Below, in pieces: positions 1-64,000 of a DNA stretch of 64,000 nt (positions within the stretch are counted from its first letter, which is position 1; every line of letters starts with the position of its first letter). The DNA comes from an uncultured Spirochaetota bacterium (GTDB taxonomy: Bacteria > Spirochaetota > Spirochaetia > SZUA-6 > Fen-1364). The translations under genes and the position numbers were made by a program. The stretch spans positions 256,001 to 320,000 of the forward strand of contig CAVUXE010000053.1 of NCBI GenBank assembly GCA_963745235.1. Reading direction: 5' to 3'. Under the pieces are notes generated by a model that did not search any database, had not been told where the DNA came from, and worked only from the letters and a program-made list of their open reading frames with translations.

Positions 1-415
1 GCGCGAGCTCGGTGCGGACCTCAGTCTCGACTCCCGGTCCGGAGAATCGATCAGGCAGGTGACCGAGCGGACGGAAGGCCGCGGCGCCGACATGGCCTTC
101 GAAGCCGTGGGAATAACCGCGGCAGTGGGCAGCGCCGTGGAGGCTGTCCGCATGGGCGGAAGAGTGGTCCTGGTGGGAAACCTCTCGCCGAAAATCGAGC
201 TCGCCCTCCAGTCAATCGTCACCCGCCAGGTCTCCCTGCTGGGCTCCTGCGCCTCCCAGGGGGAATACCCCGCGTGCCTCGAGCTGATTGCGCGCGGCCG
301 CGTAAACCTGGATTCGTTCATCAGCGCCCGCGCTCCGCTTTCCGAGGGTGCGGTCTGGTTCGACAGGCTCTACCGGCAGGAGCCGGGCCTGATGAAAGTC
401 ATCCTGGAGCCATGA
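1..415 (+). CDS. Zn-dependent alcohol/polyol dehydrogenase (MDR family), 5'-truncated by window edge
   Basis: C-terminal MDR features: GADMAFEAVG, GGRVVLVGN, LMKVILEP; stop overlaps next start (ATGA 412-415). Confidence 0.85.
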   Translation, partial: RELGADLSLDSRSGESIRQVTERTEGRGADMAFEAVGITAAVGSAVEAVRMGGRVVLVGNLSPKIELALQSIVTRQVSLLGSCASQGEYPACLELIARGRVNLDSFISARAPLSEGAVWFDRLYRQEPGLMKVILEP

Positions 416-1651
416 ACAGGCCGCGTGTCGCGATCGGCGCGGATGCGATATCGGACCTGCGCTCTTTCTGCGGGGAGGCAGCTCTCCGCCGCCTTCTTGT
501 CGTTGCGGACACCAACACCCACGGAGTCCTGGGCAGTGCCGTTGGGGAATCTCTTCGGGGAGCCGGGCTCGACGCGCGATCGGTGATCCTCCCCGGTGAT
601 GAGGTGGTGGCAGACGCCCATACCATCCTGCAGGTGCTTCTTGCCTTCGACCGACGAGACCAGGCCCTTGTCGCAGTGGGCTCCGGGACCATCACCGACG
701 TCACCCGGTTCGTCAGCCACAGGGTGGGCGTTCCGTTCATTTCCATGCCGACTGCCCCGTCCGTTGACGGCTTCACCTCCCTCGGCTCGCCCCTCATTGT
801 CCGCGGAATCAAGACAACGGCCCTCGCGCATCCGCCGTTCGCTATTTTTGCTTCCCTGCCCGTGCTGGCATCCGCCCCTCGCCGCATGATCGCTTCCGGT
901 TTCGGCGACATGCTGGGAAAGCACACCTCCGTTGCCGACTGGAGGCTGTGTTCCCTCCTGGGGGACATGCCGTTTGATCGGGGAATCGCGGAACGGTGCC
1001 TGGGCGCGGTGCAAAGCTGCGAGGCGGCCGCGGCAGACATTGCCTCCGCTTCCGAACAGGGGGTCCGGCGCCTCCTGGAAGGGCTCCTGGAGTCCGGATT
1101 CTGCATGCTGGATTTCGGAAGCTCTCTTCCGGCCTCGGGGGCCGAGCACCATTATTCGCACTTCTGGGAGATGAAGCTCCTCAGGGAGGGGAAGCCGGCC
1201 GTCCTGCATGGCGCGAAAGTCGGCGTTGCAACAGTCTTCATCGCCGAGCTCTGGGAGAGAATCCGGCAGACCTCCCAGAGCATGGCCTCCCGGCTCCTGC
1301 AGGAGTCCCGGCGGCCGTCTCGTGAGGAGGAGATGCGCCGAATCCGCGGCGCCTATGGGCCCATGGCGGAGGAAGTGGCGGCAACGCAGGCCGGCTTCAT
1401 CGGGATGAGTGACGAAGCCTGGGAACGATTGAAGGAGAAGGTCCTGGTTCGATGGGCCGCGATCCAGGAGATAGCCCGGGACGTGCCCTCCCCTCGGGAT
1501 ATCGTGCAGCTTCTTCGAATGCGTTGGCGGTCCCTCGAGCATGCATGAGCTGGGGCTCCCTGATTCGGATCGTGATGAGGCAGCGCACAGCGCCCATTAC
1601 CTGCGAAACCATTTCACCGTATCGAAGCTGGCCCGTCTCTTGTTCCGCTGA
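412..1651 (+). CDS. sn-glycerol-1-phosphate dehydrogenase (AraM/EgsA-like); frameshift near 1520
   Basis: VGSGTITDVTR, PTAPSVDGFTS, GFGDMLGK, SGAEHHYSHFWEM, LHGAKVG motifs; C-terminus VGGPSSMHELG...HYLRNHFTVSKLARLLFR* continues in another frame to TGA 1649-1651. Confidence 0.85.
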
Positions 1652-1724
1652 CCGGGCACAGAGGCAAAGGGGCGCGAGGTTTTCGGACCGGCGGGTGGTA
1701 TCTTTGTTGTGAGGAGGCGCAGCC

Positions 1725-2201
1725 ATGATCTACGGCGCACATGCGCTCGTGTTCTCCCGGGCGCCGGGCGAGGCACGGGCACTCTTGGAAAAAATCCTGG
1801 ACAGCAACAAGGTGGATGCAGGCGGGGGATGGTTGATTTTCGCGCTCCCACCCGCGGAGATCGCGGTCCACCCCACCGATGAGGCGCCGCGGACGGATCT
1901 TTACCTCATGTGCCAGGACATCGAAGAGACAGTTGAGGAGCTGCGGGAGAAGGGCGTGACGTTCTCCCGCGCAATCAAAGAGGTGAGCTGGGGGAGAATA
2001 ACGGCAATTGCGCTCCCCGGCGGCGGCGAGCTCGGTCTCTACCAGCCCCGTCATCAGACCGCGCTGGCTCGGCCCCCCGCTGGCGCACGGACCGCCGCAA
2101 AGGCCCGCAAAAAGGCCAGGCCCGCGTCAAAGGCCAGGCCCGCGTCAAAGGCCAGGACGCCCAGCCGGCCTTCAAGGACCGGTAGTCCGCGGCGGCGCTG
2201 A
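1725..2201 (+). CDS. VOC/glyoxalase-family protein with basic Lys/Arg/Ala-rich tail
   Basis: MIYGAH..GGGWLIFALPPAEIAVHP..LYLMCQDI..WGRIT..LPGGGELGLYQPRH; GGAGG RBS upstream. Confidence 0.8.
   Translation: MIYGAHALVFSRAPGEARALLEKILDSNKVDAGGGWLIFALPPAEIAVHPTDEAPRTDLYLMCQDIEETVEELREKGVTFSRAIKEVSWGRITAIALPGGGELGLYQPRHQTALARPPAGARTAAKARKKARPASKARPASKARTPSRPSRTGSPRRR
2111..2156 (+). repeat. 18-bp tandem repeat (2 full copies plus a partial) encoding KARPAS
   Basis: aaaggccaggcccgcgtc at 2111 and 2129, partial aaaggccagg at 2147. Confidence 0.9.
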
Positions 2202-2594
2202 AGGAGCGGGGATGCGATCCGCCCTGGCCAGGTCCGCCAGGAGGCGGTAGGCTTCCTCGGGATCTGTAGTTTCGCGCAGCAGATCCTCGGTTCTGCACTG
2301 GATCTTGTCCACGAGGGACTCCCATGTGCAGGTGGCTCCTGCCCGGTCCAGCACTTCCTTGCCCAGCCGGCTGAGCACCCCCGCGTGAATCCTTCGGATT
2401 CCCATCCGTATGATGAGAAAGGCCGAGCCCCGGCCAATGATCTTGTCCCGGATCTCCGTCCGCGGCAGGTCGACGTCCCGAGTTCCCAGGAACTGCTCAA
2501 GCTCGAACAGAGGGTGGAGCCACCTGGCCGAGCTCGAAAAAAGCGCGCGGCCATCTATGATAAGCTCCAGCGTGATATTCTCCGCCATAGGCAC
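2172..2594 (-). CDS. DUF1893-like protein
   Basis: WLHPLFELE, DKIIGRGSAFL, IHAGVLS, CRTEDLL..TDPEEAY pattern. Confidence 0.7.
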   Translation of the reverse strand: MPMAENITLELIIDGRALFSSSARWLHPLFELEQFLGTRDVDLPRTEIRDKIIGRGSAFLIIRMGIRRIHAGVLSRLGKEVLDRAGATCTWESLVDKIQCRTEDLLRETTDPEEAYRLLADLARADRIPAPSAPPRTTGP

Positions 2595-2617
2595 TCTGTT
2601 ATACGCTATATTGTTCT

Positions 2618-3172
2618 TTGTGTATGCACGGAAATGAACGTCGATTCCATGGGGGACCCGAGCGCCTGCGCTCCCCCGAGCGACTGGCGCTTCTGGAAAC
2701 CGCCCGGGTTGTCCAGCTCTGCAGGGAGGGTCTGGATCTGGAGAGCGTTCTGGACGTCGGCACCGGGACAGGGGTCTTTGCGGAGGCCTTCGGCCAGGGG
2801 TCGCTTCGCGTGGCCGGGATCGATCCTGACGCGGATCTCCTTGCCGTCGCGCGGCGCTTCGTTCCCAACGGTGCGTTCCAGGTGGCGGTGGCGGAAAACC
2901 TTCCCTTCGAGGCGGGCTCCTTCGACCTCGTCTTTCTTGGACACGTGCTCCATGAGACCGATGACCCTGTCAGGGCACTTTCGGAGGCACGGCGGGTAGC
3001 GCGCGCGAGGGTTGTCGTCCTTGAATGGCCCTTCAGGGCGGAGGACAGGGGGCCGCCCGTTGCGCATCGCATCTCTCCCGAGCGTGTCCTGGAGGCGGCG
3101 CGAGCAGCTGGCCTGACGTCGATGGAAAGGATTGCGCTGGCGCACATGGACTTCTATCGCGCGGGGGTGTAG
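2618..3172 (+). CDS. class I SAM-dependent methyltransferase
   Basis: VLDVGTGTG, AENLPFEAGSFDLV, HVLHE motifs. Confidence 0.9.
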   Translation: MCMHGNERRFHGGPERLRSPERLALLETARVVQLCREGLDLESVLDVGTGTGVFAEAFGQGSLRVAGIDPDADLLAVARRFVPNGAFQVAVAENLPFEAGSFDLVFLGHVLHETDDPVRALSEARRVARARVVVLEWPFRAEDRGPPVAHRISPERVLEAARAAGLTSMERIALAHMDFYRAGV

Positions 3173-4389
3173 AGACTTTCTCCGAGCCACTTCTCCATCC
3201 ATGCAAAAGCCTCCGCCTGCATGGGCTCGTCGAACTTGTGCGGTCCGGGGTGGATGCTCACGGCAAGATGCCCGGGTGCGCCGGCCTTGTCGTATGTTTC
3301 CTCGAGGATCCGAACGGCGCGCTTCGTCTCTTCGTGCGTAAAGAGAGGGTCCTCGGTGGTTGCCATCACGAGGGTCGGCAGGGGCGCGCGGAGCCCGAGG
3401 ACCTCCGGAAAATCCAGAAGCTCGGCAAGGCCCGGCACGTAGATCATCCAGGTGTGTGTGTAGCTCGTGTTGAGAACGAAGTCCCGCCACGTGCTCATGA
3501 ACCCGGCGCTCACGGCGGCCCGGATCCTCCCGTCGAGGCCGGCAAGAAAAGCCGTTCTCAGTCCTCCCCCGGACAACCCTCCGCACCCCAGCCTTTCCGG
3601 GTCCACATCAGGTCGTGAGGCCAGGTAGTCCAGCGCGGCGCGGTCTTCCGCCAGGGTGACCCCTGGCCAGGTCAGCCCCGCGCTGAAAAGGGACTTGGCG
3701 ATGATGCTCTCGTGCTGGGCCGCAAGCGCATTGTAGGCGGCTATCTCTCCCTCCGGCTCCCCCGCGGCCACATCCGGGTGCGCATCCGGTCCCGAGTCCA
3801 CCAGGTCCTCCGGCCGGAGCTCGCGGATTGCGTCCGGCGGGCTCATGAGACGTTGGACGACGAACGGGGGGATGTCCGACGCCAGGATCCGTCGGCTTTC
3901 GAAGGGGAATACGTCGTGCACGAGAACCGCGAAGCCCCTGCGCGCCAGCTCATTTGCCCAGCCGAGCCCGCTGTAGTATTCGTTCTGATGCGTCTCGATC
4001 ACGGGGTGCACCGACGGGCCGATGCGAACGATCTTGCGCTTTCCGAAATACTTGTCGCCGCCGTGGTCATGCAGGGCAAGGACCCCGGGAAGTCTCTTCG
4101 TTGCGCCGCGGGGCCTCAGGAAGTATGCCTGTGTCCGCGGCCCGTACGGCAGCTGCCATGAGAGCTCCTCGATCTCAAGGTCATCCCGGACGGACCGCCC
4201 GTGCACCCGCACGTCTTCGAACCGAACTCCCGCAGGGCCGCAGAGCAGCCCCGTGAGGGCCGTCCGGGCTTTCTCTCTCCACTCATCGAGGTCTGACCAT
4301 CGAGGATTTCGAAAAGAGAGGACCCCCGGGCCTTCACCGAGGCGCGCCGCGGCCCATGGTCCGTACGCTCCGAGCATGTTCCTTTGCAT
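3154..4389 (-). CDS. alpha/beta hydrolase (dienelactone hydrolase / acetyl-esterase-like)
   Basis: LHDHGG, GLSGGG nucleophile elbow, EDPLF Asp, GPHKF His; start chosen at MQRNML. Confidence 0.8.
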   Translation of the reverse strand: MQRNMLGAYGPWAAARLGEGPGVLSFRNPRWSDLDEWREKARTALTGLLCGPAGVRFEDVRVHGRSVRDDLEIEELSWQLPYGPRTQAYFLRPRGATKRLPGVLALHDHGGDKYFGKRKIVRIGPSVHPVIETHQNEYYSGLGWANELARRGFAVLVHDVFPFESRRILASDIPPFVVQRLMSPPDAIRELRPEDLVDSGPDAHPDVAAGEPEGEIAAYNALAAQHESIIAKSLFSAGLTWPGVTLAEDRAALDYLASRPDVDPERLGCGGLSGGGLRTAFLAGLDGRIRAAVSAGFMSTWRDFVLNTSYTHTWMIYVPGLAELLDFPEVLGLRAPLPTLVMATTEDPLFTHEETKRAVRILEETYDKAGAPGHLAVSIHPGPHKFDEPMQAEAFAWMEKWLGESLYTPAR

Positions 4390-4513
4390 TCCCGCATAGT
4401 GCCATGAAGCGAGTGATTCGAGAAATGGGGGCGCGGGCACCCTCGAGCTCAGCCAGCAGGGAGCGGCTCATGTTTGCTTTACCGGGCCCACCGCGCGTGG
4501 TATCCTCGGATCC

Positions 4514-6451
4514 ATGGAAAAGACAGTTCTCGGAATGCTCGATCAAGCCGCCGAAAAGTGGGGACCGCTCGGCTACGCGCACAGAAAGACGGATGCCGGA
4601 TGGGTGGCGGTCTCATTTGCCCAGGCGCGCGAGGGTTCCCGGGAGCTCGCCGCCTGGCTCCTTTCCACGGGAGCCCGCCCGGGAGACGCATGTGTCATCA
4701 TTGGGGAGGGCAGCCCGGAGTGGATCATGAGCGAGCTCGGACTTCTCATGGCCGGATGCGTGTCGGTGCCTCTTTCCATAAAGCTCCTCGAGGAAGAGAT
4801 CCCCTTTCGGGTGAACCATTCACAGGCGAAGGCAATCATCACCTCGAAAAACCAGCTCGCCAAGGTCCTTGGCGCGCTGCGGGCAGTGGATGACAGCAAC
4901 CTGCGAATCATCTACCTGGATGACGACCCGGACTGGGCGCGCGAGCAGGCCGCGGCGCACGGCGTGCGCGCGGACAGGGTGACCGGCTTCGAGGAAGCGC
5001 GCCGGGCAGGGCGCGAAGCGATGGCGGGGCAGGGCGCGGAGCTGGACAGGATCCGCGAGGCAATCCGGGAAAGCGACACGGTCACCATTTCCTACACGTC
5101 CGGCACCACGGGAAACCCGAAGGGCATCATGCTCACCCACCTCAATTACTGGACCAACTGTCACGACGCGCAGGATGCGATTGACCTCAAGGCGGGGTGG
5201 CGGAGCCTCGTCATCCTCCCCGTGGATCACTCCTTCGCCCACACCGCGGGGCTCTACACGGCGCTTGTCTGCGGGCTGTCTCTGTATTTCGTGGATTCCC
5301 GCGGCGGCGCAATGGGAACGCTTCGCAACATCCCGATCAATCTCCTGGAGGTCCAGCCGCACTTCATCTTCACGGTTCCCTCGCTCTCCGGCAACCTCAT
5401 GAAGAAGATCGTCGCCGGCATCGAGGAAAAAGGCGGGATCGTGGAGAAGATCTTCAAGGCCGGAATCACGAGCGGCATTGCGTGGAACGGGAACGGGTTC
5501 ACCTCCCCCGGCCTTGCCGCGCGCTTGAAGAGCATGGTCCCCTGCCTTTTGGCCCGGCTCATCGTGTTTCCCGCTGTCAGGAGGAAGGTGTTCGGACGGA
5601 GCATCCAGTACTGCATCGGCGGCGGCGCGCTCCTGGACCTAAAACAGCAGGAGTTCTTTGCCGCTCTGGGGGTGCCCGTGTACCAGGGGTATGGGCTCAC
5701 CGAGGCGGCGCCCGTGATCAGCGCCAACACGCCTCCGCGGCACAAGTTCGGCACATCAGGCGTGCTCATGAGGTCCGTCGAGCTGCGGCTCGTGAAGGCG
5801 GACGGGAGCCTTGCCCCCGTGGGGGAGACGGCGGAGGTGGTGGTGCGGGGCGCAAACGTCATGAAGGGGTATTTCCGCAACCCGGAAGCCACATGCCAGG
5901 CGCTGCGCGAGGGCTGGCTCTATTCGGGAGACCTCGCCTACCGGGACAGGGACGGTTTCCTCGTGGTCGTGGGGAGGGAGAAAGCGCTCCTGATAGCCGA
6001 GGACGGGGAGAAGTACAGCCCGGAGGACATCGAGGAGGCGGTCACCACGTCCACGGACCTCGTGGATCAGATCATGGCGTACTGCGATCACCGCAAGTAC
6101 ACCATTGCGCTGGTCACCCTGGACTCCGCGAAGGTGAAAAGGCTCATGACTGCGCGGGAGATCACCCGCGCTGGAGAGCTCCTGCGGCTTCTGGAAGCCG
6201 AGCTCACGAGATACCGCGCCGACCCCCGGGCCAAGAAGGTCCAGCCGGCCTGGCAACCGATGGTCTTCGAGGTGGTGCCGGAAGCGTTCAACGAGAAGAA
6301 CGGGACCATCAACTCCATGTTGAAGCTCGTTCGGCACAGAATCGTCGACGTCCATCGGGACCTGATCGAATACTGCTATACGAGGGAAGGCTCAACGACG
6401 GAAAACGCGCGGAACGTGGAGGCCCTGAAGGGAATGTTCGACCTTCAGTGA
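4514..6451 (+). CDS. long-chain fatty acid-CoA ligase (AMP-binding)
   Basis: YTSGTTGNPKG, QGYGLTEAAP, GWLYSGDL motifs. Confidence 0.9.
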   Translation: MEKTVLGMLDQAAEKWGPLGYAHRKTDAGWVAVSFAQAREGSRELAAWLLSTGARPGDACVIIGEGSPEWIMSELGLLMAGCVSVPLSIKLLEEEIPFRVNHSQAKAIITSKNQLAKVLGALRAVDDSNLRIIYLDDDPDWAREQAAAHGVRADRVTGFEEARRAGREAMAGQGAELDRIREAIRESDTVTISYTSGTTGNPKGIMLTHLNYWTNCHDAQDAIDLKAGWRSLVILPVDHSFAHTAGLYTALVCGLSLYFVDSRGGAMGTLRNIPINLLEVQPHFIFTVPSLSGNLMKKIVAGIEEKGGIVEKIFKAGITSGIAWNGNGFTSPGLAARLKSMVPCLLARLIVFPAVRRKVFGRSIQYCIGGGALLDLKQQEFFAALGVPVYQGYGLTEAAPVISANTPPRHKFGTSGVLMRSVELRLVKADGSLAPVGETAEVVVRGANVMKGYFRNPEATCQALREGWLYSGDLAYRDRDGFLVVVGREKALLIAEDGEKYSPEDIEEAVTTSTDLVDQIMAYCDHRKYTIALVTLDSAKVKRLMTAREITRAGELLRLLEAELTRYRADPRAKKVQPAWQPMVFEVVPEAFNEKNGTINSMLKLVRHRIVDVHRDLIEYCYTREGSTTENARNVEALKGMFDLQ

Positions 6452-7218
6452 ACGAGCCTCTTCTTCAGGCGCCGGACAGCAAAGAAGCCGGCGACCGCCG
6501 TGAAGGCGGCGATGAAGAAGACATCCACGCCCATCTGAGGCGTTGCCTGCCCGAGATCGAGAGCCCGCGCAAGCCGAACCGCGTGCGTGAGCGGGAAGAT
6601 CTCCGCGACGGGCCGCAGGACCGGGGGAAGGTTCTGAATGGGAAAGACGACCCCTGAGAAGAAGAACATGGGGGACAGGAACCCCGTGAAGTAGAAATTG
6701 AAGTGGTTGATCGTGGTGACGAACGATGTCACCAGGAGCGAGATTGCGGCGAACATCGCCCCCGTGGCGAGCCCGACGAAGCCCGTGAGGAGGCTGAGGG
6801 GCATGGGGACGATCCCGAAGAGAGACTCCACGAAGACCACGGCAAGGCTGAAGAAGAGCCCCTTGCTTCCCGCCCAGAGGATCTCTCCCACCAGCAGGTC
6901 ACGGACGGTGATCGGCGCGGCGAGCATTCCGTCGTAGACGTTGTCGAACTCCATCCTGATGAACGTGCCGAAGGTGCATTCGAACGCCGCGGTGAACATG
7001 GCGGCGGTGATGGGAAGCCCCATTGCCAGGAAGGTGATGTAGGGCATCTGCTGCATGCTTGTCACGTATTTCCCGATGCCCAGGCCGATCCCCGCCAGAA
7101 AGATGAGCGGCTCCAGAAACGGGGGAATGCCGTTGCTCAGGAGGTTCTTCGTATAGACACGATAGTGGCGGTACCATACGCTGGCCACCCGGTGGGAAAG
7201 GGGCGGGTAGTCACTCAT
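6445..7218 (-). CDS. ABC-2 exporter permease (NodJ-like)
   Basis: EPLIFLAGIGLG, LSPMFFFSGVVFP, PLTHAV; multiple TM segments; start MSDYPP overlaps ATPase stop. Confidence 0.9.
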   Translation of the reverse strand: MSDYPPLSHRVASVWYRHYRVYTKNLLSNGIPPFLEPLIFLAGIGLGIGKYVTSMQQMPYITFLAMGLPITAAMFTAAFECTFGTFIRMEFDNVYDGMLAAPITVRDLLVGEILWAGSKGLFFSLAVVFVESLFGIVPMPLSLLTGFVGLATGAMFAAISLLVTSFVTTINHFNFYFTGFLSPMFFFSGVVFPIQNLPPVLRPVAEIFPLTHAVRLARALDLGQATPQMGVDVFFIAAFTAVAGFFAVRRLKKRLVH

Positions 7219-8173
7219 CCAGCGAGGTCCCCGTGGCCTGCAGGAAGAGATCTTCCAGGTTCGTCTCCCGAAGGTGGTGCAGGCCGCCGCCCAGACGCGC
7301 GGAGATTGCGTGGAGCGGTTCCGTCTTTCGGCTGAAAAACCGCACGCTCTCCGGAGCGCGCTCCACGCGCACCCCGGCATCCGCAGGGCCCGTGAGCGCG
7401 GGAATATCGCTGCCCTGCACCTCGAGGACGAACCGCTCGATGCGAGTCTCCACGAGATGCCGCGGGGCGCCTTCCATCACTTTCACGCCCCCGTGCATGA
7501 TGATCACCGAGTCGCACAGGCTGGAGGCCTCTTCCATGTAATGCGTCGTGAGCAGGATGGTGAGGCCGTCCCGCTTGAGCTGGCGAAGCTTGTTCCAGAT
7601 GAGATGCCGCACCTGGGGATCGAGCCCGGTCGTCGGCTCATCCAGGATGAGAAGGCGGGGGTTGTTCAGAAGCGCGCGGGCGATGATCAGCCGCCGTTTC
7701 ATTCCGCCCGACAGCTCCTTGATCTTCACCGCCCGCTTGTCACCGAGCTCCATGAAGGCAAGAAGCTCGGGAATCCTTGCCCGTGCCGCCGCGCGGGGCA
7801 TGCCATAGAGCTTTCCGTATACCCACAGGTTCTGCCAGACATCCAGCTCCTCGTCCAGGTTGTCCTCCTGGGGGACCACGCCGGACTTGACCTTGACGGA
7901 AAGCTCATCCGCACCCGGGTCGTGTCCGAACACCGAGAGGGAGGATCCCGGCGCCGGGTTCCGCAGGCTCTTGGCGTAGACCATCTTGAGCATGGTGGTC
8001 TTCCCCGCTCCGTTGGGCCCCAGGAGCCCGACGCACGAAGCTTCATGGACGTCGAAGCTGAGAGAATTGACGGCGGTGAGCGCGCCGTAGCTCTTGCTGA
8101 CGTTGCGCGCCTGTATGATTGTCCTGGCGGGTGCAGACATTGGTGCGGCAGACGAAGACGACATGCCGGGCAC
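7211..8173 (-). CDS. ABC exporter ATP-binding protein (NodI-like)
   Basis: GPNGAGKT, LSGGMKRR, LILDEPTTGLDPQ, TTHYMEEA; exact start uncertain. Confidence 0.92.
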   Translation of the reverse strand: MPGMSSSSAAPMSAPARTIIQARNVSKSYGALTAVNSLSFDVHEASCVGLLGPNGAGKTTMLKMVYAKSLRNPAPGSSLSVFGHDPGADELSVKVKSGVVPQEDNLDEELDVWQNLWVYGKLYGMPRAAARARIPELLAFMELGDKRAVKIKELSGGMKRRLIIARALLNNPRLLILDEPTTGLDPQVRHLIWNKLRQLKRDGLTILLTTHYMEEASSLCDSVIIMHGGVKVMEGAPRHLVETRIERFVLEVQGSDIPALTGPADAGVRVERAPESVRFFSRKTEPLHAISARLGGGLHHLRETNLEDLFLQATGTSLDE

Positions 8174-8246
8174 GACAGTCCGCCGGATGAGCGGATGGTG
8201 TCAAGTAGCTTGTGGTTCGTCAGGCGGTTTGATATCCTGTGCATCG

Positions 8247-9251
8247 ATGACGCAGGGCTATCTCCCGCGGGCTGATCGCTATGATTCCATGCGGTACAAC
8301 CGCTGCGGCAGGAGCGGGCTGAAGCTCCCCGCCGTCTCCCTGGGACTGTGGCACAACTTCGGCGGGGAAGCCCCGCTGGAGAATGCCCGGGCCATGATCC
8401 GTCGGGCTTTCGACCTCGGCATTACTCACTTCGATCTCGCAAACAACTACGGTCCTCCGCCGGGGTCCGCGGAGGAGTGCTTCGGAAGGATCCTGAGGGA
8501 GGACTTCCACGGTTACCGTGACCAGATGGTCATCTCCACGAAGGCCGGCTATCTCATGTGGCCCGGCCCGTACGGTGAGTGGGGGTCCCGCAAGTACATG
8601 GTGGCCAGCCTGGAGCAAAGCCTGAAGCGCATGGGCCTGGACTACGTGGACATTTTCTACAGCCACCGGCCGGATCCCGAGACTCCCCTGGAGGAAACGA
8701 TGTCCGCCCTGGACCACGTGGTCCGCCAGGGCAAGGCGCTGTATGCGGGAATCTCGAGCTACAGGGTCCCGGAAGCCCGGGAAGCCTTTGCGATATTGAA
8801 AAGGCTTGGCACTCCCTGTCTCATCCATCAGCCCAGCTACTCAATGCTCGACAGGTGGGTGGAGGACGGCCTCCTGGACCTGCTCCGGGAGGAAGGAGTG
8901 GGCGGCATCGCTTTCTCCCCCCTGGGGCGCGGGCGGCTCACGGACCGGTACCTCGAAGGAATCCCCGCTGACTCGCGGGCAGCAGGACCGAGTGACTTCC
9001 TCAAGCCTGAGGACATCACACCCCAGCTGCGCGCCCGACTGGTGAAATTGAACGCCATTGCGAAGGGAAGGGGACAGAGCCTCGCGCAAATGGCCCTCGC
9101 ATGGGTCCTGCGGGGCGGCCGGGTCACCTCGGTGCTGATTGGCGCGAGCAAGCCGGGTCAGATCGATGACTGCGTCGGGGCCTTTCACAACGTGGATTTT
9201 TCCCCGGAGGAGCTCCGCACAATCGACGAGGCGCTTGGTCGGACGTCCTGA
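8247..9251 (+). CDS. gpr: aldo/keto reductase, L-glyceraldehyde-3-phosphate reductase (YghZ/MgrA) type
   Basis: SLGLWHNFG, HFDLANNYGPPPGSAE, STKAGYLMWPGPYGEWGSRKY. Confidence 0.88.
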   Translation: MTQGYLPRADRYDSMRYNRCGRSGLKLPAVSLGLWHNFGGEAPLENARAMIRRAFDLGITHFDLANNYGPPPGSAEECFGRILREDFHGYRDQMVISTKAGYLMWPGPYGEWGSRKYMVASLEQSLKRMGLDYVDIFYSHRPDPETPLEETMSALDHVVRQGKALYAGISSYRVPEAREAFAILKRLGTPCLIHQPSYSMLDRWVEDGLLDLLREEGVGGIAFSPLGRGRLTDRYLEGIPADSRAAGPSDFLKPEDITPQLRARLVKLNAIAKGRGQSLAQMALAWVLRGGRVTSVLIGASKPGQIDDCVGAFHNVDFSPEELRTIDEALGRTS

Positions 9252-9306
9252 GACGGGCTCGGGAGGGGTGATCCGACCCCTGGCGCGGCATCGCCCCCCG
9301 TTCCTG

Positions 9307-10077
9307 CTAGGGCCTGAAAGATGTCATGCCGAGGCCCCGGATCTCCGTGGATGTTGTGCGGGCAGCCTTCATGACGAGCGGGATGAGCCTCTTGACTCTG
9401 CTCGCGGACATGCGGCTGGACGGGCCGGCCACGCTGATTGCGGCAATGGCGATGCCGGCGGCTGAGAGAATGGGGGCGGCAATGCAGGAGATCCCCTCGA
9501 TCAGCTCGGAATCATCCCGCGCGTATCCCCGCTGCCGGATCTTCTCCAGCTCTCTGTTCAGGGTTGCGCGATCCCCGATTGAGCGCGGGGTCCTGCGCTC
9601 CAGGGCCGCCGTGCGGAAAAGCGCCTCCCGGGTATGCGTGGGCAGGTAGGCGAGGATGACCTTTCCCATTGCCGTGCAATGCGCCGGCACCGCGTGACCA
9701 ACCTGGAGATCCACGCGGATGGGATCAGTGGTCTGGATTTTCTCCACGTAGTACAGCTGGCGCCGCACCAGGACGCCCAGGTTCACCGTTTCCGCGCTTT
9801 CCTCCGCCAGGACCTCCATGGTGCGGAGCGCCGCGCTGCGCACGCCAAAACGCGCGGCCACGCTGCTTCCGATGCGAAAGACCGCCATGCCGAGCCGGTA
9901 CTTCCGCGACTCAGGGTCCTGTGCAATGAAGTCGTGGGCGGCCAGGGAGGCGACGAGCCGGTGCACGGTGCTGGGGGCGATCCGCAGGCTCTTTGCCATC
10001 GCGGTGATGCCCATCTGGTCCCTGTTTTCCAGCAGCAGAACGATCCGCAGGGCCTTGTCCACGGTGCTCACGACCAT
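9307..10077 (-). CDS. IclR-family transcriptional regulator
   Basis: N-terminal HTH (STVHRLVASL), AHCTAMGKVILA, GISCIAAPI, AAISVAGP. Confidence 0.93.
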   Translation of the reverse strand: MVVSTVDKALRIVLLLENRDQMGITAMAKSLRIAPSTVHRLVASLAAHDFIAQDPESRKYRLGMAVFRIGSSVAARFGVRSAALRTMEVLAEESAETVNLGVLVRRQLYYVEKIQTTDPIRVDLQVGHAVPAHCTAMGKVILAYLPTHTREALFRTAALERRTPRSIGDRATLNRELEKIRQRGYARDDSELIEGISCIAAPILSAAGIAIAAISVAGPSSRMSASRVKRLIPLVMKAARTTSTEIRGLGMTSFRP

Positions 10078-10086
10078 TGCCTCCCG

Positions 10087-10115
10087 TTGACAGGAGCCGG
10101 AAGGGCTGCTATCCT
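10087..10115 (+). promoter_or_regulatory. sigma70-type promoter for the panB operon
   Basis: TTGACA (10087-10092), 17-nt spacer, TATCCT (10110-10115). Confidence 0.7.
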
Positions 10116-10139
10116 GTCATCCGAATAATAAAAAGTCGT

Positions 10140-10154
10140 TTCCATTATACGGAA
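10140..10154. promoter_or_regulatory. probable IclR operator
   Basis: imperfect palindrome TTCCATTATACGGAA between divergent iclR and panB, downstream of the -10. Confidence 0.6.
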
Positions 10155-10183
10155 TATTCTGCGAGCCTGCCAAGGGGGACACA

Positions 10184-11078
10184 ATGGAAAAGATCGCCAA
10201 GAAGATGAAGAAGGGCCGTTTCGACTTCCTCACCATGAAGAAGGAGGGCGTCAAGCTCACCTGGGTCACCGCCTATGACTACCCCATTGCCCATTTCGCG
10301 GAGCTGGCGGGGATCGACATGATCCTAGTGGGAGATTCCCTGGGTATGGTGGTCTACGGGTACGACGGCACCATTCCCGTCACCATGGATGAGTGCATCA
10401 TCCACTGCAAGGCCGTGCGCCGGGGCGCCCCCGCCACGTTCGTGGTGGGGGACATGCCCTTCCTGTCCTACCAGACAAGCGTGTATGACGCCATCACGAA
10501 TGCCGGGCGCTTCCTCAAGGAAGCGGGCATGGACGCCATCAAGCTGGAGGGGGGACGGCGGGTGACGGACAAGATCAGGGGGATCGCGGACGCCGGGCAT
10601 CCTGGTCATCGGCCATATCGGCCTGACCCCCCAGAGCAGCGGGCAGCTGGGAGGCTTCAAGGCGCAGGGACGGACTGCGGCCAGCGCAGAGGAGCTGATC
10701 CAGGATGCCCTTGCAATCCAGGAGGCCGGCGCGTTTGCCCTGCTCCTGGAGGCGGTCCCGCCGGAGCTGGGCAAGGCCATTGCGGAGCTCATTGACATTC
10801 CCGTGTACGGCATAGGAGCGGGAAAGTTCACGGACGGGCAGCTTCTCATCAACGGCGACATGCTGGGATACTTCGACGCTTTCACCCCCAAGTTCGTGAA
10901 GAAATACGCCAACCTTGCCCAGGTCATAACGGACGCATTCAAGAGCTACGTGGAGGACGTGCAGGGAGGCGCTTTTCCCGGGCCGGAGCACGGCTACTCC
11001 GTCCTGGACAAGGAGCTGGAGGCGTTCAACGACGTTGTCCAGAAGTACGCGGAAAGGAAAGACGGTCACAGGAAATGA
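10184..11078 (+). CDS. panB: 3-methyl-2-oxobutanoate hydroxymethyltransferase; frameshift near 10595
   Basis: [27 protein letters not shown], then [32 protein letters not shown] in the shifted frame. Confidence 0.9.
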
Positions 11079-12336
11079 AACAGCTGCTGAAAATCGACCG
11101 CACGGCCCTTGATTCGATCAACGAGCTTCTTCTGAGCGATGACAATCCCGGTGATCGAGGACCTCATCAGGATCGTGGACAAGCACGGTGGACCTGAAGG
11201 CAATCAACACGGCGGCCGCGGAGAACGGCAGGCTGGAAAATCTCCTGGAAAGGGTGAGGACAAAGAGCCCTCGCTACGCGGATGACCTTTCGTGGTTGAT
11301 CGAGCAGAAAGACAGCAGGAAGTTCATCTCTATGGAAGAGTTCAAGAAGAAGTCCGGCGCTCCTGACCGCGCTCAAGGACGACAGCTACCAGGTGACTCT
11401 GGAGATTTCCGCCCTTCAGTACTTCCCGTGGCTCATCGCCCAGGCGCGGCAGGCCATCGCGCGGGGAGAGCTGATGCCCAGCCGCTTCATCCGCGTGCGG
11501 GCAATGAAAGAGCAGGAGGAGGACGGGGACCTGCCTGCCGTCGCGGCCGGCATGAAGATTCTCGGCGCCTCCTGGGTGGAATCCCTGGACACGCGGGGGA
11601 CCGACGGATCGAACATCCACCTTGGCGGGCCCGGACACCATCACCGGATACTTCGGCGGCGTCGGCCAGCCCAACGACCACCCCTGCCAGTGGCTCGACG
11701 AGTACCTTCACTACTACACCACCTACGGCGTGAAGCAGGTCCTCAACCTCAACGGGGGAACGGTCCTCGCCGGCTATCTCCTGCACAAGCTCGGCGTCGA
11801 CATGGAGTTCAAGATCTCCGTCTTCATGGGCAACGACAATCCGTTCAACGTGCTGTGGACTCTTCTCACGGCACGGCTCTTTGCCCGGGAGGACGGCAGC
11901 ACGTCCCTGATCGGGTTCAACCTGTCCAACTCCGCGAACAACTGGACCATCGAGAGGGCGTCCGCAATCCGCGCGGCGCTCGGCTTCGAGGACAAGGTCC
12001 GCTTCGAGCACCACATCACGGAGACGTACAAGAGCATCGTCCGACAGCCCTACGACAGGCTCGACGAGCTGGTGGAGATCGCGCAAAAGGTGAGGAATAT
12101 CTCCGCGAAGCACGAGGGCGGGGTGCCGGGCACCGAGGCGCAGCGGGCCCACCCGTCGGACATCCTGGACTACTTCATGGCAAGGTCCGACGTGGAAGCA
12201 AAAGGGCTCATGCCGGCCATGGAGAGGAACTACCTGGACAAGCACGAATCTGTCCAAAGAACGGCGCGCGCCCTCCTTGCCGGCCGGCATCCCTGTCCTT
12301 GCGGCGCCGGAGCTCCATCACTGCCGGAGGGCGTGA
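11075..12336 (+). CDS. uncharacterised ~420-aa protein, broken by about five frameshifts
   Basis: ATGA overlap with panB stop; pieces join as [93 protein letters not shown]. Confidence 0.7.
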
Positions 12337-12414
12337 GGGGGACGGCGGCCGTCCGGCGCGTGTGGTGTTTCCACTCGGGCTGGAGTATTATCCCCCAAAA
12401 GGGGGTCCCGAGAA

Positions 12415-14104
12415 ATGAAGCCCAGGGCGATGTCATTGTTCGCGGTGGTGCTCCTTGCCCTCGGCCTGGGCGCCTGCGCCACCGTGGGCGGCCACGGCAC
12501 CGGACCCATCGACTCATTCACTTTCCTCGGCTCGGCCAACCCGGGGCTTTCCCGGGACGTCGTAGGCCGGATCATCGCCCAGGGAGAGCCGGAGCTCATC
12601 AACGTGGTGGTCCCCCACGGCATCGACATGAGAAAGCTGATTGCCTCCGTCAAGCTCACTACGAATGCCGTCGTCTCGGTGATGTCGGGCGAGCAGCGGA
12701 TCGTGCAGACGAACGGGATCACGGCGAACGATTTCTCCTCCCCGGTCCTGTACTCGGTGGAGATTCCCGGCGAGAAAGAGCCGTGGCGCTACCGCGTCGT
12801 GGTCAGGGAGGCGGACACGAACGCCCGCCTGGCGCAGGTCACCCTCCCCGCGCGGGCGGTCTTGCAGCCCGCATTCAGCGCGGTGGTTGACCAGTACACC
12901 ATCCAGGTGCCATTCGAGACCAGGAGCCTGAGCATCGCGGCTCTTGCCCAGAGCCCCAACCCCCAGAGCGTCACCATTGGCGGCACATCCACGCCCGGCC
13001 ACCTGGCGGTGGGGGAAGTTGACTTCTCCTCGGGTCAGCAGACCACGTTTCCCATTACCGTGCTCGCGGAAGACGGGACCACGAAGACCCGCTACACCTT
13101 CGTCGTGAAGCGAAACCCGCCGGACAAGAATGCCCTGCTCGGGGTCCTCTCTATTCCTGACGCGGTCTTCACCCAGCCCTTTTCTCCCGCAAAGTTCGCC
13201 TACTCCGCTTCCGTATCCTTCGAGGTGCGCGAGGTGACGCTGAACGCGCAGGCGCAGAGCCCGTTTGCCACGGTGAGCGTGATGGTCCCCGGCGGAAGCG
13301 GTGGACCAGTCCCCGCTTCGCGCGGCGCGAACGCGGGCAACGTGCGGGTGGACTTCCCGTCCGGCGGGAGGCTGCCCGGTAACCGTGACGGTGACCGCCC
13401 AGGACGGGACCACCCAGAAATACAACCTGGAGATTCTTCGCCGGGAGGCGAACAACAACAACAGGCTCTCGGATCTCGTGGTGACGGACGCCACGCTGAC
13501 CCCTCCGTTCAAGCCCGACACCCTGGCGTACACGGCAGAGGTCCCCTATTCGGTCACCCGGCTGACTATTCGCGCCCTGCCCCAGGACACGAACGCGTCA
13601 ATCAGCCTCGAAACGGCCGAGGCAACAGGACCGAATGCCTCTCCCCCCCCGTCCGTGCGCGTCTACCCGGGGGAGGCCGCCGGGCTGCAGGTCGAGTTTT
13701 CAGAGTCCGAGATGAAGGGACTGAACGTCGTCGCCACCGCGCAGAACGGGGAGACCCTTCGGTATACGCTCCTGCTTCACAGGTCGGCGCCGGACCGCAC
13801 GGCGGATCTGGCGTCCCTGACCGCCACCGCAGGCGTGCTTGCCCCTGCCTTTTCCGCCAAGGTGGACACCTTCACCCTGCGCCTTCCGGCGGACGCGACA
13901 GGCGTCCAGGTGACTGCGGCCGCGGCAAGCCAGTTCGCCCGGGTGTCGGCGTCTGACCTCGGGGACCCCGGCCGTTCGCAGAGCGCAACCGTTCCCGTGG
14001 ATGTGGATCCCGGGCAGAAAACCATCATCCGATTCTTCGTGACCGCGGAGGACGGCACTCAGAAGCTCTTCCAGGTCCAGGTGACGCGAGACCTCCCCAA
14101 GTAA
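12415..14104 (+). CDS. lipoprotein with repeated cadherin-like beta-sandwich domains; frameshift near 13377
   Basis: lipobox LGAC; four repeats of the N/D-A-x-L...P-x-F-x-x...Y...V-T/L-A-E/Q-D/N-G-T-x-x-x-Y type. Confidence 0.8.
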
Positions 14105-14275
14105 AGGTATGTCGTCAGAGGCCTCACCCTGGGGGGCCGTCGACCGGGACGCCGGCGCTCCGATAGCTGCGGCACTTTGAAACGAGCTCGAACATCTCCA
14201 TGGTGACACGAATTGCGCACGCGCAGGCCCGCACTTGCAAAGAGGTACGGGATGGGATATGAGATCGCGAGGCGC

Positions 14276-15631
14276 ATGAACGTGGCAGAGCATTTCGACC
14301 TTGTGATCGTGGGAACAGGCCCCGCTGGCCTTGGCTGCGCATTTGCCTTCCTGGAGGCACGGCCGGCCTCATCGGTCCTTCTCATCGACAAGTCCTCCCT
14401 CAGCACCGGCGGCCTGTGCAACGACTGCAAGATGAACTTCACGTTCCCCATCGGCTTTCCCCTGGAATACTGGGATCCGCATGCGGCGGAAAGCTACCTG
14501 AGCCTGGTCAGTGATCGCCTGCATCCCCGGATCCTTGCGAAGACCAACCTCGGCATTTACGCGAACAGGGCCCAGAAGCTGGGGGTCTCGCTCCTCGAAG
14601 TGCGGCAGAGCCACCTCGGTACGGACGGAGGCATTGCTCTGGCCCACGGGATGACGGAGGAGATAGCGAGGGCAGGAGCAGCGTTCTCCCTGGGGGAGAC
14701 CGCCCTCGATGTTCGGGAGGCTGAGCATCTCCTCCTGACGGATCGAAGGGAAGTCGGCTACCGAAGCCTGGTCGTGGCGCCCGGCAGGAAAGGGTTCTCC
14801 TTTCTCCAGAAGCTCATGGACAGGCTGGAGGTCCCCTACAGGGACAACGTGGTGGATATCGGGCTTCGCCTGGAAATGCGTGAGAACAACTATCCGATCG
14901 TCCGGGACTATTACGATCCGAAGTTTCACTTTCCCCAGAAAGTCCGCACGTTTTGCACCAACAGCGGCAGGGCCTTCGTGGTGAAGGAGAAGTATGAGAC
15001 CGCGGACGGGCACCCCTACTTCAGCGTGAACGGCCACTCCTTCTCTGAACGAGGGGAGGCAAGCGGCCTGGTGAACTTCGCGCTCCTGAAGACCGTCCGT
15101 TTCACCGAGCCGCTGGCGAGCGGCCAGGCCTTCGCGGAGATGCTCGGCCAGCAGGCCGTGCTGATGGGCGGCGGCCAGCCGCTGATGCAGCGCGTCGGGG
15201 ACTTCCGCCTCGGCAAGCGGTCCAAGGCGGAGAGCTTCAACGAGGACCTCTACGATTTTCGACCGACCCTGTCCGGCTGCACCCCGGGAGATATTGCCCT
15301 TGCCATGCCTTCCAAGATCCTTCGCGCAATCTGGCGCGCCATGAAGCTCCTGGACACCATCATCCCCGGCGTGCTCCACCCGTCTACCGTCATGTACTAC
15401 CCCGAGATCAAGCTTTACGGCAACAAGCCCCGATTCATGGATGCCACGTTCCAGGCGAGGCCCGGGATCTGGATGATCGGGGATGGCGCCGGCACGAGCC
15501 GCGGAATCACGGCCGCGTGGGCAAGCGGCATACGCGCGGCTGAAGGCATCCTGCGGCAGGATGGCAACGGGACCCTGGCTTCTTTCCCTCCGAGGGTGGC
15601 TGCGGGAGACCGCGGCGCCGGAGCAACCTAA
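14276..15631 (+). CDS. FAD-dependent oxidoreductase (COG2509-like)
   Basis: IVGTGPAG, HLGTDG, APGRKG, VRTFCTN, YYPEIKLY, IGDGAGTSRGI. Confidence 0.82.
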   Translation: MNVAEHFDLVIVGTGPAGLGCAFAFLEARPASSVLLIDKSSLSTGGLCNDCKMNFTFPIGFPLEYWDPHAAESYLSLVSDRLHPRILAKTNLGIYANRAQKLGVSLLEVRQSHLGTDGGIALAHGMTEEIARAGAAFSLGETALDVREAEHLLLTDRREVGYRSLVVAPGRKGFSFLQKLMDRLEVPYRDNVVDIGLRLEMRENNYPIVRDYYDPKFHFPQKVRTFCTNSGRAFVVKEKYETADGHPYFSVNGHSFSERGEASGLVNFALLKTVRFTEPLASGQAFAEMLGQQAVLMGGGQPLMQRVGDFRLGKRSKAESFNEDLYDFRPTLSGCTPGDIALAMPSKILRAIWRAMKLLDTIIPGVLHPSTVMYYPEIKLYGNKPRFMDATFQARPGIWMIGDGAGTSRGITAAWASGIRAAEGILRQDGNGTLASFPPRVAAGDRGAGAT

Positions 15632-15666
15632 CCGAGAATTCACACGGTCTTCACAGCGGCCTAACA
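15628..15666 (+). promoter_or_regulatory. Pho-box-like direct repeat array upstream of phnX
   Basis: CTAACC/TTCACA/TTCACA/CTAACA at 15628, 15639, 15650, 15661 (11-bp period); TATTTT -10 at 15680. Confidence 0.75.
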
Positions 15667-15691
15667 AAGCCCGAAGATGTATTTTCGAATC

Positions 15692-16551
15692 ATGCGCAAA
15701 ATGGATATCAACGGAAGTGAGGGGGCCGGCGTTGCGGCGGTCATCTTCGACTGGGCGGGAACCATCGTGGATTACGGGTGCTTTGCCCCGGCGGTCTCTC
15801 TGGTGGAAACCTTCGCGGACCGGGGCGTGCACATCACCCTGGCCCAGGCGCGCGGGCCGATGGGACTGGAGAAGAAGGAGCACATCCGCCGTCTTCTTGC
15901 GGATCAGGAAATCAGCGGCCTTTGGAGGGCTGCCGCCGGCGCGGATCCCCGGCCCCAGGACGCGGACTCGTTGTATGAGGAGCTTGAGCCGCGGCTGGTG
16001 ACCGCGGTGAAGAGGCATGCCCAGCTTGTCCCCGGCACCAGGGAGCTGGCGGAGGAGCTTCGCTGCTGGGGCATCGGGATCGGGTCCACCACGGGATACC
16101 TGCGGCCACTCATGGACATCCTCACGGCGGAAGCCGCGCGGCAGGGGTTCATCGCGGACGCCGTGATCTGCCCCTCTGATGTTCCCGGCCGGCGGCCCTT
16201 CCCGTGGATGTGCTTCCTGAACGCCATGAGGCTCAAGGCATATCCTCCGCGGAGGATCGTGAAGATCGGCGACACGCCCGCGGACATCATGGAAGGCCTC
16301 AACGCCGGCATGTGGACAATCGGCGTCACGTTGTCCGGCAACGAAGTGGGACTTCGCCGGCCGACGTGGAGGGAATGAGCGCGGAGGAGCGCTGCACGCG
16401 CGTCCAGGAGGCGGAGAAGCGCCTGCGGGCTTCCGGCGCTCACTACACGGCGGAGAGCGTGGCGGAATGCCGGGACATCCTGGCGAGGATCGAGGAGCGA
16501 ACCATCCGCGGCGAGCACCCATCACGGGAGAAGTCGCATGAGCGCGCCTGA
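15692..16551 (+). CDS. phnX: phosphonoacetaldehyde hydrolase; frameshift near 16355
   Basis: [26 protein letters not shown] (Schiff-base Lys), [24 protein letters not shown]; C-terminus GAHYTAESV in another frame. Confidence 0.92.
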
Positions 16552-17668
16552 GCGGCCCCCCAACCCTTACGTGCTCCTCACTCCGGGGCCCCTCAGCACC
16601 ACTGCCAGCGTGAAGGAAGTCATGCTGCGGGACTGGTGCACATGGGACGCGGACTACAACGGGATTGTGCAGGATATCCGACGACGTCTCGTCGAGCTGG
16701 CGACCCGCAGGTTCCGCCAGGACTACACGAGCGTTCTGATGCAGGGCTCAGGCACTTTCAGCGTTGAAGCCACCCTGGGGACAGTGATCCCGCCTGCCGG
16801 CAAGGTCCTGGTCCTGGCCAACGGCGCATACGGGGAGCGGATGGGGCACATCGCCGGGAGGCTCGCCATTGAGAATGCCGTCCTTCGAAGCGATGAGACG
16901 ACGTGGCCAGACCCGTCCCTGCTGAGAGAGGCTCTGAGCGCGGACCCCGCCATCACGCACGTCGCCCTGGTGCACTGCGAGACGACCACGGGCATCCTCA
17001 ATCCCCTGGAAGAGATTGCGGCCGTCGTGCGCGAAAGCGGCCGCTCCTTCATTGTGGACGCGATGAGCAGCTTCGGCGGGATTCCGATGGACGTCGGCGA
17101 GCTGGGAGTGGATTTCCTGGTGAGCAGCTCGAACAAGTGCATCCAGGGGGTGCCGGGATTCGCTTTCGTCATTGCCAGGAGGAAGGCGTTGGGTGCGTGC
17201 GAGGGCCAGGCGCGCTCGCTCTCCCTGGACCTCTACGACCAGTGGCGGACAATGGAGAATGAGAACGGAAAGTGGAGGTTCACGTCTCCCACCCATGTGG
17301 TCAGGGCCTTCGCCCAGGCTCTCCGGGAGCTGGACGAAGAAGGGGGAGTGGAAGCCCGGTCCGCGCGGTATCGAGCGAATCATTTCATGCTGGTGCGCGG
17401 GATGGGTCAGCTCGGGTTCACGTGTCTTCTCCCGGCAGAGCTTCAGTCTCCAATCATAACCTCGTTTCTGGAGCCTGCCGCTGCGAGGTATGCCTTTCCA
17501 CGGTTCTACGCCGACCTGAAGGCGGGCGGCTTCGTGATCTATCCCGGCAAGGTATCCCGGGCAAACACCTTCCGGATCGGGACAATCGGCGACGTCAACC
17601 CCGCCACGATCAGCTCCCTCATCGAGACCATGAAAGGCTGCATCTCCTGGGCGACTGCCGGCAAATAA
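16538..17668 (+). CDS. phnW: 2-aminoethylphosphonate-pyruvate transaminase
   Basis: [55 protein letters not shown]. Confidence 0.95.
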
Positions 17669-17704
17669 ACCGATTCTTAACGCCGGCCTAATCGAAAACT
17701 AATG
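17666..17704 (+). promoter_or_regulatory. second Pho-box-like array upstream of phnG
   Basis: TAAACC/TTAACG/CTAATC/CTAATG at 17666, 17677, 17688, 17699 (11-bp period). Confidence 0.65.
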
Positions 17705-17728
17705 GAATCATGGGTCTCTTGTCTGGCC

Positions 17729-18139
17729 ATGATGGACTATTCGGAGATCGCGGCCGAGGCAAGCGCTGAAGCGGTGCGCCGGATTGCGGAGGCGGTCGTC
17801 AACCAGCTTCCCGTCAGAATCCTGAAATCCCCCTCTCCGGGAATGGTGATGGTGCGGCAGGTCGACCCGCTGGAAAACATCATCTTCCATCTCGGGGAGG
17901 CTTACGTCACCGAGTGCGAGGTGGAGGTCGACGGTCTCCCCGGATATGGCTGCGTGCTGGGCTCGGGTGAGGATCGGGCGCTGTGCAGCGCCCTGCTGGA
18001 TGCGGTGATCGGCGGCGGGCATGCGGCGACCGCGGAGATCGCGCCGCTCCTGGAAGCCGAGGAGAAACGGATCAGGGAGCGATGGGACACGGAAAGCAAG
18101 GCCGCGGCGACCACGCGCGTGAGCTTCGAAGTTCGGTAG
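17729..18139 (+). CDS. phnG: C-P lyase subunit PhnG
   Basis: P..GMVMVR, FHLGEAYVTECEV, AATTRVSFEV; position before phnH. Confidence 0.88.
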   Translation: MMDYSEIAAEASAEAVRRIAEAVVNQLPVRILKSPSPGMVMVRQVDPLENIIFHLGEAYVTECEVEVDGLPGYGCVLGSGEDRALCSALLDAVIGGGHAATAEIAPLLEAEEKRIRERWDTESKAAATTRVSFEVR

Positions 18140-18150
18140 GAGAGCTGGGA

Positions 18151-18762
18151 ATGGTGCGGGAAACAGTGTTCGACGAGGTCTTCGACAGCCAGGCTGTGTT
18201 CCGCGCCCTTCTCGATTCGTTGAGCAGGCCGGGGACCATTTCGATGATTGCGCCGCGGCCGTACGGATCGCTGCCGGGCGGGCTTTTGCCGCCGGCTCTT
18301 TCGATCCTGAAGACCCTGTGCGATCACCACGTTTCATTCTCCCTGGGCTCCGCCGGAGCGAAACCCGAATGGGTGAGCTACCTCGAGATGAACCTGTCCA
18401 CTCCTTTCCGACGGGTGGACGAGGCTGACTACGTCCTTTTCGACGGGGAGGAGTTCGACGCGGACTTCCTCCGCCTGAATCCGGGCTCGCTCGAGTTCCC
18501 CGAGCGTTCCGGCGACCGCTCTTCTCTGCGTCCGGCTGCTTTCCGACCAGGGAGAGCCCGTGCGCGGACGCCGCGAGCTGATCCTCGGGGGCCGGGCGTC
18601 AAGGGACGCGCGCGTCTTTCCGTGGACGGCCTCGATGCGCGCTACATCGAAGAGCGCGCGAACGCAAACAGGTTCTACCCGATGGGGATCGACCTCCTGC
18701 TTGTCGACGCCGAGGGAAGGGTCGCGGGAGTTCCCCGCACGAGCGCGGTGGAGGCCGGCTGA
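18151..18762 (+). CDS. phnH: C-P lyase subunit PhnH (compensating frameshift pair near 18510 and 18593)
   Basis: DSQAVFRALLDSLSRPG, GSLEFPERS, GPGVKG, YPMGIDLLL, GVPRT. Confidence 0.88.
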   Translation: MVRETVFDEVFDSQAVFRALLDSLSRPGTISMIAPRPYGSLPGGLLPPALSILKTLCDHHVSFSLGSAGAKPEWVSYLEMNLSTPFRRVDEADYVLFDGEEFDADFLRLNPGSLEFPERSGDRSSLRPAAFRPGRARARTPRADPRGPGVKGRARLSVDGLDARYIEERANANRFYPMGIDLLLVDAEGRVAGVPRTSAVEAG

Positions 18763-19853
18763 TGGGGTACGTCGCGGTCCAGGGCGGCGTCACCGCCATT
18801 GAAAGCTCGCAGAAGCTCAACCGGTACCTCAGGCTCCGGGGGGAAAGCGCCCCGCTCTCGGTCAACCAGATCATGGACCAGATGGGCCCGCTCGTGGACA
18901 GGGTCATGGGCGAGGGCGGGCTGTACTCACCCTTCCACGCGGCCCTTGCCATCAAACAGGCATCCGGCGACCCCATCGAGGCGGCGTTCCTGCTGCGCGC
19001 CTACCGGGCGACGCTGCGGCGCCTCGTGGATTCGCTGCCGGTGCGCACCGAGGAGATGAGGATACTGCGCCGCATTTCCAGCGCCTTCAAGACCATCCCC
19101 GGAGGCCAGGTCCTCGGTTCCACCTCCGACTACGAGCAGCGGATCCTCGACTTCTCACTCGCCGAGGAGACCGTGGAGACGCAGCGCGAGGCAGTGCGCG
19201 AGTTCGAGGCGGGTCTCGGGGACCATGGGGAGCCGCTTTCCCCCGGGCACTTCCGCAAGGTGGTGGACATGCTCCGCGACCAGGGCCTGGTGCCGCCCGT
19301 GCCGCCGCGCTCCGACGCCCCGCCGACGGACGTCACGCAGGAGTCCGCGACGTTCCCGCTTGACCGCAGCGGCCGTCTGCAGATGCTCGCCCGGGCGGAA
19401 ACGGGCGGGGTGCTCGCCCTGGCGTACAGCAGCATGCGCGGCTATGGCAGCATTCATCCCACCGTGGGAGAGCTGCGCGTCGGCCGGGTCCGCGTGCAGA
19501 TCCCGCACCCCTGGCGGAAGGGGAGGGCGGTCACCCTCGGCTCCGCGGCCATCACCGAGGTGGAGATCGTCGCTTCGTTCCATCGCTCCGAGGGGGAAGC
19601 GAAGCCGACTTTCAGCCTGGGGTACGGCTCATGCTTCGGCCATAACGAAGTGAAGGCCATCTCGCTCGGGGTCCTGGACCGGGCCATGAGGTCTCCGACT
19701 CCCGGGGCGCCCGCGGAGGACCACGAGTTCGTCCTGCTGCACACTGACGGCGTGGAGTCTTCGGGGTTCTGCTCCCATTTCAAGCTTCCCCACTATGTCA
19801 CCTTCCAGGCGGACCTCGACAGGCTGCGCACCCAGAGGGGAGTCGAAGAATGA
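18762..19853 (+). CDS. phnI: C-P lyase subunit PhnI
   Basis: MGYVAVQGG, EAAFLLRAYR, RRISSAFKTIPGGQ, HPTVGELR, HFKLPHYVTFQ. Confidence 0.95.
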   Translation: MGYVAVQGGVTAIESSQKLNRYLRLRGESAPLSVNQIMDQMGPLVDRVMGEGGLYSPFHAALAIKQASGDPIEAAFLLRAYRATLRRLVDSLPVRTEEMRILRRISSAFKTIPGGQVLGSTSDYEQRILDFSLAEETVETQREAVREFEAGLGDHGEPLSPGHFRKVVDMLRDQGLVPPVPPRSDAPPTDVTQESATFPLDRSGRLQMLARAETGGVLALAYSSMRGYGSIHPTVGELRVGRVRVQIPHPWRKGRAVTLGSAAITEVEIVASFHRSEGEAKPTFSLGYGSCFGHNEVKAISLGVLDRAMRSPTPGAPAEDHEFVLLHTDGVESSGFCSHFKLPHYVTFQADLDRLRTQRGVEE

Positions 19854-20746
19854 CGCTGCAGGAGCTTCTGCCGCGGGGAAAGGGCTTTCGCTACAACTTC
19901 GCCTTTGTCGACGAGGGGGTGAAGAAGGAAGTCCGACGCGCCCTCCTGAAAGCCGTGGCCCTTCCGGGCCACCAGGTGCCTTTTGCATCCCCCGAGCTCC
20001 CGATCGCCCGGGGGTGGGGGACAGGGGGCCTCCAGGTGACGATGTCCATCATCGGCCCGAACGATGTGCTGAAGATCATAGATCAGGGCTGCGATGGAAG
20101 CGTGAACGCCGTCAACCTGCGGAAGCTCCTGGTGGCGACAACCGGCGTGCGCACCACTTTCGATTCGCGGGAAGCAACGGTGCTGCAGTCCCGGCACCGC
20201 CTTCCCGAGATCCCCCTTCGCGCCGACCAGATCGCTGTCCTGCAGGTCCCGCTCCCCGAGCCCCTTCGGCTCGTTGAGCCGAGCGAGGTGGAGACGCGGC
20301 GGATGCACTCCGAGGGGGACTATGCGCGCATGTGGGTGTCCCTGTACGAGGACATCGTTCGAAACGGGTCCATCTCCCTCACGTCCGGCTATCCCTGCCG
20401 CGTGAACGAAACCTACATCATGTCTCCCTCACCCCTCCCTCGATGGGACCTGCCGCTGCTCCACGATGCCGAGCACCTGACCCTCCTTGGCGCCGGCCGC
20501 GAGAAGCGGGTCTACGCGGTGCCGCCGCATACCTCCGTGCGGCCGCTGGAGTTCGACGACATGCCGTTCGCCGTGGAGGATTTCTCCGGCATGATCTGCG
20601 CGCGCTGCGGGTCAAGCGGCACGTTCCTGGACGAGATCTATGATGAAAAGAGCGGCGAGCCGTCACGCGTGTGCTCGGATTCCGGGTTCTGCGACCTGGT
20701 GCTCCAGGGGGCCATCCCCCGACGAGGGAGACGCGCCCATGGCTGA
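19850..20746 (+). CDS. phnJ: C-P lyase radical-SAM subunit PhnJ
   Basis: GWGTGG glycyl motif, IDQG, GAGREKR, CX2CX21CX5C cluster motif. Confidence 0.96.
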   Translation: MTLQELLPRGKGFRYNFAFVDEGVKKEVRRALLKAVALPGHQVPFASPELPIARGWGTGGLQVTMSIIGPNDVLKIIDQGCDGSVNAVNLRKLLVATTGVRTTFDSREATVLQSRHRLPEIPLRADQIAVLQVPLPEPLRLVEPSEVETRRMHSEGDYARMWVSLYEDIVRNGSISLTSGYPCRVNETYIMSPSPLPRWDLPLLHDAEHLTLLGAGREKRVYAVPPHTSVRPLEFDDMPFAVEDFSGMICARCGSSGTFLDEIYDEKSGEPSRVCSDSGFCDLVLQGAIPRRGRRAHG

Positions 20747-21575
20747 CCAGGTTCTCCTGCGGGTGCAGGACCTCGGAAAGCGCTTCGGTCCTGGATGCGA
20801 GGGCTGTCGGGAGCTCACGGGTCCCGAGCATTCGACGAACATGTGCCCGCGGTGCGGGTCCGTGACCGCGATGGCCGGCATCACCTTCGAGCTGAAGCAG
20901 GGAGAGATCCTGGGGGTGGTAGGAGAAAGCGGGTCCGGAAAGAGCACCCTGGTCCAATGCGTCTACTTCGACCAGGACGCAACGGGGGGGCGGATCAGCA
21001 TCAACGGGCAGAACGGGGGAAGCAACGTCCTGGAGCTGCCCCGCAGCGAGAAGCGCAGGCTGCGCGGCCGCCTCATGGGAATGGTGTACCAGAACCCGCT
21101 GCGAGGGCTCCGTATGGATATCACCAGCGGGGCCAACGTCGCGGAGAAGCTCCTGGAGGCAGACGTCTTTCATTTTGCGCGTATCCGCGAGCGGGCGACA
21201 CGGCTCCTTGCCAGCACGGAGATACCCCTTGCGTACATGGATCGCTTCCCGCGATCCCTTTCCGGCGGGATGCAGCAGCGCATCCAGATCGCAAAGGCCC
21301 TGGCGAACAACCCTCCCCTCGTTCTCCTTGACGAGGTCACCTCCGGCCTCGACGTGAGCGTGCAGGCGCGGGTGCTGGACCTCATTCGCGAGCTGCAGCG
21401 GGAGCTCGGGATCTCGATGATCGTGGTATCGCACGACATGGGGGTCATCCGGCTCCTCGCGGACCGTACGCTGGTCATGAAAGACGGCTTCGTGGTGGAG
21501 CAGGGGCTCACTGACCAGATCCTCGAAGACCCGCAGCATGCCTACACGCAGCTGCTCGTGCATTCGACGCTGTAG
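20739..21575 (+). CDS. phnK: C-P lyase ABC-ATPase-like subunit PhnK
   Basis: GESGSGKS, SGGMQQRIQIA, GLDVSVQARVLD, DPQHAYTQLLV. Confidence 0.94.
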   Translation: MADQVLLRVQDLGKRFGPGCEGCRELTGPEHSTNMCPRCGSVTAMAGITFELKQGEILGVVGESGSGKSTLVQCVYFDQDATGGRISINGQNGGSNVLELPRSEKRRLRGRLMGMVYQNPLRGLRMDITSGANVAEKLLEADVFHFARIRERATRLLASTEIPLAYMDRFPRSLSGGMQQRIQIAKALANNPPLVLLDEVTSGLDVSVQARVLDLIRELQRELGISMIVVSHDMGVIRLLADRTLVMKDGFVVEQGLTDQILEDPQHAYTQLLVHSTL

Positions 21576-21592
21576 GAGGGAGACCAGGCCAG

Positions 21593-22291
21593 ATGATGCG
21601 ATGCGAGGGGCTTTCCAAGACGTTCCTCATGCACGTGCGCGGCGGCAAGCGGATCCCGGCGTTCGCCGATGTGAGCTTCAGCCTGTCGGAAGGGGAGTTC
21701 CTCGGCATCAGCGGTCCCAGCGGCGCCGGCAAGTCCTCTCTCCTCAAGTGCCTCTACCGCACGTACCTCCCCTCCGCCGGCTCGGTCTGGTACAAGGACG
21801 CCGCGGCGCAGACACGGGACCTTGCCGCGGCGGACGAGCACGACATCCTGCGGCTGCGCCGCCTCGAGATCGGGTACATCTCCCAGTTCTTTCCCGTCAT
21901 CCCACGGGTATCCGCGCTCGACACCATTGCGAACAGCATGGTGGCGCGGGGCTTCCCGCGGGAAGAAAGTCTCGGGAAGGCCCGCGAGCTGCTGGAAAGG
22001 CTCGCCATTCCGCGCCCGCTCTGGGAGCTGTCTCCGTCCACGTTCTCGGGAGGCGAGAAGCAGCGGATCAATATCATCCACGCCATCATTGCCCGTCCCC
22101 GCCTGCTCCTGCTGGATGAGCCCACGGCGTCCCTTGACGCGGCCACGGCGCGGGAGGCGGTGTCTCTGATACGGGAGCTGAAAGGGGAGGGGACTGCGAT
22201 GATCGGGATATTCCACGACATGGCTCTTCTGACGGGTCTTTCGGACCAGATGATCGAAATGGGTGCAACGCGCGTCGGGGGTGCCGCGTGA
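21593..22291 (+). CDS. phnL: C-P lyase subunit PhnL
   Basis: GPSGAGKS, YISQFFPVIPRV, PSTFSGGEKQRINI, GIFHD. Confidence 0.94.
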   Translation: MMRCEGLSKTFLMHVRGGKRIPAFADVSFSLSEGEFLGISGPSGAGKSSLLKCLYRTYLPSAGSVWYKDAAAQTRDLAAADEHDILRLRRLEIGYISQFFPVIPRVSALDTIANSMVARGFPREESLGKARELLERLAIPRPLWELSPSTFSGGEKQRINIIHAIIARPRLLLLDEPTASLDAATAREAVSLIRELKGEGTAMIGIFHDMALLTGLSDQMIEMGATRVGGAA

Positions 22292-23532
22292 AGGATACGG
22301 TCTTCACCGACGTCCGCATCGTCACACCGAGTGAGGTCATCCAACGGGGCACGCTGACCGTCAGGGACGGCTTGATCGCCTCCGTGGAGAGCGGCCAGCC
22401 GCGCTCCCTGGTCCCCGCCGGGGCGGCCGTGATCCCGGGTCAGGGCCGGCTCTTGATGCCGGGTTTCGTGGACCTGCACAACGACGGGATCGAGGGGGAG
22501 ATCGAGCCGCGGCCGCGCGCCGTGTTCCCCCTGGCCGTCGCTCTTCAGTCGCTGGAGAGCAAGCTCGTCAGCCACGGCATCACGACGATATTCCATTCCT
22601 TCTCCTTCCTGGACGGCCGGGAAGGGACGCTGCATCCGGACGTGCTGGAGCCCGCGGTGCGGGAGATTCACAAGCTTCGACGCACGGGGGTCATCCGGCA
22701 CCTCGTGCACGCCCGCTACGAAATGGCGGAGACGCACCACTACGAGAGGTTTCGTCGACTGATCGACGAGAGGCTCGTGAACCTCGTCTCCTTCATGGAC
22801 CACACGCCGGGGCAGGGGCAGTACCGCAACCCTGAGCACCTCGTGAACTACTATGTGCGCAAGTACAACTCCCCGCTCGGGGAGATCCAGGCCCTTCTCA
22901 AAGAACGGGAGGCAAAGGCCCGCAACCCCGAGGTGGGCATGATTCTCGGCAAGCTCGCGGCCCATGTCCGGGAGGCTGGCCTGCCCCTTGCGTCTCATGA
23001 CGACGACTCCGCGGAAAAAGTGGCGCGGATGCACGGCCTCGGCATCACGATCAGCGAGTTTCCCGTCGACATGGCCGCGGCGCGCGCCGCTTCCCAGCGG
23101 GGCATGCATGTCGCCGTGGGTGCCCCGAATGTCCTGCGCGGGAAATCCACCTCGAACAACCTGAGCGCCCGTGAAGCGATCCTGGACAACACGGTGGACA
23201 TCCTTTGCTCGGACTACTATACGCCGGCGCTCCTGCACGCGGTGTTTCGCCTGGTCAGGGAAGGGATTCTCCCGCTGCCGAAGGCCGTTCGCATGGTCAG
23301 CGCGAACCCGGCCCAGGCCGCCGGTATGCAGGCGGAGCTGGGCTCCGTGGAGGTCGGCAAACGGGCGGACCTCATCATGGTCAACGACTCGGGGGATCTG
23401 CCCGCGGTTGTGGGCGTGTGGGTGGGCGGACGTTGCGTTCTGGAGAAGCATGACAGCACGTCCAACCCTCTGGGTGATCTCTGGGCGCGGGAGGTCTCTG
23501 TTCTCCCGCGGGAGTCCACCCATGCTTCATGA
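22288..23532 (+). CDS. phnM: alpha-D-ribose 1-methylphosphonate 5-triphosphate diphosphatase
   Basis: [43 protein letters not shown]. Confidence 0.95.
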
Positions 23533-24166
23533 AATGGACCTGCGTCCTGAAGAGCCGCCCTGCATCCTCTCCGAAGCCCCGCTGATTCACGAAGGAGCGC
23601 GGATAGAGAAGAGCCGCATTGGCTCGTGGACGGAGATAGGTCGAGGCAGTCACATCGTCGAGTCCACGATCGGCGACTATACCTATGACGACGGGGATGT
23701 CTCGATCTTCTACTCCGAGATCGGAAAGTTCTGCTCCCTGGCCAACAGGGTGCGAATCAACCCCGGCAATCACCCGCAGGACAGAGTGACCCAGCACCAC
23801 CTGACGTATCGGAGAAAACAGTTCGGCCTCGACACGCGTGATGATGAGGTGTTTTTCGACTGGCGCCGGTCGCATCCCTGCGTGATCGGACATGATGTGT
23901 GGATCGGCCACGCGGCAGTGGTGCTCCCTGGCGTGCGGATCGGCACGGGGGCCGTGATAGGCGCCGCGGCGGTTGTCACCAGGGACGTAGAGCCATACCA
24001 GGTAGTGGTGGGGGTGCCCGCGCGACCCGTGCGCAGGCGCTTCCCCGAGGATGTCATCCATCGCATCCTGAAGAGCGAGTGGTGGAACTGGGACCGGCAG
24101 GAGCTGGAAGAGCGCTGGCGCGACCTGTTCTCGGTTGAAGGCTTCCTGGCGCGGTACGCACCGTGA
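23522..24166 (+). CDS. hexapeptide-repeat acetyltransferase of the phosphonate-cluster type
   Basis: [36 protein letters not shown]. Confidence 0.88.
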
Positions 24167-24999
24167 CGACGTCCCCCATGGTGGATGAAGCCGCTGTCCG
24201 CAGCGTCGCAATCCAGGCAGCCACGGGCGCCGGCGCGTTGATGCGCGGCAGCTTCAAGTCCGCGCTCCAGGTGGACGCGACGGAGGCACACGACCTGAAG
24301 CTGCGGCTTGATCGCACCTGCGAGGAGAGCATCGTCGGTGTGATCCGCGAACGCTTTGCCGAGCACGGCATTCTGTCGGAGGAGATGGGGTACGCCCCGG
24401 GCACGGACCCCTATGTCTGGATCGTAGATCCCCTGGACGGCACCGTGAACTTCTTTCATGGCATCCCGTTCTTCTGCACGTGCGTGTCCTGCCACGGGGT
24501 CCGGCAGAACGATGAGTCCCCGGGCGAAGCGCATCTTCCTGACGGCCGCGCCGTCGGCGGGGCCGTGGCGGCCGTCATCTACGCCCCCGTTGCCAGGGAG
24601 CTCTTCGTGGCCACGCCCCGGGCGGGCTCTTTCCTGAACGGAGCTCGACTGGTCCTGAAGCCCCTGGCAGACCTTTCCGATGCAATTGTCTCCCTGTCAT
24701 TCGGCGCGCGGGACGGCAGCCCGTCCTACATGAGCCGGCTGCTCCCCGCCATGATCGAACGCGCGCAGAAGGTGCGAAGCCTCGGCAGCACTGCCCTGGA
24801 CATCGTGAATGTGGCGGCCGGTCGGACCGGCGCATTTGTCCAGATGGGCACGAACCTCTGGGACTTCTCCGCGGCCGCGGCCATCTTGAGGGAGGCGGGA
24901 GGCATTGTCGATACCACGGAATATGCTCCGGGCCGCTGGAAGGTAATCGCGAGCAACCCGGGCCTGTTCTCCGAAGTGCGGAAGCTTGCCGGGCAATGA
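24163..24999 (+). CDS. inositol-monophosphatase-family phosphatase
   Basis: [27 protein letters not shown] motifs; GTGA overlap with upstream gene. Confidence 0.9.
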
Positions 25000-25565
25000 G
25001 CGCCTCGATCAGGTTCATCATCATCACTGTCCTTCCGGACGACGTTGCGCGCAGGTTCGACTCTGCGCGGCGCCTCGTTTGCGAGGTCGGGCGCTCCCGG
25101 GCCAGCCTCGCGTACCCGCCGCATGTCACGCTTCGGACCGGGGCTCTCGTTCCGGTGGAGCACGTTTCAGCGTTCCTTGAAGGGTTCAGTGAGGCCCTCG
25201 GCGCGTGGGACCCCTTTTCCGTCACGACAGACGGGTTTCTCCTCTCTGGGTACCAAGACGGGGAGGTGCGGAAATATCTGGCCGGCTACCGGGTTCGAAA
25301 AGACCCCCCGATCATGAGCCTCAACACGCGGCTCCTTCGCTTCGAGAAGTGGCGGGCGAGCAATCGCCTTGTTTTCGAGCCTCACCTCACCCTCGCCTTC
25401 GATGACCTGACCGAGGAAGGCATGCAGAGAGTCCGGCTCTGGCTCGACGAAAACCCGAACGGGCTTCCAACGGGTTTCCAATGGTCGTGCGACAACGTGT
25501 GCCTCTACCGGCCTCAGGGCGACTCCTGGAGCCTGCACGCGGAGTGGAAGGCGCGGCGCCCCTGA
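24996..25565 (+). CDS. 2H phosphoesterase (LigT / 2'-5' RNA ligase-like)
   Basis: two HxT motifs: YPPHVTL and FEPHLTLAF; ATGA overlap with IMPase. Confidence 0.85.
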   Translation: MSASIRFIIITVLPDDVARRFDSARRLVCEVGRSRASLAYPPHVTLRTGALVPVEHVSAFLEGFSEALGAWDPFSVTTDGFLLSGYQDGEVRKYLAGYRVRKDPPIMSLNTRLLRFEKWRASNRLVFEPHLTLAFDDLTEEGMQRVRLWLDENPNGLPTGFQWSCDNVCLYRPQGDSWSLHAEWKARRP

Positions 25566-25644
25566 TCGCGCTTTGCACGATGTCCCCGGGCAGGGAGATT
25601 TCCCAGAGGGTGCACGGCGCGAAGCGTGGTGCGGCACGGATGCT

Positions 25645-26120
25645 TCAGTCCACGATCAGGCCAATGGCAAAGCCGTCGTAGCCCTTCACCCCAACCGTCT
25701 GAATGGCGGTTGCCATCACGTGAGGATTGGCGGCCATGCGGGAGTTGCATTCCCTTGTTCCGCGGACGCCTTCATCCGCGCCATCATCCGTGTGGAGAAC
25801 GTCGCCAGCCCTCACCACGTTGTCCACCACGGTCAGGCTGCCGGGGTGCGTCAGGAGTACCGCCCAGTCGAAGTATGCCGCGTTGTTCTGCTTATCGGCA
25901 TCGAGAAACACGAAGTCGAGCATGCGAGGCATCTGCTCCGCAAGCAGCCGTAGCGACTCCAGCGCCGGACCGACGCGCACCTCGATGATGTCCTGCAGCC
26001 CGGCTCCCTCGATGTTGCGCCGCGCAGCTGCGGCGTGTTTCTCGCTGGCTTCCAGCGAGATGAGCACGGAACAAACATTTCATTGATATATCTGTCCACT
26101 CGCGTCCATGTGTCCTGCAT
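25645..26120 (-). pseudogene. O-methyltransferase (COMT/YrrM-like) with internal deletion
   Basis: AGGAGG RBS plus MQDTWTRVDRYINEMFV jumps out of frame to LISLEASEKHA..FLDADK..VVDNVV..GVKGYDG; the segment carrying the LEIGT SAM motif is absent. Confidence 0.75.
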
Positions 26121-26202
26121 CCTGCCTCCTGCTTCCGCAGCTGCCAAGCTACCGCCCCCCCGGGCCGAAAGTCCAGCCGGGCTGGACGGGATGGTCCTCA
26201 GA

Positions 26203-26241
26203 TTCACGATAGTTTAACAAACGCTTAATCCACGCAAAACA
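26203..26241 (+). promoter_or_regulatory. third Pho-box-like array upstream of phnD
   Basis: TTCACG/TTAACA/TTAATC/AAAACA at 26203, 26214, 26225, 26236 (11-bp period). Confidence 0.75.
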
Positions 26242-26329
26242 AATCCTGCGCAGAATTGCGACCGGGTGAGACAAGGGAAATTGCGGAAGCGCGCGGGAGC
26301 GCCTTCCGCCGAGAGAAAGGAGCATTTGC

Positions 26330-27349
26330 ATGAAGAGAGTCCATTTGCTTTTTGCGGGCGTGGTTCTGGCATCCCTGACCCTCCTGGCGGGATGCGGACC
26401 GGCGGGCAAGCCCATCACGATCGCCTGGCTGCCCAATAACTCCGGCGACAACCAGAAGGTGTTCCGCGCGGAGTTCGACAAGGTGGTCGCGGACGCCACC
26501 GGGAGGAAGGTCGAAGACAAGCTGACGACGGACTACAACATCGCCATGGCAGCCCTGGATTCGGGGGACGCCCAGCTGGGCTGGTTCGGGCCTTTCGAGT
26601 ACATGGCCGGCCACGCAAAGAATCCTCACGTCGTGGCGCTTGTCGTGGAAAGCGGAGATTCGGGCGGGCTTCAGGATTCCCTCTACTACAGCCGGCTGCT
26701 CGTGAAGAAAGGCAATGAAGGCCAGTACAAGTCCGGCGACGGTTTCTCGATCGACAAGATAGTCGGCAAGAAGGTCTCCTTTGTTTCCACCAGCTCGACG
26801 TCCGGGTTCAACATGCCGGCCGCAGCAATCATGGCCTCCTTCCATGGCATGGACAAGTGGAAGAGCCTGTCAAAGGATGACCTCATGCAGGGCGGCCCGG
26901 GGAAGTTCTTCTCCCAGGTCATGTTCTCAGGTTCCCATCAGCTCTCCCTGGCGAACCTCCTCATGGGCAAGGTTGACATCTCCGCGGTGGACGATATCGA
27001 CGTCAAGGTCTACCTGGATCTGACCTCGGGGACCGAGAACCAGGAAGGCGCCGTTTATGCCGTCAAGAAGGGCGCGGAGGCTCCGTTCGACACGCTTGGC
27101 GGTGCACAGTTCGTCATCATCAAGTCGATCCCGGTCCAGAACACTCCGTTCGAAACCAACGACACAACGCTGGACAAGGCGACCCTGGACAAGATCACGC
27201 AGGCGCTTCTTTCGGACAAAGTCACCAATGACCAGATGGTGTTCCAGCCCAAGGGCGGTTCGGGCGCCGGGTTGTTCAGCCAGCCTCATCGTTTCGTGAA
27301 AGTGGATGACTCCTGGTACGACCCGATGCGGAAGGTCCTCGGCCTTTAG
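26330..27349 (+). CDS. phnD: phosphonate ABC substrate-binding lipoprotein
   Basis: lipobox LAGC, TTDYNIA, SFVSTSSTSGF, FSGSHQ, DSWYDPMR; AAGGAG RBS. Confidence 0.88.
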   Translation: MKRVHLLFAGVVLASLTLLAGCGPAGKPITIAWLPNNSGDNQKVFRAEFDKVVADATGRKVEDKLTTDYNIAMAALDSGDAQLGWFGPFEYMAGHAKNPHVVALVVESGDSGGLQDSLYYSRLLVKKGNEGQYKSGDGFSIDKIVGKKVSFVSTSSTSGFNMPAAAIMASFHGMDKWKSLSKDDLMQGGPGKFFSQVMFSGSHQLSLANLLMGKVDISAVDDIDVKVYLDLTSGTENQEGAVYAVKKGAEAPFDTLGGAQFVIIKSIPVQNTPFETNDTTLDKATLDKITQALLSDKVTNDQMVFQPKGGSGAGLFSQPHRFVKVDDSWYDPMRKVLGL

Positions 27350-27368
27350 CAATCGATGCTCTGTTTCC

Positions 27369-27410
27369 GGCGTGGGGCATCGGCCTTTCGATGTCCCGCG
27401 CCAGCTTTTT
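27369..27410 (+). terminator. hairpin with U-tract between phnD and phnC (attenuator or mRNA stabiliser)
   Basis: ggcgtggggcatcg..cgatgtcccgcgcc followed by a T-run. Confidence 0.55.
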
Positions 27411-27427
27411 CGCGAGGGAGGCTCCGG

Positions 27428-28198
27428 ATGGCCCTTTTGGAATTGAGGAACGTCACCAAGTGCTACAAAGGAGCAAAGCGCGCGCTCGCCGACGTGAGCT
27501 TCTCAGTGGAAGAAGGGGAGTTCGTCTCCATCATCGGTTCCTCGGGATCCGGAAAGACCACCCTCCTGCGCTGTATCAACCGCATGATCGAGCCGACCGG
27601 CGGAGAGATATCCTTCGCCGGGGTCAGCGTCTCCCGGCTGCGCAGGCGCGAGCTGCGCCGCCTCAGGACACGGATCGGCATGATCTTCCAGCAGCACAAT
27701 CTCGTGGAGCGGTTGAGCGTGATCGAAAACGTCCTCCACGGAAGGCTGGGGTACAAATCCACGATCTCCGGAATGCTGGGACGGTACACCTATGAAGAAA
27801 AGCAAAGAGCGTTCGAGATCATCGGAATCCTGGGGCTGGACGAGCAGGTTTACCAGCGATGCGATCAGCTGAGCGGCGGCCAGAAGCAGCGCGTGGGGAT
27901 TGCCCGGGCGCTGGTCCAGAGTCCGAAAATGATCCTCTGTGATGAGCCGATTGCTTCACTGGATCCCGGCACCTCCAAGGTCATCATGGACTACCTCAGC
28001 GACATTTGCAGGGATTTCGGCATCACTCTGGTCATCAGCCTGCACCAGGTGGATGTTGCCCTGAGGTACTCCCACAGGGTAATCGGCTTCAACAGAGGTT
28101 CCATTCTCTACGACGGATCACCGCAAGGGCTCACCCCGGAAAGGATTGCGGAGATCTACGGGTCCGAGCCGGCGGAGCTCGCGATCCAGGCGGGGTAG
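27428..28198 (+). CDS. phnC: phosphonate ABC ATP-binding protein
   Basis: GSSGSGKT, ENVLHGRLG, LSGGQKQRVGIAR, DEPIASLDP, SLHQV. Confidence 0.93.
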   Translation: MALLELRNVTKCYKGAKRALADVSFSVEEGEFVSIIGSSGSGKTTLLRCINRMIEPTGGEISFAGVSVSRLRRRELRRLRTRIGMIFQQHNLVERLSVIENVLHGRLGYKSTISGMLGRYTYEEKQRAFEIIGILGLDEQVYQRCDQLSGGQKQRVGIARALVQSPKMILCDEPIASLDPGTSKVIMDYLSDICRDFGITLVISLHQVDVALRYSHRVIGFNRGSILYDGSPQGLTPERIAEIYGSEPAELAIQAG

Positions 28199-28209
28199 AC
28201 CTCATCCCC

Positions 28210-28995
28210 ATGCAGGTCGACGTTTTCATCAGGCGCAGGAACAACGGCCTGCTCATGCTCGGCCTGTTTGCAGCCGTGACCATCGGCGCGGTCGTGCTCA
28301 CGCGCTACGACCTGGTCAAAGGGTTCACGAGCTTTGTCAGGGCGTTCGCCTGGGGAGTCTCCAGCTTCTACCCGGATGCTCAATCGATGAAAAAGCTCCC
28401 GGACATCCTCGAAAAACTATGGGACACGGTCTTGATCTCCATCGCCTCCACAATGGTGGCCGCTGTCTTTTCGCTCTTTCTGGCGCTCTCGGGTTCGAGG
28501 ACCACCCGTGCGAATCCGTTTTTCACCGTGCTGGCGAGGGGGATAGGGTCGTTCTTTCGGAACATGCCCCTGGTCGCGTGGGCCATGGTGCTGATACTGG
28601 CATTCAGCCAGAGTGAATTGACCGGCTTTCTCGCGCTGTTCTTCGGTTCCCTGGGCTTCCTTACCCGCACGTTCATGGAAACGATCGATGAAGTCGGGGA
28701 GGGTGTGGTGGATGCCTTGAGGGCCACCGGCGCGGCGCGCCCCCACATCACGACCCAGGCCGTCCTGCCCTCCAGCATGCCGCAGATGGTCAGCTGGCTG
28801 CTGTTCATGATCGAGACGAACATTCGTGACGCAACGCTCGTCGGCCTGCTCACCGGCACGGGAATCGGGTTCCTGTTCGACGTCTACTACAAATCCTTCA
28901 ACTACCACGCGGCAAGCCTCATCGTGATTGTCACCGTGATCGCCGTCATAGCCATGGAAACTATCTCGAACAGCGTACGAAGGGTAATCCTCTAG
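28210..28995 (+). CDS. phnE: phosphonate ABC permease
   Basis: FRNMP, ALRATGA, ETNIRDATLVGLLTGTGIG. Confidence 0.9.
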   Translation: MQVDVFIRRRNNGLLMLGLFAAVTIGAVVLTRYDLVKGFTSFVRAFAWGVSSFYPDAQSMKKLPDILEKLWDTVLISIASTMVAAVFSLFLALSGSRTTRANPFFTVLARGIGSFFRNMPLVAWAMVLILAFSQSELTGFLALFFGSLGFLTRTFMETIDEVGEGVVDALRATGAARPHITTQAVLPSSMPQMVSWLLFMIETNIRDATLVGLLTGTGIGFLFDVYYKSFNYHAASLIVIVTVIAVIAMETISNSVRRVIL

Positions 28996-29842
28996 TGGAT
29001 TTCGAAGGACCGCTGCAATCGCGACAAAAACCCCTGACCCTGCCGGGAAGCGCCCCAAAACCCGATATTCGCGCAAAAAGGGTCACGTGGATCACGCTGG
29101 CCGTGCTGGTTGCCATCACGATCTATTGTCTGGTAACCATGAGCAGCGGAGGCGTCAACGTTCTGCACGCCACTGGTGACACCCTGAGAAACTTCAAGAT
29201 AATCTTCTTCCAGCCGCATCCGCACCGGCTTGCCGTCGGGGACGCGCTCATCGAGATCGTGATGACACTCGGCCTGGCCGTGCTGGCCACGATCCTCGGC
29301 GGCTGCGTCGCCTTTGTGCTCGGACTCCTCGGCGCGCAGAACCTCGCGCCGAAATGGATCACAAACGTCGTGAAAGGCATTGTCGCGTTCGTTCGGGCCG
29401 TTCCCACGATTCTGTGGGTCCTCATCTTCGCCGTTGCCGCCGGACTCGGCAGCACCGCCGCGGTCATTGGCCTGTCCTTCCACACGGTGGGGTATCTGAC
29501 GAAGGCATACTCCGAGTCATTCGAAGACCTGGATCGAGGCGTCATCGACGCGCTGAAGGCTACGGGGGCCGACTGGTTGCAGATCGTCTTTCAGGCGGTG
29601 ATACCGTCCTCCGCCACGTATCTCCTGTCCTGGACTTTTCTGAGGTTCGAGATAAACTTCGCCAACGCCGTGGCAATGGGGGCCGCGGCCGGGCGGCCGG
29701 AATTGGCTTCGATCTGTTCATGGCAAGCGGATTCTATTTCGATCTTCACGAAGTCGGGCTCATCACGTATGGTATTCTCGCTACGGCCGTCATTCTGGAA
29801 GTCGCGGCCACGAGGATCAAGACAAGGCTCAAGGACAAGTAA
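28995..29842 (+). CDS. phnE: second phosphonate ABC permease; frameshift near 29691
   Basis: RAVPTILW, ALKATGA, LRFEINF..MGAAAG continuing as AAGIGFDLF..RLKDK* in another frame. Confidence 0.88.
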
Positions 29843-29871
29843 GACGTGCGAAGGACCAGGAGGACAGCTCC

Positions 29872-30261
29872 ATGGGAAAAAAGATCGTCGCGAAAGCGGC
29901 CGTCATCGGTGGCCACGCGCTCGTCGGATGGGCCCTCTGCGCTGCAACCATGGGCATCGGCATGCAGCTCTTCCCGCTGTTGACGGCTCTGATCACCCAC
30001 GCCATCGGCGCTCCCATCTTTTTCGCGCTCGTTTCCTGGAACTATTTCCGGAGGTTCCGCTTTACTACTCCGGCGCAGACCGCGGCCATCTTTGTCCTTG
30101 TCGTGGTCTTCCTCGACTTCTTCCTTGTCGCCCTTGTGATCCTGAAAAGTCTGGCGATGTTCGCAAGCCTCCTCGGCACCTGGATTCCCTTCGCGCTGAT
30201 TTTCGCCTCGACGTACATCACGGGCCGATGGTGGGAGACCCAGGCTGAAACCCAGGGATAG
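29872..30261 (+). CDS. hypothetical membrane protein (about 4 TM)
   Basis: AGGAGG RBS; hydrophobic helices; 129 aa. Confidence 0.75.
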   Translation: MGKKIVAKAAVIGGHALVGWALCAATMGIGMQLFPLLTALITHAIGAPIFFALVSWNYFRRFRFTTPAQTAAIFVLVVVFLDFFLVALVILKSLAMFASLLGTWIPFALIFASTYITGRWWETQAETQG

Positions 30262-30271
30262 CGCCGCAGAA

Positions 30272-30467
30272 ATGGCCGAGCTCGAGTCCGGATTCATTCA
30301 TACGCTGTGCGTCCGCAGAGACTTCGCGGGAAGGAAGCTTTCGATTGGAATTGGGGGGGTACGCAGTGAGTGAAAGCAAGAAAAAGCTTGTCGAGTGCGT
30401 GCGGCTGGACGCGGATTTGGCCAATGCCCGGCTGTGCTCCCTGTACGACGGCATGCGGGTCATCTGA
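30272..30467 (+). pseudogene. GNAT acetyltransferase remnant (paralog of 31192-31678)
   Basis: MAELESGFIHTLCVRRDFAG..VRLDAD..RLCSLYDG aligns with ESGFIHKLCVRRSFAG..LRLDTD..RLCALYEG; N-terminal ~80 aa missing; shift in G7 run. Confidence 0.75.
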
Positions 30468-30471
30468 CAGC

Positions 30472-30921
30472 ATGGACGTTCGTATCCGCGAGGCCACGGA
30501 AGCCGACCTCGAACAGATTCTGGAAATCTACCGGGACGCCGGAATCGAGATGCACGGGAAACAGTCCCTGGAGAGTGCCCGGGCGGTGTTCAGGAAGATG
30601 GGGACATACCCCAACTACAAGTTGTACGTTGCTGCAATGGACGGCCGCGTGTCGGGAACATTCGCCCTCCTCATCATGGACAACCTCGCGAACGGCGGTC
30701 TGCCTTCCGGCGTGCTGGAGGATGTGGCCGTGCTGCGCTCCTGCCAGGGCAAAGGCATCGGGAAAGCAATGATGCAGAGCGCCCTTCGGACGTGCCGGGA
30801 TTCCAAGTGCTACAAGATGGTGCTGTCCAGCAATACGGCGAGGACCGGGGCGCACAAGTTCTATGAATCTCTCGGGTTTGTCCGCCACGGGTTCAGCTTT
30901 CGCGTCGACCTCTCCCCGTGA
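30472..30921 (+). CDS. GNAT N-acetyltransferase
   Basis: IREATEADL, LEDVAV..QGKGIGK, CYKMVLSSN..R..AHKFYESLGF. Confidence 0.9.
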   Translation: MDVRIREATEADLEQILEIYRDAGIEMHGKQSLESARAVFRKMGTYPNYKLYVAAMDGRVSGTFALLIMDNLANGGLPSGVLEDVAVLRSCQGKGIGKAMMQSALRTCRDSKCYKMVLSSNTARTGAHKFYESLGFVRHGFSFRVDLSP

Positions 30922-31191
30922 AGGTGTTCCCTCTCATGTTCCGCGAACGTTCCGTCCCGGGCGGTTCGAGTGAGCACAAGCACCCCGGGCGAGTTGAGGG
31001 TTTTCGAGCGCTTTTCGCGCTGGAATATGCCCGCTTGCGGCTGGTGAAAGTCCTTTTCCATAGTGGCACGGTGCTTGCAACAAAGTGCTGGCTATTCGGC
31101 GGCCTCTTCGCGCTGATTTTTGCGTCCACCTACCTGACGGGCAGAAGGTGGGAAGCCATGGCGACACAGGGGCAGCGGGGGGAACCGAACC

Positions 31192-31678
31192 ATGGCGGAG
31201 ATTGAGGTGCGCGCCGGTGATGTCGACACCGCTATCACGGTCATGCGCGAGGTCGCCCAGTGGTGCATTGACGTCGGGAAAAGCATGTGGAATCTCCAGG
31301 AGTTGACGCGTGACATGCTCCTGCGCCATCCGCGGACGGAGAGCAGCTTCATCGTCGCCTGGTCCGACGGCCAGCCCGCGGCCTCCATGATCCTCCAATG
31401 GCATGATCCGCAGTTCTGGCCCGGGGTAGAAGAGAATGAGTCCGGCTTCATTCACAAGCTGTGCGTCCGCAGGAGCTTTGCAGGGACGGGTCTGTCGACG
31501 AAAATGGTGGGATATGCGGCCAGCGAATGCCGCAGGAGAGGGGCGGGGTACCTGCGTCTGGACACCGATTCCACAAAGCCGAGGCTCTGCGCCCTCTACG
31601 AAGGGCTGGGATTCAAACGGGCCGGCCGGTAAGCTTCTGGATGGCAGGGACTACGCTCTTTACGAGCTGAAAATATGA
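31192..31678 (+). CDS. GNAT N-acetyltransferase; frameshift near 31628
   Basis: IHKLCVRRSFAGTG, LRLDT, LYEGLGF; C-terminus KLLDGRDYALYELKI* in another frame. Confidence 0.85.
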
Positions 31679-31888
31679 GATCCTCCAGTGTTCCACAGGC
31701 TTGTTCCACTGGTGGAACAGTGGCGCAGGGTTTGCCCCCCCGCGGGACCCCCTGGCGGGCAATCCGGCCTCCCGGGAGCTGGTTGATGGCTGTTAATCAA
31801 TTCCTAGAAGGAATTAGGCGATCTCCCAGCCCGGCATTGTTGACCATCCCCGATTCAGGGTTGGCATAGGGCTTGCAGCAAGAGAACG

Positions 31889-32311
31889 ATGGCAATGCAC
31901 GGACACATCAGGCCAGTGTTTGAATTGCGGGAAGGCATGATGGTAGGTTTTCCGGAGCTCGATGAGCAGCACCGGAGCATTGTCGCTGCAATCAGGGAGC
32001 TGTTTGAGCGACAGCAGCAGGGGATGGAGCTGAAAACGGCGTTGGATGCGCTGGTGGCCCGCGTCCAGGAACACACCCGCACCGAAGAAGGCTTCCTCCT
32101 GAAAAACCACGTTGCCGGCTTCAAGGACCATCACATGCGCCACACCACATTCCTGGCCGGGCTGGTGGACCTGCGGGACCGGGCGCAGCAGGAAGGTTTT
32201 GTCATGGCGCCGGACGTCGCGGAACTTTTGATGGAATATTTCGTTGCTCATATTCTCACCGTGGATGGGAGCTATTCCAATCTGGCTCAAAGGCGAGCAC
32301 TGACTCGCTGA
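31889..32311 (+). CDS. bacteriohemerythrin-like protein
   Basis: LDEQH, HTRTEE, HHMRH, HILTVD di-iron ligand pattern. Confidence 0.85.
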   Translation: MAMHGHIRPVFELREGMMVGFPELDEQHRSIVAAIRELFERQQQGMELKTALDALVARVQEHTRTEEGFLLKNHVAGFKDHHMRHTTFLAGLVDLRDRAQQEGFVMAPDVAELLMEYFVAHILTVDGSYSNLAQRRALTR

Positions 32312-32333
32312 TGTGCGCACCAAGGAGAGATCG

Positions 32334-32696
32334 ATGACTGGCTTGGACAAGGAGAGTGTTCTCCGCTATCGAAAGACCGTCCAGTCCCTGGTTCCGCGGT
32401 TTGTGCCCGCGGGGAAGTCCGTGGACGGAGTGCTGGAAGAGCTCGCTGAAAAGTGGAACCCTCTTTTCGATTCCCGGCAGAGACAGGACCTCGTGGAGGA
32501 CGTGAATGCGCTCGTGCGGGACTTCCTGCGCCCCCTGCGGCAGAGCTTCGTCCAGAGGTGTCCCGACCCGGACAGGATCCGCGGCCTTGCCGAGCAGCTT
32601 TCGCGAAGCGGGAGCCTCGCAAGGATCGCGAAGAAGGATGCCCTCGTGCGCTACCTCGAGCTCTACGTCGTGCGATGTCTCGACACCATGAAGTGA
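32334..32696 (+). CDS. hypothetical helical protein
   Basis: AAGGAG RBS before MTGLDKES; plausible codon usage; no motif recognised. Confidence 0.6.
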   Translation: MTGLDKESVLRYRKTVQSLVPRFVPAGKSVDGVLEELAEKWNPLFDSRQRQDLVEDVNALVRDFLRPLRQSFVQRCPDPDRIRGLAEQLSRSGSLARIAKKDALVRYLELYVVRCLDTMK

Positions 32697-32704
32697 GCGG
32701 GTCC

Positions 32705-32732
32705 TTGACAACGTCTTCCTGACTGCTACGCT
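32705..32732 (+). promoter_or_regulatory. sigma70-type promoter, probably leaderless
   Basis: TTGACA, 16-nt spacer, TACGCT ending 7 nt before ATG 32740; no SD. Confidence 0.6.
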
Positions 32733-32739
32733 CATCCGC

Positions 32740-33669
32740 ATGCGGAAAATGCTGTTCCTCCTTCTCTGCGCCCTGTCTATCCCGGTCCAGGGGCATGCTG
32801 ACCTTTCCGTCGGGCTCATGCCCGCCATGAATTCGATCCCGCTCGTGGTGGCGGAAAAAGCGGGATTCTTCTCCGATTTCGGGGTGAACGTGCGTCTGGT
32901 GCCCTTCTCCGGCCAACTCGAGCGGGAGACAGCGCTGCAGACCGGAGCAATAGACGGGACGATCTCAGACATGATCAACGCGATCCAGGCGTGGACGCAT
33001 GGCTTCGGCGCGCGAGTGACCTCCGTCAGCGAAGGGAGCTTCAGCCTGCTTTCCGCTCCGGGCTCGAAGCTCGCGACCATGGCGGACCTGCGTCGGCCGG
33101 GCGGCAGCGTGAAGACCGGCCTCCTGCAAAGCAGCATCGTGAACTACCTCACGCAGCGGATGATGGAGTCCAACGGCGCGGACCCGAAGCGGATCGAGCT
33201 CGTGCCGATTGTCGCCCTTCCCGCCCGGCTCGAAATGCTCCTTGCGGGGAGGATCGACGCGGCCTGCCTTCCTGAGCCGCTTGCCACCGTGGCGCTCGCC
33301 CGGGGAGCCCACCGGCTCGCTGACACCGAGGAGATGGGAACCACCCCCGGGGTCATCCTCTTCACGGCGAAGGCACTGGCCGAAAAGTCCAGCGAGGTCG
33401 CCCGTTTCTATCGCGCATACGACAGGGCGGTGGCGGAGATAAACGCCAACGGTGAATCGTATCGAGGCGCCATCGTGGCCGGGTGCGAGTTTCCGCCCGC
33501 CGCGCGGGACCTGATGCGGATTCCGCGCTTCCGCCGGTCTTTCACACCGACCGAAGCTCAGGTCTCCGATGTCACGGCGTGGATGAAGGAGAACGGACTG
33601 ATATCGGCTGGACCGCGCTACGAGGAAATCGTCGTCCGGGGGTTTGCGGCGGATGCTGGAGATCAGTAA
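32740..33669 (+). CDS. NitT/TauT (SsuA-like) ABC substrate-binding protein
   Basis: signal peptide, PLVVAEKAGFF, ALQTGAIDG, DAACLPEP. Confidence 0.87.
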   Translation: MRKMLFLLLCALSIPVQGHADLSVGLMPAMNSIPLVVAEKAGFFSDFGVNVRLVPFSGQLERETALQTGAIDGTISDMINAIQAWTHGFGARVTSVSEGSFSLLSAPGSKLATMADLRRPGGSVKTGLLQSSIVNYLTQRMMESNGADPKRIELVPIVALPARLEMLLAGRIDAACLPEPLATVALARGAHRLADTEEMGTTPGVILFTAKALAEKSSEVARFYRAYDRAVAEINANGESYRGAIVAGCEFPPAARDLMRIPRFRRSFTPTEAQVSDVTAWMKENGLISAGPRYEEIVVRGFAADAGDQ

Positions 33670-34392
33670 CTGCTCAGCCGGATACGATGGGAAACAGGTC
33701 TTTCACGACGTCAGCCTTTCAGTTTCCGGGGAAAAACCGGCTGCATCATCGGACCCAGCGGCTGCGGGAAGACAACCCTCCTCATGCTGGCAGCCGGGCT
33801 GAAGGGCGCGGATGCCGGCTCGGTGCGGCTTGACGGGCTGCCCGTCACCGCGGGGGACAGCCGCGTCGGGCTGATACTCCAGCACTATGGCCTTTTCCCC
33901 TGGCTCACAGTTTCCGAAAACATCGCTGTGGGTCTCCGCCTGAGGCACGTGGCGGCAGCGGCCCGGCGCAGGATGGTTGCCCGTGAGCTTTCCCGGCTCG
34001 GACTGCAGGAATGCGCGGAGCGCTACCCGAACGCGTTGAGCGGAGGGCAGCAGCAGAGGGTTGCCATTGCGCGGAGCATGACCCTGGCCCCGCGCCTGCT
34101 GCTGATGGATGAGCCGTTTTCCGCGCTGGATGCGATGACCAGGGAGTCGCTGCAGGACGTCCTCTTGCAGACGCTGGAGGACAATTCCATGACCGTGCTC
34201 CTGGTCACTCACAGCATCGAGGAGGCGGCGTACCTCGGGGGGAGAATATGGCTCCTGGCAGGTTCCCCGGCGCGGATCCAGATGTGCTTCGAGAACCCCG
34301 GCCACGGAGCGCCGGGGTACAGGACTGACCCGTCGTTCTTTCGCCTGTGCGCGGAGATCCGGCGGCACCTGGAGCGCAGCCAGTGCGTTTGA
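33653..34392 (+). CDS. NitT/TauT ABC ATP-binding protein; frameshift near 33729
   Basis: MLEISNCS..IIGPSGCGKTT, LFPWLTV, LSGGQQQR, MDEPFSALD, VTHSIEEA. Confidence 0.88.
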
Positions 34393-35138
34393 TGGCGCGC
34401 GCGCGTCTGCTGCCGGGGATCCTGGGGCTGACCGGCCTCGTTGCGGCATGGTGGGTGCTCTCCGTCTGTCTTCCCCCGGGCTTCGTCCCCGGTCCTCTCT
34501 CGGTTGCCGTCCGCTTCATCCAACTCGCCCCGACAGTGCTCTGGGTGCACGCGCTGGTCAGCGTGGGCAGGATGGGGGCCGCGGTGGCCCTTGCCCTTCT
34601 CACCGGCGTTCCCGCCGGTATTGCGCTGGGACGCGTGCGGTCGCTTGACCGGTTGTTTTCCCCCGTGGCCTACGTCCTGTACCCGGTCCCCAAGATCGCC
34701 CTGCTGCCCGTCGTCATGCTGCTGTTCGGGCTCGGCAACCTGTCGAAGGCAGTGGTCGTCTATCTCGTCCTCTTCTTCCAGGTTCTCCTGTCCAGCCGTG
34801 ACGGCGCGCGCGAGATACCGTCCCCGTACATCCTGTCCCTTCGATCACTCGGCGCGAACCGCTGGCAGACCCTCCGGTACGGCATCTGGCCCGCGCTGTT
34901 GCCGGGGCTGCTTTCGTCCCTTCGTGTCGGAACGGGGACGGCCCTGGCCGTCCTGTTCTTTGCGGAGACTTTCGGGACATCGCTCGGGCTGGGCTGGTTC
35001 GTCATGGAGTGCTGGATGCGGATGTCGTACGTGGACATGTTCGCGGGGATCATGTGCCTGGGGCTCGTCGGGCTCGGGCTCTTTCTGGGGATCGATCTGC
35101 TCCAGCGGACTCTGTGCAGGTGGCAGCGGAAGGTCTGA
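34392..35138 (+). CDS. NitT/TauT ABC permease
   Basis: YPVPKIALLP, SLGANRWQ, FFAETFG..GLG. Confidence 0.9.
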   Translation: MARARLLPGILGLTGLVAAWWVLSVCLPPGFVPGPLSVAVRFIQLAPTVLWVHALVSVGRMGAAVALALLTGVPAGIALGRVRSLDRLFSPVAYVLYPVPKIALLPVVMLLFGLGNLSKAVVVYLVLFFQVLLSSRDGAREIPSPYILSLRSLGANRWQTLRYGIWPALLPGLLSSLRVGTGTALAVLFFAETFGTSLGLGWFVMECWMRMSYVDMFAGIMCLGLVGLGLFLGIDLLQRTLCRWQRKV

Positions 35139-35149
35139 GGCACGCGTTC

Positions 35150-36322
35150 TCAGACCCGTTGCTCATTCACGAAAAAGGAAACCCTGGTTCCTTTGCCAGG
35201 GGAAGACTGGACGTCGATCTTTCCCCCGACCGCCCGCGCTCTTTCTCTCATGCTGAGCAGCCCCAGGGACAGAGGGCGGTCCTCCCGGCTGAATCCGCTG
35301 CCGTCGTCCTGCACCTGCACGGAAAGCCGGCCGCCGTCACGGTCCACTGACACACTCACGCTGGAAGGCTGCGCATGGCGCGCGGCGTTCGTCAGCGCTT
35401 CCTGCACGATCCGGTAAGCGGCAAGGGAGACCTCGAAGGACTGGCCGTCGAACGTCCCTGTCGCGGCGAAGGTGACAGGGATGCGCGTGCGTCCCGTGAA
35501 CTCCGCGATCATTTCCTGGACTGCCCCGGGGAGGCCGATGCGCTTCAGCTCCGTCGGCGACAGCGACGCGGAGAGGGCCCTGATCTCTCGGAGTATCTTC
35601 CCGGCGACATCGCCCAGCTGATCGATCTGCTCAGCGTCCAGCGCGGCGCCTGCCTGGCGCGCCTGGCTCAGGATGATGGAAAGGTAGGTGAGCTGCTGGC
35701 CGGCATCGTCGTGGAGCGCCTCCGCCACTGTCTGCCGCTCTCTTTCCTGGAGCTTGATGAGGCCGTCGGTGAGCTCGCGAAGCTCCTTTTCCGTTCGTTT
35801 GCGCTCCGTGATGTCCACAAGAGTCATGCGAAGCTCATCTGCCCCGGTGTCACAGGTGAAATCCACCTTGACCCACGCGCGGGCGCCGCCGGCGTGAACG
35901 AGGAGGGCATCGAAGGAGCGGGCGGTCCCTGATGCGCGGGCCTCCGCGGCCACCCGGAAGAATGTGCTGCGAAAGCTTTCCTCCAGGTACGAGGAGAACC
36001 GGCGGGTCGGCGGGGAAGGCCTTGGAATCCCGAGAATCTTCGACGCGGCGATGTTCGCCTGGGTGATGAGGTTGTGCCTGTCCAGCGTGAGGTATCCCAC
36101 GGGCGCGTTGTCGTAGAGCGACATGTAGCGGTCCCGCATTCTCTGAAGCTCATCCTCGGTGTGGCGCAGCTCTTCGACCTGCAGCTCGAGCTCCACCTGG
36201 TGCACGCGCAGCTCGTGCAGGGCCTCGAGGTACGTCGCATCCGGGGGCGCCGCCGGGCTCTCCGCTACGATCTTTTCCGCCCGCGTGCGCAGCGTCCTCC
36301 TGCCGGACTTCTTCGGTTTCAT
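35150..36322 (-). CDS. PAS-domain sensor histidine kinase (HisKA_3, NarX/UhpB type)
   Basis: HELRVHQVELE, YDNAPVGY, ERERQTVAEALHDDAGQ, QEALTNAARHA, DDGSGF, GLLSMRER. Confidence 0.92.
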   Translation of the reverse strand: MKPKKSGRRTLRTRAEKIVAESPAAPPDATYLEALHELRVHQVELELQVEELRHTEDELQRMRDRYMSLYDNAPVGYLTLDRHNLITQANIAASKILGIPRPSPPTRRFSSYLEESFRSTFFRVAAEARASGTARSFDALLVHAGGARAWVKVDFTCDTGADELRMTLVDITERKRTEKELRELTDGLIKLQERERQTVAEALHDDAGQQLTYLSIILSQARQAGAALDAEQIDQLGDVAGKILREIRALSASLSPTELKRIGLPGAVQEMIAEFTGRTRIPVTFAATGTFDGQSFEVSLAAYRIVQEALTNAARHAQPSSVSVSVDRDGGRLSVQVQDDGSGFSREDRPLSLGLLSMRERARAVGGKIDVQSSPGKGTRVSFFVNEQRV

Positions 36323-38805
36323 GGCGGGGTGATGTGCTCGCTGATGTCGATGAAGGAAAGCACGACCCCGGCAATCGCGTCGTGGGCGGTGCGATAGGGA
36401 TGAAGCCGCATCGAATACCAGTGCCCGTCCCCGGTCTGCACCACTTTGCGATACGGGATGAGAGAATCCAGCACTTTCTGCGCGTGCTCGACCAGGTCTT
36501 CCCCCCGGAGGCTGGATGTCACGTGGCCCAGGGGCCTGCCCACGTCCGTGCTGATCAGGTTGAAGATCCGCGTCGCGTCCGGCGTGTAGCGCTTGATCTG
36601 CAGGGCGTTGTCGAGGAAGATCGTCGCGATGTCGCTGCTGTTGAGGAGGTTCATCATGTCATCGTTGATGACCGAGAGCTCCTCGATGGTGTTCTGGTAT
36701 TCGTTGTTCACCGTCAGGAGCTCCTCGTTGACGGATTGCAGCTCCTCCCGCGACGTCTCCAGCTCCTCGTTGGCGCTCTGCAGCTCTTCGTTGGTGGACT
36801 GGTACTCCTCGTTGGCGGACCGCAGCTCCTCGTTGGCCGTCTCCAGCTCCTCGATGGTGCTCTTGAGGCTCTCCCGCGTGTACTGCAGCTCCGCTTCCAT
36901 CTGGCGTATCCGCGAGTCGCCGGTGCCTTTTTTCACCGTCCCGCGGCTCTCCGGGATCGAAAGCGACTCGCTGAAGCTGACGACGGCGAACCCCTGCCTC
37001 TCCGGGATCCCGACGATGGGCTGCACGGAAATGCGCGTGAGATAGACGGCGCCGCCGCGCCTGATCCGCACGCCATCCCGCACGATGGGGTTCTTCTGCG
37101 CGCTCGCCTCGATGAGCGCGGAGGAGAGAGCGCCGCGGAGCTCCGGGCGTGCCATGTCCATGATGCTCATGTTGGGCTCCCCCTGAGCGAGCTCGAGGAA
37201 CCTGTTTGTCTCCCCGTGGACATAGACGATGCGGAAGGCGGAGTCCACGAGGACGGAGGGGACAAGCGCCTGCAGGAGGGACCTCTCGGACAGGCTCCCC
37301 GCGAGCGCCTCCGGGCTCCGCGGCTGTGCAACGGAAAGATCGAGCCACGACTGATGGACGGGTATCGGAATGCGAATGTCCGACGACCCCTGTCTCCCGT
37401 AGATTTTCCACTTGCTGTCCAGCACGCGGAAGTAATCGGCGTATTCGCCTATCGTTTCCGCGGTTCCCAGGAAGAGAATGCCTTCGTTGCCCAGGGAATA
37501 GTGCAGCAGGGGAATGAGGCGGCGTTGGAGGTCCGAGCCGAGGTAGATGAGCACATTGCGCACGGAGATCAGGTCCATGCGTGAAAAGGGCGGATCGTTG
37601 GTGACGTCCTGCACCGCAAAGACGAGCTTCTCCCGCAGCTCTTTTCTGACCTGCAGCTGGTTGTCGCTGCGGGTGAAGAAGCGGCGGATCCGCTCATCGC
37701 TGACGTCCTGCGCAATGGTCGCCGGGTACATGCCTGCCCGCGCGGTGGAAATGGCGTCCGGATCGATGTCGGTGCCGAACACCTGGATCTCCATGAACTT
37801 GCCCAGCTCTTCCACGCATTCCTGCAGGAGGATGGCGAGGGAAAACGGCTCCTCCCCCGTCGAACAGCCCGCGGCCCATGCCCGCACGGTGTCCCCGTCT
37901 TTTCGCGCCGACAGCCGCTCCAGCACCAGCTTCTTCAGCACATCGAATGCCGGCGCATCGCGGAAGAATTGCGTGACGTTGATGAGGAGGTCCTTGAACA
38001 AGGTCTCTGTTTCCTCAGGACTTCCCCCAAGAAGCTCGGTGTACTCGTGGAGAGACTCGATGCGGTTCACGTTCATCCGCCTCTCGAGGCGTCTCGTGAG
38101 GGTGGAGGCCTTGTAACCGGAGAAGTCCCGCCTGGTGCGCAGCCGTATGATGGAGAGGATCTTCTGCATGTCGCTGGATTGCATCTCCACTGCCTGGCGG
38201 CGCCTTTCCGCGCCGACCCCGTGGCGTACATACCCCATGAGGGCGGAAGGCATGTCCGCGGGCGCGCCCACGAAATCCGCGGCGCCGCTCGCAATTGCCG
38301 CGCGCGGCATGCCGTCATACCGGGCGGTGACCGGATCCTGCACGATGATCATGCCGAGCTCCGCCTTGATGGCCGCTGCCCCGAGAGCGCCGTCCCTGCC
38401 CGTGCCCGACAGGATGATGCCGATGGCCCGCTCCCTCAACTCTTTCGCGAGGGACTGGAAGAAGACGTCAATGAGAGAGAGCTCCGGTTGGTCGACGCGG
38501 TCCCGGAGCCTGAGCCCCCGCCCCTGCAGCGTCATGGTTTTTGTCGGCGGCATCACGTAGACATGGTCCGGCTCCACCTGCTCCTCTTCAGCCTCCGTGA
38601 CCGGCAACGCCGTGCGCCGGCCCAGCAGAGCCGCCATGGCGCTGGGGTGGGTGGGATCGAGGTGCTGGATTATGACGAATGCAATTCCGGGCCGGGCCGG
38701 GACAGCGCTGAAGAAATGCTCGAGCGCCTCCAGGCCGCCGGCGGAAGCGCCAATGCCGACGATGGGAAAATCCGTTCCTGGGCCACTCTTCCTCTTCCCA
38801 GCCAC
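36319..38805 (-). CDS. CheB methylesterase / CheR methyltransferase fusion with coiled coil and PAS
   Basis: GASAGG, QHLDP, LSGTGRDG (CheB); INVTQFFRD, AGCSTGEE, RNVLIY (CheR); NEELQS repeats; GGAGG RBS before GTG 38805. Confidence 0.92.
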   Translation of the reverse strand: MAGKRKSGPGTDFPIVGIGASAGGLEALEHFFSAVPARPGIAFVIIQHLDPTHPSAMAALLGRRTALPVTEAEEEQVEPDHVYVMPPTKTMTLQGRGLRLRDRVDQPELSLIDVFFQSLAKELRERAIGIILSGTGRDGALGAAAIKAELGMIIVQDPVTARYDGMPRAAIASGAADFVGAPADMPSALMGYVRHGVGAERRRQAVEMQSSDMQKILSIIRLRTRRDFSGYKASTLTRRLERRMNVNRIESLHEYTELLGGSPEETETLFKDLLINVTQFFRDAPAFDVLKKLVLERLSARKDGDTVRAWAAGCSTGEEPFSLAILLQECVEELGKFMEIQVFGTDIDPDAISTARAGMYPATIAQDVSDERIRRFFTRSDNQLQVRKELREKLVFAVQDVTNDPPFSRMDLISVRNVLIYLGSDLQRRLIPLLHYSLGNEGILFLGTAETIGEYADYFRVLDSKWKIYGRQGSSDIRIPIPVHQSWLDLSVAQPRSPEALAGSLSERSLLQALVPSVLVDSAFRIVYVHGETNRFLELAQGEPNMSIMDMARPELRGALSSALIEASAQKNPIVRDGVRIRRGGAVYLTRISVQPIVGIPERQGFAVVSFSESLSIPESRGTVKKGTGDSRIRQMEAELQYTRESLKSTIEELETANEELRSANEEYQSTNEELQSANEELETSREELQSVNEELLTVNNEYQNTIEELSVINDDMMNLLNSSDIATIFLDNALQIKRYTPDATRIFNLISTDVGRPLGHVTSSLRGEDLVEHAQKVLDSLIPYRKVVQTGDGHWYSMRLHPYRTAHDAIAGVVLSFIDISEHITPP

Positions 38806-38946
38806 GTTTCCTCCCTCAGCCAAGAGAGCCGGCAATTCCAAGCGTACCACATCACGGCGGGGATTGAAAGCGGAGTTTCCCTGTGGCAGGGCCGAAAGGA
38901 CCGCGGCGACCGAGGGACGGAAGCGCTGGGGTCGGGCCGCAAAGGG

Positions 38947-40086
38947 TCAGCCGCGATAGGACCGTCGGTATGCTCCTGGCGTGACCCCCTGGGAGCCGCG
39001 GAACGCCGCGTAGAATCGCTGCGCGTTCGCGAAGCCTGTCTCCGCCGCGATTGCCGCGACCGTCAAGGTGGTGTCGCGAAGCAGTCTGCGAGCCGCGTCA
39101 AGCCGCTGCTTGATGATTTCCTGGTGGATACTCCTGCCGACGGCTTTTCTGAACCTCTTCTCGAGGGTCCGCCGGGAGGAGGGCACGGACAGCACAACGG
39201 CACCGACGCTCCGAGGCCCCGCTGCGGTTCCGTGGATGAGCCGCATGGCCTCGTCCACCAGGGGATCTCCCGTTGTGATTGTCCTGGTCGATGCCCGCTC
39301 CACTACTTCCCGAGGCGAAACCAGGATGGGCGCCGAGCGCATCTGCCTGCCGGCCATGAATCCGTCCAGGGCTTCCGCTGCCTCCCAGCCGATGCGCTCC
39401 AGGTCCAGCGAAATGCTGGAAAGGGGCGGCACGGACAGCTCGCACAGAATGTCTTCGTTGTCCACGCCAAGGATCGCGACATCCGCCGGCACCTGCAGGC
39501 CCAGGCGCCTGCACGCAGCGCCCGCCTTCAGCCCCGCCGTGTCGTTGCAGGCGAACAGGGCCACCGGCTTACGAAGCCCGCGCAGCCATTCGTCGAAACG
39601 CCGCGACTCGCGCAGGCTCTCCCACCAGGCGAGGGGCCGCTCAAAAACTGAAACGCGTGACGGGGCGACCACGCTCCTGAACCCCTCCCGCCGTGCCTGC
39701 GACCAGCCCACTCTCCCGACCCCGCAGAAAGCGCAGGCGACGACTCCCAGGGTCTTCAGGTGCCGCCCGGCAAGAGCGCCGGTAGCAGCGTCGTCATTGC
39801 AGACCTGGCGGAAAGCCGGTCTTCCCCACGCCCCCGCGACGTCCACCACCGGGATGCCGCGGGCGGCCAGCTGGTCCGCGTGCCTGCTGGACTCGATGCG
39901 CGCCACCAGCCCGTCACCGTCCCATCGCTCCAGGGATCCCAGGGACTGGAACATCCAGCCGTAGCCGTACAGATCCCAGTCCGGCCTTCCACGCGCGAAG
40001 CGCACCACCCCCCGCGCAATCCCGTGCTCGAAGTGGTCAATGAGGCCCATGAACAGCCCGACGCGCCGCCGCCTGTGTCCCCGCAT
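38947..40086 (-). CDS. XylR-type regulator (periplasmic-binding fold plus AraC HTH)
   Basis: FACND, VPADVAILGVDN, PPLSSI, RRTLEKRF, TPGAYRR. Confidence 0.9.
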   Translation of the reverse strand: MRGHRRRRVGLFMGLIDHFEHGIARGVVRFARGRPDWDLYGYGWMFQSLGSLERWDGDGLVARIESSRHADQLAARGIPVVDVAGAWGRPAFRQVCNDDAATGALAGRHLKTLGVVACAFCGVGRVGWSQARREGFRSVVAPSRVSVFERPLAWWESLRESRRFDEWLRGLRKPVALFACNDTAGLKAGAACRRLGLQVPADVAILGVDNEDILCELSVPPLSSISLDLERIGWEAAEALDGFMAGRQMRSAPILVSPREVVERASTRTITTGDPLVDEAMRLIHGTAAGPRSVGAVVLSVPSSRRTLEKRFRKAVGRSIHQEIIKQRLDAARRLLRDTTLTVAAIAAETGFANAQRFYAAFRGSQGVTPGAYRRSYRG

Positions 40087-40097
40087 TCACCCTCTCT

Positions 40098-40132
40098 TAC
40101 GCAAAACGTGATAAAGTATACGCAATTTGGAC
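40098..40132 (+). promoter_or_regulatory. AraC/XylR-type direct-repeat operator
   Basis: TACGCAA at 40098 and 40119 (21-bp spacing) between the regulator and the divergent epimerase. Confidence 0.65.
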
Positions 40133-40180
40133 ACCCCCGCAAGGCTGATCCGGGATACGATGGCGGGTGGAGGAGCAGAG

Positions 40181-41188
40181 ATGGACAGGAACGAGCTCAT
40201 CGTGGTGGCAGGCGCGGGCGGCTTCATTGCCGGCGCCCTGGTCAGCTATTTTCATGACCGCGGTTTTGCCAGGATCAGGGCGGTGGACAAGAAGCCTCTT
40301 TCCCAATGGTACCAGCGCACCCCAGGCGTGGAGAACCTCTGCCTGGACCTGAGCCAGGAGGACAATTGCCGCACGGCAGTTGCAGGGGCTGCGGAGGTCT
40401 ACAACCTGGCCGCTGACATGGGCGGCATGGGCTTCATTGAACGCCACCGCGTGGAATGCCTGCGCAGCGTCCTGATCAACACGCACCTTGTCGAGTCGGC
40501 GTGGAAAGCAGGAGCGCAGCGCTACTTCTTCTCCTCCTCCGCGTGCGCGTACAACACCGATCTGCAGAAAGACCCGAATGTGCGCGCGTTGAAGGAGACC
40601 GACGCGTATCCGGCCATGGCGGAGCGCGGCTACGGCTGGGAAAAGCTCATATCGGAGATCTTCTGCCAGGAGTACAGCGCGGAAAGGGGCCTTGCAACCT
40701 TCATCGCCCGGTTCCACAACGTGTACGGGCCGTTCGGCACCTGGGACGGCGGCCGGGAGAAAGCGCCGGCTGCAATCTGCCGCAAGGTCATTGAGGCGAA
40801 GGATCGCAACGCGAAAGAGATCATGATCTGGGGGGACGGCACGCAGACTCGCAGCTTCATGTACATCGACGATTGCACGAAGGGAATCGACACCATCATG
40901 CACTGCGACGCGCTTCGCGCCACGCCGATCAACCTCGGGTCCTCGGAGCTGGTCTCCATCAACGACCTGGTGGGCATTGTCGAGACCATTGGAGGCGTGA
41001 AGCTCACCCGCCGCTATGATCCGACGGCACCCCGCGGAGTGGCGGGCCGCAACAGCGACAACACGATGATCCACAAGGTCCTCGGTTGGGAGCCGGATAC
41101 CTCGCTCAAGGACGGCCTGGCAAAGACCTACCGCTGGATCGAGCAGCAGTACGGCGATCGCAAGGCCGGAAAGCACACGGTGAGCTAG
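40181..41188 (+). CDS. NAD-dependent epimerase, GDP-mannose 3,5-epimerase-like
   Basis: GAGGFIA, NLAADMGGMGFI, SSSACAY, YGWEK, RFHNVYGPFGTWDGGREKAPAAICRK. Confidence 0.88.
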   Translation: MDRNELIVVAGAGGFIAGALVSYFHDRGFARIRAVDKKPLSQWYQRTPGVENLCLDLSQEDNCRTAVAGAAEVYNLAADMGGMGFIERHRVECLRSVLINTHLVESAWKAGAQRYFFSSSACAYNTDLQKDPNVRALKETDAYPAMAERGYGWEKLISEIFCQEYSAERGLATFIARFHNVYGPFGTWDGGREKAPAAICRKVIEAKDRNAKEIMIWGDGTQTRSFMYIDDCTKGIDTIMHCDALRATPINLGSSELVSINDLVGIVETIGGVKLTRRYDPTAPRGVAGRNSDNTMIHKVLGWEPDTSLKDGLAKTYRWIEQQYGDRKAGKHTVS

Positions 41189-41192
41189 GGCC

Positions 41193-41984
41193 ATGGCGAA
41201 GGAGCTGGGCCAGATCATCGGACCCATGCCATATCGCATGGCGTTCGCAGGCGGTTGGATCGACCAGCCTTTTGTCTCCCGGCTGAACCCCGAGCCCCCG
41301 GGCTCAATGGTGACCGTGGCCGTCGAGCCCACCTTCCGCTGGATGGACCGATGCGGCATGGCAACCTCCACCCGCGGCGTTGCGCTTCGTCACTGGGGGG
41401 GCCGAATGCCGCGCGGGGACCCGCGGCGGCTCGTGCGGGAGCTCTACGAAGCGGAAAACAAGGGAAAGGCCGACCCTTCCGGAAGCCAGGACATGGTGGG
41501 CCTGCTGTATCCGGGCATCTGTCGGCTGGACTACGACGCATCCGCTGAGGGGGGCGTGTTCCCTGTCGAGATCGAGACATGTACCGATCCGGCTGTCGCC
41601 CGCTGGCTGGAGCGGACCATCAAGGTTCTTCCCGTGGCTCCGCGACCTGCCGACTACGAGCCGCTGGCGGCGCAGAACCTCGACCCTGCGTGGATCGCCA
41701 GGCTGGGGAAATCCGGACGCGCCTGCTGGGATGCCATTCTTGGCATGGACGCGGCCGGTCTTGGCGAATCGATGAACGAGTGCATGAGATGCTGGGAGGC
41801 CCTGCTTCCCCACGTGGTGCGGCCTCCGGGCTCCTCCATCGACCTGACGGGGCTTCTCGCTTACTACCAGGGTATCAGCCATGGCGCCATGTTCTCAGGG
41901 TGCGGCGGCGGATATTTCTACGTCGTCAGCGAGGCTCCCGTGCCCGGCACGTTCCCGGTGCAGGTCCGTGCTCGGACCCCGTAA
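41193..41984 (+). CDS. divergent GHMP-kinase-like protein
   Basis: PYRMAFAGGWID, GSQD, SGCGGGYF; canonical PxGxGLGSS replaced by RCGMATS. Confidence 0.6.
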   Translation: MAKELGQIIGPMPYRMAFAGGWIDQPFVSRLNPEPPGSMVTVAVEPTFRWMDRCGMATSTRGVALRHWGGRMPRGDPRRLVRELYEAENKGKADPSGSQDMVGLLYPGICRLDYDASAEGGVFPVEIETCTDPAVARWLERTIKVLPVAPRPADYEPLAAQNLDPAWIARLGKSGRACWDAILGMDAAGLGESMNECMRCWEALLPHVVRPPGSSIDLTGLLAYYQGISHGAMFSGCGGGYFYVVSEAPVPGTFPVQVRARTP

Positions 41985-41989
41985 CCGCC

Positions 41990-43732
41990 TCACGCTCCTC
42001 CCCACAGCCTGCGAAGCAGGTGGGCGGCCATCTTCGGCCGTCGGTCCCGCGTGAAGACGCCCTTGAGGTTCATGCCGCCGAACCGGTGGACGGCCTGGCC
42101 GGTCTTGAAGTCGGCCAGGTTCCACACGTGGTGACCGACGACCCAGGGCTTTGAGCGCAGGACCTCGATGTAGCGCTCCAGGAACTGCACCTGGTACTCC
42201 TCGGAGAACATTTCCGGCGGCTCGGCGTGCCATCCAGCCACCGTGTCTGCGCCGAACTCCGAGAGAATGATCGGCTTTCCAAACTTGGCGTGCAGGGCAT
42301 CGAGCTCCTGGGAGAGACGCGCGCATCCCTCCTCGATTCTTCCCCCCTCCGTGTACCAGCCATAGTAGCGGTTGAGGCAGAGAAGGTCGCAGAATGCAAA
42401 AGCTTCCTCGTCGGTCCCGACATGACTCACCACGGTGACGGGCCGCGACGTATCAAGAGACCTCGCAACATCTATGAGACTGCGAAGGAACGGCCCCGCG
42501 GCCGGCCTTCGCGAGTGCGGCTCATTGGCGACGCTCCAGGCGATGACAGAGGGGTGGTTCCTGTCACGCTGGATCAGGTCGCGAAGGTAGGCGGCGCACA
42601 GCTCTTGCCTTCGGTCCAGGCCTTCTTCAGCAAAGAACAGCCCGACAGCGGGAATCTCGTCGATCACGAGGAAACCCAGCCGGTCTGCAAGATCCATCAT
42701 CTCCTCGGAATAGGGATAGTGCGTCGTTCGAAAGGAGTTCGCCCCTGTCCAGCGCATGATGTCGAAGTCCCGCACGATCAGGGGCGGGAGGATGCCGCGT
42801 CCGGTGACGGGGAAATCTTCGTGTCGTCCGAACCCCTTGAGAAGAATCGGAGCGCCGTTCAGAAGCAGGCTGTCTCCGCGTACCTCCACGGTGCGGATGC
42901 CGACAGGAAGCGCATACGAATCAAATGCGGCGTCGCCGCGAAGAAGAGTGATATCGAGCTCGTAGAGGTTCGGGGATTCGCAGGACCAGAGGGAGGGGTT
43001 CCTCACGCGGACCTCCACGGCCGCTTTGCCGGAGGAAATATCCGCGTCAGCGCCGAGAATCGCGCCCTGTCCGGCCAGCGTTACCCGCGCCTTTGTCCCC
43101 TGGCCTTTGCCCGCCGCGAGCCTCACCTCCAGGGACGCCCCGGCGTCCGACAGTGATGTGTGGACTTCTATTGCCGTGAGACCGGTCCTGGGCACCAGGC
43201 AGAGACGCACGGGTCGATGAATCCCGCAGAACGGGAAAAAGTCGAAGGAACCGTTCGGATACGGGGGGGTGGAGGGAAAGCCGTCCAGGGGATTCTGCGG
43301 TACCTCGCCGGGCGGGACCCGGTCCATGGCCAGTGTCCCGTCCACGCGGACCACAAGTACGTTGCGCCCCGGCTGAACTGCTTTCGTAACATCGAAGGAA
43401 AAGGGCAGGTGACCGCCTTCGTGCTCACCGAGCTCCCTGCCGTTGAGCCAGACCTTTGCCAGGTAATTCACCGAATCGAATCTCAGGAGAAGCTGCCCTT
43501 CGCCCCATGCAGCCGGTACCGTGAATGCCGTCGAATACCAGGCCGGCCCCAGAAAATCTCGAAGCCCCGCGAGCTGATCGTTCCAGCTTGCGGGAACCGC
43601 GATAGGGACGCCGCCAGGGAAGCCCTGGCTCCAGCCCGTTCCTGTCCCGCTGTCCTGAGGGTCCGGGAGAAAATCCCAGAACCCCGACAGGTCAATGAGC
43701 TGGCGGAACTGGTTGACGCGCGGGTACAGCAT
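41990..43732 (-). CDS. uidA: beta-glucuronidase (GH2)
   Basis: GFGRHED, NSFRTTHYPY, WSVANEP, YYGWY, SEFGAD, WNLADF, NLKG (N-K motif). Confidence 0.9.
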   Translation of the reverse strand: MLYPRVNQFRQLIDLSGFWDFLPDPQDSGTGTGWSQGFPGGVPIAVPASWNDQLAGLRDFLGPAWYSTAFTVPAAWGEGQLLLRFDSVNYLAKVWLNGRELGEHEGGHLPFSFDVTKAVQPGRNVLVVRVDGTLAMDRVPPGEVPQNPLDGFPSTPPYPNGSFDFFPFCGIHRPVRLCLVPRTGLTAIEVHTSLSDAGASLEVRLAAGKGQGTKARVTLAGQGAILGADADISSGKAAVEVRVRNPSLWSCESPNLYELDITLLRGDAAFDSYALPVGIRTVEVRGDSLLLNGAPILLKGFGRHEDFPVTGRGILPPLIVRDFDIMRWTGANSFRTTHYPYSEEMMDLADRLGFLVIDEIPAVGLFFAEEGLDRRQELCAAYLRDLIQRDRNHPSVIAWSVANEPHSRRPAAGPFLRSLIDVARSLDTSRPVTVVSHVGTDEEAFAFCDLLCLNRYYGWYTEGGRIEEGCARLSQELDALHAKFGKPIILSEFGADTVAGWHAEPPEMFSEEYQVQFLERYIEVLRSKPWVVGHHVWNLADFKTGQAVHRFGGMNLKGVFTRDRRPKMAAHLLRRLWGGA

Positions 43733-43835
43733 CCGAATCCTCCTAAGGCCGGGGAAGGCCGGTGCGGGTGAAGGTCACCGTCGCCAGCACTCTACCACCT
43801 TCGAGAACGAGGAGGCAACGATTATGGGGCGGCGA

Positions 43836-45029
43836 TTATGGGGCGGGGTCCACGCCTCCCAGCAGGAAGCGTGCGCCGTTCTGAGGATCGAACGAACGGA
43901 CTGTCGGAGTGGCGTTATCCATCCAGAGGTCCGCGCCCGTGGATGTCTCGGCGCCCGCCGGAGCCGCGTCCAGGTCATAAAGGTACGTGCCACGACACGT
44001 CGCAGCGGTATTTGTGGCCAGAATGCTGCCGCCAGGATTGTACGTGGTGAACCGGAATCCCATGCCATTGTTCCCGTCTATGTTGTTGTTCGTCACCACC
44101 AGTTTGCCGTAATTGCCGCTGCTCGTGATGTACAGGAAGATCTGTCCGACCGGTATCTGGCTCCCGTTGCTGTTGTTGATTGTGCTGGACGTCATCTGTG
44201 AGCTCTCCAGCGCGATCTCCGGCCAGGTGATGGTGGCGTACGAGGTCAGGTTGTCGACCGTGTATGCGCCGTTTGACGTGACGCTGTCGATCATCTGGCC
44301 ATGAATGGCCACGGCCGCAATGGCGCCAGGCATCGCAAGCGATATTGCCCCCGAGTATTGGGTAGTGCCAGGCTGGCCAGGAACGGGAAGCGGCGCGGGA
44401 CCGGTCCCGCTTGCCGTTGTGTAGTAGATCGTGGAACCCGCCGTTGCCGACGAGAGGGTTACACTCACGGGAGTCCTGACGTAGGCCCCGGCGGGAGGAC
44501 TCAAGACGGGCGCAGCCGCCTGCGGATACTGCACTGTCACCTTTGCACTCGATACCGTGCTTGGCATCATGTTCGGGCCAATGGCAATTGCCTTGATGGT
44601 CATGGCAATTGAAGAATTGGAGACCGTCGGGCTGGCCAGGGAAACCGTTATGCTGGAGGAATACTTGTTCGTCGTGGAGGAGCGCGGGTCGGGGTTCGAC
44701 CCATCCGTGGTGTAGTAGATCACCGAGCCCACCGTGCTCGTCTGAAGAGTGATCTGCGTGTCAGCCGTGGTTGTGGCAGTCCCTCCGCTTTGAAGCGTAC
44801 CGCTTCCGCCGCTCGAGGAGTAGGAAACGCCTGGCGCAGCAGTGATGGACGGAGTTGACGGGTCCACCGTTCCCGAGTTGCCCGACCATCCCTGGCGTGT
44901 GTACTGGAACGGCTGTGGACATCCGATGACGGCCGCCAGGAACGCAAGGGCAATCAGGCCCCGCAGCGCCCGCACTGCTGTGCGTTTCTCAGGAGGGATG
45001 TCGGTCGTTGACCTGCACATTTCTTCCAT
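43836..45029 (-). CDS. surface lipoprotein with chitobiase/beta-hexosaminidase C-terminal (Fn3-associated) repeats
   Basis: lipobox VIGC; two IYYTT-type repeats (IYYTTDGSNP, IYYTTASG); Ser/Thr-rich. Confidence 0.82.
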   Translation of the reverse strand: MEEMCRSTTDIPPEKRTAVRALRGLIALAFLAAVIGCPQPFQYTRQGWSGNSGTVDPSTPSITAAPGVSYSSSGGSGTLQSGGTATTTADTQITLQTSTVGSVIYYTTDGSNPDPRSSTTNKYSSSITVSLASPTVSNSSIAMTIKAIAIGPNMMPSTVSSAKVTVQYPQAAAPVLSPPAGAYVRTPVSVTLSSATAGSTIYYTTASGTGPAPLPVPGQPGTTQYSGAISLAMPGAIAAVAIHGQMIDSVTSNGAYTVDNLTSYATITWPEIALESSQMTSSTINNSNGSQIPVGQIFLYITSSGNYGKLVVTNNNIDGNNGMGFRFTTYNPGGSILATNTAATCRGTYLYDLDAAPAGAETSTGADLWMDNATPTVRSFDPQNGARFLLGGVDPAP

Positions 45030-45088
45030 ATTAAGACCGCCGCTGCGATTATTGTATTGTATCCCGGCGCGCGCGGGAATTCCACTAA

Positions 45089-45640
45089 TTAGTGCGGGTT
45101 TGCCGGCGGATCACCGACCTGCGAGGCCGGAAACACCGGCCCTTCGGCGGGGGAAAGGAGGAATACCGTGGCGCCGGCCGGGACCTCCATCGGTCCATCC
45201 CGAGCCCCGTTCACCACGACACGCCCGGATTCCGCGGTCAACGCTCCGTCCCTCAGGGCGGCTGAGCCGTTCTCGATATGAATTACCATCCCTCGAAACT
45301 GGATCTCGTAGACAACGCTCCCGGAATCCACCTTCACGCCGCCGGATTCCAGTGACAGCCGAACCGCTGCAGGCCCCACGTCGAGCACCGTGAGATGGGT
45401 GAGCTGCTCGACGGTCACGACGCTGTCGTTGTACCCCAGCGTCGCGGTTGCGGCGAGCCAGGAGGTCACAACGGCGCCGGCCGGCAGCTGTCGCCCGACG
45501 ACCGCCTGGCGCCATCCCAGGTTCGTGAGGAGAGCTTCCACGAACCCGTTGGATTGCTGGACTTCGAGGACCAGGTCCTGGGCGCCCGCCGACGAAAGCC
45601 CGACCAGCAGGACCGAGGCAGCGATTGCGAGCATTTTCAC
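45089..45640 (-). CDS. secreted FecR-like beta protein
   Basis: signal peptide; G.VE..W..A..G..L..G..V....A.A.L....V.VEQLTHL..L..G.V pattern of FecR N-domains. Confidence 0.6.
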   Translation of the reverse strand: MKMLAIAASVLLVGLSSAGAQDLVLEVQQSNGFVEALLTNLGWRQAVVGRQLPAGAVVTSWLAATATLGYNDSVVTVEQLTHLTVLDVGPAAVRLSLESGGVKVDSGSVVYEIQFRGMVIHIENGSAALRDGALTAESGRVVVNGARDGPMEVPAGATVFLLSPAEGPVFPASQVGDPPANPH

Positions 45641-46905
45641 AGGGACATCCCGGCTTCCAGCCGAAGGTACGGGAGGATCATGGTTGCCGCGATCAACGCC
45701 CCGCCGCGGGCCTGGAGGCGAATGCCGTCCATGGGCGAAAGTCCGGCGGAAACCTCCAGCTCCGTGCCCACGTAGGGCCCCCCGAGGGAAAAACTGTACG
45801 CAGGAGACTGCGACTCGCTGGGACGCAGGAGCAGGCGGGTGGTGAAAGCCGGAAGAAGGACTGCACTCGCGGGGGCCGCCGGCAAGGCCGCATCGATCCC
45901 CAGCTCCAGACGAACGATGTCGCTCAGGCCGACGGAGTAGGAATCACTCACGGGAGGTCCCGCAAGGGCCGGGAATCCCGCAAGCGGCCCGCCCGGGCTG
46001 CTTGCCCAGAGCACTGAGAACCATGCCTCGTGGAGGAAGCTGACGGGGACCCGCCAGGCAACCAGCTCCCGAATCAGGAGGCCCACGCCCGCCGACGCCG
46101 CGGAAGGCACCGCGACACCTGTGACGAGCGCGCTTTCCTGGCGGAACCCCTGCGCAATGGGTCCGCTTACCTGCAGCCCGGCATACCAGCTGTCGAACGT
46201 GGAAGAGCCGCCGCGGAAGTCCTTCTGGCCGATCCCGAACAGGCCGATCCGCTGCCCGGCGAACGGGTTGTCCGTCTCCAGGCGCAGGACAGCCAGGCCC
46301 CGCGGAGGGGCGAAGTAGATCGAGCTGTCGGCAAGATCCGCTTCGTCCTGCGCCGTGAAGAGGATGCGGTTCAGCCGCTTGTCCAGAAGCCCCAGGTATC
46401 CGACGCCGAGGGAACCGTAGAAGCCCTGGAACCGGGCTTCGAACATGAGGCCGTCAGCGAGCTGGCTCGGGTAGAGGGCCGTCGGGTTGTCCAGAAGAAG
46501 CCCCGTGGGCTCATCCAGGGGAATCCGGCCCGCGCTGGCGCGAAGCCACAACCCGATGAGCCGGGGCGGCGGAAGCTCGAAGGTGATCCGGCTCACCGTC
46601 GGGTAGGCGGTCACCGCCGCGACAGAGGGCGAGCCGGATGCAATCTGCTGCGGCGCGTAGCGCAGCTGACCGCTCAGCGAGTAGCTCATGAGCCCGCGCC
46701 CGGCCGCGTGGGCAACCTCGAAGCCCAGGGAGAACGCGTCCTGGGAGTCAATGGCAGGCCCGGCGCCTGCGCTGGCCAACGTGCCAATTGTCTGAAGCGA
46801 TGCGCCCCAGCCGAAAGTCGGCTGCGCTTGCGCAGCCGCAACGGCGGCCGGCAGCGCAAGGAGCAGCAAGGGAAGGCAGTGCCGGCGGAAAGACCCCGCG
46901 CTCAC
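45637..46905 (-). CDS. hypothetical outer-membrane beta-barrel protein
   Basis: signal peptide; alternating amphipathic strands (GTELEVSAG, IRLQARGG, YLRLEAGMSL terminus). Confidence 0.6.
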   Translation of the reverse strand: MSAGSFRRHCLPLLLLALPAAVAAAQAQPTFGWGASLQTIGTLASAGAGPAIDSQDAFSLGFEVAHAAGRGLMSYSLSGQLRYAPQQIASGSPSVAAVTAYPTVSRITFELPPPRLIGLWLRASAGRIPLDEPTGLLLDNPTALYPSQLADGLMFEARFQGFYGSLGVGYLGLLDKRLNRILFTAQDEADLADSSIYFAPPRGLAVLRLETDNPFAGQRIGLFGIGQKDFRGGSSTFDSWYAGLQVSGPIAQGFRQESALVTGVAVPSAASAGVGLLIRELVAWRVPVSFLHEAWFSVLWASSPGGPLAGFPALAGPPVSDSYSVGLSDIVRLELGIDAALPAAPASAVLLPAFTTRLLLRPSESQSPAYSFSLGGPYVGTELEVSAGLSPMDGIRLQARGGALIAATMILPYLRLEAGMSL

Positions 46906-47348
46906 CGTTTCTCCTCGACTACTCGACGCAGGAGCATGAGGGCATCCACACCGCTTACCGGGTTGCCGGGCCGGGCGCGCCGCGGGATCAGGCCCCGGGC
47001 CTGGAGCTCGTCGAACGCCGAACGGGGTCCCGGGAAAAGGCCATACGCTACGCTGCCGCGCAGGTCGAAGAGCTGGGTGATCAGAAACGCATAGCCGCCA
47101 TACGTGATGGGTGATTCGTCAGGGGCAGACGGAAGCCGTATTCCGAGCTTCTGGAGCGTTGTCCTGGCTTCTTCTGGACTGATCTCCGGACGGAGGCTGC
47201 CGGATGTCGCGCCGACCAGCCGGATCGAGCTCCCGATGGTAAGCCATTCCTCCCCCGCTGCCGTATGCAGGATTGTGCCGTACTGTGCGAAGAGATTGGC
47301 GCTGACTGCGGTGAGGAGAGCGACCACGGCGAGCACGACACGCTTCAT
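46902..47348 (-). CDS. exported hypothetical protein (SLH-like helical motif)
   Basis: signal peptide ending LFAQ; PITYGGYAFLI, FPGPRSAFDEL, VSGVDALMLL. Confidence 0.65.
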   Translation of the reverse strand: MKRVVLAVVALLTAVSANLFAQYGTILHTAAGEEWLTIGSSIRLVGATSGSLRPEISPEEARTTLQKLGIRLPSAPDESPITYGGYAFLITQLFDLRGSVAYGLFPGPRSAFDELQARGLIPRRARPGNPVSGVDALMLLRRVVEEKR

Positions 47349-47449
47349 CCGCGGCAGTGTATCCCGGAGCTTTTCTTTTCGCAACCAGCGGCTCTGTTTG
47401 ACTCCGGTGGCCTATTCCAGTACAACTTATGAGAAGGGAGCGGAGGGAC

Positions 47450-49636
47450 ATGGCGGACAAGCGCGCGGATTTTCCCGCCCTCGACAACGAGGCGGGCATC
47501 ACTCCAGTCGAACGGGATGAGATCAGGACGCACATCGAGAAAGTCGCCACGGAAAACCGCATCCCGGTCGAGGCGGCGCAGTTCTCCCTCACCGGTGCCC
47601 GACGCGGCCTCCTCCTTCCTTTCATCGTGAACGCCGGCGCCGCCGTGGTGATCGTGGCGGTCATTCTGGTGATCACTCTGGTATTCCACAGGGACGAGCG
47701 AAGGCTGCAGACGCAGGCCACGCAGTATGCCAGCGTGGAGGGGAAGCTCATCCGTGAGCTCCGCCAGCAGTCCACGCAGGAGCTGAGCTCGAAAGAGAGG
47801 GAGATCGAGGAGGTCAGAAACAAGGTCCGCGAGCTGGAGCAGCAGCAGAAGACCCTCGCAGAAACCTATGCGCAGAAGCTGAAGGCAAAAGAAGAGGAGC
47901 TGCGCCAGAAGCAGTCCCAGGACATAGTAACGGAGCGCGCCCGGCTGGTCTCGCAGGGGGTGAGCACGAACGACCTGCAGGTCCGCATGGCGAAGTTCGA
48001 AGCCGAGCGCAAGGCCTACTACGAGCAGCAGCTTGCCGAATACAGAAAGAGCCTGGACGCGGAGCGGGCGCAGTTGGCGGCGGACATCATCCGCCTGCGC
48101 GCGGAGTACGCAACCCGACTCCAGCAGCTGGAGAAAGAGCGGCTCCAGATCGCGACTGACTACCAGCAGCGGGAGACAGCCCTTCGCGTCCAGCTGGAGC
48201 AGAAGACCCAGGTGCTTGAGCGGTTGCGGTCGCAGGGCAGCGTCAACCTCGGGGCCGCTCAGCGGGAGCTGGAGCAGCTGGGGCAGAAGCAGGAGAGCGT
48301 CCAGGCGGTGGAGAACCAGATCGACGGCCAGATCGGACGTATCAACCAGGACATCGGCGCCGGCCAGACCGACGCCGCCCTCAGCGAGGTGCGCGCCCTC
48401 CAGGCCTATCTACGACAGGGAAGTGTCCGCTCGGTTCCGCAGCTCGCAGACAGGGTCACCTCTGAATCCTTCCTCCTTGAGCAGCTCGGGACCTTCCTGG
48501 AGGATCGCCTGAAGGCTCAGTCCCAGTCTACCGGTCAACCCCTCACGGCCGAGCTGGAGCAGCTCGGGAAGATCCACACCCTTTCCCAGCAGGCCGCCGC
48601 AGCCGCCGGCCCCGCCCGGCTTGACGCGTATCGCCAGCTGGTTGCTTCCCTGCCGGAGATGCAGAGCGCAACGTCCGCGCTCGTGGATGCCGCGGTCTCT
48701 CTGGCCGCGGACGATCTGCAGAAGAAAATGCATGACGAAACGGAAAAGAACACGACGGCGGCTGTCTCCCTGATGAGGACCGGCGACTATGCAGGCGCCC
48801 TTGACCAGTACAAGGCGGCCCTCAATGATACCCCGGCCCTCGCCCCGGAATCCTCGCGGCTTCTCACGGACCTCCTCTTCCTCGGGTACCACATCTCCGA
48901 CTACACGCGCACCGGCCAGAAGACAGCCGGCACGGATGAGCTGGCCGCCCAGGCGGGCATTGACCTGCAGGCCGAACGCGAGGCGTTTCTCAAGGCCACC
49001 GGAAGCGCGGTTGGCGAGCAGGCGGCGAACGCACGCGCCGCGGCGGACCAGCAGGTCACCGCTGCCGCGGCCACAGAGGAGCAGAAGCTGAGAAGCCAGC
49101 TGGCTGACGCGCAGTCGCACATTTCCCGGCTGGAGGCGCAGCGGACCCAGGCAGACGCGCAGCACTCCGCGGAGATCGACGCGATTGCAGCGCACCTGAA
49201 GACGACCCGCCAGGACCTCTCGCGCCGCCTGGATGACCTTCTGGCCTTCGAGGGCGAGGTGAATGCCGCCCGCGCGGCGTATACGACATACGTGGCGCAG
49301 GAGAAAACAGCGCGGTCCGCAAACCCGCAGGACCCGGCCACCGCCTCGCGACAGGAGCTCAACAAGTTCCTTCGGGCCCAGCCCGTGCGCACCCTCTTCT
49401 CCGACGTGGCGGACAGGGTCAACGCGCTGTACTCCGTGACGCAGAGCGCCGGGTCCACCGCCGCGCTCGCCGACGCCGCTGACATCATCACGAACGTGGC
49501 CAGACAGCCGACGCTCAAGGCAAGCAGGCAGGAGCTGCAGTTCGAGATCCAGAACGCGCAGAGCAACGACCGCCTGGCCGCCATCCTGACCGCCGTTGAC
49601 GGAGTGCTCGCAAAGGCGCAGGGCAAGAGTCAGTAG
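47450..49636 (+). CDS. single-TM-anchored long coiled-coil protein
   Basis: GGAGG RBS; N-terminal TM (LLLPFIVN..LVF); >300 aa of Q/E/R/K/A heptads; TPR-like GDYAGALDQYK. Confidence 0.8.
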   Translation: MADKRADFPALDNEAGITPVERDEIRTHIEKVATENRIPVEAAQFSLTGARRGLLLPFIVNAGAAVVIVAVILVITLVFHRDERRLQTQATQYASVEGKLIRELRQQSTQELSSKEREIEEVRNKVRELEQQQKTLAETYAQKLKAKEEELRQKQSQDIVTERARLVSQGVSTNDLQVRMAKFEAERKAYYEQQLAEYRKSLDAERAQLAADIIRLRAEYATRLQQLEKERLQIATDYQQRETALRVQLEQKTQVLERLRSQGSVNLGAAQRELEQLGQKQESVQAVENQIDGQIGRINQDIGAGQTDAALSEVRALQAYLRQGSVRSVPQLADRVTSESFLLEQLGTFLEDRLKAQSQSTGQPLTAELEQLGKIHTLSQQAAAAAGPARLDAYRQLVASLPEMQSATSALVDAAVSLAADDLQKKMHDETEKNTTAAVSLMRTGDYAGALDQYKAALNDTPALAPESSRLLTDLLFLGYHISDYTRTGQKTAGTDELAAQAGIDLQAEREAFLKATGSAVGEQAANARAAADQQVTAAAATEEQKLRSQLADAQSHISRLEAQRTQADAQHSAEIDAIAAHLKTTRQDLSRRLDDLLAFEGEVNAARAAYTTYVAQEKTARSANPQDPATASRQELNKFLRAQPVRTLFSDVADRVNALYSVTQSAGSTAALADAADIITNVARQPTLKASRQELQFEIQNAQSNDRLAAILTAVDGVLAKAQGKSQ

Positions 49637-49651
49637 AGGCGGGGCGCGTTT

Positions 49652-50923
49652 CTAGAAGTCCAGCCTCAGTCCCAGGTACACGTTGCGCAGGTCGAAGAGC
49701 CCCCACGGCAGGATGATGTACCCCGGCACCTGCCCGCTGGGGAAGCTGTTGGCAACGAAGGACAGGTTGATGAACTGCTGCGGGTTGGACGCGAGGATGA
49801 AGGCCGGCTGGTAGTCGGCCACGAACCGCAGACGCCGGGAAGGCGAGTACTCCGCGCCAAGGCTGAGAGTGATGGCGCCCGGCGCAGCCTGCGTGTCGAT
49901 GGCAAAGCTGGGCGCGGGGGGATGTGAGAACCGCAGGTATCCCCCCGCCGCCACGAAGAAGCGAAGCAGGCTCTCCGCCGGAGACACGTACAGGCCGACG
50001 TCCAGTCCCGCCTGGCTCAACGGGGAACCGACCACGACGACGCTCGGCGAGTTGTCAATGGGATAGAATCCGAACAGCTCCGTGGTGACGCCAAGACGCA
50101 CGAAGACCTGCGCAGGCAGGACATACCACCAGAAGCGCACCCCGGGGAACTGGAAGCTGCTCAGCGCGACCTCGGTCCCGAAGCGCGGCTTGGCCACCTG
50201 GTTGAGGCTGAGGGAGACCGGCTCGATCCCCAGGAACAGGGGCTGATCCACGTCATAGTACCCACCGGCTCGGGCTTTCATCGTGAACGAGGAGGGGTAG
50301 GGGATCTTCTGCTCCAGCGTGCCGCTCTTGTCGATGCGATAGGGTCCGCCGGGAACGCCGGTCAGCTCGGTGCCGGGCACACCGTGCACCGTGAGGGTGG
50401 TCACGTCAACGATGCGGCTGTACGAGGTCTTGATAGTCTCCACCATCTTGTCCCAGAACCCGTGGGAAATGGTGCGGGAGTCAACGACAAAGCCGGGGCG
50501 GATGATCTGCGAGCCGAATGCCTGCTGACGGAGGATGTCGTAGGTCTCCACCTGGATGGTGAGATTGCTGAATCCACCGCTTTCCGACACGGCAAGCCAG
50601 CAGTCGGCGTTGATGCGCCTCGCGAGCTCTTCTTTCGCCTCGGGAGTCTGCGGCACCGTCTCGTCCGGGGATTCCAGGAGGACGACGTCGGGGTTTGCTT
50701 CCGTGGCTGCCGCCAGGATGGAGTTGTAGAGAAGGAACCTTTCCGTCGTCGAAAGAGTGCCCGGCTCCGCGTCGAACAGGTAGATCATGAACCGCGGCCT
50801 CCCGAACGCCGTCGAGGTGGAGGCTTGCGTGTTCTCCTGCGCCTGCTGCGCTCCCGCGGCAACCGCGCACAGAGAGAGGAGGAGCAGGGAAAGGCCCGGC
50901 CAGCGCCGCTTCACTACCACCAC
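49652..50923 (-). CDS. exported protein: alpha/beta N-domain, PEGA-like domain, C-terminal beta-barrel
   Basis: signal peptide; TLTVHGVPGT..ARAGGYY; terminal VYLGLRLDF. Confidence 0.7.
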   Translation of the reverse strand: MVVVKRRWPGLSLLLLSLCAVAAGAQQAQENTQASTSTAFGRPRFMIYLFDAEPGTLSTTERFLLYNSILAAATEANPDVVLLESPDETVPQTPEAKEELARRINADCWLAVSESGGFSNLTIQVETYDILRQQAFGSQIIRPGFVVDSRTISHGFWDKMVETIKTSYSRIVDVTTLTVHGVPGTELTGVPGGPYRIDKSGTLEQKIPYPSSFTMKARAGGYYDVDQPLFLGIEPVSLSLNQVAKPRFGTEVALSSFQFPGVRFWWYVLPAQVFVRLGVTTELFGFYPIDNSPSVVVVGSPLSQAGLDVGLYVSPAESLLRFFVAAGGYLRFSHPPAPSFAIDTQAAPGAITLSLGAEYSPSRRLRFVADYQPAFILASNPQQFINLSFVANSFPSGQVPGYIILPWGLFDLRNVYLGLRLDF

Positions 50924-51999
50924 CTCCTGTAGCGCGTGAGGATGCGCGAGGCGGGGTCGAAGCGGTACATGTATTGATTCAGCCCGGCCGTCTGCGGAAT
51001 GAGGAAAGCGTAGTGCCTGCTGAGGGAACGGTCACCGACGATCTGCAGCGGGCTCCCGAGCCATGCCAGGGCGCCCGTGGGCGTCCAGGTGTACCGCGTC
51101 ATCCATCCGTCCCGCTGGACCATGAAGATTCCCCCGGCATCCGCGGACAGCTGGGGCCTGTCCACCGTCACCGCCAGGGGCCATGCACCCGCCCCGACCG
51201 GCCAGCTCGGTGCGCCTGGCAGCAGCACGGCGGTGCCGGTGGTGGCGGCAGCACCCGTCATCCGTGCAGCGAGGATCCGGCCCTGGGCCGGCTCGGAAAA
51301 GACAAAGGTGATTTCATCCGTGGCGCTGTCGTACGAAAGCCCCAGGAGCTGGTATCCGAGGTTCGCATAGTTCGGGTCCGACGTGGAGGGGCGGGAAGCC
51401 GAGGGGATGATGGCAAGCGCGCCCTGGGTTACAATCGTCCAGGTCGGGTTGTTGTAGATGGTGTAGTTGAGGTCAAAGCTCCCATATTGACCGGCCGGAG
51501 TCGCAAAAACATACGTATAGGGCCCAGTCGGCACGATAAACGCGAACCCTCCCAGGGGAGGGGGCGGGTTGAGCGAGCCGACGGAAGTGGCGCCGCCGTT
51601 CGGGCTGAGAACCATGTATCCGGTCAGGACATTGCCGTCATGCGCGTACGCGTAGGGCCTGCTGAAGTAATCAAGCGTGGTGGGGGTGCCCGCAGTGCCG
51701 AGGACGTTGAGGTCCTGGTCCATGAAGATGAGCTTTCCCTTGTAGTTGAATCCGAGGGAGGGGTCGCTGGAGGGCGGCTCCACGAGGAGAAGAACGCGCG
51801 GGGACAGCCCTGCCGTGTCCACCACCTCCAGGTCATACGTGACCGGAGAGGCGCCCCCGGTGATTGCGTCCACGCGGCTGCCCAGGTCAATCGAAATGTC
51901 AGTCTTGTCGACGAACCCGGGAAACGGACTGACGGTGAACAACTCGCACCCGGCCAGCAGGATGAGAGGGAGCAGAAGGGCGGACCGCCGGGTCACCAT
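50914..51999 (-). CDS. hypothetical beta-rich lipoprotein
   Basis: lipobox LAGC; overlaps neighbouring stop and start codons. Confidence 0.75.
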   Translation of the reverse strand: MVTRRSALLLPLILLAGCELFTVSPFPGFVDKTDISIDLGSRVDAITGGASPVTYDLEVVDTAGLSPRVLLLVEPPSSDPSLGFNYKGKLIFMDQDLNVLGTAGTPTTLDYFSRPYAYAHDGNVLTGYMVLSPNGGATSVGSLNPPPPLGGFAFIVPTGPYTYVFATPAGQYGSFDLNYTIYNNPTWTIVTQGALAIIPSASRPSTSDPNYANLGYQLLGLSYDSATDEITFVFSEPAQGRILAARMTGAAATTGTAVLLPGAPSWPVGAGAWPLAVTVDRPQLSADAGGIFMVQRDGWMTRYTWTPTGALAWLGSPLQIVGDRSLSRHYAFLIPQTAGLNQYMYRFDPASRILTRYRRWW

Positions 52000-53195
52000 G
52001 ACTTGCGAACTCCAATGGTCAGAGGAGGGATCCCGAAGGGCGTGCGGATCCACGTCCTTCCCAGGAGGTTGTAGTCCACGCCCAGCGCGTAGTGCAGCTC
52101 AGGGCGGAAGAAGACCTTCACCGGCCCCAGCGCGAGCTCCGCGGTCGGGTCCCCCGCCAGGATGTACCAGTCCAGATAGTCCCGTCCGCCGAGCCCCGCC
52201 ACGTTGGTCACGATGACACCGAGACCAAGAGAAATGTGAAGCCTGAAAATGGAAGTGTAGGGAAAGATGATGTACGTCCCAAGCTGCGCGTTGGTGTCGT
52301 AATGACGGACAAGGGTGGTGGAGATGCTGTTCACGTCCAGTGACCGGTACGCCTCGACCCCCAGAAAAAGGGAATCCGGGATGATATGGATCCTGCCGCC
52401 AATCCCGACCCCCATGGCCTCTCCGAAGCTCCACGCAAGGTCCGCGTCGAAACGGGTCTCCGGGCGCAGCGGGGGCAGGCGAATGCTCACCTGGGGTGAA
52501 TCCAGCTTGTAGGTGCCGGAAAAGCTGTGGTATCCATCCTTGTGCACCCGGACCGGGATGGTTGAGCCGATCTCGAACTGGGTATAGGGAACGACGAGCA
52601 CGCCGCCGGCAATCTTTCCCGCCTCCCGGTCCAGCAGTACGACGCTGCTGCCCTCAGGAGGGCCGCTCACCTCGATGCGCTCCACGATCCCCGTGGGGGG
52701 CTCGACCTGGTAGCCGCCGCGGACGTAGCGCTGGATGGCGGGCTCGAACTGCTTCACGGCTTCCGAGACGCTGTCGAAAAGGGTGAGGCCTTTGCGCGCT
52801 GTCGTGAGGACCCCGCCAAGCATCGTGCGGACGGTGGGGTCATAGAGCGCGAACTGAATGATCAGCGTGTCACCCTGGACCAGGTAGAACGCGGCAACCA
52901 CGACATTTGCCCCGGCTGCATTCACACCGCGCAGGAGGTACGACACTCGCTCCTCGTCCGGGAGACGCGGCTGCTGAGGGCCTGTTCCAAGGGCAAGCCG
53001 GCCCGGCGCCACGGCAATCCCCGCGTTCTGCAGCGTGGTGCCGAGCCCGGTGGCAATGATATCTTCGACAAGCGGATCCGCGGCGCCGGCGGAGAGCGGC
53101 ACGATGAAAAGCGCGGCGGTACGGGCCTGGTCTGCCGCGAAGAGAAGAGTCGGGAGAATTGCCAGCAGGGAGACCAGGAGGGCCCGCTTTCTCAT
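51993..53195 (-). CDS. exported protein: TolB-N/CsgG-like domain, PEGA-like domain, beta-barrel (probable paralog of 49652-50923)
   Basis: signal peptide; GANVVVAAFYLVQGDTLIIQFALYD; VRVHKDGY; terminal LTIGVRKSW. Confidence 0.7.
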   Translation of the reverse strand: MRKRALLVSLLAILPTLLFAADQARTAALFIVPLSAGAADPLVEDIIATGLGTTLQNAGIAVAPGRLALGTGPQQPRLPDEERVSYLLRGVNAAGANVVVAAFYLVQGDTLIIQFALYDPTVRTMLGGVLTTARKGLTLFDSVSEAVKQFEPAIQRYVRGGYQVEPPTGIVERIEVSGPPEGSSVVLLDREAGKIAGGVLVVPYTQFEIGSTIPVRVHKDGYHSFSGTYKLDSPQVSIRLPPLRPETRFDADLAWSFGEAMGVGIGGRIHIIPDSLFLGVEAYRSLDVNSISTTLVRHYDTNAQLGTYIIFPYTSIFRLHISLGLGVIVTNVAGLGGRDYLDWYILAGDPTAELALGPVKVFFRPELHYALGVDYNLLGRTWIRTPFGIPPLTIGVRKSW

Positions 53196-53207
53196 CGCTG
53201 GCTCGCG

Positions 53208-54867
53208 CTACTTCGTTTCCATGATCTCCACGCCATCCCAGTCGGGAGCGGGAGGATCGGCGGCCATGCGCTCGCAGCGCTCGACAAACATGCCGGCCAG
53301 GAAATCTTCCGGCAGCAGCGCGCCAACCTCCCGGAATCCGCGGGCCGCCTCCTGAAAGCTGCGCGTGTAATACAGCTCCATGGAATCGTTGTGCAGGCGG
53401 ATGGCCCGCTCCTCCCGTTCGGAGGGGTCCTTGCGGACGGCGTAAATGCGGATGCCGCCGCGCCTGCCCTTGACCGCCACGGAGTCCACGATCCGGCTGG
53501 CCACGGCCCCGTCGATCTTCTCCTTCAGCATCTCGGTGATCAGGAGCGGCTGATGGTAGCGCTTGGTCAGCCCTTCCAGGCGGGAAGCAACGTTGACCAT
53601 GTCTCCAATCACCGTGTAGTCCATCTTTCTCTCCGTGCCGATGTTGCCCACCGTGACCGTCCCGTAGTTGATGCCGACGCCGATACGAAACTCCGGCTCA
53701 CCGAGGGACCGCTGTCCCTGGTTGAACTGCTCCAGGGAGTCCAGCATCTCGATGCCGGACAGCACCGACTGCAGAGCGTCGTCCTCATGGGGCACCGGTG
53801 CGCCGAAGAACGCCATGATTGCGTCCCCGATGTACTTGTCGATGATCCCTCCGCGGTTCATGATGATGTCCACCATCACGGAAAAGTAACGGTTGAGGCC
53901 CGCAACCAGGAGGCCGGGGTCCATCCCCTCCGACATCGTGGTGAAGCTGCGGATATCGGAGAAAAGAACGGACAGGATCCGGTTTTCCCCGACCAGCATG
54001 GACTCCGGGTTGGCGAACAGCCGGTCGATGAGCTCCTGCGGCACGTACTTCTGGAAGATATGGCGGATCTTCATCTCCTTCTTCTGGGAGACAACCGCCT
54101 CGAACGCGTAGCGCTTGATGCGCTCGTACGCCTTCTCGAGCTCTCCGACCATCACGTTGAACGTCTGGGACATCTCCCCGATCTCGTCGCTGTAGTCGAC
54201 CTGGACGCGCGCGCTGAGGTCGTTCGAGCTGATGATCTGCTTGATCGTCGCCGGCCGTCCGCGCCAGCGGACCGGTGAGATGGCGCACGAAGACGAAGAC
54301 CAGGGCCAGCGCGACAATGCACGCGCCAAGGGTCAGGAAGACCGTCTGCCACGTGATGCGCGAGACATCGCTGTAGAAGGCGGAGCGGACCTCCGTGGTG
54401 AAGACGGTCCAGCCGAACGGCTCGAAGGCGAAGCGCGTAGCCACCCGCGGGACCCCGCCGATGGTTATGGTCAGCAGGGACCGGTCCCCAGGCGCGACCG
54501 GCGACGTGAGGGCCTTCTTTTCCGCGTCCGTGAGCGACATCCTGGCCGTTGCCATCACGACGTTCCCGTCGTGGTCGAGGGCAAAGACGAGCTCGCTGTC
54601 GCTGAGCAGGAGCGTCCGCGCGTACGCCTCGATGCCGGCCTGCGCCGCCTGGACCATGTCCTGCCGCCCGCCCAGGTCGTTCTCCACGAGGATCCGCCAC
54701 TGGCTTTCCATGTACTGGGAGAGCTGGTCGGTCTTGAAGTTCAGGAACGTGACGATGACGCGCGTCACGGCGTTCCGCGCCAGGGAGGATGCGGCGATCC
54801 CGCCGATCACGAGTCCGGCGACGAGGAGAGGGAGCACGATGGCTATGATCTTCGTTCGAATTTTCAC
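53208..54867 (-). CDS. membrane class III adenylate/guanylate cyclase with periplasmic sensor and HAMP; frameshift near 54252
   Basis: two TM helices; DEIGEMSQTFNVM; LFSDIRSFT, IDKYIGDAIMA, DYTVIGDMVNVASRLE, VKGR; Lys in DKY suggests ATP specificity. Confidence 0.9.
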
Positions 54868-55027
54868 ATGGCCCCCGGGCCGCATACTACCACAAGCGGT
54901 CTGTTCTGTCATCGTGAAAAGAACTGGTGAGGTTGAAACCGGCTTCCTGGAGCGGTAGATTCCTATGTACGAAACGTGGTATGCGCAGCCATTCACGAGG
55001 GCGAAACGAAGATGAGGTGGTGGCGTC

Positions 55028-57151
55028 GTGCCGTGGATGAGAAACGCGCTTCTCATCCTCCTTGGCACCGCGCTGGCCGGATGCCCCCTGCCCTACCAGT
55101 ACACCCGCGCGGGCTGGGTGGGCAACGCAAGCACAGTGGATCCCTCCACCCCGAGCATCAGCGGTATTCCGCGCATCACGTACACCCAGTCATCCGGGAG
55201 CGGCGGCACCATAGTCACGGGCGGTACCGCAACGACGTCCTCTGATACGATGATCACTCTTGTGAGCGACACCACGGGTGCCGTGATCTACTACACCACG
55301 GACGGCACCACCCCGGATCCGCGCTCCTCGCAGACCAGCCGGTTCAATCCCGGGTCTCCGATCCTGCTTTCGGTCCCCAGTCCGTCCCCGACTGATTCGT
55401 CCGCATCGATCTCCCTCAAGGCCGCCGCTATCGGGCCGAACATGAAGCCCAGCCCCGTGATGAGCGCCGGGGTGACGGTCCAGTATCCGCAGGCCGCGGC
55501 GCCTGTCTTCTCCCCCGCGGGCGGCTCCTACACGACTGACCAGAGCCTTGTCATGACCAGCGCGACCCCGGGGGCCGTCATCTACTACACGTTGGTGAAC
55601 GGGCCGGGCCCCGCGCCCGCGCCTGTCCCTGGTCAGGCCGGCACCCTGCAGTATAGCGGCCCCGTCACGCTCACCGGGCCAGCAAGCTCGTATACGATCT
55701 CTGCGATAGCCACTGTCAGCCAGATGATTGCCAGCGCGCAGGCGAGCGCATCCTACTCGATCTTCTACCCGGGGCTTGCCACACCGACGTTCAATCCGCC
55801 GGCCGGGACATATTCCAACGACCAGACGGTGACCGTTACGAGCGGCGCCGGTTCAACGATCTGGTACACCACGGACGGAAGCGCGCCCGCGGTCGGAACC
55901 TCGCCAAGCATACCCTCGGGGGGAGCGATCACCCTGACAGGCGGAGCTCCCGGGACCGGCGTCGCCTCCGTGCACGCGCTTGCAACGCAGACCGGGTTTG
56001 CAGACTCTCCGTCGGTGACCGCGAGCTACCTCTTCCAGGCCGCCGCGCCAGTGCCGTCGCCGGGCGGCGGCACGTTCTTCAACGACCTGACTGGGGTGGC
56101 AGGGGTGTTCATGGGCACGGTGACAAACGGCGCTGCAATCTACTACACGACTGACGGCAGCACGCCCACAACGTCTTCCACGCAGTACACCGGGGCAATC
56201 CAGATAACGGCCAGCACGACGGTGAAGGCGATTGCAGCCAGGGCGGACTACCTCAACTCCACTGTGACCAGTAACACATACACGCTTCAGGCGGCGGTGC
56301 CCGCCTTCAGCGCGGCCGGCGGCACCTACTCATCTGCCCTTTCAGTCAGCATAACCGAAACAACATCCGGCGCGTCCGTGTATTACACGACGGACGGTTC
56401 CACGCCCACGACTTCTTCCACCCTTTACAGCGGTTCCATTTCCATGCCGAACGGGCTTGCAACGCAGTTGAGCGCCATCGCCGTGAAACCCAACTACCTC
56501 ACGAGCGGCGTCGACACCGTGACCTACGTCGTCCTGATCCCGCCCTCGGGGCTTGCGCTGGGAGTCGCCTCAGGCACCACCATGTCCGCATCCTGGAGCG
56601 CGGTGCCGGCAGGTCCGTTGAGCAACTACGTGCTCGTGAGGGGAACGGAGCCCACGTTCACGGTGAGCCCGCAGACCATGACGGTGGCGGGCACAAGCTT
56701 CACTGACTCAGGCCTGTCCCCATCCTCGCAGTACTACTATGAAGTCAAGGCCGCCTACACGGGCGGGTCCAGCACGTATTCCGGGTCGCAGCAGGGATAC
56801 ACGCTCAGCCTGACAGGGGACCCGTCAGTCGTCAACCAGGACATTTCGTCGTACACGCCGCCCTCGACCTATGGCTCCTATTACTACGTCAGTGGTACAA
56901 GCTTTGCCACGACACCGACCGGCCCCGTGCTGCGCGAAGGCGGCTTCACGTTCGTTCCCTATGGGAAAGACACCGACAATGACATCCAGGTGGTGCTCGT
57001 CTGCTTCAATTCGAGCGGCGCGGAGGTCAATCAGTGGACCATCCCGGGAACGCGGTACGTCTGGTCCATGACCGAGTCCCTGGGGATCGTGACGATCGTT
57101 GGTCAATCAAATGTGGCGGTGACGATCCCCTGGGCGACCATCAAGCAGTAG
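55028..57151 (+). CDS. surface lipoprotein with five chitobiase/Fn3-associated repeats plus an Fn3 domain
   Basis: lipobox LAGC; YYTTDG..P repeats; PSGL..SW..Y..FTDSGLSPSSQYYYEVKA (Fn3). Confidence 0.87.
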   Translation: MPWMRNALLILLGTALAGCPLPYQYTRAGWVGNASTVDPSTPSISGIPRITYTQSSGSGGTIVTGGTATTSSDTMITLVSDTTGAVIYYTTDGTTPDPRSSQTSRFNPGSPILLSVPSPSPTDSSASISLKAAAIGPNMKPSPVMSAGVTVQYPQAAAPVFSPAGGSYTTDQSLVMTSATPGAVIYYTLVNGPGPAPAPVPGQAGTLQYSGPVTLTGPASSYTISAIATVSQMIASAQASASYSIFYPGLATPTFNPPAGTYSNDQTVTVTSGAGSTIWYTTDGSAPAVGTSPSIPSGGAITLTGGAPGTGVASVHALATQTGFADSPSVTASYLFQAAAPVPSPGGGTFFNDLTGVAGVFMGTVTNGAAIYYTTDGSTPTTSSTQYTGAIQITASTTVKAIAARADYLNSTVTSNTYTLQAAVPAFSAAGGTYSSALSVSITETTSGASVYYTTDGSTPTTSSTLYSGSISMPNGLATQLSAIAVKPNYLTSGVDTVTYVVLIPPSGLALGVASGTTMSASWSAVPAGPLSNYVLVRGTEPTFTVSPQTMTVAGTSFTDSGLSPSSQYYYEVKAAYTGGSSTYSGSQQGYTLSLTGDPSVVNQDISSYTPPSTYGSYYYVSGTSFATTPTGPVLREGGFTFVPYGKDTDNDIQVVLVCFNSSGAEVNQWTIPGTRYVWSMTESLGIVTIVGQSNVAVTIPWATIKQ

Positions 57152-57372
57152 GACTTCCGGCCCGCCCCGGCATCAGGGGTCTCATGTCGACGTGCGCATA
57201 ACGCCTCGACGCGAAGTCGCAGCGCGCGCGAAAGACCCAGGATAGGTAATATAGCCTACTCTGAAATTCGGCCTTTGTCCGCTTTTGGCGGCCAGGCAGG
57301 TCGGGATAGTCTGATTTCTGGCGCGAGCTCATGAGTAGCAGGCGCCGGGAGACTTTCGAGAGGAGGCACTCA

Positions 57373-58623
57373 ATGCAGAAGAGGGTTTTGTTCGTCTTCA
57401 TGGCTGTCGCCTGCTGTCTGTTGCTTGCCATGCCGGCGTTCAGCCAGAAGGTAAAGCTCACCGTCTGGGTCATCGATCTTCCCGACGATGACCCGTCTCA
57501 CGCCTACTCCAAGGCTTTGTCCACGGGCTTCCAGGCTGCCAACCCGGACATCGATCTGGAGTATGTCCCCCTGGGAAACGATCCCCTCAAGGACAAGACG
57601 AAAGTCGCCATGGCGACCAACACCGGCCTTCCCGACATCTTCCAGACCTGGGGCGGGTCCGTCATGGGAGCCTACGCCGATGCCGGCAGGTTGCTCGATT
57701 TGACATCTGACCTGAAGTCGGTTCCGGGAAGCTCGGCCGCGGCGTCTGCCATGACCTGGAAGGGCAGGATCTACGGCGTGGCCCCGTTCTTCGCCATTGC
57801 GGGTCTTTTTGTCAACGAAGGTATTTTCAAGGACAACAACCTGGAAGTCCCCACGTCGGTCGCGGATCTGGCAAAGGTCGCGGACGCCATCAAGGCAGCG
57901 GGGATCCAGCCCTTCGCCTGCGGCGCCAAGGACAAGTGGCCCACCCTCGCGTTGTACATGTACCTGACGGACCGCTTTGGCGGGGACATCTTCACGAAGG
58001 CCGCTGCAAGAAAGGCCCGGTTCGACAGCGACCCGTTCGTCAAGGCCGCCCAGCTGTACCAGGACTGGGTGAAGAAGGGCTACTTCGGAGACCAGCCGCT
58101 GGGTGAAGCCTACGGAGACGCCCAGCAGCTCATGGCAACGGGAAAGGCGGCCATGCAGGTCTCTGGCTCATGGCTGTGCTCCAACTACGCGAGCAAAGAC
58201 TTCACGGACCAGACCATCGGGTTCTATCCGTTCCCGATCATCCGGGGCGGCAAGGGTCTTGCAACTGACGTGATGGGCATGACCGACATCGGCTATGCCG
58301 CAACCAAGCAGGCCGCAGCCAAGAGGGCCGCGGTGGTGCGCTTCATGAAGTACGCAATGAGCCCGGACGCCGCGCAGGCTGACCCGGGACGCGTGACGTC
58401 GGTGCCGGGTGTGAAGGCCCCCTCCCACTTGACGGAGATGGCTTCTGCAGTGTTCGGAAAGGCCAAGTTGGTCCAGTTCTGGTGGGACCAGAACCTGCCT
58501 CCGGCGGTCACCACGCCGCTCAATGAAACCATCCAGACCTTCTTCCTTCCGGATACTGACGTCAAGGCTTCTCTCACCAAGTTCGAGCAACTGGCGACGG
58601 AGAACATGGGACCGGTCAAGTAA
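57373..58623 (+). CDS. carbohydrate ABC substrate-binding protein
   Basis: AGGAGG RBS, signal peptide, LPDIFQTWGG, GRIYGVAP, GKAAMQVSGSW. Confidence 0.9.
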   Translation: MQKRVLFVFMAVACCLLLAMPAFSQKVKLTVWVIDLPDDDPSHAYSKALSTGFQAANPDIDLEYVPLGNDPLKDKTKVAMATNTGLPDIFQTWGGSVMGAYADAGRLLDLTSDLKSVPGSSAAASAMTWKGRIYGVAPFFAIAGLFVNEGIFKDNNLEVPTSVADLAKVADAIKAAGIQPFACGAKDKWPTLALYMYLTDRFGGDIFTKAAARKARFDSDPFVKAAQLYQDWVKKGYFGDQPLGEAYGDAQQLMATGKAAMQVSGSWLCSNYASKDFTDQTIGFYPFPIIRGGKGLATDVMGMTDIGYAATKQAAAKRAAVVRFMKYAMSPDAAQADPGRVTSVPGVKAPSHLTEMASAVFGKAKLVQFWWDQNLPPAVTTPLNETIQTFFLPDTDVKASLTKFEQLATENMGPVK

Positions 58624-58630
58624 GCATCAG

Positions 58631-58676
58631 GACCGACCCAGCGGTGACGGCGCGGCGCGCCGTCACCCGCTCGGTC
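58631..58676 (+). terminator. long GC hairpin after the SBP gene (mRNA stabiliser or attenuator)
   Basis: gaccga..gcggtgacggcgc / gcgccgtcacccgct..cggtc; no U-tract. Confidence 0.6.
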
Positions 58677-58777
58677 CGCTTGCTGGAAAGGTCTTGTCGC
58701 GCCTTGACTCACCAGCCCCTCTTACCTCAAGAATGACCGGAGAAGATGCCGCGCGCAAGGAAGGAATGGAGGCGGGT

Positions 58778-59710
58778 ATGAGCGATCTTGTGCAGGCGAT
58801 GACGATTCCCACCGGGCGTCGCAGAAAACGGGACCTGCATCGCAGCGCGTTCGTCTTTCTCCTGCTTTTGCCGGCCGTCGCCGCGCTTCTGTTCTTCATG
58901 TATTTCCCCATCGAGGAAACGTTCCGGCTCTCGTTCACCAGGGCTACAGGTATGGGGGACGCCACGTACATCGGGCTTCAGAATTACATCCGGCTGTTCG
59001 GGGACGAACAGTTCCAGGCCGGTCTTCTGCACGTCTTCGCCTGGGCGTTCTTCAGCGTCATCATCCAGGTCCCGCTGGCTTTCCTGATCGCTTTCTACCT
59101 CATCGGCTACCGCAACCGGGTGACCAAATCTCTTCGCGCTATATTTTACATGGCCAGCATCCTTCCCTCCGCGGTCACGGCAATGATCGGGCGGTTCGTG
59201 TTCTCTCCGAAGAACGGCATCATCCCCACCCTGGCCGCGGCGCTGAAGCTGCCCCTCATTTCCCGCATTGATTTTCTTGGGGACCCGCACATTGCGTTCT
59301 GGACAATCTTCATCGTGGCCACATGGACGTATACGGGATTCTACATCGTCTACCTGATGGCCCGCATAGAGCAGATCCCAATGGAAATCCGGGAAGCCGC
59401 CGAAATGGACGGCGCTACGGGATGGCGGTACGCGTGGCACATCGTTGTGCCCATCGTCTCCTATCCCCTGCAGATCATCTGCATCCTTTGCATCGTGGGA
59501 AGCATGAAGGTTTTCGACCTTCCCTTCATGATCACTGGCGGCGGACCGGGCAACGCGACAATGACGCTGGGGATCATCCTCTACAACAGAGGCTTCGTGG
59601 ACTGGCAGTATGGGACCGCCTCCGCGGTGGGAGTCATCATCCTGGTGTGCTCCCTGGTGTTCACCATCGTGCAGTTCTCCCTTCAGAGAAGGGAGGGAGC
59701 CGAGTCATGA
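58778..59710 (+). CDS. carbohydrate ABC permease
   Basis: YIGLQNY, EAAEMDGA, FDLPFMITGGGPG. Confidence 0.92.
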   Translation: MSDLVQAMTIPTGRRRKRDLHRSAFVFLLLLPAVAALLFFMYFPIEETFRLSFTRATGMGDATYIGLQNYIRLFGDEQFQAGLLHVFAWAFFSVIIQVPLAFLIAFYLIGYRNRVTKSLRAIFYMASILPSAVTAMIGRFVFSPKNGIIPTLAAALKLPLISRIDFLGDPHIAFWTIFIVATWTYTGFYIVYLMARIEQIPMEIREAAEMDGATGWRYAWHIVVPIVSYPLQIICILCIVGSMKVFDLPFMITGGGPGNATMTLGIILYNRGFVDWQYGTASAVGVIILVCSLVFTIVQFSLQRREGAES

Positions 59711-60576
59711 GCAGCAACAACCCCTCTCTCACCGACACTTCCTCCGGTCGAACCAGCAAGCTCCCGGAAGTCGGCGTCACGGTGGTCCTGGTCCTCCTGG
59801 CGGCCTTGGTCATCCTGCCGCTCATCATTCCTTTCTTCTTCGTTTTCAAGACTCGCCTGGAATTCAACTATCACCCCTGGGCGCTTCCCAAGGCCATTCG
59901 GTGGGACAACTTCATCCTGGCCTGGCAGGGCATCCGGTTGGACAGGGGCATGTTCAACACTCTCAGAGTCTGCCTGGGCGCCATTGTGTGCACCATCCCT
60001 CTTTCGGCCATGGCTGGCTATGTCTTTGCCCGATACCGAAGCACAATCACCGAAATCGTGTTCTATTTCATCCTCGGGGGTTTCTTCGTGCCTGTCCAGA
60101 TGGTGCTCATTCCCCTGGTCAAGATGAGCGCGGCCATCGGGATTGCCAACACCCTGCCTGGCGTCTTCCTGCCCATGGCGGCCTTCGGCGTGTCTTTCTG
60201 GACAATGATCTACCGATCCTTTTTCCGGGACCTTCCCGGAGAGCTTGCGGATGCTGCGCGGATCGACGGCTCCGGCCACACCGGTACTTTTTTCCGCATC
60301 ATGCTGCCGCTGGCCCAGCCCGCCACCATCCTGGCGGTTATTCTCGTGTTCATAGCGGCGTGGAGCGACTACCTGCTCAGCCTTGTGATGCTGAACAGCC
60401 CTGACCTGTTCACCATGCAGCTGCGGACGTGGCAATTCACGGGACAGTACGGGGTTGACCACATGCCGCGCTACGCGGCCGCCGCGGTCATGTCCGCGGC
60501 GCCGACGGTGATCCTCTACATCATTGGCCACCGATGGGTGCTCCGCGGGACTCTTGCAGGGGCGCTGAAGGGCTGA
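59707..60576 (+). CDS. carbohydrate ABC permease
   Basis: LPGELADAARIDG, IMLPLAQP, WSDYL, GTLAGALKG. Confidence 0.92.
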   Translation: MSSNNPSLTDTSSGRTSKLPEVGVTVVLVLLAALVILPLIIPFFFVFKTRLEFNYHPWALPKAIRWDNFILAWQGIRLDRGMFNTLRVCLGAIVCTIPLSAMAGYVFARYRSTITEIVFYFILGGFFVPVQMVLIPLVKMSAAIGIANTLPGVFLPMAAFGVSFWTMIYRSFFRDLPGELADAARIDGSGHTGTFFRIMLPLAQPATILAVILVFIAAWSDYLLSLVMLNSPDLFTMQLRTWQFTGQYGVDHMPRYAAAAVMSAAPTVILYIIGHRWVLRGTLAGALKG

Positions 60577-60608
60577 AAAAAACCGCGGCGGGTTTCCGCA
60601 GCCACGGT
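60576..60608 (-). terminator. rho-independent terminator for the xylanase gene
   Basis: minus strand accgtggctgcggaaacccgccgcggt followed by a T-run. Confidence 0.7.
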
Positions 60609-60626
60609 CATCTGCCAGGTGGTCAT

Positions 60627-61772
60627 CTACCACTTTGCCACTGCCCAGAATGCCGGCTTGGGTTTCTGGGAAGTATCGAACAGCAATGGCCAGTTCTTCC
60701 TCCCGGCCACGGGGAAGGAATCCAGCCAGGTGTGGTCATCCGCAATGCCCCAGAACGTCACTCCGGTGAGCCTTCCCGGCTGGCCGGCCCGGGAGGACCC
60801 AGGCGCTCCTGATTCGTCGCGAAAGACTTTGAAAAGAGCGCCGTACTGCGCCGCCTGTCTGCGTGCCAGGTCCGGAGGCAGAGCGGCCAGGGAAGAATTG
60901 TCTCCCCACCCGAAGACGGAGAGGTCAAGCTCCGTGATCTGGACCTGCACGCCCAGGGACGCAAAACGCTCAATCGCATCCCGGATGGTCCCTGCATCGG
61001 GACCGAAGATCGACCAGTGGCCCTGGATGCCCACGCCGTCCACCAGGCCCTTCTCCTTCAGCGCCTTGACCAGTTTCACCGCTGCCTCCAGCTTGGCTCC
61101 GCTTTCGATGTTGTAATCGTTGTAGAACAGCAAGGCAGAGGGATCCGCCTGGCGCGCGAACTCGAAAGCCTCCTCGATGTAGTCCGGTATCCCGTCCCCG
61201 TTCTCATCCGCGCCGGCCGCCTTGAACCAGGGGCTGTCCGTACGCCAGCCGCCGTCGTCGGACAGCGCCTCGTTGACAACGTCCCAGCAGTAGACCTGGC
61301 CCTTATAGCGCGTGAGCAGAGTGGTAATGTGATCCTTCATCCTGTCCAGGACGTCCGTGCGGGTGGCTGGTCCTTTGTCTCCCCGGAAGACCATCCAGGG
61401 AACCTGCTGGTGCCAGACGAGCGTGTGTCCCCTCACGCGCATTCCGTGCGCCTTGGCAAACGCCACAATCGCGTCTGCTCCAAGGAAATTGTAGGCCGAG
61501 GGCGCGTTGCCGCGCCGCGGGTGGATGCGTTCCCATTTCATGTCGTTCTCCGCCACAAGGCTGTTTACCTGCGTTGCCAGCAGGTTCTCCTGGGTGACGA
61601 GAGTCTGTGGATCCACGGCAGCGCCGATGGGAAAGAACTGCTGATAGAGAGAGGCGAGTGAAGGCACGGCAGCGTCATTGGACGCGCCCGGGGCTTGACT
61701 GCCAGACTGCGCGTCAAGGCGGGAGACACACACGCCAAGAAGGAGTGCCAGGACAGAAGGGATCCTCTTCAT
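60627..61772 (-). CDS. secreted endo-1,4-beta-xylanase (GH10)
   Basis: ENDMKW, RGHTLVWH, WDVVNEA, YNDYN, GIQGH, ITELD, TFWG. Confidence 0.94.
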   Translation of the reverse strand: MKRIPSVLALLLGVCVSRLDAQSGSQAPGASNDAAVPSLASLYQQFFPIGAAVDPQTLVTQENLLATQVNSLVAENDMKWERIHPRRGNAPSAYNFLGADAIVAFAKAHGMRVRGHTLVWHQQVPWMVFRGDKGPATRTDVLDRMKDHITTLLTRYKGQVYCWDVVNEALSDDGGWRTDSPWFKAAGADENGDGIPDYIEEAFEFARQADPSALLFYNDYNIESGAKLEAAVKLVKALKEKGLVDGVGIQGHWSIFGPDAGTIRDAIERFASLGVQVQITELDLSVFGWGDNSSLAALPPDLARRQAAQYGALFKVFRDESGAPGSSRAGQPGRLTGVTFWGIADDHTWLDSFPVAGRKNWPLLFDTSQKPKPAFWAVAKW

Positions 61773-61944
61773 CAGTCCACTATACCTTCTGCCTCGGACA
61801 CGAAGTATCGGTAATACCACCTATTAGCGAATGCATGTTTTATCCTCTTTCGGCTGCCGGCTGGTCCGTATACCGTGGGACGGTGACGTACGATTCGCAC
61901 GCTTGGGCGCAAAGGCACGGAACAGAATGACCCGCTCTCCCCGC

Positions 61945-63520
61945 ATGATCAGAAACCCTGTGCTCCGGGGTTTCTGCCCGGATCCCTCCATCTTGCGAGT
62001 AGGGGACGACTATTACATTGCCACCTCAACGTTTGAATGGTTCCCCGGCGTCTGCGTGTATCATTCCCGCGACCTGGAGCACTGGCGCATCGTCTCCCGT
62101 CCGCTTGACCGGACGAGTCTCCTCGACATGAGAGGAGATCCGAACTCGGGAGGAGTCTGGGCTCCGTGCCTGAGCTGGGTGGAAGGCCGGTTCCACATCG
62201 TGTACACGGACATGAAGCGCTGGACGGGACAGATCAAAGACTGCCACAACTACCTCACCACGGCGCCGACAATCGAAGGTCCTTGGACCGACCCAGTCTA
62301 TCTGAACAGCTCCGGGTTCGACGCGTCTCTGTTCCACGACACAGATGGCCGTTCCTGGCTGACGAACGTGCTCTGGGACTACCGGCCTTCCCACAACCCC
62401 TTCGGCGGAATCGTGCTCCAGGAGTACTGCCGCAAAGACAGCCGCCTGGTCGGCGAACCGCAGCGCATCTTCTCGGGGACGCAGTTGGGGCTGGTGGAGG
62501 GGCCGCACCTCTACCGCCGGGGAAACTGGTACTACCTGGTGACGGCGGAAGGAGGGACCTTTGCAACGCACGCGGTGAGCGTTGCAAGATCTGCGACAAT
62601 TCAAGGCCCCTTCGAGGTCATGCCGGGAAATCCCCTCCTCACCTCCGCGCATGATCCGTCCCTGGACCAGCAGAGCGCCGGCCACGGGAGCCTGGTTGAG
62701 ACGCAGGACGGCGAATGGGTTCTTGCGCACCTGGTCCGCCCGGCCCCGCGCAAAAGGCAGGTCCATCCTCGGGCGGGAGACCGCGCTGCAGCTTCTTGAA
62801 TGGACCCCGGACGGCTGGCCCCGACTCACGCGCGGCGGCCGGGCCCCGGCGGACACCTTCCCTGCTCCCGACCTGCCGGCCTGCCCATGGGAACCGGAGA
62901 AATCCGTCTATCATTTCGATGAGCCGGTCCTGGGCAAGCCTTACCAGTCCCTGCGGATTCCGCTGGACAACTCCTTGATGAGCCTGACGGAACGGCCGGG
63001 CTTCCTGCGATTGAAAGGGGCGGAAAGCATCTTTTCCAACTTCCGGCAATCCCTGGTGGGTAGGCGGATTGCCTCCTTCCGGGTCCGGGCGGCGACATGC
63101 GTGGAGTTCCAGCCCCGGTCATTCCAGAACCTCGCGGGACTGGCGGCGTTCTACAGCACGGAAAGCTTCTACTATCTTTACATCACTCGGTCCGCTCACG
63201 CTTCCAAGTGCCTGGGCCTCATGCAGTGTGAGCGCGGTCTGCTTTCTTTTGCGGTGGAAAAGGAAGTCCCTGTCGAAAACTGGAATCGGGTTCACCTGAG
63301 CTTCGCGCTTGACCATGAGAGGCTTCAATTCTCTTTTTCCCCGGACGGCGCGGCATGGACAAAGATCGGCTGGGAGATGGACGCATCCATCCTCTCCGAC
63401 GAGCACGCCAATCCGTGCGGTTTCACTGGCGCTTTCGTGGCCTTGTGCTGCCAGGATCTGACAGGCCACGGCCTTCACGCGGACTTCGATTTCCTGGAGT
63501 ACGTAGAGCTCGACAGCTAG
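61945..63520 (+). CDS. GH43 beta-xylosidase; frameshift near 62735
   Basis: NPVLRGFCPDPS, ATSTFEWFPG, GGVWAP, GFDASLF, EGPHLY, AGHG, GRET, GFTGAFV. Confidence 0.92.
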
Positions 63521-63528
63521 CAGACAGC

Positions 63529-63900
63529 CTACGAAACGTGCAGATTGCCCGCGCGACGCAGCGATTGAGATTCGTGGAGCTTGTGTGTGAAGTTCTGTAT
63601 CTCGCGAAGCACGGCCAGGAGCCCTTTGCCCATCTCGCTCAGCGAATACGTGACGGATTGCCGGTCGAAAGTGGCCTCCCTCCTGTCCAGCATCCCCGAT
63701 GACTCGAGGTGCTTGAGGCGCTTGGTCAGCGTCACCGAATTGGCATCCCCCAGGGCGCGCTGCAGCTCGGTGAACCGCAGCTCACCGGAACGCAGAAAAT
63801 CTATGATCCGCAGGGTCGTGTAGTCTCCGAGGAGCTTCAGGATCTCAGCCTGGCAGTGCTCCTCCGGAGAGCCGTTCCTGCGGCCGGTCGTCTCCTTCAT
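63529..63900 (-). CDS. HxlR-family winged-helix regulator
   Basis: LRFTELQRAL, TLTKRLKHLE, VTYSLSEMG. Confidence 0.88.
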   Translation of the reverse strand: MKETTGRRNGSPEEHCQAEILKLLGDYTTLRIIDFLRSGELRFTELQRALGDANSVTLTKRLKHLESSGMLDRREATFDRQSVTYSLSEMGKGLLAVLREIQNFTHKLHESQSLRRAGNLHVS

Positions 63901-63985
63901 GGAGACAAATATACCGCATCTCTGCAAAAAAGTGTTGCCTAAGAAAATTAAGCACTATATCTTATGAAGCAGTTAAGGAGACGAT

Positions 63986-64000
63986 ATGAAAGCGGTTCAG
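63986..64000 (+). CDS. start of a gene divergent from hxlR (MKAVQ..., possibly an oxidoreductase), cut by window edge
   Basis: AAGGAG RBS followed by ATG AAA GCG GTT CAG. Confidence 0.45.

Follow-up and report, generated by a model that had tools for sequence, protein, structure and literature searches.

Introduction

PhnJ, the subunit that cleaves the C–P bond in C–P lyase, leaves 5-phosphoribosyl 1,2-cyclic phosphate (PRcP). In Escherichia coli, PRcP is then handled by PhnP, a PRcP phosphodiesterase with a metallo-β-lactamase fold, and by PhnN, a ribose 1,5-bisphosphokinase with a guanylate-kinase-like fold. These last steps determine the fate of phosphonate phosphorus, namely capture in PRPP versus release as free phosphate, and they are also the steps by which annotation schemes call the pathway complete.

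Other ends have been reported. PMC3840354 gives PRcP as the PhnJ product, and PMC11656708 and PMC8774927 describe PhnPP, a PHP-family enzyme that converts PRcP to ribose 5-phosphate and inorganic phosphate (Pi) without PhnN. A replacement of PhnP by a 2H phosphoesterase has already been proposed for DUF1045, or 'rcsF', in PMC3840354 and PMC10574752, and DUF1045, a member of the 2H superfamily, adjoins phnN in 86% of cases according to PMC3266647.

Here, we describe a phn operon of an uncultured Spirochaetota bacterium that closes with genes for an inositol monophosphatase (IMPase)-family phosphatase and a 2H phosphoesterase. From family membership and gene context, we think it probable that these last two genes would provide an ATP-independent end of the C–P lyase pathway. 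Like E. coli PhnP and PhnN, the pair would deal with the cyclic product of PhnJ and is encoded where the phn operon closes, and ring opening to a ribose bisphosphate is probably common to PhnP and the 2H protein. The folds, however, are unrelated, and where PhnN forms PRPP in an ATP-dependent reaction, hydrolysis to Pi is proposed here. The proposed net reaction equals that described for PhnPP, a phosphoribosyl 1,2-cyclic phosphate 1,2-diphosphodiesterase (Elen0235 of Eggerthella lenta; NF041661), but PhnPP performs both hydrolyses as one enzyme, whereas two unrelated enzymes would divide them here. DUF1045 (PF06299), which is found in proteobacterial phn operons without phnP, is of the same superfamily and proposed role as our 2H protein but of a different family, and its usual partner is the kinase gene phnN, whereas that of the window's 2H family is a phosphatase gene.

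The preliminary description of this DNA had suggested the two genes as a different end to the pathway, with ribose 5-phosphate and Pi formed without the ATP-consuming PhnN step. All genomic checks that it had put forward turned out to favor this view. The overall result of the two steps, however, has a precedent in PhnPP; the novelty lies in the 2H family and in the IMPase that accompanies it. A literature search, with coverage that was not exhaustive, found no link of an IMPase or of this 2H family to C–P lyase.

Results and Discussion

A C–P lyase operon with two unusual terminal genes

The window, by which we mean the whole 64,000-nt stretch that was analyzed, spans positions 256,001–320,000 of contig CAVUXE010000053.1 in the soil/peat genome assembly GCA_963745235.1 (5.85 Mb; completeness 85.74%, contamination 5.87%). 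Gene families were assigned by Pfam and NCBIfam profile matches, and overlaps were taken from the sequence. The genes listed here are co-oriented; those up to the 2H gene overlap, and phnDCEE come next:

15677..16378, + strand, phnX, phosphonoacetaldehyde hydrolase (TIGR01422, 279.9 bits versus a cut-off of 220)
16538..17668, + strand, phnW, 2-aminoethylphosphonate–pyruvate transaminase (NF010006, 556.9 bits)
17702..18139, + strand, phnG (PF06754, 81 bits; TIGR03293, 92 bits)
17983..18762, + strand, phnH, ORF limits (PF05845, 113.7 bits; TIGR03292, 108 bits)
18762..19853, + strand, phnI (PF05861, 441.5 bits)
19850..20746, + strand, phnJ, C–P bond-cleaving radical SAM subunit (PF06007, 421.8 bits)
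20640..21575, + strand, phnK, ORF limits (best match TIGR02323, 230 bits, below the cut-off of 302.85; also ABC_tran)
21593..22291, + strand, phnL (TIGR02324, 266 bits, above cut-off)
22288..23532, + strand, phnM (TIGR02318, 391 bits; NF011990, 414 bits)
23522..24166, + strand, phn-associated hexapeptide-repeat transferase (TIGR03308, 257 bits versus a cut-off of 201.65)
24163..24999, + strand, IMPase-family phosphatase, 278 aa (PF00459, 156 bits versus a cut-off of 27)
24996..25565, + strand, 2H phosphoesterase, 189 aa (PF13563, 44.5 bits versus a cut-off of 27; also PF02834)
26330..27349, + strand, phnD, phosphonate-binding protein (PF12974, 103 bits)
27356..28198, + strand, phnC (TIGR02315, 333.8 bits)
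28006..28995, + strand, phnE, first permease, ORF limits with approximate start (TIGR01097, 212 bits)
28995..30248, + strand, phnE, second permease (TIGR01097, 158.7 bits)

All seven genes of the C–P lyase core, phnGHIJKLM, are present and intact, with PhnK below the TIGR02323 cut-off. The true start of phnH probably lies at about 18140–18172, because the PhnH domain begins at residue 64 of the ORF, and phnK probably starts after the phnJ stop at 20746. Overlaps of 4 nt join phnI to phnJ and phnL to phnM. The ORF listed for the transferase begins at 23171, and an ATG at 23522 agrees with the TIGR03308 model; with that start, the gene overlaps phnM by 11 nt. It runs into the IMPase gene through a 4-nt GTGA overlap (an alternative IMPase start is the ATG at 24178), and the IMPase gene runs into the 2H gene through a 4-nt ATGA. 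The family matches and overlaps thus bear out the earlier view of a complete core that is coupled through the transferase to both terminal genes. Scanning for promoters and terminators, both at the operon start and 3′ of the 2H gene, gave nothing beyond the shuffled expectation. Immediately 5′ of the lyase genes, phnX and phnW constitute a second phosphonate pathway.

The 2H phosphoesterase and the IMPase-family phosphatase

For these two proteins, identity, intact motifs, operon position, absence of the alternatives and conserved pairing are established directly, and the folds by model. The motifs first read from the DNA, PPHVTL and EPHLTL in the 2H protein and DPLDGT and WD in the IMPase, are all found in the sequence.

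Across 32 relatives of the 2H protein, H43, T45 and H130 do not vary and T132 is nearly invariant, and PF13563 is matched by all 32 family members. The AlphaFold model (pLDDT 96.1) is matched by Foldseek with a probability of 1.0 to CPDase, YjcG, LigT and Usb1. The top matches are structures of the Arabidopsis Appr>p cyclic phosphodiesterase (1jh6/1fsi; TM 0.70–0.73), with an identity to CPDase structures of only 14–15%. In sequence, the match of CPDase to the 2H protein is weak (E = 0.0021), and Pfam CPDase (PF07823) weakly matches 11 of the 32 members (best E = 1.1e-4) but not the window's 2H itself. The plant and yeast CPDase substrate, ADP-ribose 1″,2″-cyclic phosphate, shares with PRcP its ribose 1,2-cyclic phosphate group, and CPDase converts it to the 1″-phosphate. 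CPDase is, however, an enzyme for a by-product of eukaryotic tRNA splicing. We propose the 2H protein as a candidate 5-phosphoribosyl 1,2-cyclic phosphate phosphodiesterase. No member of the family (0/32) matches DUF1045 (PF06299) at E ≤ 1, and an hhalign comparison of the family profile with Sinorhizobium DUF1045 gives a probability of 0.4%; by these profile comparisons, the protein is a member of a small family distinct from DUF1045. All members come from uncultured genomes.

In the IMPase, E73/E74, D89-P-L-D92-G-T94 and W233-D234 are invariant among 34 relatives, and the AlphaFold model (pLDDT 94.2) superposes on SuhB/IMPase structures with TM values of 0.8–0.9. Its fold and metal-binding motifs are those of SuhB, IMPase and the archaeal-type FBPase-IMPase, but it lies below every NCBIfam equivalog cut-off (SuhB-type NF008027, 126 versus 332 bits; HisN, 114 versus 275 bits; CysQ, 54 versus 229 bits; FBPase/IMPase, 103 versus 264 bits). 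It is an extra paralogue: the canonical copy, at 200 bits, is on contig C29, and a paralogue of 67% identity is found on contig C11, beside a histidine-phosphatase gene and in the setting of sugar uptake, which indicates that this IMPase clade is not dedicated to phn. Going by NCBIfam family names, sugar- and nucleotide-bisphosphate phosphatases belong to the IMPase family, and we propose this protein as a candidate ribose-bisphosphate phosphatase. The trees made for the 2H and IMPase families are quick trees.

In the proposed pathway end, the 2H enzyme would hydrolyze the cyclic diester of PRcP to a ribose bisphosphate, and the IMPase-family enzyme would take a phosphate off this intermediate to give ribose 5-phosphate and inorganic phosphate. 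Judging from 2H enzymes whose substrates are ribose 1,2-cyclic phosphates, the intermediate would probably be ribose 1,5-bisphosphate, with ribose 2,5-bisphosphate as the alternative. We infer the substrates, regiochemistry and products of both enzymes by comparison.

The pair is conserved in phn loci

To place the pair in other genomes, we use loci gathered mostly by a 2H-seeded search, so that the counts of neighbors do not represent phn operons at large without bias. The 2H family is almost confined to phn loci. Core phn genes adjoin the 2H gene in 18 of 20 genome loci. Where 6 kb of flank or more is available (35 loci), core phn genes are seen in 25 cases and either core genes or phnCDE in 31; the remaining four are three archaeal outliers of 23% identity and one locus (L018) in a genome with PhnJ on another contig. 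An IMPase gene lies directly upstream of 2H in 52 of the 68 loci for which the upstream sequence extends to 300 nt or more. After collapse at 95% identity, the gene in this position encodes an IMPase in 43/56 cases, a PhnPP-like PHP protein in 2/56 and a TIM-barrel protein in 3/56. The linkage of both homologues to phn genes that the preliminary description had put forward as a check is thus seen over many loci.

The pair moves as a unit. In most loci, it lies 3′ of the transferase, but it is found 5′ of phnG in L085 and L087–L089, and 3′ of phnDCEE and a GntR/UTRA regulator in L098, L100, L102, L103 and L105 (in the tblastn neighbor maps, the labels PhnK and PhnE1 mark position only). A 2H gene without an adjacent phosphatase occurs after phnM in L014/L090 and after the regulator in L099 and L104. 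Beside 2H, the slot is occupied by PhnPP-like PHP genes in L016 and L019 (161–201 bits to NF041661) and by an AP_endonuc_2 TIM barrel in L035, L037, L039, L122 and L123. Since a characterized relative of the PhnPP-like proteins performs both steps, their co-occurrence with 2H implies that 2H is not always the sole ring-opener needed. The identity matrices of 2H and IMPase correlate with r = 0.93, a value expected from common ancestry alone.

The distribution of the 2H gene also bears on PhnP. A PhnP-like gene near phn genes occurs in none of the 25 genomes carrying 2H (0/25). Conversely, 2H is found in none of 10 further PhnJ-positive genomes in a Planctomycetota sample (0/10), seven of which carry a gene of PhnP type no more than 4 kb from phnJ (120–320 bits) and one of which has a linked PhnN. 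Among the PhnJ-positive genomes examined, 2H and phn-linked PhnP exclude each other; the mutual exclusion suggested earlier accords with the finding that no genome examined has both.

These patterns bear on the reading in which the pair would lie outside the lyase pathway, as a module co-regulated with phn that scavenges RNA-derived nucleotides under phosphate starvation. The 2H enzyme would open 2′,3′-cyclic nucleotides to 2′-nucleotides, from which the IMPase would free Pi. Such a role fits the known activities, as most characterized 2H relatives (LigT, YjcG) use 2′,3′-cyclic phosphates, their fold scores are near those of the Appr>p enzyme, and IMPases hydrolyze 2′-AMP. It would also suit one clade (L098–L105) in which the pair follows phnDCEE and the regulator and the available flank is free of lyase genes, as well as the near IMPase paralogue that works outside phn. 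A scavenging module would, however, be expected outside phn loci and alongside phnP, yet the well-flanked loci are phn loci in 31/35 cases, the single such locus with neither core genes nor phnCDE that is not an archaeal outlier has phnJ elsewhere in its genome, and 2H is missing from the 10 Planctomycetota genomes, including those with linked PhnP. Its neighbor, moreover, can be replaced by a PRcP-specific PhnPP type. We consider nucleotide scavenging unlikely.

A second alternative would leave only the 2H enzyme in the pathway, as a PhnP analogue that delivers ribose 1,5-bisphosphate to an unrecognized kinase or isomerase, with the IMPase acting elsewhere, for example on ribosyl-phosphonate intermediates or by-products. 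The 2H genes without an adjacent IMPase (L014/L090, L099, L104 and the TIM-barrel loci) are in keeping with this, and one genome (G654) with PhnN and no recognizable ring-opener shows that partners can be unlinked. On the other hand, PhnN is found in 0/25 genomes with 2H, and IMPases recur at exactly the same position with 2H, with an adjacent PHP and as a fusion to PHP, and also alone at the operon end. This alternative, too, has a low probability in our estimate.

Searches for the canonical enzymes in the window and related genomes

The earlier statement that the window lacks PhnP, PhnN and a PHP-family PhnPP holds in profile searches, and extending the search to the whole genome and to DUF1045, as had been suggested, yielded no phn-type match. 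In the window and across the whole assembly, nothing matches PhnN (TIGR02322, cut-off 156 bits) at E ≤ 0.001. For PhnP (TIGR03307, cut-off 272.25 bits), the top-scoring gene of the assembly is a 23.7-bit metallo-β-lactamase on another contig (C52:11189–11596). DUF1045 (PF06299) has no match in the window or assembly, in a search validated on a Sinorhizobium plasmid, where two were found. No phn-type PhnPP (NF041661, curated cut-off 500) is present in the genome, and the best match is a generic, unlinked PHP gene of 90 bits (G000:C52:61155–61946); PHP genes within phn loci of other genomes score 160–248 bits.

PhnN and PhnP were also sought in 30 genomes, made up of the one that contains the window, a further 10 PhnJ-positive Spirochaetota and the 19 to which loci L002–L020 belong. 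PhnN and PhnP over their cut-offs occur in 0/30, a count that understates possible PhnP, as the equivalog cut-off is strict: of the seven phn-linked PhnP-like Planctomycetota genes, only one exceeds 272. Unlinked full-length PhnP-like proteins of 75–104 bits are present in 9 of the 30 genomes, including the 2H carriers G139, G206, G281 and G416–G419.

With the genome 85.7% complete, the assembly could lack a phnP or phnN that lies away from the operon, and the generic PHP protein and the weak metallo-β-lactamases could act on PRcP. That canonical enzymes were missed in this way, in the unassembled 14% or as the unlinked genes on C52, leaving the pair redundant or unrelated, is nevertheless very improbable, because the closest 12 relatives that carry this operon (G401–G412) have no PhnN above 21 bits and no PhnP above about 30 bits, and 13 assemblies are unlikely all to have missed these genes. 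Annotation that depends on phnP/phnN or phnPP would class these Spirochaetota and Planctomycetota of peat and soil as being without a pathway end.

IMPases at the ends of other phn operons

Beyond the 2H loci, IMPases recur at the ends of phn operons, and we see about an even chance that the C–P lyase end is a two-slot, mix-and-match module to which IMPases have been recruited several times and in which the 2H–IMPase pair is an undescribed, ATP-independent variant. The ring-opener slot looks to be filled by PhnP, DUF1045, the new 2H or a PHP enzyme, and the bisphosphate-disposal slot by the PhnN kinase or an IMPase. With equally balanced confidence, we suggest that IMPases were recruited beside 2H, beside PHP, in fusion with PHP (in many bacteria, cultured Bacillota included) and alone; that IMPase-family proteins serve phosphonate catabolism generally, as an accessory so far overlooked, seems to us an evenly poised proposition. 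A modular end that has been solved several times, as is suggested here, bears on how phosphonate and methane cycling are read from metagenomes, and two candidate enzymes and a PHP–IMPase fusion, the latter in cultured bacteria such as Maledivibacter halophilus, Brassicibacter mesophilus and a Dendrosporobacter strain, can now be named.

Operons with phnGHIJKLM followed by an IMPase and without any 2H are found in G727 and G853. Some PhnPP-like genes are followed by an IMPase gene or fused to one. In G067, a PHP gene and then an IMPase gene lie 3′ of the transferase, and the same arrangement is seen in G140, divided between two contig ends. In L015, a 544-aa PHP–IMPase fusion is encoded inside the phn operon. 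All these IMPases are only 26–45% identical to that of the window, and recruitment thus looks repeated. Among 41 relatives of G414, the two are fused only in G414 itself, and among the matches listed for the fusion, both PHP and IMPase domains are present in 95 of 120 homologues.

Operon layout and proposed end of the pathway

In the window, positions 15677-30248 of the + strand form a single run of co-oriented genes extending from phnX through the second phnE. The genes of this run, and a remnant on the opposite strand, are as follows.

15677-17668, +: phnX and phnW, phosphonatase pathway for 2-aminoethylphosphonate
3' of phnW, +: phnG, H, I, J, K, L and M
between phnM and the IMPase gene, +: hexapeptide transferase, phn-specific TIGR03308
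24163-24999, +: inositol-monophosphatase-family gene (IMPase)
24996-25565, +: 2H phosphoesterase (2H)
765 nt beyond 2H, +: phnD, phnC and two phnE
25645-26067, -: class-3 O-methyltransferase remnant, N-terminally truncated (PF01596 profile positions 72-192 of 204)

The stop and start codons of the transferase and IMPase genes overlap as GTGA, and those of the IMPase and 2H genes as ATGA; the gene order, motifs and coupled overlaps of the preliminary description were all confirmed by sequence reading. Two phosphonate pathways share this run, with phnX/phnW directly 5' of phnG on the same strand, an arrangement kept in several relatives (L003, L004, L008, L009). The 765 nt separating 2H from phnD are largely taken up by the O-methyltransferase remnant; L002, the nearest relative, has phnD about 170 nt beyond 2H. 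DNA near-identical to positions 20000-27400 is present in public peat and soil metagenome runs, with at least half of the sampled words contained in six metagenome rows and one metagenome contig (L049) 99% identical over the operon.

The PhnJ product, 5-phosphoribosyl 1,2-cyclic phosphate (PRcP), is usually processed by the ring-opener PhnP and the kinase PhnN. The preliminary description proposed 2H and the IMPase as their replacement, which we consider, with fair but not high confidence, the best explanation: 2H would open the PRcP ring to a ribose bisphosphate, from which the IMPase would release Pi by hydrolysis and leave ribose 5-phosphate, ending the pathway without PhnN and without ATP.

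A small 2H family linked to phn genes

A total of 86 2H loci (20 from species genomes, 63 metagenome contigs and 3 from other Spirochaetota) were annotated with the proteins of the window as tblastn queries; most were collected by searching with 2H itself, a bias that the neighbour counts carry. Of the 20 genome loci, 18 have core phn genes next to 2H. Where the flank reaches 6 kb or more (35 loci), core lyase genes occur in 25 and lyase or phnCDE genes in 31, bearing out the expected linkage of 2H homologues to phn; the four others are the locus of G417, a genome with phnJ on a different contig, and a 23%-identical archaeal outlier group of three. None of the 86 loci contains a PhnP or PhnN homologue. 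These counts are also what has to be weighed against the main rival explanation, in which the two genes would serve the use of 2',3'-cyclic nucleotides under starvation and share no more than regulation with phn.

In a large protein collection, 2H has 103 relatives at E <= 0.001, annotated in their sources merely as "2'-5' RNA ligase family". When 1.84 billion cluster representatives were searched exhaustively with a profile, 77 matched at E <= 1e-30, and the family is therefore small. Both H-x-T motifs are conserved. The AlphaFold model of 2H is confident (pLDDT 96.1), and its best PDB matches are to the Arabidopsis ADP-ribose 1'',2''-cyclic phosphate cyclic phosphodiesterase (TM 0.70-0.73), whose substrate shares its ribose 1,2-cyclic phosphate group with the PhnJ product; its lead over other 2H structures, with YjcG and LigT next, is small. 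Membership in DUF1045/"rcsF" (PF06299), another 2H family of phn operons, was rejected: 0 of 32 family members match PF06299 even at E <= 1, and profile comparison with a Sinorhizobium DUF1045 gives a probability of 0.4%.

Pairing with the IMPase

The gene directly upstream of 2H was recorded wherever 300 nt or more of upstream sequence was available (68 loci).

Gene directly upstream of 2H (68 loci)
IMPase: 52
AP_endonuc_2 TIM barrel: 3
PhnPP-like PHP gene: 2
phnM: 2
no match to the query proteins used: 9

Collapsing the 86 loci at 95% 2H identity leaves 71 clusters, 56 with upstream sequence, and the IMPase is upstream in 43 of these. The nine remaining loci comprise two with a GntR/UTRA regulator upstream of 2H (L099, L104), two with 2H divergent from phnG (L015, L094), one with an FMN reductase upstream (L107), L091 and the three archaeal outliers. 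The pair stays joined though its place varies: in most loci it lies 3' of the transferase, in L085 and L087-L089 it is 5' of phnG, and in L098, L100, L102, L103 and L105 it follows phnDCEE and a regulator. In L014, as in L090, 2H is directly 3' of phnM; L014 (1103-2419, 10001-10525) also has a 438-aa IMPase-domain protein with a 150-aa N-terminal extension 7.6 kb upstream.

A second rival would give a pathway role to 2H only. The 2H and IMPase identity matrices correlate at 0.93, as expected from shared descent. The window IMPase retains every metal-binding and catalytic residue and the standard fold; it falls below all equivalog cut-offs and is one of three paralogues in its genome. On contig C11 (42855-44248; L117 7856-9249), a 67%-identical copy overlaps a 175-aa histidine-phosphatase-superfamily gene by 4 nt, in a sugar-transport neighbourhood with a sugar ABC transporter, a fucose-isomerase-like gene and a TIM-barrel gene, and looks like a second phosphatase pair.

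IMPases are also associated with the PRcP step independently of 2H, in loci seeded by phnJ or a PHP gene rather than by 2H. G067 carries phnM, transferase, PHP and IMPase in sequence, the last two ORFs overlapping, and G140 has this order divided between two contig ends. In L015 (1671-3305, - strand), a single 544-aa protein within the phn operon combines an IMPase domain with a PHP domain like that of PhnPP (model NF041661), a PHP-family PRcP enzyme; this domain has the highest NF041661 score overall (248 bits), and both Pfam domains are found in 95 of the 120 best homologues listed, cultured Bacillota among them. Such fusions (P0363-P0468; about 540 aa, PhnPP-type PHP half) make up a sizeable family that occurs in Spirochaetota and cultured Bacillota, their genomic context coming from L015 alone. 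Two Planctomycetota (G727, G853) end the operon with phnM-IMPase and have no 2H anywhere in either genome. Because these IMPases are 26-45% identical to that of the window, no closer than its genome's housekeeping copy (32%), the association with the PRcP step seems, from sequence identity, to have arisen more than once.

Distribution of PhnP and PhnN

That canonical genes are present but missed is the weakest rival. The whole assembly (5.85 Mb, 104 contigs, 85.74% complete) yielded no PhnN match, a best PhnP match of just 23.7 bits on a different contig, no DUF1045 in a search that recovers two copies on a Sinorhizobium plasmid, and for PhnPP a sole match to a generic PHP protein on contig C52 (90 bits; PHP genes located in the phn loci of other genomes reach 160-248, generic PHP 64-112). 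The whole-genome check thus turned up no phn-type copy of any of the four. PhnN and PhnP are likewise lacking from the 12 nearest genomes that share the operon (G401-G412), which makes up for this assembly being incomplete.

Among 401 genomes sampled from the window's phylum, PhnJ matches occur in 12, including the window's own and one 49-residue fragment. The other ten have no PhnP or PhnN over the cut-off.

Operon end in ten other Spirochaetota
TIM barrel and the window's 2H family: 5
TIM barrel alone: 2
PHP and IMPase: 2
PHP alone: 1

In the Planctomycetota, the phylum of G416, a further 401 genomes were sampled, and PhnJ is above cut-off in 11. The ten besides G416 lack the window's 2H family; in seven a PhnP-type gene lies no more than 4 kb from phnJ, one carries a linked PhnN and two have an IMPase end. 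In the locus with linked PhnN (L121, G654; 170 bits), PhnP-like genes over 45 bits and the window's 2H family are both absent. As the preliminary description had anticipated, no genome examined has both 2H and a phn-linked PhnP, in samples that are small and of interrelated genomes. Cut-off counts alone are too strict, because the scores of linked PhnP-like genes go down to 120 bits. Unlinked full-length PhnP-like proteins (75-104 bits) are encoded in nine of the first 30 genomes, some of them 2H carriers, and none of these genes has a phn gene within 1.5 kb. Since PhnPP-like enzymes coexist with 2H in three loci, 2H is not always the sole possible ring-opener.

Comparison with known systems and further variants

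The net outcome proposed for 2H and the IMPase matches that of PhnPP, described as giving ribose 5-phosphate and Pi (PMC11656708, PMC8774927). A 2H enzyme as PhnP stand-in is already published for DUF1045/"rcsF" (PMC3840354, PMC10574752). DUF1045 mostly adjoins the kinase gene phnN (PMC3266647), whereas the window's family lies beside a phosphatase. What appears new is a second 2H family, unrelated to DUF1045, in a proposed PhnP-like role; its pairing with a phosphatase rather than a kinase; and a broader tie of IMPase-family proteins to the PRcP step. Searches of the available literature, the principal review and a number of subscription articles excepted, found no paper describing such a 2H-IMPase end; some returned nothing beyond the PhnPP and PhnP papers cited above.

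Another spirochaete family carries a 304-317-aa AP_endonuc_2 TIM-barrel protein between phnM and 2H (L035 13555-14508; L037 14360-15295; L039 6318-7253; L122; L123), and in two genomes the barrel follows phnM without 2H (L034 13612-14526; L124). This protein, which weakly resembles endonuclease IV and the cobamide-remodelling phosphodiesterase CbiR, may be an additional pathway-end enzyme. A further variant may be the phn operon of Thermus thermophilus HB8 plasmid pVV8 (L045, 11579-15386), without annotated phnP or phnN, in which phnM is followed 3' by a DapH-like transferase, a TIGR00282-family metallophosphoesterase and a sugar phosphate isomerase/epimerase-family protein.
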